Source: Nitrososphaerales archaeon
GTDB taxonomy: Archaea > Thermoproteota > Nitrososphaeria > Nitrososphaerales > UBA213
Assembly: GCA_965197925.1 (NCBI GenBank)
Contig: CBDAOC010000018.1
Span: 256,001 to 320,000, forward strand
DNA length: 64,000 bases
Direction: 5' to 3'
Below, piece by piece: positions 1 to 64,000 of the stretch (the first letter of the stretch is position 1; each line of letters opens with the position of its first letter). A program made the position numbers and the translations under genes. Under the pieces are notes generated by a model. The model saw only the letters and a program-made list of their open reading frames with translations, was not told the DNA's origin and searched no databases.

Positions 1-809
1 TAATAGATTGCCAGACAGAAGAACATTCGACAGAAGGTTCAAGGCCATATCAATTGACATAAGATCAAGGATAGATGTTATGGGTATGCTCTTCATAAAA
101 GATGGGTTGGTAGACCCAGCCATAGTATCCGTTGACAGTTCATTGTTGAAAGCAAAGGGACATGTATGGCATAGATCAAACATGAAGAAGAATGAAGTGC
201 CACGCTCCGGTATAGATACAGATGCTCGATGGGGCTACAGCAGAACCAAGGGATGGATATTCGAATACAAGATGCATCTAGCATGTAGCACAGGTTCGTT
301 GATAGTTCCATTATCAGCTGATTTCTCAACAGCTAACATTACTGATAACAAGATGTATGAAAGCATAACATCTTCATTGCCTACAGGAATGGTAAGGTAT
401 GTTGTAGGAGATGAAGGATATGATGATCACAAGTTATGTGATTTCAACAGGTAAAGGATTCCTGCTTATATTTCCATTGTAAAGGTATGAGCATACTATA
501 GACAATGATAGGTAGCTTTATTACAGTTCTATCAATCGGAATTTGGACAGCATGCATATTCGCAAATAAGTATAAGCGTTGAACCATTGATAGAGGACAT
601 AAAGGATGTATTTGATATAGGCCCACTACCTGTTTAGAGGATTTGATAAAACTAGCAGCATCGTTCTGATTTCTATATTGCTATACCAGCTGATGGTATA
701 CTACAACTACTTGACAGGAAGGCCTCTGAAGGATTTGAAGCACAGGCTGGGAAGCTAAAGAAACAATATCAAAATATTATTATTGTTATTGAATTATACC
801 CAAGCCTCA
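1..809 (+). mobile_element. IS element (DDE_Tnp_1-type transposase, 'GAGGC-TIR' family); left end cut by the window, frameshifted
   Basis: ORF 8-454 is nearly identical to the transposases at 15581-16282 and 42486-43043 (VDSSLLKA...GDEGYD). It ends in the right TIR AATTATACCCAAGCCTCA. There is a premature stop at 454. Confidence 0.9.
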
Positions 810-1067
810 AGTAGTTGGGTAACATAATAGACAAGAATTTAAATCATATTCCGATTCATCATGTATTAGTCAAGTAATCCTGCTCTATATTTCGTACATA
901 AGGGAAAAGATATGTAATGTTTGCCGTTCAAATTGAGAAACTAAATCCAAAATTGAGCGTATTTTTTAACATAATTTTGAACATTATTGGTTTGAGTTTG
1001 TGATAATCACTACATCAGCATCTGGTCGAGGTCAACAACAATAATTTCAATAATTTGAACGTGAGAA

Positions 1068-1143
1068 TGGGGTCGGTGGGATTTGAACCCACGATCACCA
1101 GCGCCCCGGGCTGGTATCTTTGACCAAGCTAGACAACGACCCC
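1068..1143 (-). tRNA. tRNA-Pro(GGG)
   Basis: Cloverleaf GGGGTCG...CGACCCC-A, anticodon arm CCAGC-CCGGGGC-GCTGG, T-loop TTCAAAT. Confidence 0.93.
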
Positions 1144-1719
1144 ATGAGGGTCTTGATCATGTTTTTGGGTTATTTATTTCAGCAAGATTACCTAATCATT
1201 AGACAATATTTCAACTCATTTCCAGTGATTTATACAGCTCTTAATTTCCACTTTTGCTCTCGCCAGGGTTAGTAGAAATTAGAAGTGCTTAATTACTCCC
1301 AAATCTGTTGCATTTATAGAATCCAGTCCTAGATAGGTTTTCTAACTATTGTATGTATTGTAAAACCAATGGTGACAATCCCGTTATGAATTTTCACCTA
1401 GATTACAAGCTTCAGAAAAATACACTATATAGTTTGGTGATGAAACCCTTAGAGATTGTAAACATGAATCTACCTATAAAAAAAAAGATTATTGTGAAGA
1501 CATTATCAAACAAGTTATTCTTTATGATACTCTCGACAAAAATTGTAGCAAAAAATTGCAATGTATTAGGCTAAAGATCGATTTATTAAGAAAACGAGAG
1601 GAACAAGATTTTAGCACTGAATTTAATTATATGCGCTCAATTCTTTAGATACCCTTTAAGTTTTCCGTTTTATTATAACTTACTATAAAAAGAAGAAAAT
1701 ATAGGGCCCATTAAAAGGC

Positions 1720-2205
1720 CTATCTTGATTTTACCTTCACTTTTTTCTTGGGTTTAATGTTAGTTTTTACCTTACCTATTGATTTCACTTTAATTTTCTT
1801 TGTTTTCCCTCTGAGTATCATCTCTGTATTCTTTTCTATCAAGGTAACTTGCTTGTTGATCTGCCTCATCCATGATTGAATCTCTTTAGTTGTGTATAAT
1901 TGCTTTTGACTGTTCTTGAGTTGACCCTGAATGGGTCGTAGTATTTTTTCTATATTCTGCAGTTGCTCTTGTTGCTTCTTGAAAAGGGTTGAGAGACGGG
2001 CAATATTTGGACCAGTATCCTTTTTCTTTGTAGATTTTGCTCTCGGTTTTAGTTCCTTAGGTTTAGGCTTAGGCTCGAGCATTATCTGCTCATTCTGAGA
2101 CGATTCCAAAGGGTTTGGCAAATCTGAGGTAACTTCTAAACCTTCTGCTGCATTTTGGGTATCTGTTGTTGTTTGAGATATTTCAGGTTCACTAAATTGC
2201 GACAT
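1720..2205 (-). CDS. hypothetical protein (acidic N-terminus, coiled coil, Lys-rich C-terminal tail)
   Basis: 161-aa ORF with Q/K-rich heptad-like middle and a basic tail. An IS sits 5 bp upstream of the ATG. Confidence 0.7.
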   Translation of the reverse strand: MSQFSEPEISQTTTDTQNAAEGLEVTSDLPNPLESSQNEQIMLEPKPKPKELKPRAKSTKKKDTGPNIARLSTLFKKQQEQLQNIEKILRPIQGQLKNSQKQLYTTKEIQSWMRQINKQVTLIEKNTEMILRGKTKKIKVKSIGKVKTNIKPKKKVKVKSR

Positions 2206-2210
2206 ACTTA

Positions 2211-3251
2211 GGGCTTATCCTAAAATTAACATCATAGCCTAATTGTTTATACCGAAACAGATCTAGATCTGTCTCTCTAGCTAAATTTGTGAGAAAATCA
2301 AAGAAAAAGAGCATGCCGACCATATGGCATATACCAAATGATCTATGGGTAGAGTTCAAACTAGTACTGCCGCCAGGGAAACCAGCAAGAACAGTTGGAA
2401 GGCCAGCTGTACCATTTAGAAAAGTGTTGAATGGAATACTGTACGTATTAAGAACTGGATGCCAGTGGAAGAAGGTATCTAAAGAATTTGGTTCTGGTTC
2501 AACTTGCCATGCAAGATTTCAGGAATGGATTGGGATAGGAGTATTCAAGAAGGTATGGAAGAGGCTGCTGGAAATATATGATGAATTGAAGGGTATAGGA
2601 TGGGACTAGCAATCCATGGATAGCGTACCGAAGGCCCCATTAGGGGGAAAACGACCGGAGCAAACCCAACGGATAGAGGCAAGCTAGGTACCAAACGTCA
2701 CATGCTGGTTGATAGAAGAAGAGTACCTCTCTCATCTGTAATTACTGGAACAAATAAACACGATATGAAATCAGCCTTTCCTACAATAGATAGCATTGTT
2801 GTTGATAGGCCCAAAGTTAAACAGAACATATGCATGAATAGGATATGATTTTCCAGAGATAGAGTATGGAGTTAGGAGAAGGGGATATGTGGATCACATT
2901 CGTCGTAAGGGTGAAGTATTGAAAAAGAATTTGTACAAAGCAAAGGTGGGTTGTAGAAAGAACCGCATCTTGGCATAACAGGTTCAGAAAGTTATTGGTA
3001 AGGTTCGAGAAGAGAGAGGAAAATTATCAGGCGCTAGTAGAATTTGCTAACTGCCTAATAGTGTACAGAGCGATATATTGGTAGTGTCATAAACACGTTA
3101 ATGCAACTGTCTCTAGTATCTACTATCTACAATACTAATAAAATCAATAGTAAGAAAACTAAACCTGGCAGTATGAACTAATATTCTTGCATTCTAAATG
3201 TTATCATTTCTACCAATCATTAACTATCAGCTAGAATTTTAGGATAGACTC
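2211..3251 (+). mobile_element. IS5-family element, copy 1, defective
   Basis: TIRs GGGCTTATCCTAAAATT / AATTTTAGGATAGACTC, TTA on both flanks. IS5 OrfA motifs LRTGCQW and GSGSTCH. TGG>TAG stop at 2607-2609 relative to the other copies. Confidence 0.93.
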
Positions 3252-3577
3252 TTAAACGACTTTGCCGTTCTTAAAATCGTTTGTGATGGATTTTTATGTA
3301 TTTCTTTGTAAGAATTCTCCAACTTCGAGCCTTCGCCGAGTGCAACAATTAAAATCCTGTAAATAATAACCCTTAACAAGTATACGGGAGTATTACACAA
3401 CATAAGATGAGTTTAGGTTCTTTACAAATCAAGATTTTCATAGATTACTTTTCATTACATATCGTCAACAACTGATTTTTATTAGAAGAATAAGCTGCAT
3501 CCAATACTATCTACACTCTTATCCTTATCTAGATTATTTGATTATTATTTTCTTCCTAAAATATTGTTATTTTTGGT

Positions 3578-3716
3578 GCCTTGTTGCATAACTATGAAAT
3601 CCTATTACTGAATAACGAAATTATTCTGTTATTGTGGTATGAAATTCTTAATTGCATTTCCATTATTTAACCATAAGACAAAAAATTACAGAATCTTTGA
3701 GTTATGCAACAAAGTG
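3578..3716. mobile_element. MITE, copy 1 (IS5/IS903-like ends)
   Basis: TIR GCCTTGTTGCATAAC / GTTATGCAACAAAGT, flanked by the direct repeat ATTTTTGGT. Homologous to 12938-13076. Confidence 0.85.
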
Positions 3717-3898
3717 ATTTTTGGTATTAAACAAACTGATCCAGTTCTTCTGACGAAGTTAGTTCAATTTAATATTAGGAATTATTATTCAGATGTAATT
3801 TCTTGACAAACCACCAGCACTGGGAAATAATTATCCTACTATAATACACTTTTAAAATAAGATGATTAATAAAGAGCAAGTCTCGAATTTCCAGACGC

Positions 3899-4702
3899 TT
3901 ATCCTGCTGAAAGATCCCAGTAGTTAGCATCTTTTACTACCTCTGTGGGAAGGCCCAGGGACTTCCATTCCCTCAATGACTTTGCGTACAGCTTTACGTT
4001 TTTGTAGCCAGCAAGGAGTAATCCATAATAGGCCAATCCTGAAAGCGTGCCTACGCTGCCACAATATGTGATTACTTCTTTGGTATCAGAAATTCCACGG
4101 TTATTTACAAGTCTCTTAAGCTCCTCAGGGGGTCTCAGGATGCTATCCTCTCCGGAGAAGGTCTTCCAAGGAATGTTAATTGCTTTAGGTATGTGATGAT
4201 CCAGATAGTTCAAGCGCTCCCTAGAGTCAAGCAACACTTTGCCGTCACTTTCTACCGAAGAATTAACATAATCTGCAGTAGCAAGAATATCATCATTTAT
4301 CTTTAGTGAATGCACTGCTTTCTTGTAAACTGTCTTATTTTGCTCTATATTTAGGCCCATCGATTTCCAAGAGCTGTAGGTAACTGCTAATAATGAAACA
4401 TTTTGGTGCCCTATATATTCAAGTGCCCAGGCAACCCTTGCTGCTATTGCACCGAAGGTATCATCGTAAACTACAACATGTATATTATCATCAATACCCA
4501 CATTTGCGAATATATCTACTATCTTTTCTAAATTCTCTGCATTTAGTAATTGTGCCAACGGTATGGATACAGCAGTAGGTATATGTCCAATGTCGTATTC
4601 TTCAACTTTTCTTACATCAACTATTCTTGTCTCCTTCTTTTCAATTGCCTCTATCAGATCATAAGGATCAATAAGAATAGGATATGTTGTTGATCTATGC
4701 AT
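3899..4702 (-). CDS. tandem-domain rhodanese / thiosulfate sulfurtransferase
   Basis: Motifs GHIPTA, VVVYDD, AARVAW, HIPKAINIPW, YCGSVGT. Confidence 0.92.
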   Translation of the reverse strand: MHRSTTYPILIDPYDLIEAIEKKETRIVDVRKVEEYDIGHIPTAVSIPLAQLLNAENLEKIVDIFANVGIDDNIHVVVYDDTFGAIAARVAWALEYIGHQNVSLLAVTYSSWKSMGLNIEQNKTVYKKAVHSLKINDDILATADYVNSSVESDGKVLLDSRERLNYLDHHIPKAINIPWKTFSGEDSILRPPEELKRLVNNRGISDTKEVITYCGSVGTLSGLAYYGLLLAGYKNVKLYAKSLREWKSLGLPTEVVKDANYWDLSAG

Positions 4703-4720
4703 GGTTGATTGTCACTGATT

Positions 4721-6520
4721 TTAAGCTGCACATTCGCCTCTAGCTGTCTTCGCTGAAAACATACCATCATTACCATAGTCCATGTACGATACGGGGCTCT
4801 GCTCTACACTTGGGAGCTGTGCAACTTCATCGACAATAATCTTCAAATCTCCTACATTCTTCACAGTCATAGAGCCCTCACCTCTTAGAATCCTTGATAT
4901 CCATTCATTTAGGTTTCCACCTTCATTCCTTTCCTGTTTGTAAAGTTCCACAATTTTCAATACAACGTCTATAACCCTCTTTGCTGGAACCCTTGTGAAG
5001 ACTTTGCCAAGGGAAGCGTTTTCACCGGTACTACCTCCCAAGAGCATTATGTACGTGGGTGCCAGGGTATTATTCACTCTTGATGCACCACCATAGAAAC
5101 CCATAGTAGCCACTTCGTGCTGTCCACAGGAATTTGGACATCCACTTATCTTTATCGTTGAATCCCTCAATCCGTCATCCATATGAAGGTCAAGTTCTAT
5201 AAACTTGGCTTGTATTTCTTTTGAAAGTCTATGTGAATTTGTTATTGCTAAGTTGCAAGACGTTGTTCCAACACATCCTACGGTTGACGCCATAGTCAAT
5301 GCCCCTGAATTTGCAAGGCCTACTTGTACAAGCCCCTGATAGAGGTCGAGGAGATCTGATTGGAGAACCCATCTTAATACTATATCCTGTGATGGTGTTG
5401 TACGGACACATCTATCTGCAGTGAATTCTCTACATATATCTGCTAGTGCCTTAAGCTGACTAACGGAAATATCTCCAGATTGTAACGTTATAAATGCCAC
5501 TACATACCCTTGCTGCTTCTGTTGCACTACATTTGTGTGTAACCACTTTTGATAGCCTAATGGATTAGCAGTGGATTCATGTGAGACGATTGACGATGCA
5601 ACCATTGGTACTTGCTTTTCCTCGATCTCAAGCTTAGTAGCTGTGGACTTTGTAGCATTTACAATTATGCGCTCCTTTAAAACAAGCTCCTGAAACTTTT
5701 CAAAACCCATATCATGTACCATATACCTCATTCGATTTCTGTGCATTTTTTCTCTATTACCAAGTCTATCAAACAGCCTTATAGTTGCTATACATGTGGG
5801 CAAGACATTTTCCATAGGGGTAAATTCCTCAAGAAGCTCAGCGATGAATGAAGCTGGACCCAATCCACCTCCTAGATAAATCCTGAAGCCTTTGATCTCC
5901 TCTTCATTGATTTTTTTCACCATTGGAACAAGCCCTATATCGGCTATCCTGACAAGACTGTGTTTTTCACAACACGCAAAGTTGAACTTGAATTTTCTTG
6001 GCAGGTTCTGATTCAATGGATTTCTCAGAAAGAACTTTGCGACTGCGTTTGCATAGGGAGTTGCATCAAAGGCCTCGTTTATACAGACGCCTGCAAAGTG
6101 ACTGCATATAACATTTCTTATAGTATTACCGCAAGCTTCCCTAGTTGTAATACCAACTTGAACCAGACCTCTCATAACTTCTGAAACATCATCCAGGTGA
6201 ACCCAATGCAGTTGAATGTTTTGTCTAGTTGATACATGAGCGCTTCCAATGGAAAATGCATCACTTAAAAAAGCTATTTTTTCTAATTGTTCTGGATCAA
6301 TTATACCAGAAGGTATCTTAATACGTACCATGCTGAAATCTGACTGCATCCTAGAACCGTAAGCTCCGTTTTGAAGCCTGAACCTTCGAAATTCGTCTTC
6401 ACTAATTTTTTTCTGCCTGTAAAGCTTTTCAAGTTCTGCGAAGGTATCGACCTCTTCTGGTCTACCCCAATTATCCCTAACCTTCTTTATCAATTGTCTA
6501 TTCCGTCCCTTGCTCATCAT
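4721..6520 (-). CDS. ferredoxin-dependent sulfite/nitrite reductase (siroheme)
   Basis: Motifs STRQNIQLH, NLPRKFK, GCVGTTSC, SGCPNSC. Adjacent to the sulfurtransferase, so probably an assimilatory sulfite reductase. Confidence 0.9.
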   Translation of the reverse strand: MMSKGRNRQLIKKVRDNWGRPEEVDTFAELEKLYRQKKISEDEFRRFRLQNGAYGSRMQSDFSMVRIKIPSGIIDPEQLEKIAFLSDAFSIGSAHVSTRQNIQLHWVHLDDVSEVMRGLVQVGITTREACGNTIRNVICSHFAGVCINEAFDATPYANAVAKFFLRNPLNQNLPRKFKFNFACCEKHSLVRIADIGLVPMVKKINEEEIKGFRIYLGGGLGPASFIAELLEEFTPMENVLPTCIATIRLFDRLGNREKMHRNRMRYMVHDMGFEKFQELVLKERIIVNATKSTATKLEIEEKQVPMVASSIVSHESTANPLGYQKWLHTNVVQQKQQGYVVAFITLQSGDISVSQLKALADICREFTADRCVRTTPSQDIVLRWVLQSDLLDLYQGLVQVGLANSGALTMASTVGCVGTTSCNLAITNSHRLSKEIQAKFIELDLHMDDGLRDSTIKISGCPNSCGQHEVATMGFYGGASRVNNTLAPTYIMLLGGSTGENASLGKVFTRVPAKRVIDVVLKIVELYKQERNEGGNLNEWISRILRGEGSMTVKNVGDLKIIVDEVAQLPSVEQSPVSYMDYGNDGMFSAKTARGECAA

Positions 6521-6698
6521 AAAGCTATATTCCTCATAGTGAGTATATGACCATTATAAGATATAATTCATTCCATTAATGATAATTTGCATCGAAAATA
6601 AAAATTGAGTTTATAAAGGTTTAGCATGGTGGACCACAATTAGACTACGGTCTGTCAGATGAGATGTAGTAAGATTCTTTCGAAACACAGTAGATTTA

Positions 6699-7736
6699 GA
6701 GCTTATCCGAAAATTAACATCATAGCCTAATTGTTTATACCGAAACAGATCTAGATCTGTCTCTCTAGCTAAATTTGTGAGAAAATCAAAGAAAAAGAGC
6801 ATGCCGACCATATGGCATATACCAGACAATCTATGGGAAGAGTTCAAACTAGTGTTGCCACCAGAGAAACCAGCAAGAACAGTTGGAAGGCCAGCTGTAC
6901 CATTTAGAAAAGTGTTGAATGGAATACTGTACGTATTAAGAACTGGATGCCAGTGGAAGAAGGTATCTAAAGAATTTGGTTCTGGTTCAACTTGCCATGC
7001 AAGATTTCAGGAATGGATTGGGATAGGAGTATTCAAGAAGGTATGGAAGAGGCTGCTGGAAATATATGATGAATTGAAGGGTATAGGATGGGACTGGCAA
7101 TCCATGGATAGCGTACCGAAGGCCCCATTAGGGGGAAAACGACCGGAGCAAACCCAACGGATAGAGGCAAGCTAGGTACCAAACGTCACATGCTGGTTGA
7201 TAGAAGAGGTATTCCTCTCTCATCTGTAATTACTGGAACAAATAAACACGATATGAAATCAGCCTTTCCTACAATAGATAGCATTGTTGTTGATAGGCCC
7301 AAAGTTAAACAGAACATATGCATGAATAGGATATGATTTCCCTGAGATAGAGTATGGAGTTAGGAAGGGGATATGTGGATCACATTCGTCGTAAGGGTGA
7401 AGTGTTGAAAAAGAATTTGTACAAAGCAAAGAGATGGGTTGTAGAAAGAACCGCATCTTGGCATAACAGGTTCAGAAAGTTATTGGTAAGGTTCGAGAAG
7501 AAGGAAAATTATCAGGCGCTAGTAGAATTTGCTAACTGCCTAATAGTGTATAGAGCGATATATTGGTAGTGTCATAAACACGTTAATGCAACTGTTTCTA
7601 GTATCTACTATCTACAATACTAATAAAATCAATAGTAAGAAAACTAAACCTGACAGTATGAACTAATATTCTTGCATTCTAAATGTTATCATTTCTACCA
7701 ATCGTTAACTATCAGCTAGAATTTTAGGATAGGCTC
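6699..7736 (+). mobile_element. IS5-family element, copy 2
   Basis: TIRs GAGCTTATCCGAAAATT / AATTTTAGGATAGGCTC with TTA flanks. ORFs 6777-7175 and 7354-7569 (RWVVERT..W). Confidence 0.93.
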
Positions 7737-8322
7737 TTAGTTGAAACCCTAAATTCCAGTTGATATCGCTCACTTTATACTCTCCAAATATTGATATAAG
7801 ATTCTCCCAACCAAGTATCAACAATTAGCAAATTCTCTAATTTTGTAGACAAATCTTCAGGGCTATCAAAAATTACATTAGTATAGTGGTTAGTACCTCC
7901 AGTTTGGTTTAACATATTCTACCTTGAAGAGCATACTTCCACAGTTTGGGGAAGGGTTTATCTCTTGTAACCTGGTCATATAAAGATCCATAATTAATAA
8001 ACTTACAATGGGCAATTGCTCAGCTTCTAATATTTATCTACTCTTTGATTTATCTATACATACTAAATTTTTCCTTTCTTGTTACCACTATTGACATCGT
8101 TCTGGATAAAAATTATCAGAGTGGAAAAGGTTTTACATTTAATGGAAGTATACACAAAATGGCAGCATGAATAACCAATATAAAAATGGTCAACAAAATA
8201 GAACGGATCCAAGTAGGTCATCAATCTTCACTATTTCTGTTCTGTTACTTAATTCATAAAAATCAAGGTGCCTTTATAGGTTTATTCCACAAGGGTGATT
8301 GTTCGATACTCAAAAACTAGAT

Positions 8323-10008
8323 TCATCCTACAAAATTGTCATCTATCAAGATTCCGTTTCTAGAATAATCTACATCAATAGAAATAATGATAGGTGTTTC
8401 CTTTGATTGCTTCGCTTTTTCCATGATTCCTGGAAAATCTTTAGTGGAACTAACCGAGTATCCTTTAGCACCAAAACTCTTGGCTAACATTACAAAGTCA
8501 GGATTATTAAAAGAGGTAAATGCAGTTCTTCCAAATTCATCCATTTGCTTCAAAGAAATCAAACCAAATTCCCTATCACACCAAATGATAATTATTATTG
8601 GTAGTTTAAGGCGAACGGCGGTCTCAACTTCTTGAAGGTTCATAAGAAAAGCACCATCACCACACATTGCCACAATAGTCCTATCCTGATAAACCAATTG
8701 AGCCACAATTGCACCAGGTAAAGAGAATCCCATAGAACAAAATCCGTTTGGTATTAAACATGTGTTGGGGTAGTATGTATTGTATAATTTTGCTATCCAT
8801 AATTTGTGAGCCCCAACATCTGAAATCACAATATCTTTTTTATCCAGTGCACTTCTGACATCAAATAATAGCTTTTCAGGTTTAATCGGATAATCAAGAC
8901 TATTTTTGTATTTCTGAGTTCTCTCAAGCACCTCTTTCTTAATATTCTTAAAGGTTTCTGGAATGTCATGACATGGAAAGTATTTTAGACTAGGATTCTG
9001 GCTTTTTTCTTTTTCCAATTCACTTATGATCGAATCAATTGTTAATGCAATATCGGCAACAATCTCAACCGCTGGAGGATAGTAGGTGTCTACCTCTGCC
9101 GGAGTGAAATCAATATGAATAATCTTCTTATCTAAATCACCATTCCAATATTGAGGACTGTATTCAACCAAATCATATCCTATGGCAATAACTAGGTCTG
9201 CTTTTTTCATTGCTATTAAGGCATGATCAGCTGTTCTGATACCAATGGTTTGGAGGTGTCTTTCTGACTCATCCGAGATAACACCCTTTCCCATGAAAGT
9301 GTTCATCGAGCATATCCCCGTCCGTTCTAAGTACTTTCTTACGTGGGAGCTAGCATTTTCTCTTATACAGCCATTTCCTATAAGAACTAGGGGTCTCTCC
9401 GCGTCTAGAATTAACTTCACTGCTTTATCAATCAAAGACTTGTTAGGTTGGGAACGTAAGACTTCCTGCCTTCTAATAGGTTTGATGTAAGATTCTTCCT
9501 TCGCCACGTCCTGGGGTAATTCTATATGAGTAGCACCAGCCTTTTCCTCCATAGCTATCTTGAATGCTCTCCTAACAATTTCAGGAATGATATCAGCATT
9601 ACGAATGGACCAATTCCATTTTGTGATCGGTTTAAACATAGTTATTACATCCATGTTTTGATGTGACTCCTTATGGAGAAGATGCGAGTCGGTCTGCCCA
9701 GTGATTGCCAAGACTCTCGATCTATCCATGTTTGCATTTGCTATACCAGTTGTCAAATTAGTAGCTCCTGGACCTAAAGTAGAGAGACAAACTCCCACTT
9801 TTCCAGTTAGTCTACCATAGACATCAGCCATGAAAGCAGCAGATTGTTCATGTCTAGTTAGAATAAATTTAATTTTTGAATTTAACAGAGAAATCATAAA
9901 ATCTGAATTCTCTTCTCCTGGTAGTCCAAAAATATAATCAACTCCTTCCTCCTCTAGACATTTAACGAACAACTCAGCGGCTTTCATTTTTTCCGTCAAA
10001 TTTTTCAC
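8323..10008 (-). CDS. acetolactate synthase large subunit-like TPP enzyme
   Basis: Motifs FGLPGEE, RHEQSAAFMA, TLGPGATN and TPP motif GDGAFLMN. Confidence 0.9.
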   Translation of the reverse strand: MKNLTEKMKAAELFVKCLEEEGVDYIFGLPGEENSDFMISLLNSKIKFILTRHEQSAAFMADVYGRLTGKVGVCLSTLGPGATNLTTGIANANMDRSRVLAITGQTDSHLLHKESHQNMDVITMFKPITKWNWSIRNADIIPEIVRRAFKIAMEEKAGATHIELPQDVAKEESYIKPIRRQEVLRSQPNKSLIDKAVKLILDAERPLVLIGNGCIRENASSHVRKYLERTGICSMNTFMGKGVISDESERHLQTIGIRTADHALIAMKKADLVIAIGYDLVEYSPQYWNGDLDKKIIHIDFTPAEVDTYYPPAVEIVADIALTIDSIISELEKEKSQNPSLKYFPCHDIPETFKNIKKEVLERTQKYKNSLDYPIKPEKLLFDVRSALDKKDIVISDVGAHKLWIAKLYNTYYPNTCLIPNGFCSMGFSLPGAIVAQLVYQDRTIVAMCGDGAFLMNLQEVETAVRLKLPIIIIIWCDREFGLISLKQMDEFGRTAFTSFNNPDFVMLAKSFGAKGYSVSSTKDFPGIMEKAKQSKETPIIISIDVDYSRNGILIDDNFVG

Positions 10009-10610
10009 CTATTTTTATATGTATTTGGATGAATATATCTTGATTGTCCGCCATCCCTAAAGAGAAAATCATATGGAGTATTAATCTTTATTTTCAAATA
10101 TTAGTAGAAAATTTAACTGCTTTTCAAATCACGTATGACTCGCCGATTCTAGAATCTTTTTGACTCTTTAATATACCTTCATTATGATATATTTTTGTAA
10201 TACACTTGACCTCGTAACTCTTCTTCAAAAGCTTCCTAGGACCTTCGGAAACATCCACATTTATTCGTGTACCCCTTGTAGTCTGTTATTACGAAAGCTG
10301 ACCCAACCAGAGTATTTTCAATAATAACAATTACGAAGGCTGACCCCAAGACTCGAGAGTCTAAAATATTCAACTTTATCTGGAAACCAGTGTATCTACA
10401 TTCCTTTCCAACCCTAAGAAGATTATCGAATTTTATTAATGAGTAGTTTGAGAGTGATAAAATATTATAGTTAAGATCAAATCTAACTACCTGTCGGGTC
10501 TGCGAAGAATATCTTGGAATCGCTTGTCAATACAGCGATACTAAGCCCTCTTGATAAGTCCGTTCTCTACCGAATTGCTCCATAGACGTAGATTGACAAC
10601 TCAGCACAAG

Positions 10611-10934
10611 TTATATCTCGTAGACATCTGATGATTTTGTAGCTGTTGTGGTCTCTCTTGGGTTAACTTCTTCTATTTTTTTCATAAGCTCTTCCATCTT
10701 AACATCACTTACTAGTCTCTTTATCTCATCAAGCTCAACACTAGATTTTATAACAACCCCCCTCTTCTTTGTGGGGGCACCTGATGAATCGACAGGATTC
10801 ACTTCAACACACACAGAAGACTTTCTTCCCTTATATGATGGCAATCTTAGAAGGAATACTCCTTTCATCGATGTCTGTTTCCTTTCCCAATCTTTACCAC
10901 TGCTGAGAAATTCCAAGAGCTTTTCATCTGGCAC
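10611..10934 (-). CDS. conserved archaeal hypothetical protein
   Basis: 107-aa ORF (DWER...VEVNPVD...PTKKRG) with natural composition. Confidence 0.75.
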   Translation of the reverse strand: MPDEKLLEFLSSGKDWERKQTSMKGVFLLRLPSYKGRKSSVCVEVNPVDSSGAPTKKRGVVIKSSVELDEIKRLVSDVKMEELMKKIEEVNPRETTTATKSSDVYEI

Positions 10935-11205
10935 GACTTAAATTTGCCCTACTTGAATAAAAATATACGCTTATTTATTGAGGAATTATTGCTATTTTTT
11001 GAACGTCCCTTGCTGGAGTACTTTTGAATTGTTAATTTAAGAAAGATATTATTCTCTTTTGGACTATTTTAAGACTACACAAATATGTTTTTGTAAGATA
11101 AATACATCGAAGACCTACTCATAAGAGGGTCACATGTACAAAGTATAATCGAGACCTCCATAAAATAACTCTTGAATAAATAAGGTTTTTTCAAATAATT
11201 ACACA

Positions 11206-12082
11206 CAACTTGTCCCAAAACTGATCATTTAGTGAATTAATGACGATCATTAGATCTATTTGCAATTAGTCATTGAACCATCTCATGCAATTTCAAGAAT
11301 TAACAGACAAGCAATGGAGGATGATGCAAAAATACATTCCAAAACCTGCAAGAACAGGCAGACCAAGGAGTAATGACCGTGTCACGATAAATGGAATCAT
11401 GTTTGTTCTAGTTACTGGATGCAGGTGGCGTGAGATGCCAGAAAAGTATGGCTCAAAATCAACTGCACATCGCAGGTTACAGAACTGGCAGCAAAGGAAA
11501 GTATGGAAAAAGATTCTGTCAGGTGCAATAAAATCTGCATACAAATCTGGCAATCTACAACTGCAGAGGATATCAGTTGATTCCTCAACTGTTCCTGCCA
11601 AAAAAGAGGCAATGTGATTGGACATGATGGATTCAAGAGGATTACAGGCACAAAGATACATGTTGCAGTTGATTGTAATTCCCTGCCAGTATCAATAATT
11701 ATTGGTTCTGCAAATGAACATGACTCTACTAGATTAATTGATGTGATGGAAAACATTTCTGACTATCTAGATGATGATTCAATAAAACAAATTACATCAG
11801 TTTATGCAGACAAGGGTTATGATTCTAAGGCAATTAGAGAATATTTGAAAAGCAGAAATATTCTAGATTGTATTTCACACAGAAATTTCAAGACAAAGAA
11901 CAACAAGACAACAAACCAAAACGATTACAGCAAGACACGTTACGTTGTTGAGAGATTCTTTGCGTGGCTCAAGTGTGGATTCCATAGAATGGCAATCAGG
12001 TATGAAAGAAGAGCGGAGAATTATTTTGGGTTGGTTAACATCGCATCAATCATGATGTATTGGAGAGTTTTGGGATAAATTA
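11206..12082 (+). mobile_element. IS5-family element (877 bp; OrfA/OrfB with probable -1 frameshift), apparently intact
   Basis: TIR CAACTTGTCCCAAAACT / AGTTTTGGGATAAATTA, TSD ACA. ORFs 11273-11617 and 11614-12078 overlap at the slippery sequence AAAAAAG. DDE motifs VDSS, ADKGYD, VVERFFAW. Confidence 0.95.
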
Positions 12083-12225
12083 ACAATATTTTTTATTCCT
12101 GAGCGGTTAGCCAATTGATAATCCTGTATTAATAAGTGTGAGGGAGGATTTTAATAGTTGGATAAACTGCATTCTCAAAATAAGTAATAGTATATGTAGC
12201 TTTATCACTCCATTACAACAGAATT

Positions 12226-12927
12226 ATGATACCATATATTGTAAAGGAAATGCTACGCCACTTAGTTTTAAGATTAGTCTTGAGTGCTACCTTCATTGCT
12301 CTAGGGAAGAAAGGATCCCTTCTTCATTATAACGTAGAGTTGATCAAGCAACAGGAGCGTGAAATTCTTGTTAGTGCTGCACTAATTGGTGTTGCTTTTG
12401 GGGCGGTGACAATTTTCCTTGTAGTCATGACAAAAGGCCAGGATAGCATATTGGTAGTGATAGCAGGTATAATGCTTTCAATAGGGTTGAGCCAGCAAGT
12501 AATGTCTTTAGGTTTAGACGTGGTCACTCTAAGTTTGAGTGGATATTTATCTTCATGGACCTCGGTTCTTAATTGTATGGCACGGCAGAAGTCAAAACCT
12601 GAATGGCATTTTATAGAAAATGAAACGAATCAGATTTTTATTAATCCACACGTAATGTATATTTTGCCTTCTGAACTCGATGAGCCGAAGGCACCAATAG
12701 AAAATATAATTAAGTATATAGATGAGCACAGGTGGGAGCTTGAATTCCCTCTTGTTAAGGTATATGGTGATGACCCCAGTCTGCTTTCCTTTGCTCAATA
12801 TGCTACTGAATACATAAGAAGTCGGTTACTAATATCGGATCGACTAGTGAATATCCAGCAGAGAAGCGGTGCTATTAATCCAATTGTGTTTATCGCACTC
12901 GGGACACTGATGTGGTTACTTTCTTAA
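12226..12927 (+). CDS. hypothetical membrane protein
   Basis: 233 aa with several hydrophobic segments; no family recognised. Confidence 0.55.
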   Translation: MIPYIVKEMLRHLVLRLVLSATFIALGKKGSLLHYNVELIKQQEREILVSAALIGVAFGAVTIFLVVMTKGQDSILVVIAGIMLSIGLSQQVMSLGLDVVTLSLSGYLSSWTSVLNCMARQKSKPEWHFIENETNQIFINPHVMYILPSELDEPKAPIENIIKYIDEHRWELEFPLVKVYGDDPSLLSFAQYATEYIRSRLLISDRLVNIQQRSGAINPIVFIALGTLMWLLS

Positions 12928-12937
12928 TCAAATAGCT

Positions 12938-13076
12938 GCCTTGTTGCATAACTATGAAATCCATTATTGAATAACGAAATTATTCTGTTAGTGTGGTGCC
13001 AAATTCTGAATTACAAATTCAATTGTTTAATCATAAGACAAAAAATTGCAGAATTTTTGAGTTGTGCAACAAAGCA
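12938..13076. mobile_element. MITE, copy 2
   Basis: TIR GCCTTGTTGCATAAC / GTTGTGCAACAAAGC, flanking direct repeat CAAATAGCT. Same 139-bp length as copy 1. Confidence 0.87.
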
Positions 13077-13709
13077 CAAATAGCTAATAATGAGACCCAT
13101 ACATTACCAGCTCTTCAGATCATTCTCCAAGAGAAGAGGCGAGTGCCTAATTCATTGCTATGCAAAATCAAGAACTCTCGTAAATAATAATTGAAAAGAA
13201 AATAGAAAGTATCGCTTACATTAGCGGGAAGGAGCATTATTAATTTAGCAAAGTAAGATGAGGTAAATCCTAACCCCAAATTTTATAAAATGCTCATATT
13301 CGGGTCATTTGACTCAATGATTCCATGGTAAATTTATCAAACCCCTACACAACATTTGACATTTCCAACAACAGATTCCTATTTGGATTCCCAGTGCCAC
13401 ACCAAAGGTTAATTGTATCTGAACATTAAATGTTCAACATTTCTTTTGACCTAATCGTTGTTTAAATAATAGTTAACAAAGTGAAGCAAAATTGGTTAGC
13501 GAATACTTTTGAACTGTCGGTGCAAGAATTGCGGGAATAAGAATTATCGAAACGAATTGAAATATTATTAGACGGCTCAAAATATCGCAACTTTTCTCAA
13601 GGAGAATGCGAAGCAAACTAACTATGAATCATCAACAAATTATTAACATTATCGGTAATGATACTAATAATCATGTAAAAATTTTCTATCCCATATTAAA
13701 GATACAAGA

Positions 13710-13859
13710 TGGTGGGGCCGGCCGGAATTGAACCGGCGACCTACGGGTCACTGCAGCTCCAGAACATACATCATCCTTTCGTCAGATGACCCATTTATGT
13801 CTAGCTTCTGGAGCCCTTAGCGGTACTACTGTCGCCCTGCCATGCTAGGCTACGACCCC
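13710..13859 (-). tRNA. tRNA-Trp(CCA) with two introns (28/29 at 13817-13830; 37/38 at 13749-13807); CCA end encoded
   Basis: Removing both introns gives the anticodon arm ACGGG-CTCCAGA-CCCGT. Intron 1 forms the BHB GGCG AC^A...CGCT AA^G. Confidence 0.92.
13749..13807 (-). ncRNA. box C/D-type guide within the tRNA-Trp 37/38 intron
   Basis: ATGGGTCAT-CTGA-CGAAAGG-ATGATG. The guide pairs with GTGACCCGT across the 3' splice junction, and the N+5 rule places the target at C39. Confidence 0.7.
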
Positions 13860-14360
13860 ACGCCACGGCCAAACATCTTTTCTCCATGCTAGTCGCAGCA
13901 TTTACGATGACTATCTATCTTCGATATTAATCTTAGTTTATACTCAATTTATTAGAACAACAAAGCAATTTATTTAACAATTCGAAGGTAGAACAAATTG
14001 ATAAACATATTTCTACATAGTAACTAAGTTTGGTAAGGGCATTAATACTGTCCAGAATGGTAATGTTTCCTCCGGTAGATATCCAAATATCCCTTGCCTC
14101 AATCTTGATAATGAACTATCTGCCTGTTCTGGCAAGGAACAAATTCCTAGAGAATAACTTTCACATAACCAGTGATAACATTTGGGCAGGTCTGGTTCTT
14201 ATCTAGTCAATAAACAATTTAGAAAACAAAATGGTCTGTAATGAAAACCAAGGTCCCATAATTAAAGATTATTTTCACATTTGCCTCTTTGCAGACATGT
14301 ATTTCGAAAGGTGGGCCGAGGATTAGTTTTATCAAGCTACAAGTTAATTCCCTAAATAAA

Positions 14361-16335
14361 TGAGGCTTGGGCGTAATTTAGTTCGAAACGATAAGATCAG
14401 GTTTCTAGTTTTTATTGTTGATATGTTTAGCTCAGACTCGATACTTCTTCGTATATTATTTTTGATTGACGTGATTCCTTAGTCAAAACCTAATAGGAAA
14501 AGGGATAGACCATTCTACTATTCTCCTACAGTTATGGTGAGATGCTTCATCGTTAGAGTATGGATAAGAATACCAAGCAACAATGCTTTGTATGAATACT
14601 TTTCGATAGATATGCCATACAACAGGAAGGTAATGAAGGCATGTGGTCTTGATAGGTTGCCAGATAAAAGAACATTCGACAGAAGGTCAAGGCCATATCA
14701 ATTGACATACAACTCATCTCAAAACTAACCATTTAGACAATTTTTAGCGACCATTTAGATCTATGAATAGCGACATCTAAAATTATTTTATGAAATTCCA
14801 AGAATTATCAGACAAACAGTGGAGTATGATGGAATCACACATACCACCACATGCAAAAACTGGCAGGCCTAGGGATGATGATAGAAAAATCATTAACGGA
14901 ATAATCCATGTTCTAACTACTGGATGCCGATGGGACGATATGCCAAAAAGATATGGTGATGATTCTACTGCAAACAGAAGGTTAAACAAATGGCAACAAA
15001 AAGGAATCTGGAAAAAGATTCTATCACGTACTATTCACTCAGCACATAAATCTGGCAAAATTAATCTACAAAAAATATCAGTTGACTCTTCATCCATTCC
15101 TGATAAAAAAGGGGCAATGTAACTGGATATAATGGATTCAAGAGAATAACAGGTACAAAAATACATGCCGCAGTAGAGAGTAACGGATTTCCAATATCCA
15201 TACTGTTGAGTCCAGCAAATGAACATGACAGTACAAAATGCATGGATGTTACAGGATCAATTTCAGACTATCTTGATGATGATTCAATACAACAGATAGA
15301 ATCAGTTTATGCAGACAAAATGATGCAAAATACATCAGAATGTATTTGTGGGATAGAAATATTGCATGTTGCATCCCATACAAAATAAATCCCAAGTTCA
15401 TCTTGCAAAATAATGATTGCAAACATTACAGCAAGACAAGATTTGTAGTTGAGAGATTCCTTGCATGGCTCAAGAATGGATTTCACAGAACAAGAACCAG
15501 GTATGAAAGAACGGCAGAAAACTACCTGGCATTTGTTAATCTCGCATCATTTTTGATGTATTGTAGGGTTTTGAGATGAGTTGATAAGATCAAGGATAGA
15601 TGTTATGGGTATGCTCTTCATAAAAGATGGGTTGGTAGACCCAGCCATAGTATCCGTTGACAGTTCATTGTTGAAAGCAAAGGGACATGTATGGCATAGA
15701 TCAAACATGAAAAATGAAGTGCCACGCTCCGGTATAGATACAGATGCTCGATGGGGATTCAGCAGAACCAAGGGATGGGTATTCGGATACAAGATGCATC
15801 TAGCATGTAGTACTGGTTCGTTGATAGTTCCATTATCAGCTGATTTCACAACAGCTAACATTACTGATAACAAGATGTATGAAAGCATAACATCTTCATT
15901 GCCTACAGGAATGGTAAGGTATGTTGTAGGAGATGAAGGATATGATGATCACAAGTTATGTGATTTCAGCAGGTATAGAGGATTCCTGCTTGTATTCCCA
16001 TTGGAAAGGTATAGGCATACTACAGATAATAATAGACTGGCATTGCTGCAGTTCTATCAATCGGAATTTGGACAGCATGTATATTCTCGGAGGAGCATAA
16101 GCGTTGAGCCATTGATAGAGCATATGAAGGATGTATTTACCATAGATCCATTGCCAGTTAGAGGGTTCGATAAAGCTAGGAGTATCGTTCTGATTTCTAT
16201 ATTGCTATACCAGCTGATAGTATACTACAACTACTTGACAGGACGACCATTAAGGGCATTGAAGCACATGTTGGGAAGTTAATCAATCAGAGGCATCAAG
16301 TTATTTTTGTTATATGGAATAATGCCCATGCCTCA
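14361..16335 (+). mobile_element. 'GAGGC-TIR' IS element interrupted by a nested IS5
   Basis: TIR TGAGGCTTGGGCGTAATT / AATAATGCCCATGCCTCA. Transposase pieces at 14534-14709 and 15584-16282. Confidence 0.92.
14710..15583 (+). mobile_element. nested IS5-family element (relative of 11206-12082); OrfB frameshifted
   Basis: TIR CAACTCATCTCAAAAC / GTTTTGAGATGAGTTG. TSD ATA inside host sequence GACATAAGATC. Confidence 0.93.
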
Positions 16336-16372
16336 TATATTTAACCTAGAAGAACAAAAACATCAACAGTTA

Positions 16373-17392
16373 CTAAGTTATACCTACTAAACTTGCCAAT
16401 TCTTTTCTTGCCGCAGCGCCCAATACTTCAGCAGAATTCTCAGGGCTCATATGGTTCAAATAGATTCCGAAACCACGTTCAAGCCCAGACCAATTTGACA
16501 GTTGGGGGTACACTTCTAAATGCCAGTGAAGCTGTCTACTATTCTTCTTTTCCGGTGACAGATGAAACACCAAATTGTAAGAAATATCTTTCATCGCTTT
16601 AGACAACCCTCCAAGTGTTGCCCGTAGTATTAACGCAAAATCATTTATCTCCTTCTGGGTTATCCTCGAAAACAATGTTATATGCCTCTTAGGGCAAATC
16701 CAGAATTCATGTGGATGTGTCGGTGCCCACGGGCATAACGAAAGAAAGCTATCTGTAGCAAGTACTTGTCTAGGACCACCTGATTCAACGTTAATTACAT
16801 CACAAATTGGACACACACCCTTTTCATTTATGTATCTATGTGTAGCTTCTGCCTCTTGTTCTATCAATGGTGGTATAGTAGCGAATGTAACTATATCTAG
16901 ATGCGGATGTTCAAGATTTGAACCAGCATTCTCGCCATAGTTCAAATATATGGAAACATAAGTTACACTCTTCTGCGTATAAAGCCATCTTACTCTATCT
17001 TGAATTACAACCAGTACGTTTGCCAATTGTTCAACAGGAATATCCGATAGTTTCTGCTCATGTTCTGGAGATGCAACCACAATAAAATGATATCCATAAG
17101 CTGGTTCACTGTACAACGGCTTATCTCCATAAACCTTTTCTTGGGAAGTATTTACCACTGGTTCGTTACTTGGGAATACGCGTACACACCAATCTTCCAC
17201 ATAATTTTCCTCACTGTCAGCAAGTCTTTGTAGCATACCATCCTTTTGCACAAGTGCGAGGATGGCTGGCAATGTCATCCCCTCATTTCCAGGACAGTAT
17301 GGACATTTTCCATTGTTGGTATCATTATCTCTATGATTGTTCGGAATTATAACAAATCTATCGAGTAAATAATCCTTCCTTAGTTCTGCCAT
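16373..17392 (-). CDS. galT: galactose-1-phosphate uridylyltransferase-like (GalT family)
   Basis: Motifs ELRKDYL, CPYCPGNE, AGSNLEHPH, HWHLEVYP. Confidence 0.85.
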   Translation of the reverse strand: MAELRKDYLLDRFVIIPNNHRDNDTNNGKCPYCPGNEGMTLPAILALVQKDGMLQRLADSEENYVEDWCVRVFPSNEPVVNTSQEKVYGDKPLYSEPAYGYHFIVVASPEHEQKLSDIPVEQLANVLVVIQDRVRWLYTQKSVTYVSIYLNYGENAGSNLEHPHLDIVTFATIPPLIEQEAEATHRYINEKGVCPICDVINVESGGPRQVLATDSFLSLCPWAPTHPHEFWICPKRHITLFSRITQKEINDFALILRATLGGLSKAMKDISYNLVFHLSPEKKNSRQLHWHLEVYPQLSNWSGLERGFGIYLNHMSPENSAEVLGAAARKELASLVGIT

Positions 17393-17591
17393 CCCACATA
17401 TTCCTCCGTCTCTTGAAATTTAAGAGTATCCTTTTCCAAGTTACAATCAGAACATTTACACTTACAATCTTTTGAGTACAATATAAATCCCAATTAGAAT
17501 TGTATCGTTTTGTAACTTCATAATTTTCTCTGGATAAAGAAATTTACACTACTCAATATTGTTATAAAGCTGAGCATACCAAAGGCGGTTT

Positions 17592-18854
17592 ATGGTAAAA
17601 CTCATTTACATACTTTTGGATGGAGTTGGAGACTTTCCAAATTCCTCACTAAATGATTTAACCCCGCTTGAAGCTGCCTACACTCCAAACATGGATTTTC
17701 TTGCAAGAAACGGGGTGATGGGTAGGGTTTACAGTGTTGGGAAAGGAATAGCACCAGAATCTGATATAGCAGTTTTCAACATGCTAGGATACAGATTCGG
17801 GCACAAAGAATATGTTGGAAGAGGTGTTATAGAAGCTATAGGATCAGATTTAGATTTAAGAGAGGGCGATCTTACATTTCGTGGAAATTTCGCAACTATT
17901 GATAATAAATTGAATATAATAGATAGGAGAGCAGGGAAGGATATTGAAAAAGATGAAGCAGAAATGATCTCGAAAGCTATTACCGAGAGTGTAAAACTGT
18001 CGGCTGGTACATTTGTGTTGAAACCTACATTGGCCCATAGGGTTGTGTTGAGTATAAGACCAGAAAAGGGTAAATTATCTGCGGAGATATCCAATACAGA
18101 CCCTACTTATATGCGGTTAAGGGGTATGGGAGTTGCTAGACCTGTTGGGAAGAAAATTAAATTATTAAAATGTAGATCTTTGAATAGGATGAAATCTTCA
18201 AAGCTTTCAGCCAAACTTGTCAATGAATTCTCGAGAAAATCTACTAAGGTTATGATGGAGAATCAAGTCAATAGGAATAGAAAAAATGCTGGGAAGATGG
18301 AGATTAACTGTATACTTTTGAGAGATGCAGGAAACAGGATGCCAATACTTCAACCTATAAGCAATGCATACGGTATCAATTTTGCATGCATTGTTGATAT
18401 GCCCGTGGAAAAAGGGATAGCAAAGATAGCAGGAATGCAGATATTAGATGCCGGACGTATAACTGATTTCGAAAAGAAGGCTGATGTTCTTTCTAAATGT
18501 TTGGATGATAAAGATGCCGTCTATGTACACATTAAAGGTCCAGATGAATTTGGTCATGATGGTAATGCTGAAGGCAAGAAGAAAAGTATAGAAGAAATTG
18601 ATCGGAGGCTTTTCGGCCCCATACTTGATCTAATAGATATTGAAAAAACGGCCGTAGCTATATCAGGCGATCATTCAACTCCATGCACGAAGAAGGGGCA
18701 TAGCGACGATCCCGTTCCATTGCTTATTTCTGGAACAATGGTTAAGCGTGATAACACAGCGAGGTTTGCAGAAAGTCATGCTGTAAAGGGCTCTCTTGGA
18801 ATTATGCAAGGATATGAAGTATTAAGCAAAATCATTAATCTTATCAAATCTTAA
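17592..18854 (+). CDS. apgM: 2,3-bisphosphoglycerate-independent phosphoglycerate mutase (archaeal type)
   Basis: Motifs LLDGVGD, TPLEAA, PESD, DEFGHDG, GDHSTP, HSDDPVP. Confidence 0.93.
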   Translation: MVKLIYILLDGVGDFPNSSLNDLTPLEAAYTPNMDFLARNGVMGRVYSVGKGIAPESDIAVFNMLGYRFGHKEYVGRGVIEAIGSDLDLREGDLTFRGNFATIDNKLNIIDRRAGKDIEKDEAEMISKAITESVKLSAGTFVLKPTLAHRVVLSIRPEKGKLSAEISNTDPTYMRLRGMGVARPVGKKIKLLKCRSLNRMKSSKLSAKLVNEFSRKSTKVMMENQVNRNRKNAGKMEINCILLRDAGNRMPILQPISNAYGINFACIVDMPVEKGIAKIAGMQILDAGRITDFEKKADVLSKCLDDKDAVYVHIKGPDEFGHDGNAEGKKKSIEEIDRRLFGPILDLIDIEKTAVAISGDHSTPCTKKGHSDDPVPLLISGTMVKRDNTARFAESHAVKGSLGIMQGYEVLSKIINLIKS

Positions 18855-19401
18855 AATATTCAATATTTTTCGTATTCATGATAATTAGTAACATCTGCTT
18901 AAACCTACTCATATCTATTCCAAAATATATTCCACTAGTACTATCCAATTTTTCTATTGCTCTACCAAGAATTGATATACTTATATTATCTTCATCTTTC
19001 TGGCTGTGCACAAAGGCTGCGCATGTAAGTATAATACCTTGTAACAAATATTTTTCGTTACCATGTTCCAACCTCCAAACACCTTCAAGAACTTCATGAC
19101 ATTCCCAATATCGTTCGTCATTGAAGAGAGACTTGGCATATTCAATAGCCTTCTCTTTTTCCATTGGCTTATCAATTATCTTTTTCTTATTTGCAATTGA
19201 AGATATCCTCGACAATTTTAATAATAAATTTTCTAGTTTTTCATCTGAAATTGAAATATCGAATTCAATATATTTACTGGAAATACGTGAATCTCTTATA
19301 ATTATATTATCATCTGCAAGATTTCTAGCCCTGAATAGCAATTCCCGGGCATTCTTTACATTGTATCCATTGTTTTGTAGGTGTATTATGTAGCGGGTCA
19401 T
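18844..19401 (-). CDS. DUF309-domain protein
   Basis: LFNDERYWECHEVLEGVW...LQGII motif. Confidence 0.85.
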   Translation of the reverse strand: MTRYIIHLQNNGYNVKNARELLFRARNLADDNIIIRDSRISSKYIEFDISISDEKLENLLLKLSRISSIANKKKIIDKPMEKEKAIEYAKSLFNDERYWECHEVLEGVWRLEHGNEKYLLQGIILTCAAFVHSQKDEDNISISILGRAIEKLDSTSGIYFGIDMSRFKQMLLIIMNTKNIEYFKI

Positions 19402-19485
19402 TTAAGCTAAAAATTACTTCATTATTATAAATGAATTATTGTGCCACGCTAGGTTTATATGAGTTTCAAAGGGCAGTAATCCCAC

Positions 19486-19935
19486 TTGAACGAAATAGTA
19501 ATGTTGGAAGATAAAATCAATGGACTTTTGAAACGGCGTGAGGTAAATTGTACATTTAAGGGTTATGCGGGTAAGTTAACGAGGAAGGAAGCCGTGGAAA
19601 AGGTTGTCAAAGAACTCAAGTTAGACAATAAATTTGTCATACCGGTGAGTCTTATGTGTAATACGGGTATCAACGATATTAAATGCACCTTTTATGTTTA
19701 TGATGAGGAAACCTTGGCGAGGATACATCTTCCGAAACACCTTTTCAAGAGAATGCTTACGAAAGAAGAGAGCAAGGAGAAAAATGTGGAAAAAGATAGA
19801 GGGAAAGTTCCTGACAGTCCTCCAAAGGAAGTGAATGAACTTGTAGTTACAGGAGGAAAGAATGAGGATGCCAAAATTGAAGAACTGAGTAAAGAAGTTG
19901 GAGAGAAAGATAAACCTGAAGAGGAGGTTAAATAA
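19486..19935 (+). CDS. rps24e: 30S ribosomal protein S24e with charged C-terminal extension
   Basis: NGLLKRREV and YVYDEE motifs; directly upstream of rps27ae. Confidence 0.85.
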
Positions 19936-19937
19936 TA

Positions 19938-20114
19938 GTGGGAAAGAAGGGACAGAACACAAGCGTATGGAAGTATTACAAAGTTCAGGATGAGCAGGTA
20001 AAAAAATTGAAGAAAGAATGCTCTAGATGCGGTAAAGGAGTATTCATGGGGGAACATAAGGATAGGGTGACTTGTGGTAAATGCGGCTATACAGAATTCA
20101 AGAGTAAGCCTTGA
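19938..20114 (+). CDS. rps27ae: 30S ribosomal protein S27ae (58 aa; missing from the ORF track)
   Basis: GTG start; [16 protein letters not shown]...[28 protein letters not shown] with a C4 zinc ribbon. Confidence 0.95.
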
Positions 20115-21744
20115 TACAAGTTTTTATTTCGTCTCTAACAGCAGATATTATTCCTAATACTAGTGTCGGATAGAACAGTGATATGTATTTTTTATCTAAC
20201 GCCTTCTTCATTATTGATACATATTCTATCTGTAAATATCCATCGAGAAATGCCTTAACTACCTTTCGGGCTCCTTTTTCATTCGAAGTAAATTTCATCG
20301 AGTAATATATGAAGCATGCAATATCCCACGCTTGATCATCATTATATCCAAACTGCTCTAGATCTGTAAAATAAAATCTATTGTGACTAAGCAGTATGTT
20401 GCTTGCTTTTGTGTCCATCAAGGTGTATCCCCTAGTATGTATCAGCTGGAGTAACCGTCCCCATTGTGCTATAGGTTCAGTATCCTCAGATTTGTTTAAT
20501 AACACTAATTCTATTATTTCGCTCAATTTCGTGCCCTCTATATATCTAGTTATCAGCAATTTTTTGTGGGGTACACTTGCAACAATATCTGGAGTGTTAA
20601 AACCTATGCTTTTCAAATATCCTATGGTACTATACTCTCTAAGCATCCTTGTTGTAGGATCTGTGTCAAACTTCTTTACACCTAAGGCCCAAACATTTAT
20701 TGCAGCCCATTTCATCGCCTTTATGCTCGCGAATTGCTTCATAACTAGTCTTTCTGATCTCTCATTTTCACTTATCGTATAGAGTGTAGTAGCTGCGTGT
20801 AGATCTCCTAGTTTTTTTCGACTTACAGAATATTCTCTAAAGTTCAAGGCAGCTGCTAACTCTTTCATCCATCGATCTCCTTCAATACGTATTCCTACCT
20901 CCAGTTTAAGTAACGAACCTGGTCTTTCCAATTCTTTAGGAAAATTCTTAATATTTTTCCGTCTTTTTAGTTTAGATCTAGCTTCCTGCTTAACGAAATT
21001 GAGGGTTCTCCTTCCTGCGTATGTATGTATTAGCCAAGAAAACACGCCTCTCATAGCACTTGAAATTTTAATAGATGCTTTATCTGAAGATCTGAATTTT
21101 ATTCTTCCCTCTAAGATTCTGACATATCCGTTATCCAGTTGCACATATCCTTCTTTTTCAAGATCCTGTAATGCCAACTCAAAACCTTTCACGCTCTTTT
21201 CCAGATTTTTCCTACCATGATCTTCTGAATAGGTTTTTGCATAACTGTACAATGCATGAGGAAAAATTCTTCCTCTCTTTTGCAATTTAGAATAGAGGAA
21301 ATAATTTATAGGGATCAGGAGATGTGGGTAAAGAGAATCCGTAACTGAAAGTTCCCTCAACTCCTCCAATATAACTCGTTTCTTATATGTCCTTTCTATA
21401 TCTGCAAGGTAGTTTGCATTTGTCAAGGATTCATATGGGTGTAAGAGTCTTCCAACAACAAATTCTCCTAATAAGGCCTTTTCTGCATCTTTAATGAGTG
21501 ATCTGCTGTCAACAATTAAAATGGAAACATCTAATTCATTTTTTTCATACATATATTTTATGGTATGACTATATTTTTTTAGAATTAGTAAAAGATCGTA
21601 ATCGCTATCCGCCCTTGCATACCCTGCAACTTTAGACCCATAGGCACAACACGCTTCAATGTCATGATTGTCAGCAAGTTTCACCATGATCTTATGTAGA
21701 TTATCCTTTGTATCACTATCAAGAATCTGTTTGTCATTCAACAT
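20098..21744 (-). CDS. fusion of a Pol-beta-type nucleotidyltransferase domain and a Bud32/RIO-like kinase domain
   Basis: N-terminal [19 protein letters not shown]-terminal [26 protein letters not shown]. Confidence 0.75.
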
Positions 21745-21752
21745 TACCGCAA

Positions 21753-22511
21753 TTACCTCTTCCTGGGATATTTTTGAGAGCTCATCTCATTAATTTTCTT
21801 CCTGAGATTTTGGTCTATTTGAGTATTCAGCATTGCATTCATAGGTATTCTAATTGTATTTTCATCCATACTAATCCTGCATGCAGGCATACCTTTCTCC
21901 AACCACATTTTGATACATTTATTTTCAAGTTTAGGATCGTGAAAACCTTCAGGAAATTTTTTCGTAATTAATTGAAGTAACGATCTATCTCTAAACACAG
22001 TTTTAGGTTCAATAATTTTTGTTGAATCAATATATGAGCTTTCAAAAAATGTGCCTGATATTTCATCAGATATCATATCCATCTTGACCATTCTCACCAT
22101 TAGTTCTAAATAGTGAAGGAATTCATGTGCTAAAACAGCATGAATAGTACCCTTCATACCATATGCTATGAGTGGGGCAGTGAGCTGTATAAGGACATTA
22201 ACCTTATTATCTAAACTTACGACAGGAATAGTTCTAGCGAATAAAACCCCAACCTCATTTATCTCTAACGGAGAAACAGATAGCACAATGCTGGGTTCAA
22301 CATAGTATGATGGATAACTAATGCCAGAGGTTTTTGCAACTCTTTTAACACCTTCCTGTACGAACTTGAACCTATCTTGAATCTTCTTGTAAATACTTTG
22401 AGGGATCAGATTTGCAAGTTTGGCATCGTCAATCTTTCTAAGCGGATCCACTTTATCAATTTCCAACCGGCGATACAAAAGTGTTTGGTTATCAATCAAC
22501 AAATTCAACAT
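21753..22511 (-). CDS. hypothetical protein with HExxH zincin-like motif
   Basis: VLAHEFLHYLE. The real start may lie a little downstream of the ORF-track start. Confidence 0.7.
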   Translation of the reverse strand: MLNLLIDNQTLLYRRLEIDKVDPLRKIDDAKLANLIPQSIYKKIQDRFKFVQEGVKRVAKTSGISYPSYYVEPSIVLSVSPLEINEVGVLFARTIPVVSLDNKVNVLIQLTAPLIAYGMKGTIHAVLAHEFLHYLELMVRMVKMDMISDEISGTFFESSYIDSTKIIEPKTVFRDRSLLQLITKKFPEGFHDPKLENKCIKMWLEKGMPACRISMDENTIRIPMNAMLNTQIDQNLRKKINEMSSQKYPRKR

Positions 22512-23592
22512 TTAAAATATCGAAAGAACTACACGTTGCTTTACACCCTATGATTTTTGAAATATTTGGTGTCATATCCTTACACTCTACGAACTGTTTT
22601 ATTGTAAGCCCACCATCAACAACCATCAATAATGTTAGAATATTCTTCAATGCGTTTGCTTTTATTTGATAAATCTTCCTGCTTACTTCTTGTCCATGTC
22701 TTCCAGAGAATCTTACATATGTGTTATTCAGATTATTTAGCTTCTCTAATAAAGCGTTATTGATTTCAGAAGCACATTCTACTATCAATTTAACCTTCAT
22801 CTTGAATTTTATAGGCTTGTCAGGTAATCTTTCAACCCTTTTAAGGAATTTGACCTGTACCCCATCTTCATTGACAAATCTTGGCCTGGAAAATCTTGTT
22901 TTTGGATTGATAATCTTTACAAAAAAAGGTCTTCCATCATTGAGAACCAAACTATCCTTATCCTCGCCTCCCATCCATGCAAATTTTGTACTTTCACACT
23001 TAAAGGAATCAATCAACTTTCCTTCTATTATACCCTCTATACTGTCATACCCAGATAATCTAATATTCTTACATTTTGAGCAGCTTTTGTCCATACAAAT
23101 ATTACAACGTTGTCGTTTCTGTCTCAAACCCCTTGTGTGCTTCACATATCTACCGAATAGAAATACAGGCCCCGACCTTACCTTCACATCTTTTGTGACA
23201 GGGTTGATATTGATTGTGACATCTGGTTTGTTATAGTCCACTTGCCTTCCAGATTTTCTACTAAGCCTTTTACCTAACTCTTTTGTTAGATTGTTCTTCA
23301 CATTTTCTGTACCTTTGATCTTAAACCTTGATCTGATTTCGTCTTCCCGTTCCAGCATGACGGATGGTAAAACTGCACCTATGAGGAAAGTATTGTATGT
23401 ATACATCTTCAATTCTGCAAGAACAATTTCTAACAAATCATCAATCCTATCCATTAATCCATTACAGATATAGCATTCATTTTTTATTTTCTTACTATTT
23501 TTAGATATCTTCTTAGATGATTGTCTTGCAAGACAGATAGTGCATAGAGTATATTTTTTCAGGATATCTGACTCTGTTACGGTATTAACCAA
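22492..23592 (-). CDS. pus10: tRNA pseudouridine(54/55) synthase Pus10
   Basis: N-terminal CxxC..CYIC, GRYVK, GGEDKDS (catalytic Asp region), GRPFF, GGLTIKQFV. Confidence 0.88.
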   Translation of the reverse strand: MVNTVTESDILKKYTLCTICLARQSSKKISKNSKKIKNECYICNGLMDRIDDLLEIVLAELKMYTYNTFLIGAVLPSVMLEREDEIRSRFKIKGTENVKNNLTKELGKRLSRKSGRQVDYNKPDVTININPVTKDVKVRSGPVFLFGRYVKHTRGLRQKRQRCNICMDKSCSKCKNIRLSGYDSIEGIIEGKLIDSFKCESTKFAWMGGEDKDSLVLNDGRPFFVKIINPKTRFSRPRFVNEDGVQVKFLKRVERLPDKPIKFKMKVKLIVECASEINNALLEKLNNLNNTYVRFSGRHGQEVSRKIYQIKANALKNILTLLMVVDGGLTIKQFVECKDMTPNISKIIGCKATCSSFDILNVEFVD

Positions 23593-24913
23593 TACCGAAT
23601 CTCCTTAACAAACCTTGCATCTGCCTGCCCTTCGATGCTTTCATGACATCCTTTGAGCGTTTGTAATTTGTTAACAATTCTTTCACGTCGCGTTCGGGTA
23701 ATCCACAACCACGCGCAACACGTTTTATTCTTGAAGCATTAAAAAGATCTGGATTAATCCTTTCTTTCTTTGTCATGGATTGTATGACATAACGCCATTT
23801 AATCATCTTTTTTTCCATCACATCAATATCATCGTCTTTCATTGCACCAGACAGGCCTGGAATATGTTCAAAGACGGCTCGTAACGAACCCATCTTTCCT
23901 ACTTGTTCAAGTTGGAAGTAGAAATCATCTATCGTCATCTTTCCACTTGTTATTCTCTTAACTTTTGCTTCATCAGCTTCTGACTCGAGTGTCCTGGCCA
24001 TATCCAGTAACGCTTTGACATCTCCCATTCCGAGTAATCTTCCAACAAATCTAGTGGGTGAGAATTGTTCTAGGTCATCTATTCTTTCACCAGTTCCAAT
24101 AAACATTATCCTTGCCCCGGTAGCAGCGGCTGCAGATAAAGCTCCACCTCCTTTTGCTGAACCATCGAGTTTTGTTACAATTATACCGCCTACCGGAACA
24201 GTGTTGTGAAATGATGCCGCTTGATTGTAACATTGTTGTCCTATGGTCCCATCTATAACAAGTACCACAAGATCTGGGGCAACTTTTTTGTAAATATTGT
24301 TCATTTCGTCTAGCAACTCCTTTTCTTCTTTATGTCTTCCAGCCGTATCGACTATGATAACATCAAGGTTGGATGATTTGAAATAATCTAGCCCTTTCCT
24401 AGATACTTCTACTGGATCTTTTAAGCTTTCATCTCCATATACATCAACATTGATTTTTTTACAAATCATCTTCAGCTGAGTAAGCGCACCAGGTCTGAAG
24501 GTATCTGCACCTATTACACCAACAGCGTATCCATGCTTTGATAACCACCTAGCTATCTTGCCAGTAACTGTCGTCTTCCCGCTTCCTTGGATACCAATCA
24601 TCAGCATAATGTTTGTCTTATTTGGTTTGAAGTAGAGCGGTTTCTCCTCACCAAGCAATCTTGCCAGTTCATCATATAATATCTTTACAATATGATCCTT
24701 TCTTAACAATCCTGGAGGAGGTTGCTCGTGTAAAGCTCTCTGTTGGAGTTTGTTTGTGACATCCAGAACGAGCTTAACGTTAACGTCAGAACCTAGAAGT
24801 GATCTCTGTACGTCCTTCGCAAGGTCTTTGATCAAATTTTCATCTATGTTGGAGGCTCCAACAAGCTTTTTCAGTGCGCCTCTTAACCCAGTTCTCAGAG
24901 AGTCTAGAACCAT
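23585..24913 (-). CDS. srp54: signal recognition particle protein SRP54
   Basis: Motifs GIQGSGKTT, DTAGRH, TKLDGSAKGGG and M-domain SMT..ER. Confidence 0.97.
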   Translation of the reverse strand: MVLDSLRTGLRGALKKLVGASNIDENLIKDLAKDVQRSLLGSDVNVKLVLDVTNKLQQRALHEQPPPGLLRKDHIVKILYDELARLLGEEKPLYFKPNKTNIMLMIGIQGSGKTTVTGKIARWLSKHGYAVGVIGADTFRPGALTQLKMICKKINVDVYGDESLKDPVEVSRKGLDYFKSSNLDVIIVDTAGRHKEEKELLDEMNNIYKKVAPDLVVLVIDGTIGQQCYNQAASFHNTVPVGGIIVTKLDGSAKGGGALSAAAATGARIMFIGTGERIDDLEQFSPTRFVGRLLGMGDVKALLDMARTLESEADEAKVKRITSGKMTIDDFYFQLEQVGKMGSLRAVFEHIPGLSGAMKDDDIDVMEKKMIKWRYVIQSMTKKERINPDLFNASRIKRVARGCGLPERDVKELLTNYKRSKDVMKASKGRQMQGLLRRFGIG

Positions 24914-25660
24914 TCAGTCTTCGTTATCTACTGAGGCATCCGGTATTTCAAATTAATGAATGACTATTTTGTCTATTAGAGACGGCAGAAGCCTATTTAG
25001 GCGGGTTCGTAAGTTCAACTTAATCTTCTTGTTATAGAGGATTAAACTGCTGAAATATTGATATTTATGGAATCTATTTGTGTTACTAAATATGTCAGAT
25101 ATGTGAAAGTGTAGTAGTAAGTACATTACAATGCGTAGTAGAAAGATACCAAATAAGCTAACCTAAGTTGGAAGCGTTGCAACAAGTATTCTGACTATCT
25201 ACTTGGTACTTCGGCAAACAAATTCTAGGTTAATATCACCAAATAACCATCTAATTTTTCTATTTTGATAAAATGGAGTGAATTAATTAATGACAGTTTT
25301 ATGATTTAGCAACATTTGTTTTTTTCTTGATTTTACCTTGTAGCCACATTTATTTTGGATTATAATATCTTATTTTGATATTATAGAAGTGTAACATGAT
25401 AAATTCAAATGAAATGTGGTACAATTGAAAATATTTCTCCTAAGCTATTTGTGTAAATACCCAAACATCGAATCTCCTTTTTCCGATAGGAATTCCTGGA
25501 GGTTTTGGTCTGCCTCCCGATTATCTAAGGACAGCTTACTCAATCTGCCTCATTCTTAATTGAAGTCATCTTTGGACTATGGCATCATAACCATTAAAAT
25601 ATCACAAATTGTTCTTTCTATATATTTACTATAATATAGGAGAAATAGTTCTTGCGGGAA

Positions 25661-26344
25661 TTACTTATTGATTAGCTCAGCACTTAACTCAAAATAACCA
25701 CGAACACCATCCCAATGTTTTTTTCCTTGTTTTGCTTCTATACGCTTTCTGAATATCGGGCAGTCAAGAACAAAGGTTTCTCCTTCACCACCTTCAAATG
25801 CAATGCTGAATCTATATTTCTTGCTTAAACTCTCAAGCTCTCTCATTGCCGTGTAATCCAGTATACGTCCCAACCATTTCTCGTCCAAACCTTGTGCTGA
25901 AACGCCAACGATCATTATCACGAAATTATGCGCAAGGAGTTCCTGCATGTATTGGGTTTGATCAACACGCCAGCTTGGACTATAACACTTTAAACCAACT
26001 TTATTACAAATTCTGCGAAAATTGGCCCATTGGAACTCACTTGCCAAGGCACCAGTTAATACACCATCAATGTCGAAAGACGTTTTTGCTCTTATTAATG
26101 CCTGTTCGAGCGCATCAAGCTCCTGTTCCTTACTGTTGCACCTTGACTTCGTAATTATCAATGGTGTGCCTAAACATTCTGCATGGTAAGATGTGAAGTA
26201 AGCGTTAGGATAATGAAAGAATAAACTATCATCTCTTTCTGGTAATATTGTAATCAAGCATTTTACTTGATGGTGTTCCTTTAGAGCCTTGTAAACTGAA
26301 AATGTACTATCCTTTCCACCAGAGTACAATGCCGCAAGCTTCAT
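25661..26344 (-). CDS. dph6: diphthine--ammonia ligase (Dph6 family)
   Basis: Motifs SGGKDS and GEGETFVLDCPIF. Confidence 0.88.
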   Translation of the reverse strand: MKLAALYSGGKDSTFSVYKALKEHHQVKCLITILPERDDSLFFHYPNAYFTSYHAECLGTPLIITKSRCNSKEQELDALEQALIRAKTSFDIDGVLTGALASEFQWANFRRICNKVGLKCYSPSWRVDQTQYMQELLAHNFVIMIVGVSAQGLDEKWLGRILDYTAMRELESLSKKYRFSIAFEGGEGETFVLDCPIFRKRIEAKQGKKHWDGVRGYFELSAELINK

Positions 26345-26363
26345 CTCGTATTATAATCTAATT

Positions 26364-26533
26364 TTACAGGCCATCTATATCTTTTCCTTTAATTAGTCGA
26401 GATTCTGGTATAATCCTTCTGATAGTAGTTTCTTTTACTATTGCAGATAGGGTACATCCTCCCCTGCAGCATAATTCAAGCAACTTTACATGTTCTTCTT
26501 CTGTTAATTTAGTGACAAAACTCGTGGAGTCAT
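26364..26533 (-). pseudogene. possible frameshifted ribbon-helix-helix (CopG-like) protein remnant
   Basis: MTPRV, then a frameshift into VTKLTEEEHVKLLELCCRGGCTLSAIVKET, a strand-helix-G-helix pattern. Confidence 0.3.
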
Positions 26534-26682
26534 TGTAGACCTAATAGACTAAAGCTAAACCATGGTCTAGATGTTTCTGCGCTAATTCAATCTCAGTGTT
26601 ATCTTTTCTAACGCTTCCAGAAGATAGTTGAGAGAATGAATCCGTTCAAAGTGCACACATTCTATGTTGTTTTCCATACAAC

Positions 26683-26985
26683 CATGCATTATTACAGTTC
26701 TATCAATCTGAACTTGGGTAGTACATACACTCTCTCAGGAGCGTAAGCATTGAACCTTTGTTAGAGCATATGAAGGATGTATTTGCAATCGATCCATTAC
26801 CAGTTAGAAGGTTCTAAATAGCAAGGAGTATAATGCTGCTATCAGTATTGTTGTATCAGGTAATGGTTTACTACAACTATCTAGCAAGAAGACCATTAAG
26901 AGAAATGAAGTATATGTTGGGCAGTTAGTTAAACTGCATCCATATGGGGCAGATATTCTTATTGCTTAATTATTCCCAACCCTCA
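26683..26985 (+). mobile_element. degenerate 3' remnant of a 'GAGGC-TIR' IS
   Basis: Homologous to the transposase C-terminus (LQFYQSE...YMLGS*), followed by the right TIR AATTATTCCCAACCCTCA. Confidence 0.8.
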
Positions 26986-27232
26986 GTTAGTTATTCTAAA
27001 AGTTTTTCTAATGTATCAAGATCTCGATATTTTGAATTTTATGCTGATAAGGATCTATTCCACAAATAATAATTATCCACTATCTCCCATTTTTCCAAAG
27101 TATTATGAAGGTGCTATCATAGAACTAGAGTGTTCTGCATCAAAACTTTTCTTGTGTTATGTAATGATCTGAACGATCGTTACTGAGTATAATCAGGGGC
27201 AGTCCATATATCTTTCTGCCTCTAACAATATT

Positions 27233-27647
27233 TTAACCCTTTACCCTTACTACCATGGTTCTATCAAGCACCTTCCAGTATTCTACTTCTACTCCTTGTT
27301 GTATCTTGGGCTTTGCATTTTCATCAATTGCTTTGGTATCAAAGACCTCGAAGGTTTCAAGATCCATGATCTGTAAGTTATCATCTGTCATTGCTATAAT
27401 CTGCCCATTTCTCTTATCTATGAGAGGAGTCTCTACATTAGAATCTACGGGAGAAACAAGGCTTCTTCTAGTGCCATCAAACACACCTATGCCAACAACC
27501 CTTGCCTTTGCAGAACCATGCTATCTGGGCAGTTCAATACTGCATTCCAGGCTTGCTTTTATCATAGGATACGATCCTGCAGGGCTCTTCATCAATTAGT
27601 ATGTAAGATCCTTCCTTCAAACTTCCAAGATCTACTGGCTTACTCAT
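27233..27647 (-). CDS. eif5a: translation factor aIF5A (eIF5A), split: exon 1 27647-27545, 22-nt intron 27544-27523, exon 2 27522-27233; 130 aa after splicing
   Basis: [34 protein letters not shown][A^AG = K35][16 protein letters not shown]...QIMDLETFE. The exons total 393 nt with no other lesion. Confidence 0.93.
27523..27544 (-). other. predicted bulge-helix-bulge mRNA intron in eIF5A
   Basis: GC CTGG AA^T GCAGT-ATTGA-ACTGC CCAG AT^A GC: 4-bp central helix, two 3-nt bulges, and flanking helices. Confidence 0.88.
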
Positions 27648-27670
27648 ATTATTCACAAACATAGTTGTGA

Positions 27671-27678
27671 TATTTAAC
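27671..27678 (-). promoter_or_regulatory. putative TATA box of eIF5A (leaderless transcript)
   Basis: GTTAAATA 24-31 nt upstream of the ATG, preceded by a purine-rich BRE-like AAAT. Confidence 0.55.
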
Positions 27679-28330
27679 ATTTACACATTTAGAAATATCC
27701 ATACTTTGAAGAACTCTTAAGTGATTCCAAATCAAGATATACATCGCACTGTTTCCCTTTAGTATATATGAAATCTAATTAAGAAATCTATCTTCTAATT
27801 TTGCTTTTCCGCATTATGGAAGTCATTCATATTATTCACTACTTTCTCCATAAGGCTTTGAGTTACATAAAAGACAAAGAAACACTAAACAATTTTTACT
27901 CTGGCTCGTATATAAAGAATTCATTCTTAGAATGTATTGCAAGTTCTGTATTCCGCATAACTTCGCGTATCAAACTTCTATTCTTCTGATTGTTTGTAGT
28001 TGACACAGATATACCAACAGCCCTTACACCTTGATATATTCTTGCCCAAGCCGGTATGGAGGACATTTCCTTATTCCTATGCTAATAATTCCCAGCATTC
28101 CCTATGACGAGTATCAAGTTTTCAATGACTCCAATCTCTAGATATGAAACATTTTTTTCATATCCTGGTGAGGTTAAAGGACTCGTAAATTGACCACTAA
28201 AGATTCTGATTAGAGGATAATGTTACTACAAAGCCACAATCCAAGAGAATTACCGCAGAAAGCATCATCACCCAACTTGATTTAATACCAATATTCAATA
28301 TGAATACATATGTAGATAATGTTAATATTT

Positions 28331-28945
28331 TTATTCCTTAAGTTCTGAGAGAACAGAAAAACTTACTAGATTGTTAATGCTTATTCCCTTCCTTAGGATT
28401 TCCTTAAGGGTCCTTTCGCAGTACTTTCTATCACTTCTATGGCTTTTCTCGCTTTCTAACTCCAGTAGTACAATATCTTTTAAATAAGGAAATCTGAATT
28501 TTAAAGAGGGTTCAGATATTACCCCCATTTCCGTCAATGAAGCAGTTCTCAATCTTTCTCTCTTTCGTAAAAATACATATTCCATTTCATCAAGAGTATC
28601 CTGATCGTATGACTGTTTGATGAAATATATAGATAGATAATTCAATTTAGCCAACACTGGCGTCTGAAATAACAACTTCTTTTTGAAAAATACAAATGAC
28701 ATTTTATCTCCAGCATATTAATTAAGTTCCTTTTTTACATATTCAAAATCCGAAAAAGATGCTAGCAAGTAGTAATTTGAGTAATTTGGAAAGTAAGATT
28801 TACCCTCAAGAGAGAACGTAGCCGTTGCAGAATATATTTCCTGTATATTATTAGATTCTTTCCAGATGTGCTCCAATGTTTTATAATCGATATTATTAGA
28901 ATTTGGTACGCAAATATATCCCCACATTATTGTCCATCTATACAA
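28331..28945 (-). pseudogene. two short hypothetical ORFs, probably fragments of one decayed gene
   Basis: ORFs 28718-28945 and 28331-28702 are in the same frame, separated by one stop. Very AT-rich; no family recognised. Confidence 0.4.
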
Positions 28946-29239
28946 TGCTATTCTAAATATAATAACCTTAGATTATATTTTTTTCAATGTAGGAACCCGA
29001 AGAGATTTAAAACGAGTAAATTACGTATAATTTACCTTATATGGTTAAATTTACCTTATATGGTTAAAAATTCAAGATATAATGTTAATCCTATTGAGTA
29101 TCATTTATAGCTTTAGTACATTTAAGATTTTCCAAGCAATTAGCACGTTTGTTAAACTTTGTAGTTGATGTTTGATTTCAGTTAGCAATTTAATCTAATA
29201 CAAAGTAACACAGTTTGGTTTAAGAAAATCCATCCCTTC

Positions 29240-29785
29240 GTCGTGTCGAATTATTACCATATTATAGCAGTTATCCAAACCCTTTTGGATTTATTGCAAT
29301 GAACATGTTGAATATGGATGCTTTTAGCATGTCCCTGTTTGCTACCTTTATGCCAGAGGAATCTGCAGTTATTACAATAACATCCTCCATAATTGATGGA
29401 TCTATCTAGATGTCCATCTTCGCTACTCTCCATACTATGTTTGTGAAGTGAGGTGCATTCAGTCCCTTTACATGTTTACTTACTTCACCCTTGTGAATCC
29501 TTCTAACTGCCTGTATGGTAGCAGGTAAGCATGTACAACAGAAAGCATCGCTAGGAATGATTCTGGATACAGGAATGGCGTGCCTACCTTACCTTCATTC
29601 ATTCTTACAAGCTCATCAGGCCATGAATTTATGAAATCCATATCAAAAAGTATCACTCCTCTCCTTACCAGGGCTTCATTGCAATCCTTCCAGTTCCATT
29701 CAGGTATGAATCTCAATGATAACAAGTGATCAAAATTTCATTCCATCTAATATTCACGATCTTCTAGTTGATGATTCGACACAGC
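29240..29785 (-). mobile_element. internally deleted IS5-family (IS903-group-like) element
   Basis: NEALVRRG...GTPFLYPES...LPYRQLEG transposase N-terminus with a stop. Imperfect TIRs GCTGTGTCGAATCAT / GTCGTGTCGAATTAT. Confidence 0.8.
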
Positions 29786-29793
29786 AAATAGTT

Positions 29794-30702
29794 CTATTGG
29801 GTATAAGAGTCACTAAGAGGGATACTCTTTGTGCTATTAGCAATGTGCCAGATAGGACTTCTTACATCTTTTGGAAACCTTGAAAGGTAAATAGGGAGTG
29901 AAACGTAGGCTATTGCTGTCGCGATCATACCTTTCGGATCTTGAAGTGCTTCCTTAATAGTTTCTTTGAAAATTAAGGAATGAGGCAATTTCAAGTTAAA
30001 TTTGTCGATATAGTCATTTATATGCGAATGTCCATTCACAGCTCTTACAACCTGGGATGCAAAATCAAGCATTCTACAAGCTGGTTTGAACCAAACTACA
30101 GCCTCATCGCAATAATAAATTTTGTAGCCAAACTCCATTACTATACACTGTAGGTACAGATCCGTCGCTATTATGTCAGGAACAGTTATCATTTTTGCTA
30201 AATCAGCATGAATAGATAATCCTCTACCCATGACTGTATACTGTGATAACATCTGCTTCCTGACACGCCTTAACCAGAATGCATTAAAGGATGATGCCTT
30301 CGCTGCAATACCTTTCTGATTTAGTGGTAATGGGTTCGAGGCACATATCCCAATATCATCCCTTAACTTCGATGTCAGCAAATGTGTAGTATCCTTACCA
30401 GGTAGTACATCCGCATCATACAAAACTATTGTATCACCTCGGGCATTCCTAAAAATCTCATTCCAGGCATTGGCAACGCCTCTTCTTCTATTGTGATGTA
30501 ATAATGATATATCAATTCGAGATTTTCTTGCAAAATCATTTACTAATTCGGGTGTATTATCCGTGGAATCATCAGAAATTATTATCTCATCTATTCTATT
30601 TTCTCCATCCATAACTTGAGCATCCAGCACTTCAAGTAGAATTCTTATGCTATTCTCTTCGTTGTATGATGGTATACCTACCGTAATCCGCATACTTTTC
30701 AA
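29794..30702 (-). CDS. glycosyltransferase family 2
   Basis: Motifs GIPSYNEE, DDSTDNT, YDADV. Confidence 0.9.
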   Translation of the reverse strand: MKSMRITVGIPSYNEENSIRILLEVLDAQVMDGENRIDEIIISDDSTDNTPELVNDFARKSRIDISLLHHNRRRGVANAWNEIFRNARGDTIVLYDADVLPGKDTTHLLTSKLRDDIGICASNPLPLNQKGIAAKASSFNAFWLRRVRKQMLSQYTVMGRGLSIHADLAKMITVPDIIATDLYLQCIVMEFGYKIYYCDEAVVWFKPACRMLDFASQVVRAVNGHSHINDYIDKFNLKLPHSLIFKETIKEALQDPKGMIATAIAYVSLPIYLSRFPKDVRSPIWHIANSTKSIPLSDSYTQ

Positions 30703-30727
30703 AAACTAAACATTAATTTAACCTTCA

Positions 30728-30991
30728 CTAAGAAAGTTGGATACTGAATAGATTTGTACTTATGATCGAGCCATTTCGTGTAGTCTTCACCTTGGAAATT
30801 ACAATGTTATGAGCCCAAATTGTCACCATTATAGAACCATCTGGAATTCCTTCTGGTCGGTCGATAACTATCATGTCAGACATTTCAACACCACACTCCA
30901 CGAGTTTGTTCTTGCACTGAAGTACCAACTCTTCAGAATAGCCAGTATTGTAAAGGTAAACACTACCCTGATATTCGAGTCTATTAGTCAC
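30728..30991 (-). CDS. hypothetical protein
   Basis: 87-aa ORF co-oriented with the GT2 gene. Confidence 0.65.
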   Translation of the reverse strand: MTNRLEYQGSVYLYNTGYSEELVLQCKNKLVECGVEMSDMIVIDRPEGIPDGSIMVTIWAHNIVISKVKTTRNGSIISTNLFSIQLS

Positions 30992-31077
30992 TAACTATCA
31001 GTTGAAAATAGTAGGAAAAAAATCTTTCATTTCGTGCTAGATAATTATTTATTTGTCTGCAAGGGTAGCACCTTAGT

Positions 31078-31219
31078 CCCGTGGTAGCTCAGCCTGGTAG
31101 AAGTTACTATCTGCCGAAAGCTTCCGGCTGTAGTGGTTGGCTTATAGCCGATCGGTCTCAGCGTACACAGGCTAACAGATACCGGACCGTCGCAGGTTCA
31201 ATTCCTGCCCACGGGACCA
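31078..31219 (+). tRNA. tRNA-Tyr(GTA) with two introns (22/23 at 31101-31118; 37/38 at 31134-31180); CCA encoded
   Basis: Acceptor CCCGTGG/CCACGGG; anticodon arm TCCGG-CTGTAG^A-CCGGA. D-stem GCTC/GAGC is restored by removing 18 nt. Confidence 0.92.
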
Positions 31220-31287
31220 AACTTCTATTGGACATGTATAATGAATTCATTCGTAATACACATAAATGGGGAAAAGGTAGAGCAGTT

Positions 31288-31785
31288 ATGAGAAAGGAAT
31301 ACGTTGTTGTAAGAATAGACGCAGCACCAGATGGGAGCCCACAAGTGTTTGTTGCACTTTCTGATCCTAAAGATGTTAAGGATAGGGGTCAAACACAAGT
31401 TGGTGGGACACAAATGATGGGCAGTTTCGGATCCATGGAAGATCTAATGAAGAACATAAACAAAATGTTTAGTAGCCAGATGATGGGTGGTTTTACAACT
31501 ACATTGAAATTTAGCATAAAAGAATACGAGGATTCAGGGATAAAGGTAGGGGATAAGGTCCATCTTGATGTGATAAAGCCTACAGGTGAAAGAGCATCAA
31601 ATGAGTTATTACTAAGTCCTGATCAGATGCAGAAATATGAAAGTGTGGTAAGCAACTTGAGCGATTTCGGTATTAAACCAAGTGAATGGTCTACCTTGCG
31701 GGATGATATTTTGAATATGATAAATAAAGGGGTGCCGGTAAGGGAGATTGCTGACTCAGTGACACGCAGAATAAAGGGAAAATAA
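31288..31785 (+). CDS. conserved hypothetical protein, possibly arcadin-1-like N-terminal domain
   Basis: The true start is probably MRKEYVVVRID at 31288, because the longer ORF overlaps tRNA-Tyr. Contains TLKFSIKEYEDSGIKVGDKVHLDV. Confidence 0.6.
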   Translation: MRKEYVVVRIDAAPDGSPQVFVALSDPKDVKDRGQTQVGGTQMMGSFGSMEDLMKNINKMFSSQMMGGFTTTLKFSIKEYEDSGIKVGDKVHLDVIKPTGERASNELLLSPDQMQKYESVVSNLSDFGIKPSEWSTLRDDILNMINKGVPVREIADSVTRRIKGK

Positions 31786-31870
31786 TTCTAGTCAATGTTT
31801 ATTGAGTTACGACTTTTCATTATATGAAAAGGCTAGGTAAACTTATATAATTGTAGTTAAACTGAAGGCT

Positions 31871-32632
31871 ATGAATGGTATACCTGTAATAGCGGTTTTT
31901 GCAGGGTTGTCGCTGTTACTAACAATGGTCTCAATTGATGCCTTTGCAAATGTTACAGATAAAAGAATGGTTACTAATATTTTACTAGACCAAATAGAGG
32001 AATGCCAAAACAGTATATGCAATGCAAAGGTCTTCACGGATGATATCGTAAAATTCACAGGTATGTTAACAGACCGTTCTGGAAATCCTATACGAGATAA
32101 GGAAGTGAAAATAATTACTTTGATTCCGACTCCCGAACTCGTACTACTAACAAGTGCTATTACTGACGATGATGGGATATTCACCGCAGAATGGACTGCA
32201 AAGTTTTCCAAACAGAAAGCTGCATTTCAGGATGTAACAAGAAAATTTAAATCGGATTCATTTGAGGTTTTTGCAGAATTTACCGGTGATGAAGCCATTG
32301 GACCATCTAGATCGAATAAGCTTTCTATTACTGTATCGGTAAATAATGTAAGTACGATGGTAAACTCTGATAAAACACTATACAATGAAGGCGGTACCGT
32401 AGTGATCTTCGTCGCATTCATTGATAGTAATGACGAATTCATCGATCCCGTAAGTATACACTCAACATGGAACAATCAATTTATCAAGTTGGAAAAAAAG
32501 AAGGTGGGTTCATACACATTTACAATTGAAAATCTTGTAAAACAACATCATCAGGTACTTGTAGTACCAGAGAAACAAGGATTTAATGCATCTACAGCAT
32601 TTTTAACAATAATAGTGGCAGGACTACGATAA
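31871..32632 (+). CDS. secreted/surface beta-rich (Ig-like) protein
   Basis: Signal peptide ending AFA; GMLTDRSGNPI and TDDDGIF motifs. Confidence 0.7.
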   Translation: MNGIPVIAVFAGLSLLLTMVSIDAFANVTDKRMVTNILLDQIEECQNSICNAKVFTDDIVKFTGMLTDRSGNPIRDKEVKIITLIPTPELVLLTSAITDDDGIFTAEWTAKFSKQKAAFQDVTRKFKSDSFEVFAEFTGDEAIGPSRSNKLSITVSVNNVSTMVNSDKTLYNEGGTVVIFVAFIDSNDEFIDPVSIHSTWNNQFIKLEKKKVGSYTFTIENLVKQHHQVLVVPEKQGFNASTAFLTIIVAGLR

Positions 32633-32777
32633 ATTAATGTACTTTTCACATGATTTAATATCTAGTAAGCATGATATTTTATTCTCTCGTCACCAGTAAC
32701 CGAGATCATTATCATCATGCAATATGAATTTGAGAATTTAATGGATTTATATACATCATAATATTGCTTGAATTCGT

Positions 32778-32888
32778 GCGGTCGTCGTCTAGATAGTCAG
32801 TCGATAATGTATCGACTGATTAGGATAAATTGGTCTAGGACGCTGGCCTTCCAAGCCCGCGACGCGGGTTCAAATCCCGCCGACCGCA
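32778..32888 (+). tRNA. tRNA-Gly(TCC) with a 36-nt D-loop intron at 15/16 (32793-32828)
   Basis: Acceptor GCGGTCG/CGACCGC; loop CTTCCAA; BHB GTCT AG^A [13-bp hairpin] GGAT AA^A. Confidence 0.92.
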
Positions 32889-32940
32889 TATAGTTTACTA
32901 ATGACCAATAAAGGCAATCCATAGATTTCTATACTAGTTA

Positions 32941-33291
32941 TCAAAAGAGTCCATACTTCGAAGTTTCTAACTCAGATTTTAGATCCATTTTCATTTCACA
33001 TCCTCGTTCTTTCAGTTTTGCAGTAAGCCAATTCATAAACTTTTTTTCAAAAGTCTTACCTTTCATATTAAGAAATTCATTTCCCAGTAAATTTGCAATC
33101 TTAACAAGTAACTGACTACAAACAGACAGTGTTAAGAAATACCAGCCGAACGTGAATTGTGGTTCACTAAGAACAAAGTCATCCTTCCCATGAACAAATT
33201 CTTCTACTTCCATTAGCGCTTTATTAAGTATCTGACTATCCCTATCATAATTCATAACGGCAATACTGATCTCTACACTGTCATTTACCAT
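32941..33291 (-). CDS. conserved hypothetical protein
   Basis: 116-aa ORF (FTFGWYF, MKGKTFEKKFMNWL). Confidence 0.75.
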   Translation of the reverse strand: MVNDSVEISIAVMNYDRDSQILNKALMEVEEFVHGKDDFVLSEPQFTFGWYFLTLSVCSQLLVKIANLLGNEFLNMKGKTFEKKFMNWLTAKLKERGCEMKMDLKSELETSKYGLF

Positions 33292-33372
33292 ATATCATAT
33301 ATGTATAATTATTTAATAAACCTTGATTACGGATATAGATTTAACCTATTGCTTTAATGGAAAATTCATGGT

Positions 33373-34249
33373 TAATTTATCCCAAAACTCTCCAATACAT
33401 CATGATTGATGCGATGTTAACCAACCCAAAATAATTCTCCGCTCTTCTTTCATACCTGATTGCCATTCTATGGAATCCACACTTGAGCCACGCAAAGAAT
33501 CTCTCAACAACGTAACGTGTCTTGCTGTAATCGTTTTGGTTTGTTGTCTTGTTGTTCTTTGTCTTGAAATTTCTGTGTGAAATACAATCTAGAATATTTC
33601 TGCTTTTCAAATATTCTCTAATTGCCTTAGAATCATAACCCTTGTCTGCATAAACTGATGTAATTTGTTTTATTGAATCATCATCTAGATAGTCAGAAAT
33701 GTTTTCCATCACATCAATTAATCTAGTAGAGTCATGTTCATTTGCAGAACCAATAATTATTGATACTGGCAGGGAATTACAATCAACTGCAACATGTATC
33801 TTTGTGCCTGTAATCCTCTTGAATCCATCATGTCCAATCACATTGCCTCTTTTTTGGCAGGAACAGTTGAGGAATCAACTGATATCCTCTGCAGTTGTAG
33901 ATTGCCAGATTTGTATGCAGATTTTATTGCACCTGACAGAATCTTTTTCCATACTTTCCTTTGCTGCCAGTTCTGTAACCTGCGATGTGCAGTTGATTTT
34001 GAGCCATACTTTTCTGGCATCTCACGCCACCTGCATCCAGTAACTAGAACAAACATGATTCCATTTATCGTGACACGGTCATTACTCCTTGGTCTGCCTG
34101 TTCTTGCAGGTTTTGGAATGTATTTTTGCATCATCCTCCATTGCTTGTCTGTTAATTCTTGAAATTGCATGAGATGGTTCAATGACTAATTGCAAATAGA
34201 TCTAATGATCGTCATTAATTCACTAAATGATCAGTTTTGGGACAAGTTG
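33373..34249 (-). mobile_element. IS5-family element (877 bp), apparently identical to 11206-12082
   Basis: Identical OrfA and OrfB translations, same TIRs, TSD GGT. Confidence 0.95.
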
Positions 34250-34284
34250 GGTATATGTAACCAAGATTCAAAAAAAACAGATTG

Positions 34285-34581
34285 TTATTCTCTTATACTT
34301 TCTAACACAGAAACAGCTTGCCATAAAGTAACTCTTACATACGAAGGCATGTTCGGGTCCTGTGAAAGATCGTCTAGTGTACTTATAGCATTTGCAGCAC
34401 GAACAGAAATACTCAACTCAGGATCTCGCAATGAATTAGCAATATCTTTCACGGTTTTTCGTATATTCCTAGGCGTTGTGAAATTATCACCCACACCATT
34501 TAGTATCTCCATTGATTTGGTACATCTTTCTACGTTTTCCTTCTCCTTTTGTTTCTTTGTTGTCAACATTATCACCCACAA
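34285..34581 (-). CDS. UPF0147 family protein
   Basis: Motifs TPRNIRK, RAANAISTLDD, DPNMPSYVRVTLW. Confidence 0.9.
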   Translation of the reverse strand: MWVIMLTTKKQKEKENVERCTKSMEILNGVGDNFTTPRNIRKTVKDIANSLRDPELSISVRAANAISTLDDLSQDPNMPSYVRVTLWQAVSVLESIRE

Positions 34582-34832
34582 AACAACTCTTAACCAATGA
34601 TACTCACTTTAAATGTTTATTATCATAAAAGGTTTTAGAAAGTCCACTTTCATAGTGATGCTTTTCAAAGAAAAATTTCAAAATCTGTGGCAAAATTGTA
34701 GAAAACGAGGGTTATTTCCCATATACCAAAATACGCAAGCCTTAATCGGAGTTGGTGGAGGTTACTGGTAGGTTGAACATAGACGAGAAGAAAAAAAAGT
34801 ATAGAAACTCATTATTAAAAAATAATGAGGAA

Positions 34833-35141
34833 TTAGACCTCAACGTATACTGTATCACCCTCAACACTAACTTTATAGGATTCTGAATCTTTGATCTTTG
34901 CCGGAAAAGCAATCAATTTTCCTGTAGTAACGTCCCATTTTGAACCATGCCATGGACATGTGACCTCTTTGCCTCCTAATTCCCCCTCGTGCAAATTTGC
35001 ACCTGCATGTGTACAAATATCACCCATTGCATAGAAACTACCTTCAACGTTCGCCACGAGTATATCTATCCCTCCAGCCTCTACATGCACCATTTTTCCT
35101 GTTGGTATATCTGTTTTCTTTCCTACAACGACCTTAGCCAT
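34833..35141 (-). CDS. Rieske-type [2Fe-2S] ferredoxin
   Basis: CTH...CPWHGS motif. Confidence 0.92.
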   Translation of the reverse strand: MAKVVVGKKTDIPTGKMVHVEAGGIDILVANVEGSFYAMGDICTHAGANLHEGELGGKEVTCPWHGSKWDVTTGKLIAFPAKIKDSESYKVSVEGDTVYVEV

Positions 35142-35178
35142 ACAATCTTGTGTTGAAACTATTATTTATAAATTATAA

Positions 35179-36036
35179 CTACTCAACAATCAGGACGTTA
35201 TTCCTTAAACTTCCTAGATTTTCAATCTCAATGTCAACTCTATCACCATTGTGAAGAAACTTAGGATTTTCCATGAATGCAGCCACACCAGAAGGTGTGC
35301 CTGATGCTATTATATCGCCCTGCTCTAATGTCATGACCATTGATAAACTTGCCACTATTCTATCTATCTTTATCACCATATTTTTTGTAGAAGAGTCCTG
35401 TCTTACCTCATTATTCACTTTGGTAATAATACGCAGATTATAAGGATCCCTTATTTCATCTCTTGTAGTCAGCCAGGGACCACAAGGAGCAAAAGTATCA
35501 AAGCCTTTACTCTTAGTCCATTGGCTTTCTTTGAATTGAATATCTCTAGCTGATACGTCATTAAAGATCAAATATCCTAGTACGTATTCCATTGCTTCTT
35601 CCGGTTTTACATTCTTACATTTCTTACCCATTACAAATGCAAGTTCACCTTCATAATCCAATTGCGTGACGAAACTAGGACACACTATGCTATCACCACT
35701 ACCAATCAATGTCGTTCTTGGTTTCATAAATATAATGGGTTCATCCGGTGGAGTTGTGCCCCTTTCATTAGCATGATCAAGATAATTATATCCAAGGCAA
35801 ATAATCTTGGATGGGTTTGATAAAGGGGGAAGAAACCTGTAGCCATCGATAGGCTCTGAAATGCTAACGTGATCATCCCTAATAGTTTCAATCCAGCCGC
35901 CAAAGAGAAATTCCTCTATATGCTCTGGTAGATTAATATTCAATTGCCTCCCCATGTCTTCTCTAGTCGTCAATTTATTACCATCAACTAATGCATAGGA
36001 TTCCAAGGAAAGATGCTCTAGTCTAGCGATCTTCAC
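35179..36036 (-). CDS. fumarylacetoacetate hydrolase family protein
   Basis: Motifs KIICLGYNY, DYEGEL, NDVSARD, KGFDTFAPCGP, GTPSGV. Confidence 0.92.
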   Translation of the reverse strand: MKIARLEHLSLESYALVDGNKLTTREDMGRQLNINLPEHIEEFLFGGWIETIRDDHVSISEPIDGYRFLPPLSNPSKIICLGYNYLDHANERGTTPPDEPIIFMKPRTTLIGSGDSIVCPSFVTQLDYEGELAFVMGKKCKNVKPEEAMEYVLGYLIFNDVSARDIQFKESQWTKSKGFDTFAPCGPWLTTRDEIRDPYNLRIITKVNNEVRQDSSTKNMVIKIDRIVASLSMVMTLEQGDIIASGTPSGVAAFMENPKFLHNGDRVDIEIENLGSLRNNVLIVE

Positions 36037-36042
36037 ATAACA

Positions 36043-37749
36043 TCACCTGTGTGTTAGAATGGCGAAATTAGCAGAATCAATCTTGCAGAAACCAAATCTA
36101 ATAAACTGAATTCTATCGTCAAGATTTAACCTCGAAACGTACGATTCTGCATAACCCTTCACAATTTCCATGCTGGCAGGGTTGTACTCCTCGCCGATTA
36201 AGAGCTTTCTAGGAATCATAATAGTCAAGTTGATTGCATCATTTACGCTAACCCAATGTATTTTTGCAGTATCCCGTAACTCATCACCACTATATGTTCC
36301 AATTACTTTATCCCCAACTTCATCAATCTTTACATTATACAAGTCGATCATTCTAATTTCAGATCCTACTTCCATCTTATTAACATCATCACCTGAAACA
36401 TAAAAAGTGTCATGAATACTAATCTCCCTTAAACCCATATCTACATCTGGATGATTTTTAATTTTGATCTTTTTTGACGGGGCATTTCTGACCAGTAGAA
36501 TGATTGGCTTTGTGACGAAAAATAGTCTTATAGAATGAGAGTCTATCATCTTCCTGTTAATAGATTCCAAGACATCAAACGGTGGTTTAGTATCTGCCTT
36601 CGTAAGCCCTAAAGTAAAAACAAACTTCCTTATCGCTTCAGGTAGAATCCCCCTTCGTTTCAACCCCATCAACGTAGGCAATCTTGGATCATCCCAGTTC
36701 TCTACTAGCCCTTGGTCTATCATTGGTTTTATCTTGCGTTTTGATACAGGCATACCATCAAAGTCCAACCTAGAAAATTCCATCATCATAGGTTTCCTTA
36801 ATTGGAGTTTATCAATTATTGCATAATACAGTTCCTTTCGTAATTCATATTCTTTAGTCCGCATGGCATGAGTAACACCATCAACACTGTCCTCTATTGG
36901 AGCAGCGAAGTCATAAGTTGGCCATACTCTATACTTATGATCTTTCAGAGGATGTTCACTATCAATTATTCTGAACAGCGTTGGATCACGCATTGCTGTA
37001 TTTTCGCTCTGCATATTACCTCTAAACCTTACAATGGCTTGATTGGATATATAGTCGGTGAACATCCTTTCCCATCTTTCAAAATTGTCTTCTTGATACA
37101 CATTTCTGCACTTGCACTCAACACCATTCTTTCTGTTTTCTCTTATAGTATTAATGGCACATGTACAAACATATGCACCGTTTATCCCCAACATCTGGCC
37201 TCCATAATTGTAAATCAATTCCATATCGTCTGAAGTGTTCTTTACTATGTGGGGTTTAACGCCAAGCCACTCTACTCCGTCTCTTATTGCGTCATAGTAT
37301 TCCAGCTTCTCTTTCAAGGGATTGGTATCATCAAAACGCAGTATGAGCTTCCCATTATACATCTTGGCGTATTCTTCATCTAAGATTACAGCTTTTGCAT
37401 GACCTATGTGAGGATAACCGCTTGGTTCCGGTGGGAATCTTGTAACAACCTTACCCATTTCCGCATTTGGCAAGGGCGGAAGAACATTCTTCTGTTCTTT
37501 CCGAGTCTGATTGATCAATTCTGGGGCTATTGATTCTAGTTCCAATTTCTGTTCCTCAACACTTAACTTGTTTACATTGTTGACAATTATCTTGGTCTCC
37601 TCGAAGATCATCGTGGCTTCTTTTCTAAATTCCGGTCTTAAACCAATAACTTTAGCCACTACTGTACCAGATTTGGCTTTGCCTTCATGGTCTACTGCAT
37701 TTTTAAGTGCTAATTTTCTGACAAGACTCTTGACATATTCATCTATCAT
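36043..37749 (-). CDS. gltX: glutamyl-tRNA synthetase
   Basis: RFPPEPSGYPHIGH (HIGH), RFDDTNP, VSKRK. Confidence 0.96.
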   Translation of the reverse strand: MIDEYVKSLVRKLALKNAVDHEGKAKSGTVVAKVIGLRPEFRKEATMIFEETKIIVNNVNKLSVEEQKLELESIAPELINQTRKEQKNVLPPLPNAEMGKVVTRFPPEPSGYPHIGHAKAVILDEEYAKMYNGKLILRFDDTNPLKEKLEYYDAIRDGVEWLGVKPHIVKNTSDDMELIYNYGGQMLGINGAYVCTCAINTIRENRKNGVECKCRNVYQEDNFERWERMFTDYISNQAIVRFRGNMQSENTAMRDPTLFRIIDSEHPLKDHKYRVWPTYDFAAPIEDSVDGVTHAMRTKEYELRKELYYAIIDKLQLRKPMMMEFSRLDFDGMPVSKRKIKPMIDQGLVENWDDPRLPTLMGLKRRGILPEAIRKFVFTLGLTKADTKPPFDVLESINRKMIDSHSIRLFFVTKPIILLVRNAPSKKIKIKNHPDVDMGLREISIHDTFYVSGDDVNKMEVGSEIRMIDLYNVKIDEVGDKVIGTYSGDELRDTAKIHWVSVNDAINLTIMIPRKLLIGEEYNPASMEIVKGYAESYVSRLNLDDRIQFIRFGFCKIDSANFAILTHR

Positions 37750-38745
37750 CTATAAGGCCCTCTCAACAATGAAATCTGCGAGAGAGACTAGAGCATCCTT
37801 TGACTTTGAGCCGTCATATAATTTTAAAGAATCCATGGCCTTTGATACATATAATCTCGCCATTTTTCTTACATCGTGATCAATTCCAATACGAGAAAGA
37901 ATATCTAGAACCGCCTTCAGTTCCGCGTCGGAAGCATTCTTCGAACCAAAGACATTAAGAATGATATTTTTTTCCTTAACCTTTGCTCTCTTGATTGTCA
38001 TAAGGATGGGTAAGGTTTTCTTTCCTTCCCTAATATCATTCCCAACGGGTTTCTTCGTTACTTTGGGATCGCCTACAATGCCTATAAGATCATCAACTAG
38101 TTGAAAAGCTATCCCTAGGTTTTTACCAAATACTCCAAGATTCTCAACATCAGCCTTATCCGCGAGTGCACACATCGCACCCAATTCGCAAGAAACAGAA
38201 AACAGCGCCGCTGTCTTTTTGCTAATCATATTGATATATTGTGATCCTGATGAAAATTTGGAGTTTAAAGCCATACCAATATCTAGTGCCTGTCCTTCAC
38301 TCACTTCAATACAGCTTTGTGACAATTTGTAAACAAGTTGAGATATAACCTTGTCTGGCAAACCTCTTCTCTTTCCATAGTGTGCTACTGCTTGAAATGC
38401 CTTAGAAAAAAGAACATCCCCTCCTAGTATAGCTAATGGAAAACCGTAATACTTGTGCACTGTAGGAATACTGTGTCTAACTTCATCATTGTCCATTATA
38501 TCATCCTGTACAAGTGTAAAATTATGTACCATCTCAATAGCAGCAGCTATAGGTAACGCTTGCTCTATTTTTCCTCCTAGCAATTCTGAGCTCTTTATTA
38601 CTAAAAATGGTCTCATCCTTTTCCCACCACTCCGTATGTAATGGGATGATGCCAGATACAGGTCTCTTGGTTCACCTTCAAGCATTGATAATATGAAGCT
38701 ATTTACACGCGATACTGTCGACCCTAAATGTTGTTCTAGACTCAT
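37750..38745 (-). CDS. idsA: geranylgeranyl diphosphate synthase (polyprenyl synthetase)
   Basis: Motifs GGKRMRP, QDDIMD, GQALD, FQLVDD. Confidence 0.9.
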   Translation of the reverse strand: MSLEQHLGSTVSRVNSFILSMLEGEPRDLYLASSHYIRSGGKRMRPFLVIKSSELLGGKIEQALPIAAAIEMVHNFTLVQDDIMDNDEVRHSIPTVHKYYGFPLAILGGDVLFSKAFQAVAHYGKRRGLPDKVISQLVYKLSQSCIEVSEGQALDIGMALNSKFSSGSQYINMISKKTAALFSVSCELGAMCALADKADVENLGVFGKNLGIAFQLVDDLIGIVGDPKVTKKPVGNDIREGKKTLPILMTIKRAKVKEKNIILNVFGSKNASDAELKAVLDILSRIGIDHDVRKMARLYVSKAMDSLKLYDGSKSKDALVSLADFIVERAL

Positions 38746-39815
38746 TTAAACCAATCCGCCAAAGGACCTGTCAACACATGTCTAGACCCTTTCAATGCTT
38801 TTACATTTTCGGCTCCAACCAAATACATCGCGCTCTTTAATTCATTTAACAACAAGCTGACAAACTGCATAACAGAATCTTTGGAAATTGAAGCCTGTTT
38901 CAAGAATGGTAGTGCCATTGCACACATATCAGCCCCTATAGAGAGGGACTTGGCTACTTCAAGACCATTTCTTAAACCTCCTGAAGCTATCAATGGCAAC
39001 TCCACTGCCTTTTTAACTTCAATCAAACTAACTGCTGTAGGTATACCCCAATCCCAGAACATTTCTCCCAAATGCATTTTCAACTCATCACCCATCGATT
39101 CAGCTCTAAGCTTTTCAACTCCAGCCCAGCTAGTGCCTCCGGAACCAGCTACATTAATAGCCTTTATACCTATGACCTGCAATTTGAGTGCAACTTCCTT
39201 CGATATACCTGCTCCGACTTCCTTCGCAATAACAGGAACATTCAAGACCTTTACCAGGTCTGCAATTTTTTGATATACAGCTCTGAACACCGGCTCACCT
39301 TCTGGTTGTATTAGCTCCTGTAATGGATTAAGATGAACCACGAGTGCATCGGCATTTATCATATCGATTATCCGTGTCACCTCATCAACACTCAACCCTT
39401 TCGCTAATTGTGCTCCTCCTATATTCGCAATCAGGAACGCATTAGGCGCATGTTCTCTTGCTATTGAATATGTTTCAGCCAGTGCCTTACTTTTCAATCC
39501 AGCCCTCTGGCTTCCCAAACCCATTCCTAACCCAAGTTCCTCAGCTGTTTCAGCTAATCTCTCATTGATCTTGGCTGCCTCGGGCGTACCTCCAGTCATG
39601 GAATCAATAATCAATGGTGCACTGAAATTATGGTTCAGAAATGTAGCTGAAGTATCAATTTCATCAAAATCTAACTCTGGTAATGCATTATGGACAAGCC
39701 CAACATATTCCAGATAAGTTGACGTTGTCTTTGCTTGAACTTGTTTGTGTAATGGCACATTTAACCCATCTAACTTTCTCTGTTTAATTACATCAATATC
39801 TGTTCGTTCATTCAT
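38742..39815 (-). CDS. fni: type 2 isopentenyl-diphosphate delta-isomerase
   Basis: Motifs SMTGG, GSQR, HLNPLQE..QPEG, KEVGAG, GGTSW. Confidence 0.95.
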   Translation of the reverse strand: MNERTDIDVIKQRKLDGLNVPLHKQVQAKTTSTYLEYVGLVHNALPELDFDEIDTSATFLNHNFSAPLIIDSMTGGTPEAAKINERLAETAEELGLGMGLGSQRAGLKSKALAETYSIAREHAPNAFLIANIGGAQLAKGLSVDEVTRIIDMINADALVVHLNPLQELIQPEGEPVFRAVYQKIADLVKVLNVPVIAKEVGAGISKEVALKLQVIGIKAINVAGSGGTSWAGVEKLRAESMGDELKMHLGEMFWDWGIPTAVSLIEVKKAVELPLIASGGLRNGLEVAKSLSIGADMCAMALPFLKQASISKDSVMQFVSLLLNELKSAMYLVGAENVKALKGSRHVLTGPLADWFK

Positions 39816-40570
39816 TCCCTTACACCCCTCACTATCGTACCTATCGCTTTTTTGTTATTCAAAGCCGTAACGATCCTATTAGGTTTCAATCCATTTACCA
39901 TTAACACATCTATGTTCATTCCTGTTATCTTAAATGCTTCCCTGATTTTTCTCTTCATTCCTCCCGTAACATCTCCAACCACATTATTGATGTTTGCCTG
40001 ATCTTCGGTATTGATCTCTCTTACTACTTCTTTACTATTCATATCTCTGTAAACCCCATCTACGTTCAGAGCAAATATAACAACGTCAGGACTCAATTCC
40101 TTTGCTAGTATAGTCATCAGGACATCGCCGGAAAGAATGTAATATGAACGATCTACATAGTAGAGAACATCACCATATGTTATTGGTATAAGATTACTTT
40201 TTGCAAGTTCCTTTAGTTCATTAAGTTTTGTCTTTATGCTTCTTGTTCTATACAGCAGCGATGAGGGTGGTACACTATAAGGATTAAGTTTGTTTTTTAC
40301 CATTATATTGATAATATAACTGTTGAGCTCGACCATGGCGCTCTTCACTACAGCTACACCATGTATATCGTATTTTGCTGGCTCCGTGTGCATGTCATAC
40401 TTTATCGAATAATAATGCCCAAATGAACCGCCCCCATGCACTATTATCAATGGCATCTTTACTTTTCTAAGACACTTACTTATTTTCTCCAAAGCTTTTT
40501 TGTTTACAGAAAGGGGTCTATCCTTGTATGTAATAACGGATCCTCCTAGTTTTAGAAGGGCTAGCCCCAT
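39812..40570 (-). CDS. ipk: isopentenyl phosphate kinase
   Basis: Motifs KLGGSVIT, HGGGSFGH, SGD, DVTGGM. Confidence 0.93.
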   Translation of the reverse strand: MGLALLKLGGSVITYKDRPLSVNKKALEKISKCLRKVKMPLIIVHGGGSFGHYYSIKYDMHTEPAKYDIHGVAVVKSAMVELNSYIINIMVKNKLNPYSVPPSSLLYRTRSIKTKLNELKELAKSNLIPITYGDVLYYVDRSYYILSGDVLMTILAKELSPDVVIFALNVDGVYRDMNSKEVVREINTEDQANINNVVGDVTGGMKRKIREAFKITGMNIDVLMVNGLKPNRIVTALNNKKAIGTIVRGVRE

Positions 40571-41003
40571 TAAAATATAGCTCCTTCAAGAACACATTTA
40601 ACGTTATCTATTAGACCCGAGGATCTTTATTAGTCTGATCTAAATGACATCACAAGACCTTATTGAATTTCAATTGGGTTTTTGTTCCATAATAATTCAA
40701 AATCTGGTGAAAGGTATTTATCTGATCGTTATTTCTAAATTATATTCACCTCCGTTGGTTCCCGGGATATTTTGTCTTTTTATTAACAAAATCTATAATC
40801 GATCTATGGATATGATAACCAATAAGATTCCTGACAATTCGTTATACCTACAAAATCATGTAAGAATGACACTATCAGTGGATATTTTATACCTGCAGTC
40901 CCTCAAAATGTCTAAAATATATTATATTAGATTGACACGGTTTAGTAAGTAGATTTACTTTTCTGCTTACATAATCAATCTTCTCGAAAAATGTAATGAC
41001 TAA

Positions 41004-42047
41004 GAGCCTATCCTAAAATTCTATCTGATTGTTAACGATTGGTAGAAATGATAACATTTAGAATGCAAGAATACTAGTTCATACTGTCAGGTTTAGTTTT
41101 CTTACTATTGATTTTATTAGTATTGTAGATAGTAGATACTAGAAACAGTTGCATTAACGTGTTTATGACACTACCAATATATCGCTCTATACACTATTAG
41201 GCAGTTAGCAAATTCTACTAGCGCCTGATAATTTTCCTTCTTCTCGAACCTTACCAATAACTTTCTGAACCTGTTATGCCAAGATGCGGTTCTTTCTACA
41301 ACCCATCTCTTTGCTTTGTACAAATTCTTTTTCAACACTTCACCCTTACGACGAATGTGATCCACATATCCCCTTCCTAACTCCATACTCTATCTCAGGG
41401 AAATCATATCATATCCTATTCATGCATATGTTCTGTTTAACTTTGGGCCTATCAACAACAATGCTATCTATTGTAGGAAAGGCTGATTTCATATCGTGTT
41501 TATTTGCTCCAGTAATTACAGATGAGAGAGGAATACCTCTTCTATCAACCAGCATGTGACGTTTGGTACCTAGCTTGCCTCTATCCGTTGGGTTTGCTCC
41601 GGTCGTTTTCCCCCTAATGGGGCCTTCGGTACGCTATCCATGGATTGCCAGTCCCATCCTATACCCTTCAATTCATCATATATTTCCAGCAGCCTCTTCC
41701 ATACCTTCTTGAATACTCCTATCCCAATCCATTCCTGAAATCTTGCATGGCAAGTTGAACCAGAACCAAATTCTTTAGATACCTTCTTCCACTGGCATCC
41801 AGTTCTTAATACGTACAGTATTCCATTCAACACTTTTCTAAATGGTACAGCTGGCCTTCCAACTGTTCTTGCTGGTTTCTCTGGTGGCAACACTAGTTTG
41901 AACTCTTCCCATAGATTGTCTGGTATATGCCATATGGTCGGCATGCTCTTTTTCTTTGATTTTCTCACAAATTTAGCTAGAGAGGACAGATCTAGATCTG
42001 TTTCGGTATAAACAATTAGGCTATGATGTTAATTTTAGGATAAGCTC
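41004..42047 (-). mobile_element. IS5-family element, copy 3 (same family as 2211 and 6699)
   Basis: Same TIRs with TAA flanks; ORF translations identical to copy 2. Confidence 0.93.
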
Positions 42048-42122
42048 TAAATCAAATTTGTGGTAATAATGATCTCTTTGATCCTTCTATTAGTATTAGT
42101 AATTTTATTATTCATAACTATC

Positions 42123-43217
42123 AGAGGCTTGGGCGTAATTTAGTTCGAAACGATAAGATCAGGTTCTAGTTTTTATTGTTGATATGTTTAGCTCAGACTC
42201 GATACTTCTTCATATATTATTTTTGATTGACGTGATTCGGACAAAACCTAATAGGAAAAGAGGTAGATCATTCTACTATTCTCCTACAGTTATGGTGAGA
42301 TGCTTCATCGTTAGAGTATGGATAAGAATACCAAGCAACAATGTGTTACATCAATACTTTTCGATAGACATGCCATACAACAGGAAGGTAATGAAGGCAT
42401 GTGGTCTTGATAGGTTGCCAGACAGAAGAACATTCGACAGAAGGTCAAGGCCGTATCAATTGACATAAGATCAAGGATAGATGTTATGGGTGTGCTCTTC
42501 ATAAAAGATGGGTTGGTAGACCCAGCCATAGTATCCGTTGACAGTTCATTGTTGAAAGCAAAGGGACATGTATGGCATAGATCAAACATGAAGAAGAACG
42601 AAGTACCACGCTCCGGTATAGATACAGATGCTCGATGGGGATTCAGCAGAACCAAGGGATGGGTATTCGGATACAAGATGCATCTAGCATGTAGCACAGG
42701 TTCGTTGATAGTTCCATTATCAGCTGATTTCACAACAGCTAACATTACTGATAACAAGATGTATGAAAGCATAACATCTTCATTGCCTACAGGAATGGTA
42801 AGGTATGTTGTAGGAGATGAAGGATATGATGATCACAAGTTATGTGATTTCAGCAGGTATAGAGGGCATCCAGTATTCCCATTGGAAAGGTACAAGCATA
42901 CTACAGATAATAATAGACTGGCATTGCTGCAGTTCTATCAATCTGAATTTAGACAGCATGTATATTCTCGGAGGAGCATAAGCGTTGAACCATTGATAGA
43001 GCAGATAAAGGATGTATTTACCATTAGATCCATTACCAGTTAGAGGATTTGATAAAGCTAGGAGCATCGTTCTGATTTCTATATTGCTATACCAGCTGAT
43101 GGTATACTACAACTACTTGACAGGAAGACCATTAAGGGCATTGAAGCACATGTTGGGAAGTTAATCAATCAGAGGCATCAAGTTATTTTTGTTATATGGA
43201 ATAATGCCCATGCCTCA
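42123..43217 (+). mobile_element. 'GAGGC-TIR' IS element, full length, frameshifted
   Basis: TIR AGAGGCTTGGGCGTAATT / AATAATGCCCATGCCTCA, TSD ACTATC. ORFs 42184-42468 and 42486-43043. Confidence 0.92.
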
Positions 43218-43383
43218 ACTATCTATTGAATAAATAATAATATCTATTGATCATTAAGTGCCATAAACAAATTAGAACGATATGCTGGATCAAATTAACC
43301 AAGGGTAAATCATTACAAACAAGCTGGATAGTAATGAACAAAAACAAAATTAATGAAGGAGACCTTATTTCTAATGATAGTTT

Positions 43384-43600
43384 GGCTCTGTAGAAACCAT
43401 ACAATAAAAAAAGTAAATCTATGCATGTTGTAGGCTATCATTCTGAACATCAGTCCCTATTCTACATCTTCACCAGTCTTGATGTTATATGCTCACTAAA
43501 CTTCTCTTTATCACTGATAGTACCGCCTCATTCTTGTTTTTTTGATGGTATAGCCGTGTATAGAATCTCCTCTTCAGTTGCTTCCTTTATCTCCCATATG
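43384..43600 (-). mobile_element. 3' remnant of another IS5-type element
   Basis: Frame-broken translation VLSVIK..FSEHITSRLVKM*NR..MFRMIAYNMHR followed by the TIR-like end GGTTTCTACAGAGCC. The inner boundary is approximate. Confidence 0.65.
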
Positions 43601-44068
43601 AAGCCTCAACTTTCTATGGTTTTACTTAAATAAACGATCTATGTATTCGAATTCCCTACGATAAAGAAATTGTTTTGTAATCCAAATATTATTAATTCTG
43701 TCAGCAAATTTTTGAACGGTTATATGCAGAGGAATATACAGCGCTTTAGTAGGGTCCCCATGTTAGTATCCCTATGATGCCAATCTACACATCTTCAAAT
43801 AATAAATTTCATTCTCTCTTTTACCTAGAAGGAAATTGCGATGTCATATCGCAAAGATATGATTTCTATTTTTGCAAATAGAGGCCCCCTCTTGTCTTTA
43901 ATGCAATATTAAAAGAAGTTTTATAGATATTGAACTAGCGGGATTCTTTTGTGAATTAAACATAAGGAATACCCTAATACTAGTTTTGATGTTACTTCAG
44001 AATCCTAACACTGAGGGTTATGGTTTTTCCAGAGCAAAAAATACTCCTCAATACTTGGTTTAGTAAGA

Positions 44069-45043
44069 TTAATCTACAATTAGACCATCGTATTCTATTT
44101 TTGCCACAAAACCTCTATATCTTTTCATGAATTTCATTATCTTTTTCTTACAATGCTTGCTTGTTAACACTATAATACATCCACCACCACCAGCACCAGT
44201 TATCTTAGCGCCCAAGGCTCCATTTTTCAAAGCATTTTGTACTAAATTGTCTAACACAATTCTAGAAACACCTAATCTAGATAACAGACCATGGTTTAAG
44301 GTCATAAGCAAACCAATTTCTTTATAATCTTGATCATTTAACGCTTTTAGTCCACATAAAGTAATCTTTTCACTCTTGGTAGCCAAATCCATAAAGAGGT
44401 CATTATTTCTTTCATGCTTTTGTTCAACTCTGGAAACCACCTTACCCGTGGTTCTTCTTATTCCTGAATTGAGAAGAATCAACTGCAAATCAATCTCTGA
44501 ATTAATAGGTTTCACACTCTTATTTTTGGTGTATAACATAAGCCCGCCATAAGTACAAATTGCAGAGTCTGCCCCAGATGGATTCCCATGAACCATTTTT
44601 TCTGTATTTAATGATATATCACAGATTTTCTTCTTGCTTAACTGCCCAAAAAGCGCTCCTACGGCGCCTATGGTTCCTACAGAACAAGCCGCAGATGATC
44701 CGAGGCCTACACCCTGTTGAAATTCAGATCTGATACTTATGTCGAGTCCAACATTAGCATTAAATTCATTCATAGTATCAGTAGCGGCTGTCAGTATCGA
44801 TTGTGCTAACGATTTAAAAGGTCTAGTCTGTATTTGCCTCCGTTCTTTCTGATCGAAAGAACCAGCAAAATCTATATTTGATTTAATTACAATTCTATCA
44901 TCTTTTCTTATTTTAACATCAACATGAACTTTCTTATCAATCGAAGCCAATATTGCCGGTTTACCGTAGACCACAAAATGTTCTCCAAATAATATTACTT
45001 TAGCAGGTGCAATCGCTCTTGCATGATTTTTTATGGGATTCAT
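44069..45043 (-). CDS. mvk: mevalonate kinase
   Basis: Motifs PAKVILFGEHFVVYG, GLGSSAA, HGNPSGAD, GAGGGG. Confidence 0.95.
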   Translation of the reverse strand: MNPIKNHARAIAPAKVILFGEHFVVYGKPAILASIDKKVHVDVKIRKDDRIVIKSNIDFAGSFDQKERRQIQTRPFKSLAQSILTAATDTMNEFNANVGLDISIRSEFQQGVGLGSSAACSVGTIGAVGALFGQLSKKKICDISLNTEKMVHGNPSGADSAICTYGGLMLYTKNKSVKPINSEIDLQLILLNSGIRRTTGKVVSRVEQKHERNNDLFMDLATKSEKITLCGLKALNDQDYKEIGLLMTLNHGLLSRLGVSRIVLDNLVQNALKNGALGAKITGAGGGGCIIVLTSKHCKKKIMKFMKRYRGFVAKIEYDGLIVD

Positions 45044-45873
45044 GTAAAGATTATCGATCCGTAACCAACTACGGAATCCTTTTTATCAGTAATATCACCG
45101 CTTGTTGCATATTTCATTAATTCACCTTTCTTTGCTCCAAGAATTTTCGCAGCAAACATAACTGAGGCAATTGCTCCATATCCACATGTTGAAACTCGCA
45201 GTTTTCTTAACACCGTGTAAAATTTGTTAAGATCTAGGTCAAGTATAGTCTTAATCAATTCATTATCCTTCCTGTAGGCTACTTCATTGGGTTCATAGTG
45301 TGTAAAATCAGAAGAAGCTATTAAAAGAGCGTTTCTATCCTTGCAAATTTCAGCTATTGCTTTTCCTACGTCTGAAGCGGTTTCCATATCCTGCATCCAC
45401 ATAATTATTGGTAGTATTTTGAAATTTTCATAAACGAATTGTAGCATCGGTAACTGAACTTCTAAGCAATGATCTTCAGTGTGCGCAGAATCATCAATAT
45501 CTACTATTCCAGATATTTTCACAACACTCTCAGCGGCCCTGTCATCAACGCTTATAACACCTAAGGAAGTCTCCCAATAACACATACTCGTAGTTGCTAC
45601 ACCACTACCTATACCGTAGTGATTTGGCCCGATCATTATTACTATATCAGTGTTCAGAGACGACACTGCATAATATGAATGCGCAGCTACCGACCCTGAA
45701 TATGCATAACCTGCATGAGGGCAAACCATCCCAATTATTTTTCTTTCATTATCAGTAGGGGGTTTCTTTCGTGGTCCGTAAGGGTGTGTAAAACAATTTT
45801 CAATCATCTGTACTAATTCGTGCTTATTTGATGGATAAAATGATCCTGCTACGGCGGGTTTCCTAACCCGCAT
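45040..45873 (-). CDS. MEMO1 family protein (AmmeMemoRadiSam protein B)
   Basis: Motifs RKPAVAGSFYP, PHAGYAYSG, GPNH, SSDFTHY. Confidence 0.93.
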   Translation of the reverse strand: MRVRKPAVAGSFYPSNKHELVQMIENCFTHPYGPRKKPPTDNERKIIGMVCPHAGYAYSGSVAAHSYYAVSSLNTDIVIMIGPNHYGIGSGVATTSMCYWETSLGVISVDDRAAESVVKISGIVDIDDSAHTEDHCLEVQLPMLQFVYENFKILPIIMWMQDMETASDVGKAIAEICKDRNALLIASSDFTHYEPNEVAYRKDNELIKTILDLDLNKFYTVLRKLRVSTCGYGAIASVMFAAKILGAKKGELMKYATSGDITDKKDSVVGYGSIIFT

Positions 45874-45877
45874 AAAT

Positions 45878-46531
45878 TCAAGTTACCTCCTCCTCTGTCA
45901 ACTTGGTTTCAAAATCATCAATCACATATTCATTACCATTATAAACTATTTTATCTATAGGTTGTTCTTCAGGCTTTATTTTATTCAATCTGGCAAGAAC
46001 TTCCTTTGCTATAAGCCAATACACTGTAGCAAGAGCTTTTCGTCCTCTGTTATTAGCGGGTATTACAAGATCAACTTTTGACGTAACATTATCACTATTA
46101 GATATAGCTATAACGGGCAATCCTGCTCTCGTAGCCTCGAGCACTGCCTGCTCGTCCGCTTGAGGGTCGGTGACTAAGATAAGCCCAGGTTCCATGTAGT
46201 TGGGGAGTAAGGGATTGGTAAAAGTTCCAGGCATGAATCTTTCCAGTATTGGGGTAGCACCAGTAAGCTCGCAGAACTTCTGAACAGGCGTTTTACCATA
46301 TTCTCTAGCTGAACATACAGCCACCTTTAATAGTGGCATTCTAGAAATAAAGCTTGCCGTAACTTCAATTCTCTCAAGCGTTTGATTCATATCAAGTATG
46401 TATAATCCTTCAGGGTTGGTCTTTGTTATGAAAGGCAACATATACTTGGTCTTTACAGGTGTACCTACCCTTATACCTGTGGAAAGCAACATCTTTTCAA
46501 GCAGATTTTCCCCTTCAACGGCAGTCATCAT
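45878..46531 (-). CDS. rps2: 30S ribosomal protein S2
   Basis: Motifs RFMPGTFTNP and PANNRGRKAL. Confidence 0.95.
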   Translation of the reverse strand: MMTAVEGENLLEKMLLSTGIRVGTPVKTKYMLPFITKTNPEGLYILDMNQTLERIEVTASFISRMPLLKVAVCSAREYGKTPVQKFCELTGATPILERFMPGTFTNPLLPNYMEPGLILVTDPQADEQAVLEATRAGLPVIAISNSDNVTSKVDLVIPANNRGRKALATVYWLIAKEVLARLNKIKPEEQPIDKIVYNGNEYVIDDFETKLTEEEVT

Positions 46532-46555
46532 AACTCACTACATAATACACTAATT

Positions 46556-47794
46556 TTAAACTTCTGCCATACCATCTATCAACTTGGTCTCTGAAAGTCG
46601 TAACAATTCGTTCAACTTGGCTATCCTTTCTCCTCCCAAAACTCCAGTCTTGATCATTCTAGCCTCTGTTGCAATAGCTATATGGGCCAAATGATTATCG
46701 ATAGATTCGCCAGATCTGTGTGATGCTATTAACTTGACTTTATTTTCATTGCATTTTTTAGCAAAACACATTGCATCATGCAAACTGCCTGCCTGATTTA
46801 CTTTCAATATTGCGGCGTTACAAGCACCATGTTTAATGGCCTTGGTAAGTTTTCCCACATTGGTTACTAATAGATCATCACCTGTAACATATACATTCCT
46901 GAATCTCTTAGTCAATTCAGTCATTTCCTCAAAAGCTTCCTCATGCACTGGATCTTCTACGTAGATCAGTTTATAGTCTTTGATTATTTTTGAAACGAAT
47001 TCAACCTGTCTTGAAGGTGTAAGCTTCTTTCCTGAACGCTCATATACATACGCATTTGATTTTTCATTCCATAGAGAAGATGTGGCAAAATCAACACCTA
47101 TTGCAATATCCCTTCCAAGTTTGAACCCGCAATCATTACATGCATTCTCAACTGCATCCAAAGCATGTATATCGTTCATTCTAGGAGCCCATGCACCCTC
47201 ATCACCCCTTCCATAAGTAAATTCTTTATCCTTGCGTTGTATAATATTCTTAAGCTCCTTATGCACTTTAATATTCATTTCCAACGCCTTGTTGATCGAT
47301 TTGGCACCTATAGGTATGACAAGAAATTCTTGTATATCCGGTGTTCCAGGTCCAGCATGCGCACCTCCCCCCAAAACATTGCCCAGCGGGAAGGGAAATT
47401 TGTATGAACCATTTTTCCTTAACACTTTGAACATAGGTATATTCAAGGTTTTAGCAGCAGAATCTAGAGCGGCTAAACTTAACGCATATGCAACCGAACC
47501 ACCGACCTTACTATAATTACTTGTACCATCAATCATTCTTAATGTATCATAAATTGCTTTAGTATCAGAAGTGTCAAGTCCAATGAATCTGTTAGTATTA
47601 GATTTAAGCATTTGAAGTGCATATTCAGGTTGATTCTTTGGAAAACTTCTGACTTCATACTTACCGACGCTTGCGCCAGAAGGTGCACAAGCTCTACCAA
47701 GATGTTTCTTGTCCGTTATAACATCGACTTCTACTGTTTTTTGCCCTCTGCTATTGTAGCATATCCTTCCGACGACGGAAGTTAAGCTAGGCAT
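46556..47794 (-). CDS. eno: enolase
   Basis: Motifs NSRG..TVEV, PSGASVG, GDEG, SHRSGES. Confidence 0.95.
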   Translation of the reverse strand: MPSLTSVVGRICYNSRGQKTVEVDVITDKKHLGRACAPSGASVGKYEVRSFPKNQPEYALQMLKSNTNRFIGLDTSDTKAIYDTLRMIDGTSNYSKVGGSVAYALSLAALDSAAKTLNIPMFKVLRKNGSYKFPFPLGNVLGGGAHAGPGTPDIQEFLVIPIGAKSINKALEMNIKVHKELKNIIQRKDKEFTYGRGDEGAWAPRMNDIHALDAVENACNDCGFKLGRDIAIGVDFATSSLWNEKSNAYVYERSGKKLTPSRQVEFVSKIIKDYKLIYVEDPVHEEAFEEMTELTKRFRNVYVTGDDLLVTNVGKLTKAIKHGACNAAILKVNQAGSLHDAMCFAKKCNENKVKLIASHRSGESIDNHLAHIAIATEARMIKTGVLGGERIAKLNELLRLSETKLIDGMAEV

Positions 47795-47795
47795 A

Positions 47796-48044
47796 TTACT
47801 CTAACTCTGCCTGGACTTCCTGTTTTTTCCGTCTCAACGCCTCATAGTACGGAATAACTTGATGAATAGTTTCAACTGTTGAGACAAACATTCTTCTGCA
47901 GCAGTAGCGTCTAACACCAAGCTCATCCATCACTTTTGCAGAGTCCTCACCATTTTTAACTCTATTATCATATTTCTGAAATTTGTCCCCAACCAAACCT
48001 CCACAGCTGAAACATCTTACTGGAACTAACATATCATTACTCAA
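47796..48044 (-). CDS. rpoN: RNA polymerase subunit N (Rpo10)
   Basis: PVRCFSCG...RYCCRRM. Confidence 0.96.
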   Translation of the reverse strand: MSNDMLVPVRCFSCGGLVGDKFQKYDNRVKNGEDSAKVMDELGVRRYCCRRMFVSTVETIHQVIPYYEALRRKKQEVQAELE

Positions 48045-48085
48045 ATGAAGGCTTTATAAAAACCAATCATCGATCTAGTTTGACT

Positions 48086-48170
48086 GCGGGAGTCGCCCAG
48101 CATGGCCAAAGGCGCTAGACTGAGGCTCTAGTCTCTTAGGAGTACGTGGGTTCAAATCCCACCTCCCGCA
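48086..48170 (+). tRNA. tRNA-Leu(GAG)
   Basis: Anticodon arm CTAGA-CTGAGGC-TCTAG, long variable arm, T-loop TTCAAAT. Confidence 0.95.
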
Positions 48171-48345
48171 TCATTCTTACTACAATTATTTTAGGTTTTG
48201 TTAGAATCACAGTTTGAATATGCCTAAACACAGATTGTCTTTATGCTTGTATTGATCAGATAACAAATTTTATCGTTAGCAAAAGATTAGTGTTGAATTA
48301 GAAAATTTAGGTAAAATTTAAAAAATATCTCATCATATTAGACAT

Positions 48346-49263
48346 ATGAGAATATGTTCTTTCCTCCCTAGCGCTACTGAGATACTCTACGAATTGGATC
48401 TAGGGAACCATGTTGTTGGAGTAACCCATGCTTGTAATTTCCCCCCCGCCGCGAAAGGAAAGACTGTTGTAGTTAGAAGTGTTTTTGATGACTCTATTTT
48501 GACTAGTAAAGAAATCGATAATTTGATAGTTCAATTGGAGTGTGAAAGAAAGGATGTTTATGTAGTGGATGAATATGCGTTAAAAAACGCAGCTCCCGAT
48601 CTAATAATTGCACAGGGGTTATGTGACGTATGTTCACCACATAAGAAAGAACTTGACAGAGCAATGAATATTTTGAACAATAAACCTGAAGTCATTATGT
48701 TAAATCCTGACGATCTGGATGGAATAATTTTCTGTATTGGTGATATTGCTAAAAAAGTAGGAAAGGAGCAGAAGGGGAAGGAAATAATTGCATCACTGAT
48801 GAGGCGTATAGACAACATAAGTTCTAAAGCCAAGGCGGCACTGAATAAGCCGAAAGTGCTCTGCATAGAGTGGTTAGACCCATTGTTCACATCCGGTCAC
48901 TGGGTTCCACAAATGGTGGATCTCTCGGGAGGAATAAATGGTATTAGTAAAACAGGAGAAAGGTCGAGAAGGATGGAGTTGAGAGAAGTCATGGAATTCG
49001 ATCCCGATATAATAATTCTTATGCCCTGTGGTTTTAATATTGAGAGAACTATGAAAGAAATATGGCAAATAGAATGGATAGAGGAATGGAAGAACATTCG
49101 AGCAGTTAAGATGAAAGAAGTATACGCTACCGAAGCAAGTCCATACTTCAGCAGGCCGGGACCTAGGACTGTTGTTGGTATTGAAATACTAGCCAAGATA
49201 ATTCATCCAGAATTATTTACCGAACTAAAAGTTCCAGAGGATTCTTATACAAAAATTTATTGA
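48346..49263 (+). CDS. BtuF-like cobalamin/Fe-siderophore binding-protein family member
   Basis: Motifs RICSFLPSATEIL, VGVTHAC, EWLDP..GHW, FSRPGPR. No signal peptide. Confidence 0.85.
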   Translation: MRICSFLPSATEILYELDLGNHVVGVTHACNFPPAAKGKTVVVRSVFDDSILTSKEIDNLIVQLECERKDVYVVDEYALKNAAPDLIIAQGLCDVCSPHKKELDRAMNILNNKPEVIMLNPDDLDGIIFCIGDIAKKVGKEQKGKEIIASLMRRIDNISSKAKAALNKPKVLCIEWLDPLFTSGHWVPQMVDLSGGINGISKTGERSRRMELREVMEFDPDIIILMPCGFNIERTMKEIWQIEWIEEWKNIRAVKMKEVYATEASPYFSRPGPRTVVGIEILAKIIHPELFTELKVPEDSYTKIY

Positions 49264-51908
49264 TTTTTTTTGTTTTTTATACTAATTTGTGCGGCGGCTA
49301 TTAACGCTATAGGGATTCTATTTGGTGAAGTACTAACGTAGTTAAGATTTATAGTATCACAAAATGCAATTGAGTTGGGATTTCCTCCATGCTCACCACA
49401 TATACCGACTTCAAGATCCTCTTTAACACTTCTACCATGCTCTACTGCAATTTGCATGATTTTACCTACTCCCTTTGAATCCAAAGTTTGAAATGGATTG
49501 TCTGCGATAATTCCTTTCTCCAAGTAAAATGGTAAGAATTTTCCCTCTACGTCTTCCCTGCTAAAACTGAACACAGCTTGTGTAAGATCGTTTGTACCGA
49601 AACTAAAGAATTCTACTAATTCTGCAATTGAATCTGCAATCAAGCAAGCTCTAACTACCTCTATCATAGTTCCAAACTTTATACTCATCTTAGTTTGATG
49701 CTTTTGTTCAACTTCCTTCATTATTTTTTCATAAATTTTTTTTATCGTAACTAGTTCCTGTACACTTCCAACCTGCGGGATCATTATTTGTGGCTGAGCA
49801 TTAACATTCTGCTTGCTCAATTCATAAGTTGCTTCACAAATAGCCTTGATTTGCATTTCGTAAATTTCTGGAAAAGTTACTCCTAACCGAACTCCTCTAT
49901 GACCCATCATAGGATTGAACTCTGCCAATTCCCTAGCTCTTTCAAGCAGATTCTCCCTCCTTCTTCTTACAAGTGATTTCTTGTCGAATTTGTAGATCTG
50001 CGTTAGCAAGTCCTCTATTCTAGGAAGGAATTCATGCAATGGTGGATCTAATAATCTGAACGTAACAGGGTAGCCTTCCATTGCCTTCAATATAGCCTTG
50101 AAATCGGCCTTTTGCAAGGGCTTGAGATCATTCAATGCTTTCAATCTCTCCTTCTCTGATCTTGCCATGATCATCTTCACGAATAGAGCTAGGCGATCTT
50201 TGGTATTGAACATTCTTTCTGTTCTACATAAACCAATTCCCTCTGCGCCACGTTTCCTTGCAAGCGCAACACCGTCAGGGGTACTAGCATTGGCCCTAAT
50301 ACCAAGCCTCTTGATTTCTCTAGCCCAATCTAACATTTGCTCGAATTCTTTCCCAGTTTCTGGTTGTATTGTAGGTAATTCTCCGCGGTATACATTACCC
50401 GTAAGACCATCGATGGTGATAATAGAATTGGCTTTTACAATTGTCTTTCCAGCTATGAATCTATTGGTTTTATAATTGATCGATATATTGGAGCAGCCGA
50501 CTATGCATGGCTTACCCATACCTCGTGCAACTACTGCAGCATGTGAAGTCTTGCCACCCCTGCTTGTTAATATTCCATTAGATACGAAGAATGCTGAGAC
50601 ATCATCAGGTTTCGTTTCTTCCCTTACCAGAATCACATCATCTCCTCTCTTACCCATCTCCTCTGCTTTCTTTACATCAAATACCACTTTTCCAATCGCC
50701 GCTCCAGGTGAAGCTGATATCCCTACCGCAATTGGTTTTGCATTCACAATTGGATTAACTCTCTCGTGTAATATCTGCTTAAGCTGCTCTACATCAATTC
50801 GGAGTATCGCTTCTTCTTTGGTGATAAGACCTTCAATGGCCATATCAACAGATGTCTTTACCTCAGCAATTGCGTTCATCTTAGCCGGTCTGGTTTGTAA
50901 CAAGTATAACTTGTCGTGTTGTATCGTGAATTCAACATCTTGTGGCTCTCTGTAATGTTTCTCCAGATTTTGACCCGTTTGAAACAATTGTTTATAGGTT
51001 GTTGGCATCTTTGCTTCAAGTTTGTAGATCGGTTCTGGCGTTCTTACACCCGCTACAATATCCTCGCCTTGGGCATCGATCAGAAATTCTCCATAGAGTT
51101 TATTTTCACCAGTTTCTGGGTTTCTCGTAAATACAACCCCGGTAGCGCTGTTCTTACCCATGTTGCCAAATACCATAGTAATAATTGTAACAGCTGTTCC
51201 ATTTGATATATCTGAACTTATTTTGTAATATTTCCTATATTCGACTGCACGTTCACCCATCCAACTCCTGAATACAGCGTCTATAGCAAGTTCCAATTGC
51301 CGGTAAGGATCAGATGGAAATTTTTTTCCAGTATGTTTTTCACATATCTGTATAAACTTCTTAGTAAGCTCCTTCAACACATCTTCATCCAGTTCACTAT
51401 CAAATTGTATTTTTTTTTGCTTCTTGGTATCTTCCAGCAATTTTGAGAGAATATTCTCCTCAGCACCAAGAACTATTTTTCCAAACATCTGAACAAACCT
51501 CCGATAAGCATCCCATGCAAATCTTGGATTACTACTCTGTGTTATTAACCCCTGAATAGTATCATCGTTAAGACCCAGATTTAGAATCGTGTCCATCATT
51601 CCTGGCATGGATATTGAGGCACCTGAACGCACGGAGACCAGCAATGGGTTATTTTTATCTCCAAAAATCTTACCAGTAATCTTTTCCAGTCTCTTCACAG
51701 AAGTATGGACCTGTTCAATCAATTCCCGTGGCAATTTTCCGCCATTTTCGTAGAACCTATTACATACTTCTGTAGTAACTACAAAGCCTGGAGGAACTGG
51801 TAAACCCAATCTTGTCATTTCACATAAACCTGCACCTTTTCCTCCGAGTAGTTTCTTATCACTTCCATCACCTTCATCAAAGAAAAGGATAGACTGTGTT
51901 TCTAGCAT
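49257..51908 (-). CDS. ppdK: pyruvate, phosphate dikinase
   Basis: Motifs LGGKGA, SMPGMMDT, GGKTSHAA, FSFGTNDLTQ. Confidence 0.96.
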   Translation of the reverse strand: MLETQSILFFDEGDGSDKKLLGGKGAGLCEMTRLGLPVPPGFVVTTEVCNRFYENGGKLPRELIEQVHTSVKRLEKITGKIFGDKNNPLLVSVRSGASISMPGMMDTILNLGLNDDTIQGLITQSSNPRFAWDAYRRFVQMFGKIVLGAEENILSKLLEDTKKQKKIQFDSELDEDVLKELTKKFIQICEKHTGKKFPSDPYRQLELAIDAVFRSWMGERAVEYRKYYKISSDISNGTAVTIITMVFGNMGKNSATGVVFTRNPETGENKLYGEFLIDAQGEDIVAGVRTPEPIYKLEAKMPTTYKQLFQTGQNLEKHYREPQDVEFTIQHDKLYLLQTRPAKMNAIAEVKTSVDMAIEGLITKEEAILRIDVEQLKQILHERVNPIVNAKPIAVGISASPGAAIGKVVFDVKKAEEMGKRGDDVILVREETKPDDVSAFFVSNGILTSRGGKTSHAAVVARGMGKPCIVGCSNISINYKTNRFIAGKTIVKANSIITIDGLTGNVYRGELPTIQPETGKEFEQMLDWAREIKRLGIRANASTPDGVALARKRGAEGIGLCRTERMFNTKDRLALFVKMIMARSEKERLKALNDLKPLQKADFKAILKAMEGYPVTFRLLDPPLHEFLPRIEDLLTQIYKFDKKSLVRRRRENLLERARELAEFNPMMGHRGVRLGVTFPEIYEMQIKAICEATYELSKQNVNAQPQIMIPQVGSVQELVTIKKIYEKIMKEVEQKHQTKMSIKFGTMIEVVRACLIADSIAELVEFFSFGTNDLTQAVFSFSREDVEGKFLPFYLEKGIIADNPFQTLDSKGVGKIMQIAVEHGRSVKEDLEVGICGEHGGNPNSIAFCDTINLNYVSTSPNRIPIALIAAAQISIKNKKNQ

Positions 51909-52027
51909 ATGCGATCTCCATATTTACCTATTATCAATCTTTTGACAGAATTTTGTCTGTAATTGAATATTAAATAAATTTTACAGATTCGATAACATTA
52001 AACACGAAGAAGGTCTATAATTTTTAA

Positions 52028-52951
52028 TTGAATAAAAGAACTGAGTTTGGAGTAGTATTGGGCTCAAAGGCTTCACCTCACATTGTGAGAGAGGCCGCTA
52101 GAATTTGCGATGATTCTGAAATGAACTCTTTCTGGGTACCCGAGACAACAGAATATGGAGGATTTGCTATGCTTGGATACCTTGCAAGTCATACAAGAAG
52201 AATCATGCTTGGTTCAGGTATTGTTAATGTTTATAGCCGCTGTCCAAAGACCATCATGATGGAAGCAAAAAGTTTGTCCGAGCTAACCAATGGTCGATTT
52301 ATCCTCGGTATTGGAGCAAGTTCTCCGCCGATAATTGAACAATGGCATGGGATCAAATTTGAGAGACCTATTCATAGAATGGTTCAAGCAACCAAAATTT
52401 TACGAGAGGGGTATAATGGCTTAATTTACTGGGCTACGATTAACAAGCTAATGACCAATAATGCAGGTAAATTTGCCGACGGCGTCATTTTTTTTCTCAA
52501 ACCCATCAATGTTGTAAAGAAGTACACTGAGTACCTCAAAGGAAGAACAGGTCAAATAGCAAATAACAAAGCAAAGATTGTATCATTTATACCCACGTAT
52601 ATTTCGAATGATATAGTGAAGGCTAAAAATATGGCAAGAACTACTATTGCGGCATATGTTGGCGGAAGTCCATTTTATGGTCAACCAATTATAGAAGCAG
52701 GCTACGCTGAAAGTGTCAATAAAATAAGAGATGCTTGGTCATTAGGAAATCGCACTTTATCCATTAAAAGTGTTCCCGATGAATTGGTTAGCTCAATAGC
52801 AGCGGTAGGGGACGTAGATGAATGTATTTCTACTCTTAAGGATCATGCCAGAAGTGGCATTTGTAAAGTAGTTGCTACTTTTGATCTCAGAAGGCATCTA
52901 TATAACGAACAATTCTTAAACAATTTACGGAAGTTCAATGATAAACTTTAG
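52028..52951 (+). CDS. LLM-class (luciferase-like) flavin/F420-dependent oxidoreductase
   Basis: Motifs WVPE, LGSGIVNVYSR, GRFILGIGAS, ADGV. Confidence 0.85.
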   Translation: MNKRTEFGVVLGSKASPHIVREAARICDDSEMNSFWVPETTEYGGFAMLGYLASHTRRIMLGSGIVNVYSRCPKTIMMEAKSLSELTNGRFILGIGASSPPIIEQWHGIKFERPIHRMVQATKILREGYNGLIYWATINKLMTNNAGKFADGVIFFLKPINVVKKYTEYLKGRTGQIANNKAKIVSFIPTYISNDIVKAKNMARTTIAAYVGGSPFYGQPIIEAGYAESVNKIRDAWSLGNRTLSIKSVPDELVSSIAAVGDVDECISTLKDHARSGICKVVATFDLRRHLYNEQFLNNLRKFNDKL

Positions 52952-52960
52952 TGAGAACTA

Positions 52961-54073
52961 ATGACCGAATTTCTATCAATTTTATCAATAGCCACAAAAT
53001 TTCCACCCTTCAAATATTCAATAAAAGAATTTGTAGAATTTTTAAGCGACAGAATGACTGAGGCAGCAAAGGATTTTTTTATTAATTCACTTGGTATAAG
53101 CACGGTTTATCATTCCATAGATTACAATCAGATCGGCTTATCAGATGAACATTACGTTCTCCCTCACGTCAATTTAAGCGATCTCTACCTTGATGCCGCA
53201 AAAGAGTGTTTAGACAAAGCTATGGTAAGTGCAAAACAGGTGAAAAAGATAATAGTTATAAACGATAATCCGCAGACTCTAGATCCCTCGGTAACCAATG
53301 AACTTATGTGCCGATTACCCCTACCATCTGCCACCTTAGATTTTAATTTACAGGGACATGCATGTTCATCATTGACTAGAGCAATGCATATTGCAAATTC
53401 ACAATCAAATGAAGATTATTCTTTAGTTTTGATCGGGAATTATTACTCGCCTTGGTTCTTCGATATGACAAAACAGATAGAAATGGTATATGCTCCAAGT
53501 GAAATAAACTCAATAAAAAAAAGACGTAAGGACTTCAATACGTGCAATTATTTCCTTCAATTCAGTGATAATGCAACAGCACTCCTGATGTCTCATATGG
53601 AAGGTGGGCCCCTGAATGTGATCATGGATAGTATTACAACCAAAACCGGAGTAGAGTCCGATGATTACAAGACAGCAAGTCTTAAGATTATTCCAGATAA
53701 GAATAATCGAGTTATTTTCGATATGGATGTAAATACTAAGCATCTTAAACAACGGGTCAAGCAATTGAGCAGAGAAGCAAAAATGGAAACACTGAAAAAA
53801 TGTGGTATGATGGAAAATGACATTAAGTTATGGTCCCTTCATACAGGTGGTAAGGTGTATGTTGATGGGGTGAGGGAAGAATGTGGTATTAGCTATGACA
53901 AGTGTAAAATAACATATGATATTATGAATGAAATTGGAAATACAGGCGCTTCGAGTTCCTCAATCTTGATGATGAAAACTCTTGAAAGAAAGGTTTTAAA
54001 GAATAGAGAGATAGGTGGAGTACTAGACTTCGGTTGGGGTCCCAAAGCTGATGCTTTTCTGTACTATATCTAG
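52961..54073 (+). CDS. type III polyketide synthase / FabH-like condensing enzyme
   Basis: Cys-His-Asn triad in GHACSS, WSLHTGG and GNTGASS; also FSDNATA and FGWGP. Confidence 0.75.
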   Translation: MTEFLSILSIATKFPPFKYSIKEFVEFLSDRMTEAAKDFFINSLGISTVYHSIDYNQIGLSDEHYVLPHVNLSDLYLDAAKECLDKAMVSAKQVKKIIVINDNPQTLDPSVTNELMCRLPLPSATLDFNLQGHACSSLTRAMHIANSQSNEDYSLVLIGNYYSPWFFDMTKQIEMVYAPSEINSIKKRRKDFNTCNYFLQFSDNATALLMSHMEGGPLNVIMDSITTKTGVESDDYKTASLKIIPDKNNRVIFDMDVNTKHLKQRVKQLSREAKMETLKKCGMMENDIKLWSLHTGGKVYVDGVREECGISYDKCKITYDIMNEIGNTGASSSSILMMKTLERKVLKNREIGGVLDFGWGPKADAFLYYI

Positions 54074-54952
54074 ATTGGTATTATTCCTAATTACTTTTTC
54101 CAAAAAGAACTCTCCGGCTCTATAAGAACTTCTAAGCAGGGGCCCAGAAACTACGTACATGAATCCCATATCCTCTATACTTTCTTTAAGGGAATTAAAT
54201 ATTTGTGGTGAAACATATTGAACAACAGGATAATGTTTTGGAGTTGGTTGTAGGTATTGACCCAATGTCAATATATCTACTTCAGCTGCTCGTAGATCTT
54301 TCGCTGTCTGAATAACCTCCGCCTCCGTTTCTCCAAGACCAAGCATTATTGAAGATTTTGTGTAGATCTTAGAATTGAAATCTTTAACCTTTTTCAATAC
54401 CCATAATGATTGTTCATACAATGCTCTAGAATCCCTAATTTTCGACGTAAGTCTACTTACAGTTTCTATGTTATGGCTTATTACTTCTGGTTGAGCATCC
54501 ACTACCTTTTGTATTAAAACTTCATTCCCTCTGAAGTCAGGAATTAATGGTTCTACTATTGTTTTTGGACATAGTATTTTTACAGCCTTGATTGTTTTTG
54601 CAAAATTCTCTGCCCCTCCATCCTCCAAGTCATCTCTACAAACAGAAGTAATTACTACGTACCTTAATCCCCATTCTTTGATCGCCTTAGCCACCCTTTC
54701 GGGCTCTTCTGAATCAAGTGATGTAGGTGTACCACTTTTTACAGCACAAAATCTACAGCCTCGAGTACATATATCTCCCATGATCATAATGGTAGCTGTT
54801 CCAGTTCCCCAACATTCTGCTATGTTAGGACATCTTGCTTCTTCACAAACAGTACTAAGCTTCAGAGTTCTAAGAGTTTGTTTAACTCGTACATAATTCT
54901 CATCTGAAGGTATTCTCACTCTAAGCCACTCAGGTTTTCTAATTTTTTCCAT
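54023..54952 (-). CDS. lipA: lipoyl synthase
   Basis: RKPEWL, CEEARCPNIAEC, CTRGCRFC, RSSY. Start placed at MEKIRKP. Confidence 0.95.
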   Translation of the reverse strand: MEKIRKPEWLRVRIPSDENYVRVKQTLRTLKLSTVCEEARCPNIAECWGTGTATIMIMGDICTRGCRFCAVKSGTPTSLDSEEPERVAKAIKEWGLRYVVITSVCRDDLEDGGAENFAKTIKAVKILCPKTIVEPLIPDFRGNEVLIQKVVDAQPEVISHNIETVSRLTSKIRDSRALYEQSLWVLKKVKDFNSKIYTKSSIMLGLGETEAEVIQTAKDLRAAEVDILTLGQYLQPTPKHYPVVQYVSPQIFNSLKESIEDMGFMYVVSGPLLRSSYRAGEFFLEKVIRNNTNLDIVQKSISFGTPTEV

Positions 54953-55001
54953 TTCTTGATCAAGAAAGATACATAATAATAAGAGTTCACTTTTCACTTG
55001 A

Positions 55002-56063
55002 TTGAATTTGAGAACACCCTTTTACGGAATTCACAAATCCCTCGGTGCAAAAATGCTGGACTTTCATGGATGGGATATTCCTCTACATTACTCTGGAATA
55101 ATTGATGAACATATCAATGTTAGAAATAAAGTTGGTTTGTTTGATGTTTCTCATATGGGCAGGTTTGAAATCAAGGGTCCAAAAGCTTATGATTGTCTAC
55201 AAAATTTAATTACTAATGATATCTCGAAACTAAGTAATCATCAAGCATTGTATTCCCCCATGTGCTACGATAATGGCGGAATAGTTGATGATGTGATCGT
55301 TTACAGAATTGATAAGGAGAAATTCCTTGTTGTAGTTAACGCTTCAAATAAACAGAAGGATATTGAATGGATTACCGAGCATTCTGAATCGGTTAATGTG
55401 GAAAACGTTAGTGATAAGATGGCTTTACTTGCAATTCAAGGTCCTCTAGCTATAGATACCTTACAGAAAATCGTTGAACCGGATTTAAGTCTACTACGAT
55501 CATTTGATCTTATAATCACAAATATTTTCGGAATCGAATGTATGATATCAAGAACAGGTTATACGGGAGAGGATGGTTTCGAAATATTCTTTGATTCTTC
55601 GCAAGTAGTAATTTGGGATAAGCTTATGGAGGCAGGTTCCGGCTTTATTAAACCAGCTGGCTTGGGCGCAAGAAATACACTTCGACTTGAGGGAGGATTG
55701 ATGCTCTACGGGAATGATATTGATGAAAATACTACACCGTTAGAGGTCCCACTCAAATGGACTGTGCGATTTGAAAAAGACTTCATTGGAAAGCAGGCGC
55801 TCATGAATCAGAAGGTGACACGAAAGTTGGTAGGATTTTATGTTCCAGAAAAAAGGATAGCAAGGCAGGGAAACGAAGTCTTGATAAATGAATCCAAGTC
55901 GGGTTTTGTAACAAGTGGGAGTTTTTCACCAACATTAAAAAAGTCTATTGGTCTTTGCTTTGTCCCCTTACAAGTTCTGTTGGATGAATTAATTGAAATT
56001 AATATAGGGCGGAATCTATACAAGGCAAAGGTAGCTGGTACACAGTTTTATAAGCGGAAATAA
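55002..56063 (+). CDS. gcvT: glycine cleavage system T protein
   Basis: Motifs LFDVSHMG, RTGYTGEDGFE, GLGARNTLRLE. Confidence 0.95.
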   Translation: MNLRTPFYGIHKSLGAKMLDFHGWDIPLHYSGIIDEHINVRNKVGLFDVSHMGRFEIKGPKAYDCLQNLITNDISKLSNHQALYSPMCYDNGGIVDDVIVYRIDKEKFLVVVNASNKQKDIEWITEHSESVNVENVSDKMALLAIQGPLAIDTLQKIVEPDLSLLRSFDLIITNIFGIECMISRTGYTGEDGFEIFFDSSQVVIWDKLMEAGSGFIKPAGLGARNTLRLEGGLMLYGNDIDENTTPLEVPLKWTVRFEKDFIGKQALMNQKVTRKLVGFYVPEKRIARQGNEVLINESKSGFVTSGSFSPTLKKSIGLCFVPLQVLLDELIEINIGRNLYKAKVAGTQFYKRK

Positions 56064-56070
56064 GGTTTTA

Positions 56071-56475
56071 TTGGTGGAGTATGAGAGACAAATTATGGAA
56101 CAAAAAGAGTTGAGATTTACAAAAGAGCATGAGTGGGTCGTGATAAGGGAAGGTTTAGCTGTAGTAGGAATTTCAGATTTTGCTCAGAGACAACTTGGAG
56201 ATATAGTTTCAATAGAATTGCCAAAGGTTGGTAATAATTTCAAACATATGCAACCTATAGCTATAGTTGATTCAATAAAAGCTTCTTCAGATATATATTG
56301 TCCTTTGAGTGGAGAGATAGTTGAGGTTAATGAAGATTTGCTTGAGAATCCGGGACAGATTAATCAGTCACCATATGAGTTAGGTTGGATTATAAAAATT
56401 AGACCTTTGTATATCAAGGGATTTGATGATTTGATGTCAAAGGAACAATATGATAAGTTCGTTGGTGAATTGTAG
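56071..56475 (+). CDS. gcvH: glycine cleavage system H protein
   Basis: HEW, GISDFAQ..LGDIV, lipoyl-Lys in DSIKAS. The start may be the ATG at 56095. Confidence 0.95.
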   Translation: MVEYERQIMEQKELRFTKEHEWVVIREGLAVVGISDFAQRQLGDIVSIELPKVGNNFKHMQPIAIVDSIKASSDIYCPLSGEIVEVNEDLLENPGQINQSPYELGWIIKIRPLYIKGFDDLMSKEQYDKFVGEL

Positions 56476-57748
56476 GAGATTGAATATGGATTATGTACCA
56501 ATTTCTGAAAAAGATAAAAAAGAAATGTTGAAGCGGATAGGAGTAGGCTCTATAGATGATTTAGTTAAGGAATTCAAGCCAGCTTTCCAAAGAAAATTAC
56601 ATCTCTCTGAACCAATGAGCGAGCTTGACCTAATACAACATATGAAAGCTTTGGCTCAAAGAAATAGAATCTTGAAATGCTTTGTGGGAGCAGGGTCGTA
56701 CAATCATTATATTCCTTCTGCAGTGACTCACTTGCTTATGAGGGGAGAGTTCTATACAGGATACACCCCATACCAAGCGGAGATAAATCAAGGCACATTG
56801 CAGGCAATATACGAATTCCAATCTTTCATATGCCTTCTAACTGGCATGGATGTTGCCAATGCTTCGATGTATGAAGGTGCATCTGCGTTGGCAGAAGCCA
56901 CATTGATGTCATCAACCTATACGCAAAGGAACGGCATTTTTGTAAACGAAGGAGTTCATCCTCAATATCTGGAAGTTTTAAAAACATATTTCGAGGGTGC
57001 AGATCTTGAACTTACAAACAAGATTGACAATAAAACAGCTTGCGTAATTGCCCAGAATCCTGATTTCTACGGAAATGTTGAGAATTTACTACAACTATCG
57101 TTTCGTGCTCATAAAGCAGGAGCACTGTTTGTTGCATGTATAGTAGAACCAACATCTCTTGCAATAATAGAACCTCCTGGAAATTATGGTGCAGATATTG
57201 TGGTTGGCGAAGGACAATCGTTTGGAATACCAATGAACTTTGGTGGCCCATATCTTGGATTCATTGCGGTTAAAGATTTTTTATTAAAAAAAATTCCGGG
57301 AAGAATATCTGGTATGACGACTGATTCTAACGGAAACTATGGTTTTGTACTGACATTGCAAGCGAGAGAGCAGCACATAAGGAGAGAAAGAGCTACAAGC
57401 AATATAACTACAAACCAAGGATTGATGGCCTTAGCTTCAACAATTTACTTGGCACTTATGGGTAGAAAGGGGTTAAATATGGTTGCAAAATTATCTTATA
57501 GTAGGGCACACCTGTTGCTTGAAAAATTGATGAGTATCGGCTTTGAAACTTTAAACAAGAAACCATTTTACAACGAGTTCATTGTAAAGGCACCAGCATC
57601 TTCTGAAAAGTTTATTTCAACTTTGAACGAAAATGGAATTCTTGGAGGACTTGATCTAGGAGAGGATAGAATGTTAATTTGTTGTACTGAGATGAATAGA
57701 ATTCAAGATATAGAAAATTTTGTATCAATTGTGAAGGGAACAATATGA
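56450..57748 (+). CDS. gcvPA: glycine dehydrogenase subunit 1
   Basis: Motifs YTPYQAEINQG, NASMYEG, QAREQHIRRERATSNI. The start is probably MDYVP at 56486. Confidence 0.95.
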   Translation: MISSLVNCRRLNMDYVPISEKDKKEMLKRIGVGSIDDLVKEFKPAFQRKLHLSEPMSELDLIQHMKALAQRNRILKCFVGAGSYNHYIPSAVTHLLMRGEFYTGYTPYQAEINQGTLQAIYEFQSFICLLTGMDVANASMYEGASALAEATLMSSTYTQRNGIFVNEGVHPQYLEVLKTYFEGADLELTNKIDNKTACVIAQNPDFYGNVENLLQLSFRAHKAGALFVACIVEPTSLAIIEPPGNYGADIVVGEGQSFGIPMNFGGPYLGFIAVKDFLLKKIPGRISGMTTDSNGNYGFVLTLQAREQHIRRERATSNITTNQGLMALASTIYLALMGRKGLNMVAKLSYSRAHLLLEKLMSIGFETLNKKPFYNEFIVKAPASSEKFISTLNENGILGGLDLGEDRMLICCTEMNRIQDIENFVSIVKGTI

Positions 57749-59199
57749 AGCTGATTTTCGAATATGAAGAACAGACTAGTGAGCATTTGCCAGATGAAAA
57801 TATTCTAATAGACTTACCAAAAGATCTTGTTAGAAAACAACTCCCACTCCCCAATGTGAGCGAAGTTAATGTTGTTAGACACTACACTAATTTATCAAAA
57901 AAGAACTTTGGAGTTGATGTTGGTCTGTACCCCCTGGGTTCCTGTACAATGAAGTACAATCCAAAAGTAAACGAAGACTCAGCAAACCTAGGAGGATTTA
58001 GAAATATTCATCCATTTTCTCCGGAACATAATGTTCAAGGAGCGTTACAATTGATGTGGGAGCTTGAGCAGGATCTGAGGGAGATTACAGGCATGGATTA
58101 CTTTTCTTTGCAACCGGCAGCGGGTTCCCAGTGTGAACTTCTAGGTATAATGATAACAAAAGCTTACTTTAAGCAAAAGAAGGAAAAAAGAACAAAGATA
58201 ATAATCCCTGATTCTGCTCATGGTACGAACCCTGCAAGTGCCGCTATGTGTAAGTTTGAAGCAATAACCATTCCTTCTGATTCACGTGGTAATATGGATA
58301 TTACGAAATACAAACATGCACTTAGCCCTGAAGTTGCACTTGTTATGGTGACAAACCCTAATACTCTTGGGCTCTTTGAGGAACAGATTCTGGAGATGAC
58401 AGAACTTGCTCATAAGAATGGAACGTTGATGTATTGTGACGGCGCAAACATGAATGCAATGCTTGGAATAACTAGGCCTGCCGATCAGGGTTTCGATATT
58501 ATTCATTTGAACTTACATAAGACATTTTCAACTCCACATGGCGGAGGTGGTCCCGGGGCTGGAACGCTAGGGGTAAAGTCATTTTTGGCAGATTATTTGC
58601 CGATACCGAGGGTAATCAAAGAAAGTAATAGATACCATTTAGATTATACCAAAAGAAAATCTGTAGGGAGGGTTAGAACCTTTTATGGAAACTTTGGTAT
58701 GCTTGTTAGAGCTTATTCTTATATCAAGGCATGGGGCGCAAATATTAGAAAGGTATCAGAGTATGCTGTATTGAATGCTAATTATCTCCTTAGTCAGCTG
58801 AAGGATATCTATGAACTCCCTTATGATCGAAAATGTGCTCATGAATTTGTCTTGTCATCAAGGAATTTCGGGGAAAAGAGTGCTTCGAACATTGCTAAGA
58901 GACTATTAGATTATGGATTTCATCCACCAACAGTTTACTTCCCATTAATTGTTCATGAAGCTTTGATGATCGAACCTACAGAAACTGAGAGTAAAGAAAC
59001 TTTGGATAGATTTGCAGAAGCGTTAAGAAGTATAGCTGATGAGATGATAACAAGTCCTAATGTTGTCAAAGAAGCTCCACATACGACACTCGTTGGTAGG
59101 TTGGATGAGGTCACTGCTGCCAGAAGGCCAAATCTAAGATGGATTGCATCTACACAAGCAACTAATAAAAATGCACAGACCGCAAAATCTAAAAACTGA
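57745..59199 (+). CDS. gcvPB: glycine dehydrogenase subunit 2
   Basis: Motifs PLGSCTMKYNP, HLNLHKTFSTPHGGGGPG, EPTETE. Confidence 0.96.
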   Translation: MKLIFEYEEQTSEHLPDENILIDLPKDLVRKQLPLPNVSEVNVVRHYTNLSKKNFGVDVGLYPLGSCTMKYNPKVNEDSANLGGFRNIHPFSPEHNVQGALQLMWELEQDLREITGMDYFSLQPAAGSQCELLGIMITKAYFKQKKEKRTKIIIPDSAHGTNPASAAMCKFEAITIPSDSRGNMDITKYKHALSPEVALVMVTNPNTLGLFEEQILEMTELAHKNGTLMYCDGANMNAMLGITRPADQGFDIIHLNLHKTFSTPHGGGGPGAGTLGVKSFLADYLPIPRVIKESNRYHLDYTKRKSVGRVRTFYGNFGMLVRAYSYIKAWGANIRKVSEYAVLNANYLLSQLKDIYELPYDRKCAHEFVLSSRNFGEKSASNIAKRLLDYGFHPPTVYFPLIVHEALMIEPTETESKETLDRFAEALRSIADEMITSPNVVKEAPHTTLVGRLDEVTAARRPNLRWIASTQATNKNAQTAKSKN

Positions 59200-59205
59200 T
59201 TAATA

Positions 59206-59481
59206 ATGAAAAAGGCAAGTTACGTATACAAGTCAGAAAAACTAATCAAGATTTCTCTTGAGTATGACGAGTTAAACAACATCATTCACTCGATAAAGAT
59301 TACAGGAGATTTTTTCCTTTATCCAGAGGAAAGTTTGGATAGACTTGAAACGAATCTAATCAGTACTAGATTAGAAAGAAATGCCATAGTACAAAAGATC
59401 GAAAACTGCATGAATAATTCAGAAGCATTTGGTTTTGATACTAAATCTTTGACCGAAGCTATTCTCGGATGTTTAAGATGA
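59206..59481 (+). CDS. lipoate-protein ligase accessory (C-terminal-domain) subunit, LplB-like
   Basis: IKITGDFFLYPEE motif; directly upstream of the catalytic subunit. Confidence 0.85.
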   Translation: MKKASYVYKSEKLIKISLEYDELNNIIHSIKITGDFFLYPEESLDRLETNLISTRLERNAIVQKIENCMNNSEAFGFDTKSLTEAILGCLR

Positions 59482-59486
59482 ATTGA

Positions 59487-60221
59487 ATGAGATTCGAGTT
59501 TAGTGAAATCAGAGTTTTGGAGACAGGCTACAATAAAGCATACTGGAATATGGCACTCGATGAAGTATTGATGAATGGTGTGACCGATGTACCGGTTTTA
59601 AGGCTATATGGGTGGAAACCTCCAGCTATATCAATTGGATATTTCCAAAGCATTAACGATGAGGTAGACTTGCAAAAGTGCAACTATATGGGTATCGATG
59701 TGGTTAGAAGAATAACAGGAGGTGGAGCTGTCTTTCATGATTCTGAATTGACTTACTCCTTTATCACAAGAAAATACCCACAGAATATCATGGAATCTTA
59801 CAGGATGATTTGTGTAGCCATAGTTATATGCCTTAATAAACTTGGGTTAGAGGCTAAATTTGCTCCTTTGAACGATATAGTTGCCAATGGTAAGAAAGTC
59901 TCTGGAAATGCTCAAACTAGGAAGAAAGGGACTCTATTGCAACATGGAACGATTTTGTTGGATGTCAATATTGAGAAAATGTTTTCTACATTGAAAGTGT
60001 CTTCAGAAAAGATCAGGGATAAGATGATCACTAACGTAATGGAGAGGGTAATGCCGTTGAATAAGACATTCGAAGAAGTGGCTCTTGCTCTGAAAGCAAG
60101 CTTTAGTGAAAAATTTGGTGCTAAACTTGTTATTGATAGGCTTACTATGGAAGAAGAAGAAAGTGTAAAAACGTTAGCTAAAAAGAAATATGCTACTATT
60201 CAATGGAATTGGAAAAGATGA
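59487..60221 (+). CDS. lplA: lipoate-protein ligase catalytic subunit
   Basis: Motifs NMALDE, RRITGGGAVFHD, KKVSGNAQ, QHGTIL. Confidence 0.88.
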   Translation: MRFEFSEIRVLETGYNKAYWNMALDEVLMNGVTDVPVLRLYGWKPPAISIGYFQSINDEVDLQKCNYMGIDVVRRITGGGAVFHDSELTYSFITRKYPQNIMESYRMICVAIVICLNKLGLEAKFAPLNDIVANGKKVSGNAQTRKKGTLLQHGTILLDVNIEKMFSTLKVSSEKIRDKMITNVMERVMPLNKTFEEVALALKASFSEKFGAKLVIDRLTMEEEESVKTLAKKKYATIQWNWKR

Positions 60222-60263
60222 TTCATTAAGATTTATTGCTAAGCACACCTTAAATTCCACGAT

Positions 60264-61595
60264 ATGTATGATGTCGTTGTGATAGGAGCAGGTCCAGGAG
60301 GTTATGCTTGTGCTATTCGAGCCGCTCAACTTGGTGGGAATATTTGCCTAATTGAAAGGAATGGACTAGGCGGAACTTGCACGCAACTGGGATGTATTCC
60401 TACTAAGTTCCTTCACTCTTTGGGGGATATTGTTAGGGGTGCAATAGCGGCTAAAAAGAATGGAATAAACGCACAAATTGAGCTCGATTATAAACTCGTA
60501 AAGTCAAGAATGGAGGCAACTGTTGCCAAACTTGCTTCTGGAATAAAACTTCTCATACAAAGTAATGACATAGATCTCATAGAAGGCGAGGCGCAGATAA
60601 TTTCAAAAAATAAAGTGGTTGTCAAAGAAAAAACTATAGAAACAAAACATATTGTTATTGCTACAGGCAGTTATCCCATTTGCTTGCCAGGTTATGAATT
60701 CAGAGATAATTTCTTATCAACTAACACTATTCTAGAATTAGAAGAGCTTCCCAAGTCAATTATTATTGTTGGAGGTGGTTATAGTGGTTGTGAATTTGCT
60801 TCTGTTTTAAACGCACTAGGATGCGAAGTCACACTGGTAGAGGTCGAAAACCATCTAATGCCTTTACAGATTGAAGAGATCGGAAATACAATTGAGAAAT
60901 ACATGAGACTTGATGGTATCAATGTAATGACAAGATCAAGGGTAGAAAAAATTACTGGTGACATAGCTTTGGTTAATGGAGAAAAATTGAAAGTGGAAAA
61001 GATACTTTTTTGTATAGGGAGAAGACCGAACATAAATGAAGATGAATTAAATAACATTGGTGTAAAATTCAACCAAAAAGGCATTCTTGTTGATGAAGAA
61101 ATGCAAACCAGTGTTCACAACGTATTTGCAATTGGTGATGTAAGTGGAATGTATGAACTTGCTCATGTCGCTTCAAGGCAAGGCGAGATAGCGGCTCAAA
61201 ATATTATGGGAACGAAGAGCAAGATCAACTACAGATCTATTCCTATATGCATATTCACCTATCCTGAAGTTGCGTTTGTAGGAGAGTTGGAAGGAAGAAC
61301 TGGAAAATTTCCTCTTACAGCAAGTGCAAAGGCAAACTGCTTGGGGAATACAAGAGGGCATATTAAGGTATTTGAGAAGAATGGAAAACTTGTTGGTACT
61401 TTTATAATTGCACCACATGCAGGAGAAATGATAAGTGAAGCAGCACTTGCAATTAATATGCAACTAAGCCTTGAAGACGTATTTGATACCATACACCCTC
61501 ATCCCACACTTCCAGAATCTTTTGTGGACGCTTTAAAAGATGTTAATAGTCTAGCCATACATCTTCCTTCCAAAGGATCTGGATCTGACAGATAG
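60264..61595 (+). CDS. lpdA: dihydrolipoamide dehydrogenase (glycine cleavage L protein)
   Basis: Motifs GAGPGGY, GGTCTQLGCIPTK, HPHPTLPE. Confidence 0.93.
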   Translation: MYDVVVIGAGPGGYACAIRAAQLGGNICLIERNGLGGTCTQLGCIPTKFLHSLGDIVRGAIAAKKNGINAQIELDYKLVKSRMEATVAKLASGIKLLIQSNDIDLIEGEAQIISKNKVVVKEKTIETKHIVIATGSYPICLPGYEFRDNFLSTNTILELEELPKSIIIVGGGYSGCEFASVLNALGCEVTLVEVENHLMPLQIEEIGNTIEKYMRLDGINVMTRSRVEKITGDIALVNGEKLKVEKILFCIGRRPNINEDELNNIGVKFNQKGILVDEEMQTSVHNVFAIGDVSGMYELAHVASRQGEIAAQNIMGTKSKINYRSIPICIFTYPEVAFVGELEGRTGKFPLTASAKANCLGNTRGHIKVFEKNGKLVGTFIIAPHAGEMISEAALAINMQLSLEDVFDTIHPHPTLPESFVDALKDVNSLAIHLPSKGSGSDR

Positions 61596-61628
61596 AATCA
61601 AATTCAAGAACGTGTTTATAGAACATAA

Positions 61629-62300
61629 CTACATCAAGCTCGCTAGCTCTCTTATCTTTACCCCCCAGTTCCTTGCTTTGACTACACTACTTGCAACCAA
61701 GATACCTTTAGAACCAAGATTTATCGCAGCAGACACATCCTCTGCACTAACTATACCTGCGCCACAAATGACACTTACGTCAGGATTAACCCTATTTACA
61801 GCATCTACTGAACGGGTAATGACACTTGGCTTGGCCTTTGAAACCGCAATTCCGCTGCCAATAAGCTCCGGGGGTTCAATGGCGATGTAATCAGGAGCGA
61901 ATGTAGCAAGTTTCATTACTTCTCTAGGAGTTCTGGCGCACACCACAGAGATCATCTTCAAGTTACGCAATCTTTCTACGAGGTGGCTAATTGTTGAAAG
62001 TGATATTCTATGTTCACTATGATTAATCAGTGAACCACTAACACCATATGATTTAGCTATTTCGGGCACAATAAAACCAGTGGTACTCCCAATTTGGGAA
62101 TGATCGAGGTGCTGAGCAAATACTGATATACTTACAGCATTTGCCACATAGGCTAGGGACCCAGCAGAAGGTGCAACTACAATCTTCACCCTTGGAGGAG
62201 GAACTACACGCTCTGCCGCCATTGCTAATTTTATGCTATACCTACCAGCAACCTCAGAATAGTTTTTTAAATTAACAATGAGTAATTTTTGCTTTACCAT
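61629..62300 (-). CDS. tpiA: triosephosphate isomerase (archaeal type)
   Basis: Motifs NLKNY, NHSEHR, EPPELIGSG. Confidence 0.95.
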   Translation of the reverse strand: MVKQKLLIVNLKNYSEVAGRYSIKLAMAAERVVPPPRVKIVVAPSAGSLAYVANAVSISVFAQHLDHSQIGSTTGFIVPEIAKSYGVSGSLINHSEHRISLSTISHLVERLRNLKMISVVCARTPREVMKLATFAPDYIAIEPPELIGSGIAVSKAKPSVITRSVDAVNRVNPDVSVICGAGIVSAEDVSAAINLGSKGILVASSVVKARNWGVKIRELASLM

Positions 62301-62311
62301 TGTTCGAATTA

Positions 62312-63412
62312 TTAACTTCTTTTCTTTTTGCTATTAAACTTTTCTTCTAATTTCTTCATCCTTGCTTCATATCCCTTGTTATATTCAAGTTCTTCAGGGA
62401 CAACAGTTGCTGGGTGTATAAATCCTTGGTTTCGCATATCAGATGCTCTCTGAGACGCAATATTTCTGACATAATCCCAGTCAGGGGTATCGAAGCTATC
62501 ACATGGTCCAGTGAACTTCCCATTATGTATACTGAACACAAGTCCGATCACCATCGGTATAGCATAATTGACGCTTGCAGGTGTATTCATCCTGACTGGC
62601 ATCAACGGTAGATGATGACTACCTCTTGTATTACCAGCCACAAAATGAGGATTGTTAAAAGCGCTACATGCCTCCTCTGTTGCTGGGAATGATTTTTGGA
62701 CTCTCACGATCGCTATTGGATCATCCTTTCCGACATAAGTCCCAGCAATATTATGCAAGCGGTCAGTGGAAGAAGTGACAATTGGTTCTCCTTTCTTGCT
62801 TATAACAGATTCTATAACATATCTTCCAGGATACATAAGAGCCGCTTCTAACTCCGGTTTATCCTCCCATAAACGCAATTTAGCTATTCTTCCTCTCTGT
62901 ACATCCATGACACAGATTATAACACCTTCAGCAAGATCCGGATTAATTATAAGTCCTGTGTTACTCCTGCTGTCAACAAACATTCTATAAAATGGAAAGT
63001 TGAAAGCACCTGGCTCGGTCTTGTCTGCTGCAAAAACAACGAATGCCTCGTTCTGTCTTTCTTCAAACTTGAATTCTGCAACACCTGGTCCCATCCCCTT
63101 GACATTGCCAGAAAAAGAGTCTTTCAAAAGATCCTGACCAGCACCATATAATCCCTGTTCCCTTGCAACTTCCGTTCCTTCTTTGAATGAATCCCATGCA
63201 ATTTTATGTATCTTATTATTTTGGACCCCCTGCTGGTGAGACATAATTATATGTATATCATCCCCAGAATATCCTATATAGTAATCAAGCAATAGTTCAA
63301 ATTCAGAACTACTAACAACATCCTCTACAGCCCTTAGAACTTCATCGCTTGGCTTTGTATGACCTCCTATTCCACCAATATCAGCTTTTATAGCTGATAA
63401 TGTAATCTTCAC
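62312..63412 (-). CDS. fbp: bifunctional fructose-1,6-bisphosphate aldolase/phosphatase (class V FBPase)
   Basis: KADIGGIGGH, GLYGAGQDLL, ADKTEPGAFN, YVGKDDP. Start placed at the GTG of VKITLS. Confidence 0.95.
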   Translation of the reverse strand: MKITLSAIKADIGGIGGHTKPSDEVLRAVEDVVSSSEFELLLDYYIGYSGDDIHIIMSHQQGVQNNKIHKIAWDSFKEGTEVAREQGLYGAGQDLLKDSFSGNVKGMGPGVAEFKFEERQNEAFVVFAADKTEPGAFNFPFYRMFVDSRSNTGLIINPDLAEGVIICVMDVQRGRIAKLRLWEDKPELEAALMYPGRYVIESVISKKGEPIVTSSTDRLHNIAGTYVGKDDPIAIVRVQKSFPATEEACSAFNNPHFVAGNTRGSHHLPLMPVRMNTPASVNYAIPMVIGLVFSIHNGKFTGPCDSFDTPDWDYVRNIASQRASDMRNQGFIHPATVVPEELEYNKGYEARMKKLEEKFNSKKKRS

Positions 63413-63650
63413 AAATCCACTTTCCAGAATAAGGGTTAAATGTCTTGCTATCAGGAAGTTTGTTAGGAGATACAAAGGTAGAGATCCGAACAGCTCCTAC
63501 TCTTGCTTTAGAGTTTAATCGCTTGCTGAACATTTGCCGTAAATATTTATCCTTAACCAACATTTTAGAGATCTTATAGTTAAAAATTGCTAGATTATTT
63601 TTTCTTATTATTGAGAAGGATGGTATACTACAATTAGACAGAAATACCTC

Positions 63651-63730
63651 TGAGGGCATTGCAGCACATGTTGGGAAGATAAAGAACCAATTTCAAAATA
63701 ATATTATAATTCATTTAAGCGCAAGCCTCA
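63651..63730 (+). mobile_element. 80-bp right-end remnant of a 'GAGGC-TIR' IS
   Basis: GGGCATTGCAGCACATGTTGGGAAG matches the transposase 3' end; the remnant terminates in GCAAGCCTCA. Confidence 0.65.
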
Positions 63731-63790
63731 GATATGAATGAATCTTCTTGGTACTACAAACACCAGAAGATAGTACTCTACAAAAAATCT

Positions 63791-63919
63791 TTACCGACCT
63801 TTCGGATGCGCTTTTTCTTTGTGCTTCATAAATCTACTTTTTTCCACAAACTCCATGCCACATATATCACATTTTACCTTATGTGGAGCACCATCATTCT
63901 TCTTGAATAAATTAAGCAT
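63791..63919 (-). CDS. 42-aa C2H2 zinc-finger microprotein (missing from the ORF track)
   Basis: MLNLFKKNDGAPHKVKCDICGMEFVEKSRFMKHKEKAHPKGR fits C-x2-C-x3-F-x8-H-x4-H. TTTATTAAA lies about 25 nt upstream. Confidence 0.8.
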   Translation of the reverse strand: MLNLFKKNDGAPHKVKCDICGMEFVEKSRFMKHKEKAHPKGR

Positions 63920-64000
63920 GGCCGAGAATCCTAGAAATGATTTAATAAACTTTTGTAAAGAAAAAGATGTTAGATAGCTTTAATTTGCTTTACAAAGGGC

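Follow-up and report, generated by a model that had tools for sequence, protein, structure and literature searches.

A 22-nucleotide insert in the hypusine codon of archaeal aIF5A is very probably a pre-mRNA intron of the tRNA type

An interrupted lysine codon and its predicted fold

The aIF5A gene of this Nitrososphaerales archaeon is broken by 22 nt inside the codon of its modified lysine. The gene lies in the window, as we call the whole 64,000-nt stretch of DNA that was analyzed, and its features are collected in Table 1. In profile searches, exon 1 aligns to positions 4–35 of NF003076 and 4–36 of TIGR00037, and exon 2 aligns to positions 37–128 of NF003076, making the two exons consecutive stretches of IF-5A models. 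Removal of the insert yields a 130-aa ORF with KPGKHG whole and the lysine at position 35, which we take, from established knowledge, to be the (deoxy)hypusine site. Only the drawn register among 13 removal registers (−6 to +6) restores lysine, and the rest give methionine or a stop. With the insert retained, the frame closes after 37 aa in M-Q-Y-stop at 27534. A preliminary description of this DNA had given the same coordinates, strand and length for the insert, the same split K35 codon and restored ORF, and the same 37-aa unspliced product, and the sequence bears it out on each.

The same description left room for a second, intact aIF5A elsewhere. Tblastn and the TIGR00037 model, run over the whole genome (98.7% complete, 5.4% contamination), identify this gene as the sole copy, and no aIF5A was found on plasmids. 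The TATA-like motif TTAAATA occupies the same spot in 8/8 family members read, and its placement suggests a leaderless or short-leader aIF5A mRNA; a sigma-70 promoter scan was uninformative. (Deoxy)hypusine modification in archaea is described in PMC9599864.

Table 1. Features of the interrupted aIF5A gene, in window coordinates
Feature	Position	Strand	Detail
aIF5A gene, whole	27233–27647	-	
aIF5A exon 1	27545–27647	-	103 nt; codons 1–34 and base 1 of the K35 codon; profile matches
Putative BHB intron	27523–27544	-	22 nt; splits the K35 (hypusine-site) codon after its first base
In-frame TGA within the intron	27534–27536	-	
aIF5A exon 2	27233–27522	-	290 nt; ends at TAA stop; profile match
TATA-like box TTAAATA	27671–27677	-	24 nt before the aIF5A ATG
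Central helix, exon strand CTGG	27547–27550	-	4 bp; pairs with 27525–27528
Central helix, intron strand CCAG	27525–27528	-	
5′ bulge	27544–27546	-	3 nt; predicted cut between 27545 and 27544
3′ bulge	27522–27524	-	3 nt; predicted cut between 27523 and 27522
Intron hairpin	27529–27543	-	5 bp and 5-nt loop; pair probability 0.53–1.0
Exon-exon helix, exon-2 strand	27520–27521	-	2 bp; pairs with 27551–27552

When 48 or 58 nt around the insert are folded, the structure of lowest energy is the bulge-helix-bulge (BHB) that the preliminary description drew, with a 4-bp central helix, two 3-nt bulges and a 5-bp intron hairpin. Depending on the size of the folded segment, pair probability is 0.5–0.99 for the central helix and a weak 0.01–0.47 for the exon-exon helix. 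Local fold stability is no better than that of shuffles (z −0.24), and loosely defined BHB-like motifs are common, with 4343 in this genome. Once the protein has dictated where the cuts must fall, just 74 of 2,000,000 insert shuffles produced a 4/4 Watson-Crick central helix together with a 5-bp intron stem. The motif counts as meaningful because it is located on borders set by the protein, and joints equivalent to both predicted cuts are present in the RNA of a relative (see below). A group I or group II self-splicing intron is ruled out by the length of the insert, only 22 nt, and by the lack of any Rfam family over the aIF5A locus.

Compensatory pairing in relatives, and a probably spliced RNA of one of them

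Comparison of 201 distinct aIF5A loci (loci L105–L134 and L220–L342 excluded; unpublished genomes G184 and G363 back no claim) sorted them into 154 without an intron, 42 in which an intron follows base 1 of the Lys codon (type A, as here) and 5 in which one follows base 2 (type B). Loose DNA patterns gave mostly chance matches, and only loci confirmed as aIF5A by tblastn or by frame were counted. Across 36 distinct type A junctions, intron lengths run from 17 to 40 nt and include all three phases. For the seven core pairs, pairing is seen in 249 of 252 cells, compared with 72–106 when one strand is slid; the central helix pairs form in 36, 36, 36 and 33 of the 36 junctions and the exon-exon pairs, at which third codon positions are frozen, in 34 and 35. 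Both sides have changed at four pairs, one between exon and intron and three in the hairpin. The exon-intron pair, under the Pro codon, goes from U-A to C-G in 5 cases, and three of the five hairpin pairs carry compensatory changes in 9, 8 and 15 cases; the compared sequences are related, and these counts overstate independent support and are not independent events.

The exons bear the same mark. Of 27 invariant codons, none is as frozen as the three whose synonymous exon sites should pair under the model, which stand at 0.98, 0.88 and 0.95, with the next codon at 0.83; in the intron-less genes (n = 154) the same sites stand at 0.60, 0.34 and 0.51. Judged from these alignments, it is the predicted BHB structure, rather than the sequence, that is conserved.

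RNA from a relative carries the expected joint. X1, a sediment metatranscriptome in contig form, was the sole RNA run matched by a query with L039, an aIF5A locus of a Nitrosocaldus-type relative. In the main contig of X1 (depth 264), place 729 of L039 runs straight on to place 762, and exactly the 32-nt intron is missing; the junction has 125 letters on its short side and no ambiguity, and the cuts are those predicted. This contig shares 36/40 listed alleles with L490, a locus that bears a 32-nt intron in its DNA, and 16/16 listed coding alleles inside the gene. The RNA support consists of one contig of a Nitrosocaldus-type relative, from one run, and an intron-less strain in the sample is formally possible. 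The spliced form is dominant in X1, with no unspliced contig of the dominant species among the pieces listed.

The same run holds a depth-2 contig (record 4, L039:746–791) in which the 40-nt intron type of locus L491 runs into exon 2 and, at the first base of the intron, is joined to letters other than exon 1. It may be a cleavage intermediate, a mis-ligation or a library chimera.

Among the genes of the archaeon are two for EndA-domain proteins and one for RtcB. The first EndA protein has 2cv8, 3p1z, 3ajv and 2zyz as its nearest solved chains, and from catalytic residues we infer that the two subunits form an alpha/beta heterotetramer. Two genes of the deoxyhypusine synthase family are also present (C20:69752–70606 and C20:95458–96348). 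The aIF5A transcript would fold as a bulge-helix-bulge, the two-subunit EndA would cut after the second base of each bulge, and RtcB would ligate the exons and rebuild the K35 codon. Deoxyhypusine synthase would then modify that lysine of the 130-aa protein, and unspliced RNA would give only the 37-aa stub.

Taken together, the sole gene copy, the conservation with compensatory pairing, the EndA and RtcB encoded in the genome and the exact RNA junction of a relative lead us to hold with high confidence that the insert is a real pre-mRNA intron of tRNA (BHB) type, very probably spliced by EndA and RtcB. The preliminary description had read the locus as a spliced mRNA, and had looked to tblastn for inserts at this Lys codon with compensatory changes and to RNA for the predicted joint; the former appear at four pairs over 36 junctions, and the latter was found on the relative's locus L039, with 32 nt skipped.

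Regulation, truncation, recoding or artifact

Granted an intron, its removal could be a regulated switch, with splicing tying aIF5A output to EndA/RtcB activity or to growth state. No protein comes from unspliced RNA at any of the 47 intron-bearing loci, where the unspliced form stops within 14 codons even with inserts of 21, 27, 30 and 36 nt; the intron is kept throughout two families; and the cbf5 intron has been suggested to act as a negative regulator (PMC2738675). Against this, most archaea examined do without the intron (154/201 distinct loci), its loop varies freely in sequence and length, the X1 pieces listed include no unspliced contig of the dominant species, and the need for precise loss explains retention too. 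We consider a switch, which the preliminary description had raised as a possibility, unlikely, and none of the tests run here supports it. Most likely, the intron persists through efficient removal and because an invariant codon tolerates precise deletion alone; we regard it as a passenger that is maintained and not as an established regulator.

The truncated products that databases list for these genomes invite another reading, in which the gene is a pseudogene or a C-terminal truncated protein is its real product. In the protein database, 27/27 listed matches of at least 73% identity are 83–119 aa long and have no KPGKHG, and the other 93 of the 120 listed matches have it; the truncated products are often still named IF-5A. 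Yet both exons are intact and conserved across families, and no intact second copy was found in this genome or in the five other intron-bearing genomes checked. Deoxyhypusine synthase genes are kept as well, and one directly follows aIF5A in 7/7 Bathyarchaeia type A loci. Loss of the gene, or a truncated product, is thus highly improbable. The preliminary description had expected gene callers to mis-annotate the gene as a pseudogene: the mis-annotation stands, and its form is refined to, mostly, an N-truncated protein without the hypusine motif. Judged by such truncated database proteins, aIF5A would look non-functional in these genomes, an impression that recognition of the intron corrects.

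Could ribosomes instead cross the insert, by a frameshift or a hop over the hairpin? A hairpin does lie at the break, and the accessible part of PMC2738675 notes such confusion for cbf5. Translational recoding nonetheless has to face inserts in all three phases, in-frame ones (21, 27 and 30 nt) that hold stops, exon-intron pairing that covaries, and an insert physically absent from the relative's RNA contig; we give it almost no credence. An assembly or sequencing artifact, for which the 5.4% contamination of the assembly might speak and which the preliminary description had named as a danger, is excluded through independent assemblies, the insert appearing with structured variation in 42 distinct loci from many of them, and its probability is negligible.

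Distribution, history and known relatives of the intron

Among 61 genomes of the order, aIF5A is interrupted in 9/9 of the archaeon's own family (Nitrosomirales-like) and 5/5 of family f8 (Nitrosocaldaceae-type), or 10/10 of the latter with the class sample; we infer both family names from the named bearers of the intron. It is uninterrupted in the 47/47 remaining genomes, 37 of them read at the junction and 10 judged from one unbroken match. The same intron is found in Ca. Nitrosomirales (L055, L468), Ca. Nitrosothermus koennekii (L056) and several Ca. Nitrosocaldus (L471, L474, L490, L491). In metagenomes, 14 of the best 80 of 101 loci carry it, exactly those with at least 73% identity, and the other 66 do not.

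A GTDB-wide species scan for the pattern, which required AAG at the preceding Lys codon and inserts of 10–40 nt, returned 30 matches, of which 27 are real: 17 Nitrososphaerales, 1 other Nitrososphaerota (L480) and 9 Bathyarchaeia. L469, L473 and L478 were dropped, their genes being intact, and G615 was also dropped. Presence in Bathyarchaeia is patchy, with 5/29 among the relatives of G771 and 1/21 around G772. Elsewhere, an aIF5A match at L023 (G042:C89:28013–28399) has one internal TAA and an intact KPGKHG junction.

Type B loci (L493–L495, L462 and L467) carry a 30–36-nt insert one base downstream in the same Lys codon. In family f43, 4/4 genomes are split (three junctions read), and in family f56, 2/2. 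The inserts are unlike type A in sequence and have a 4/4 or 3/4 central helix and an intron stem, without the exon-exon helix. Type B is probably a second invasion of the hypusine codon.

A quick tree of 199 aIF5A proteins over 130 columns, in which many forks stay open, places the Nitrosomirales-like and Nitrosocaldaceae-type bearers in one group of 33 (SH-aLRT 81), with L436 apart, and the Bathyarchaeia bearers in three small groups among intron-less kin. A single clade of 18 type A proteins is rejected (p-AU 3e-5, 6 changes needed) in a test of 58 rows that were picked after the 199-protein tree was seen. The base of the hairpin (GCAG or GTAG and its partner) is common to both classes, although it is not dictated by the exon, and suggests a common origin of the type A intron across them. 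Since the bearers are not one clade, either an old gain was followed by many precise losses or the intron spread without its gene.

No homing endonuclease was found near the intron in a Pfam scan of 61 neighboring ORFs (drawn from 133 listed and from window ORFs; 19 had no family), a result that speaks against a mobile intron associated with one. A link between the intron ends and a nearby high-copy repeat was rejected: the ends of the repeat are unrelated, and it looks like a piece of a transposase gene.

Scans of the genome for further mRNA introns were less clear. A first de novo scan gave 212 candidates and was too noisy. A second gave 29, with conserved motifs restored in aIF5A and carB; six others were rejected because they sit inside intact long ORFs, and the remaining 21 were judged by the junction peptide alone. 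In carB (L220, G000:C19:518636–518656, plus strand), codon 28 is followed by an in-frame insert of 21 nt that contains a TAA and folds as a BHB; once it is taken out, the frame runs on for a total of about 1090 codons. It is a candidate second mRNA intron of this genome. The cbf5 gene is whole, with no stop or break, and nine ARAGORN calls are intron-bearing tRNAs.

A wider and quite tentative proposal takes the hypusine codon as a hot spot for BHB mini-introns, invaded at least twice, after bases 1 and 2. The base-1 intron would have moved between Bathyarchaeia and ammonia-oxidizer lineages without its host gene and with no homing endonuclease beside it; reverse splicing by EndA/RtcB and gene conversion would be examples of such a route. 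If so, splicing of the tRNA type would take part routinely in the expression of essential archaeal mRNAs (aIF5A, carB) and might gate the supply of aIF5A. In any case, a codon with two neighboring insertion sites and a scattered distribution is informative about the origin and movement of archaeal introns.

The closest known system is the pre-mRNA intron of cbf5, for which Watanabe 2002 and Yoshinari 2006 are cited. As described in the available text of PMC2738675 for Desulfurococcales and Sulfolobales, that intron has BHB borders cut after the second bulge base, is 16–44 nt long without an ORF, and splits a key codon between its first and second letters, there for the catalytic Asp; the aIF5A intron, of 17–40 nt and without an ORF, does the same to the hypusine Lys. 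Both have been gained or lost among lineages and missed by annotators. Unlike the cbf5 intron, the aIF5A intron occupies another gene in other lineages (ammonia-oxidizer clades and Bathyarchaeia), is patchy over two classes, and has a second, different counterpart that sits, in lineages of its own, one base further into this codon.

A BHB intron in the 5′ UTR of Haloferax volcanii HVO_1309 is likewise an mRNA substrate of the splicing endonuclease (PMC7714728, accessible part), but it lies outside the coding sequence and breaks no frame or codon, whereas the aIF5A codon is split; for that source, from 2020, cbf5 is the one further example. Archaeal tRNA introns at non-canonical positions share motif, size range and enzymes with the aIF5A intron, as far as the available portion of 10.64898/2026.10.13.758758 goes, which proposes tRNA intron transposition in Thermoproteales; the host here, in contrast, is an mRNA. 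By the features tested, the aIF5A intron is a cbf5-type BHB pre-mRNA intron, a member of a very small known class.

No published description of the aIF5A intron was found in the openly readable literature searched; the main text of the Nitrosocaldus genome papers PMC5797428 and PMC5817080 contains neither "intron" nor "IF5A" nor "hypusin". Within that literature, cbf5 is the sole archaeal coding sequence with a demonstrated BHB intron; it is joined here by that of a core translation factor, aIF5A, which is interrupted at its modified lysine. Because the lineages include cultured thermophilic ammonia oxidizers (Nitrosocaldus), its splicing, efficiency and regulation are directly testable.

At a Nitrosocaldaceae-type locus (L487:3188–4457), aIF5A follows genes for SAM decarboxylase and spermidine synthase, suppliers of hypusination substrate. 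In the window, 27692–28298 (minus strand) holds a frameshifted remnant of a 206-aa gene that precedes aIF5A across the family; this conserved upstream ORF is hydrophobic in its N-terminal half and matches neither a family nor an Atlas entry, with a full-length homologue on C1 and a related domain at 32941–33291 of the window. Pieces of the high-copy repeat lie at 26686–26927, 515–757, 16040–16281 and 42921–43163; it has 103 matches in the genome, 89 of them spanning the whole 242-nt query, and the consensus translates into the C-terminal portion of an ORF, probably an IS transposase. An IS5-like transposase fragment, with a weak DDE_Tnp_1_5 match and many genome copies, occupies 29240–29790.
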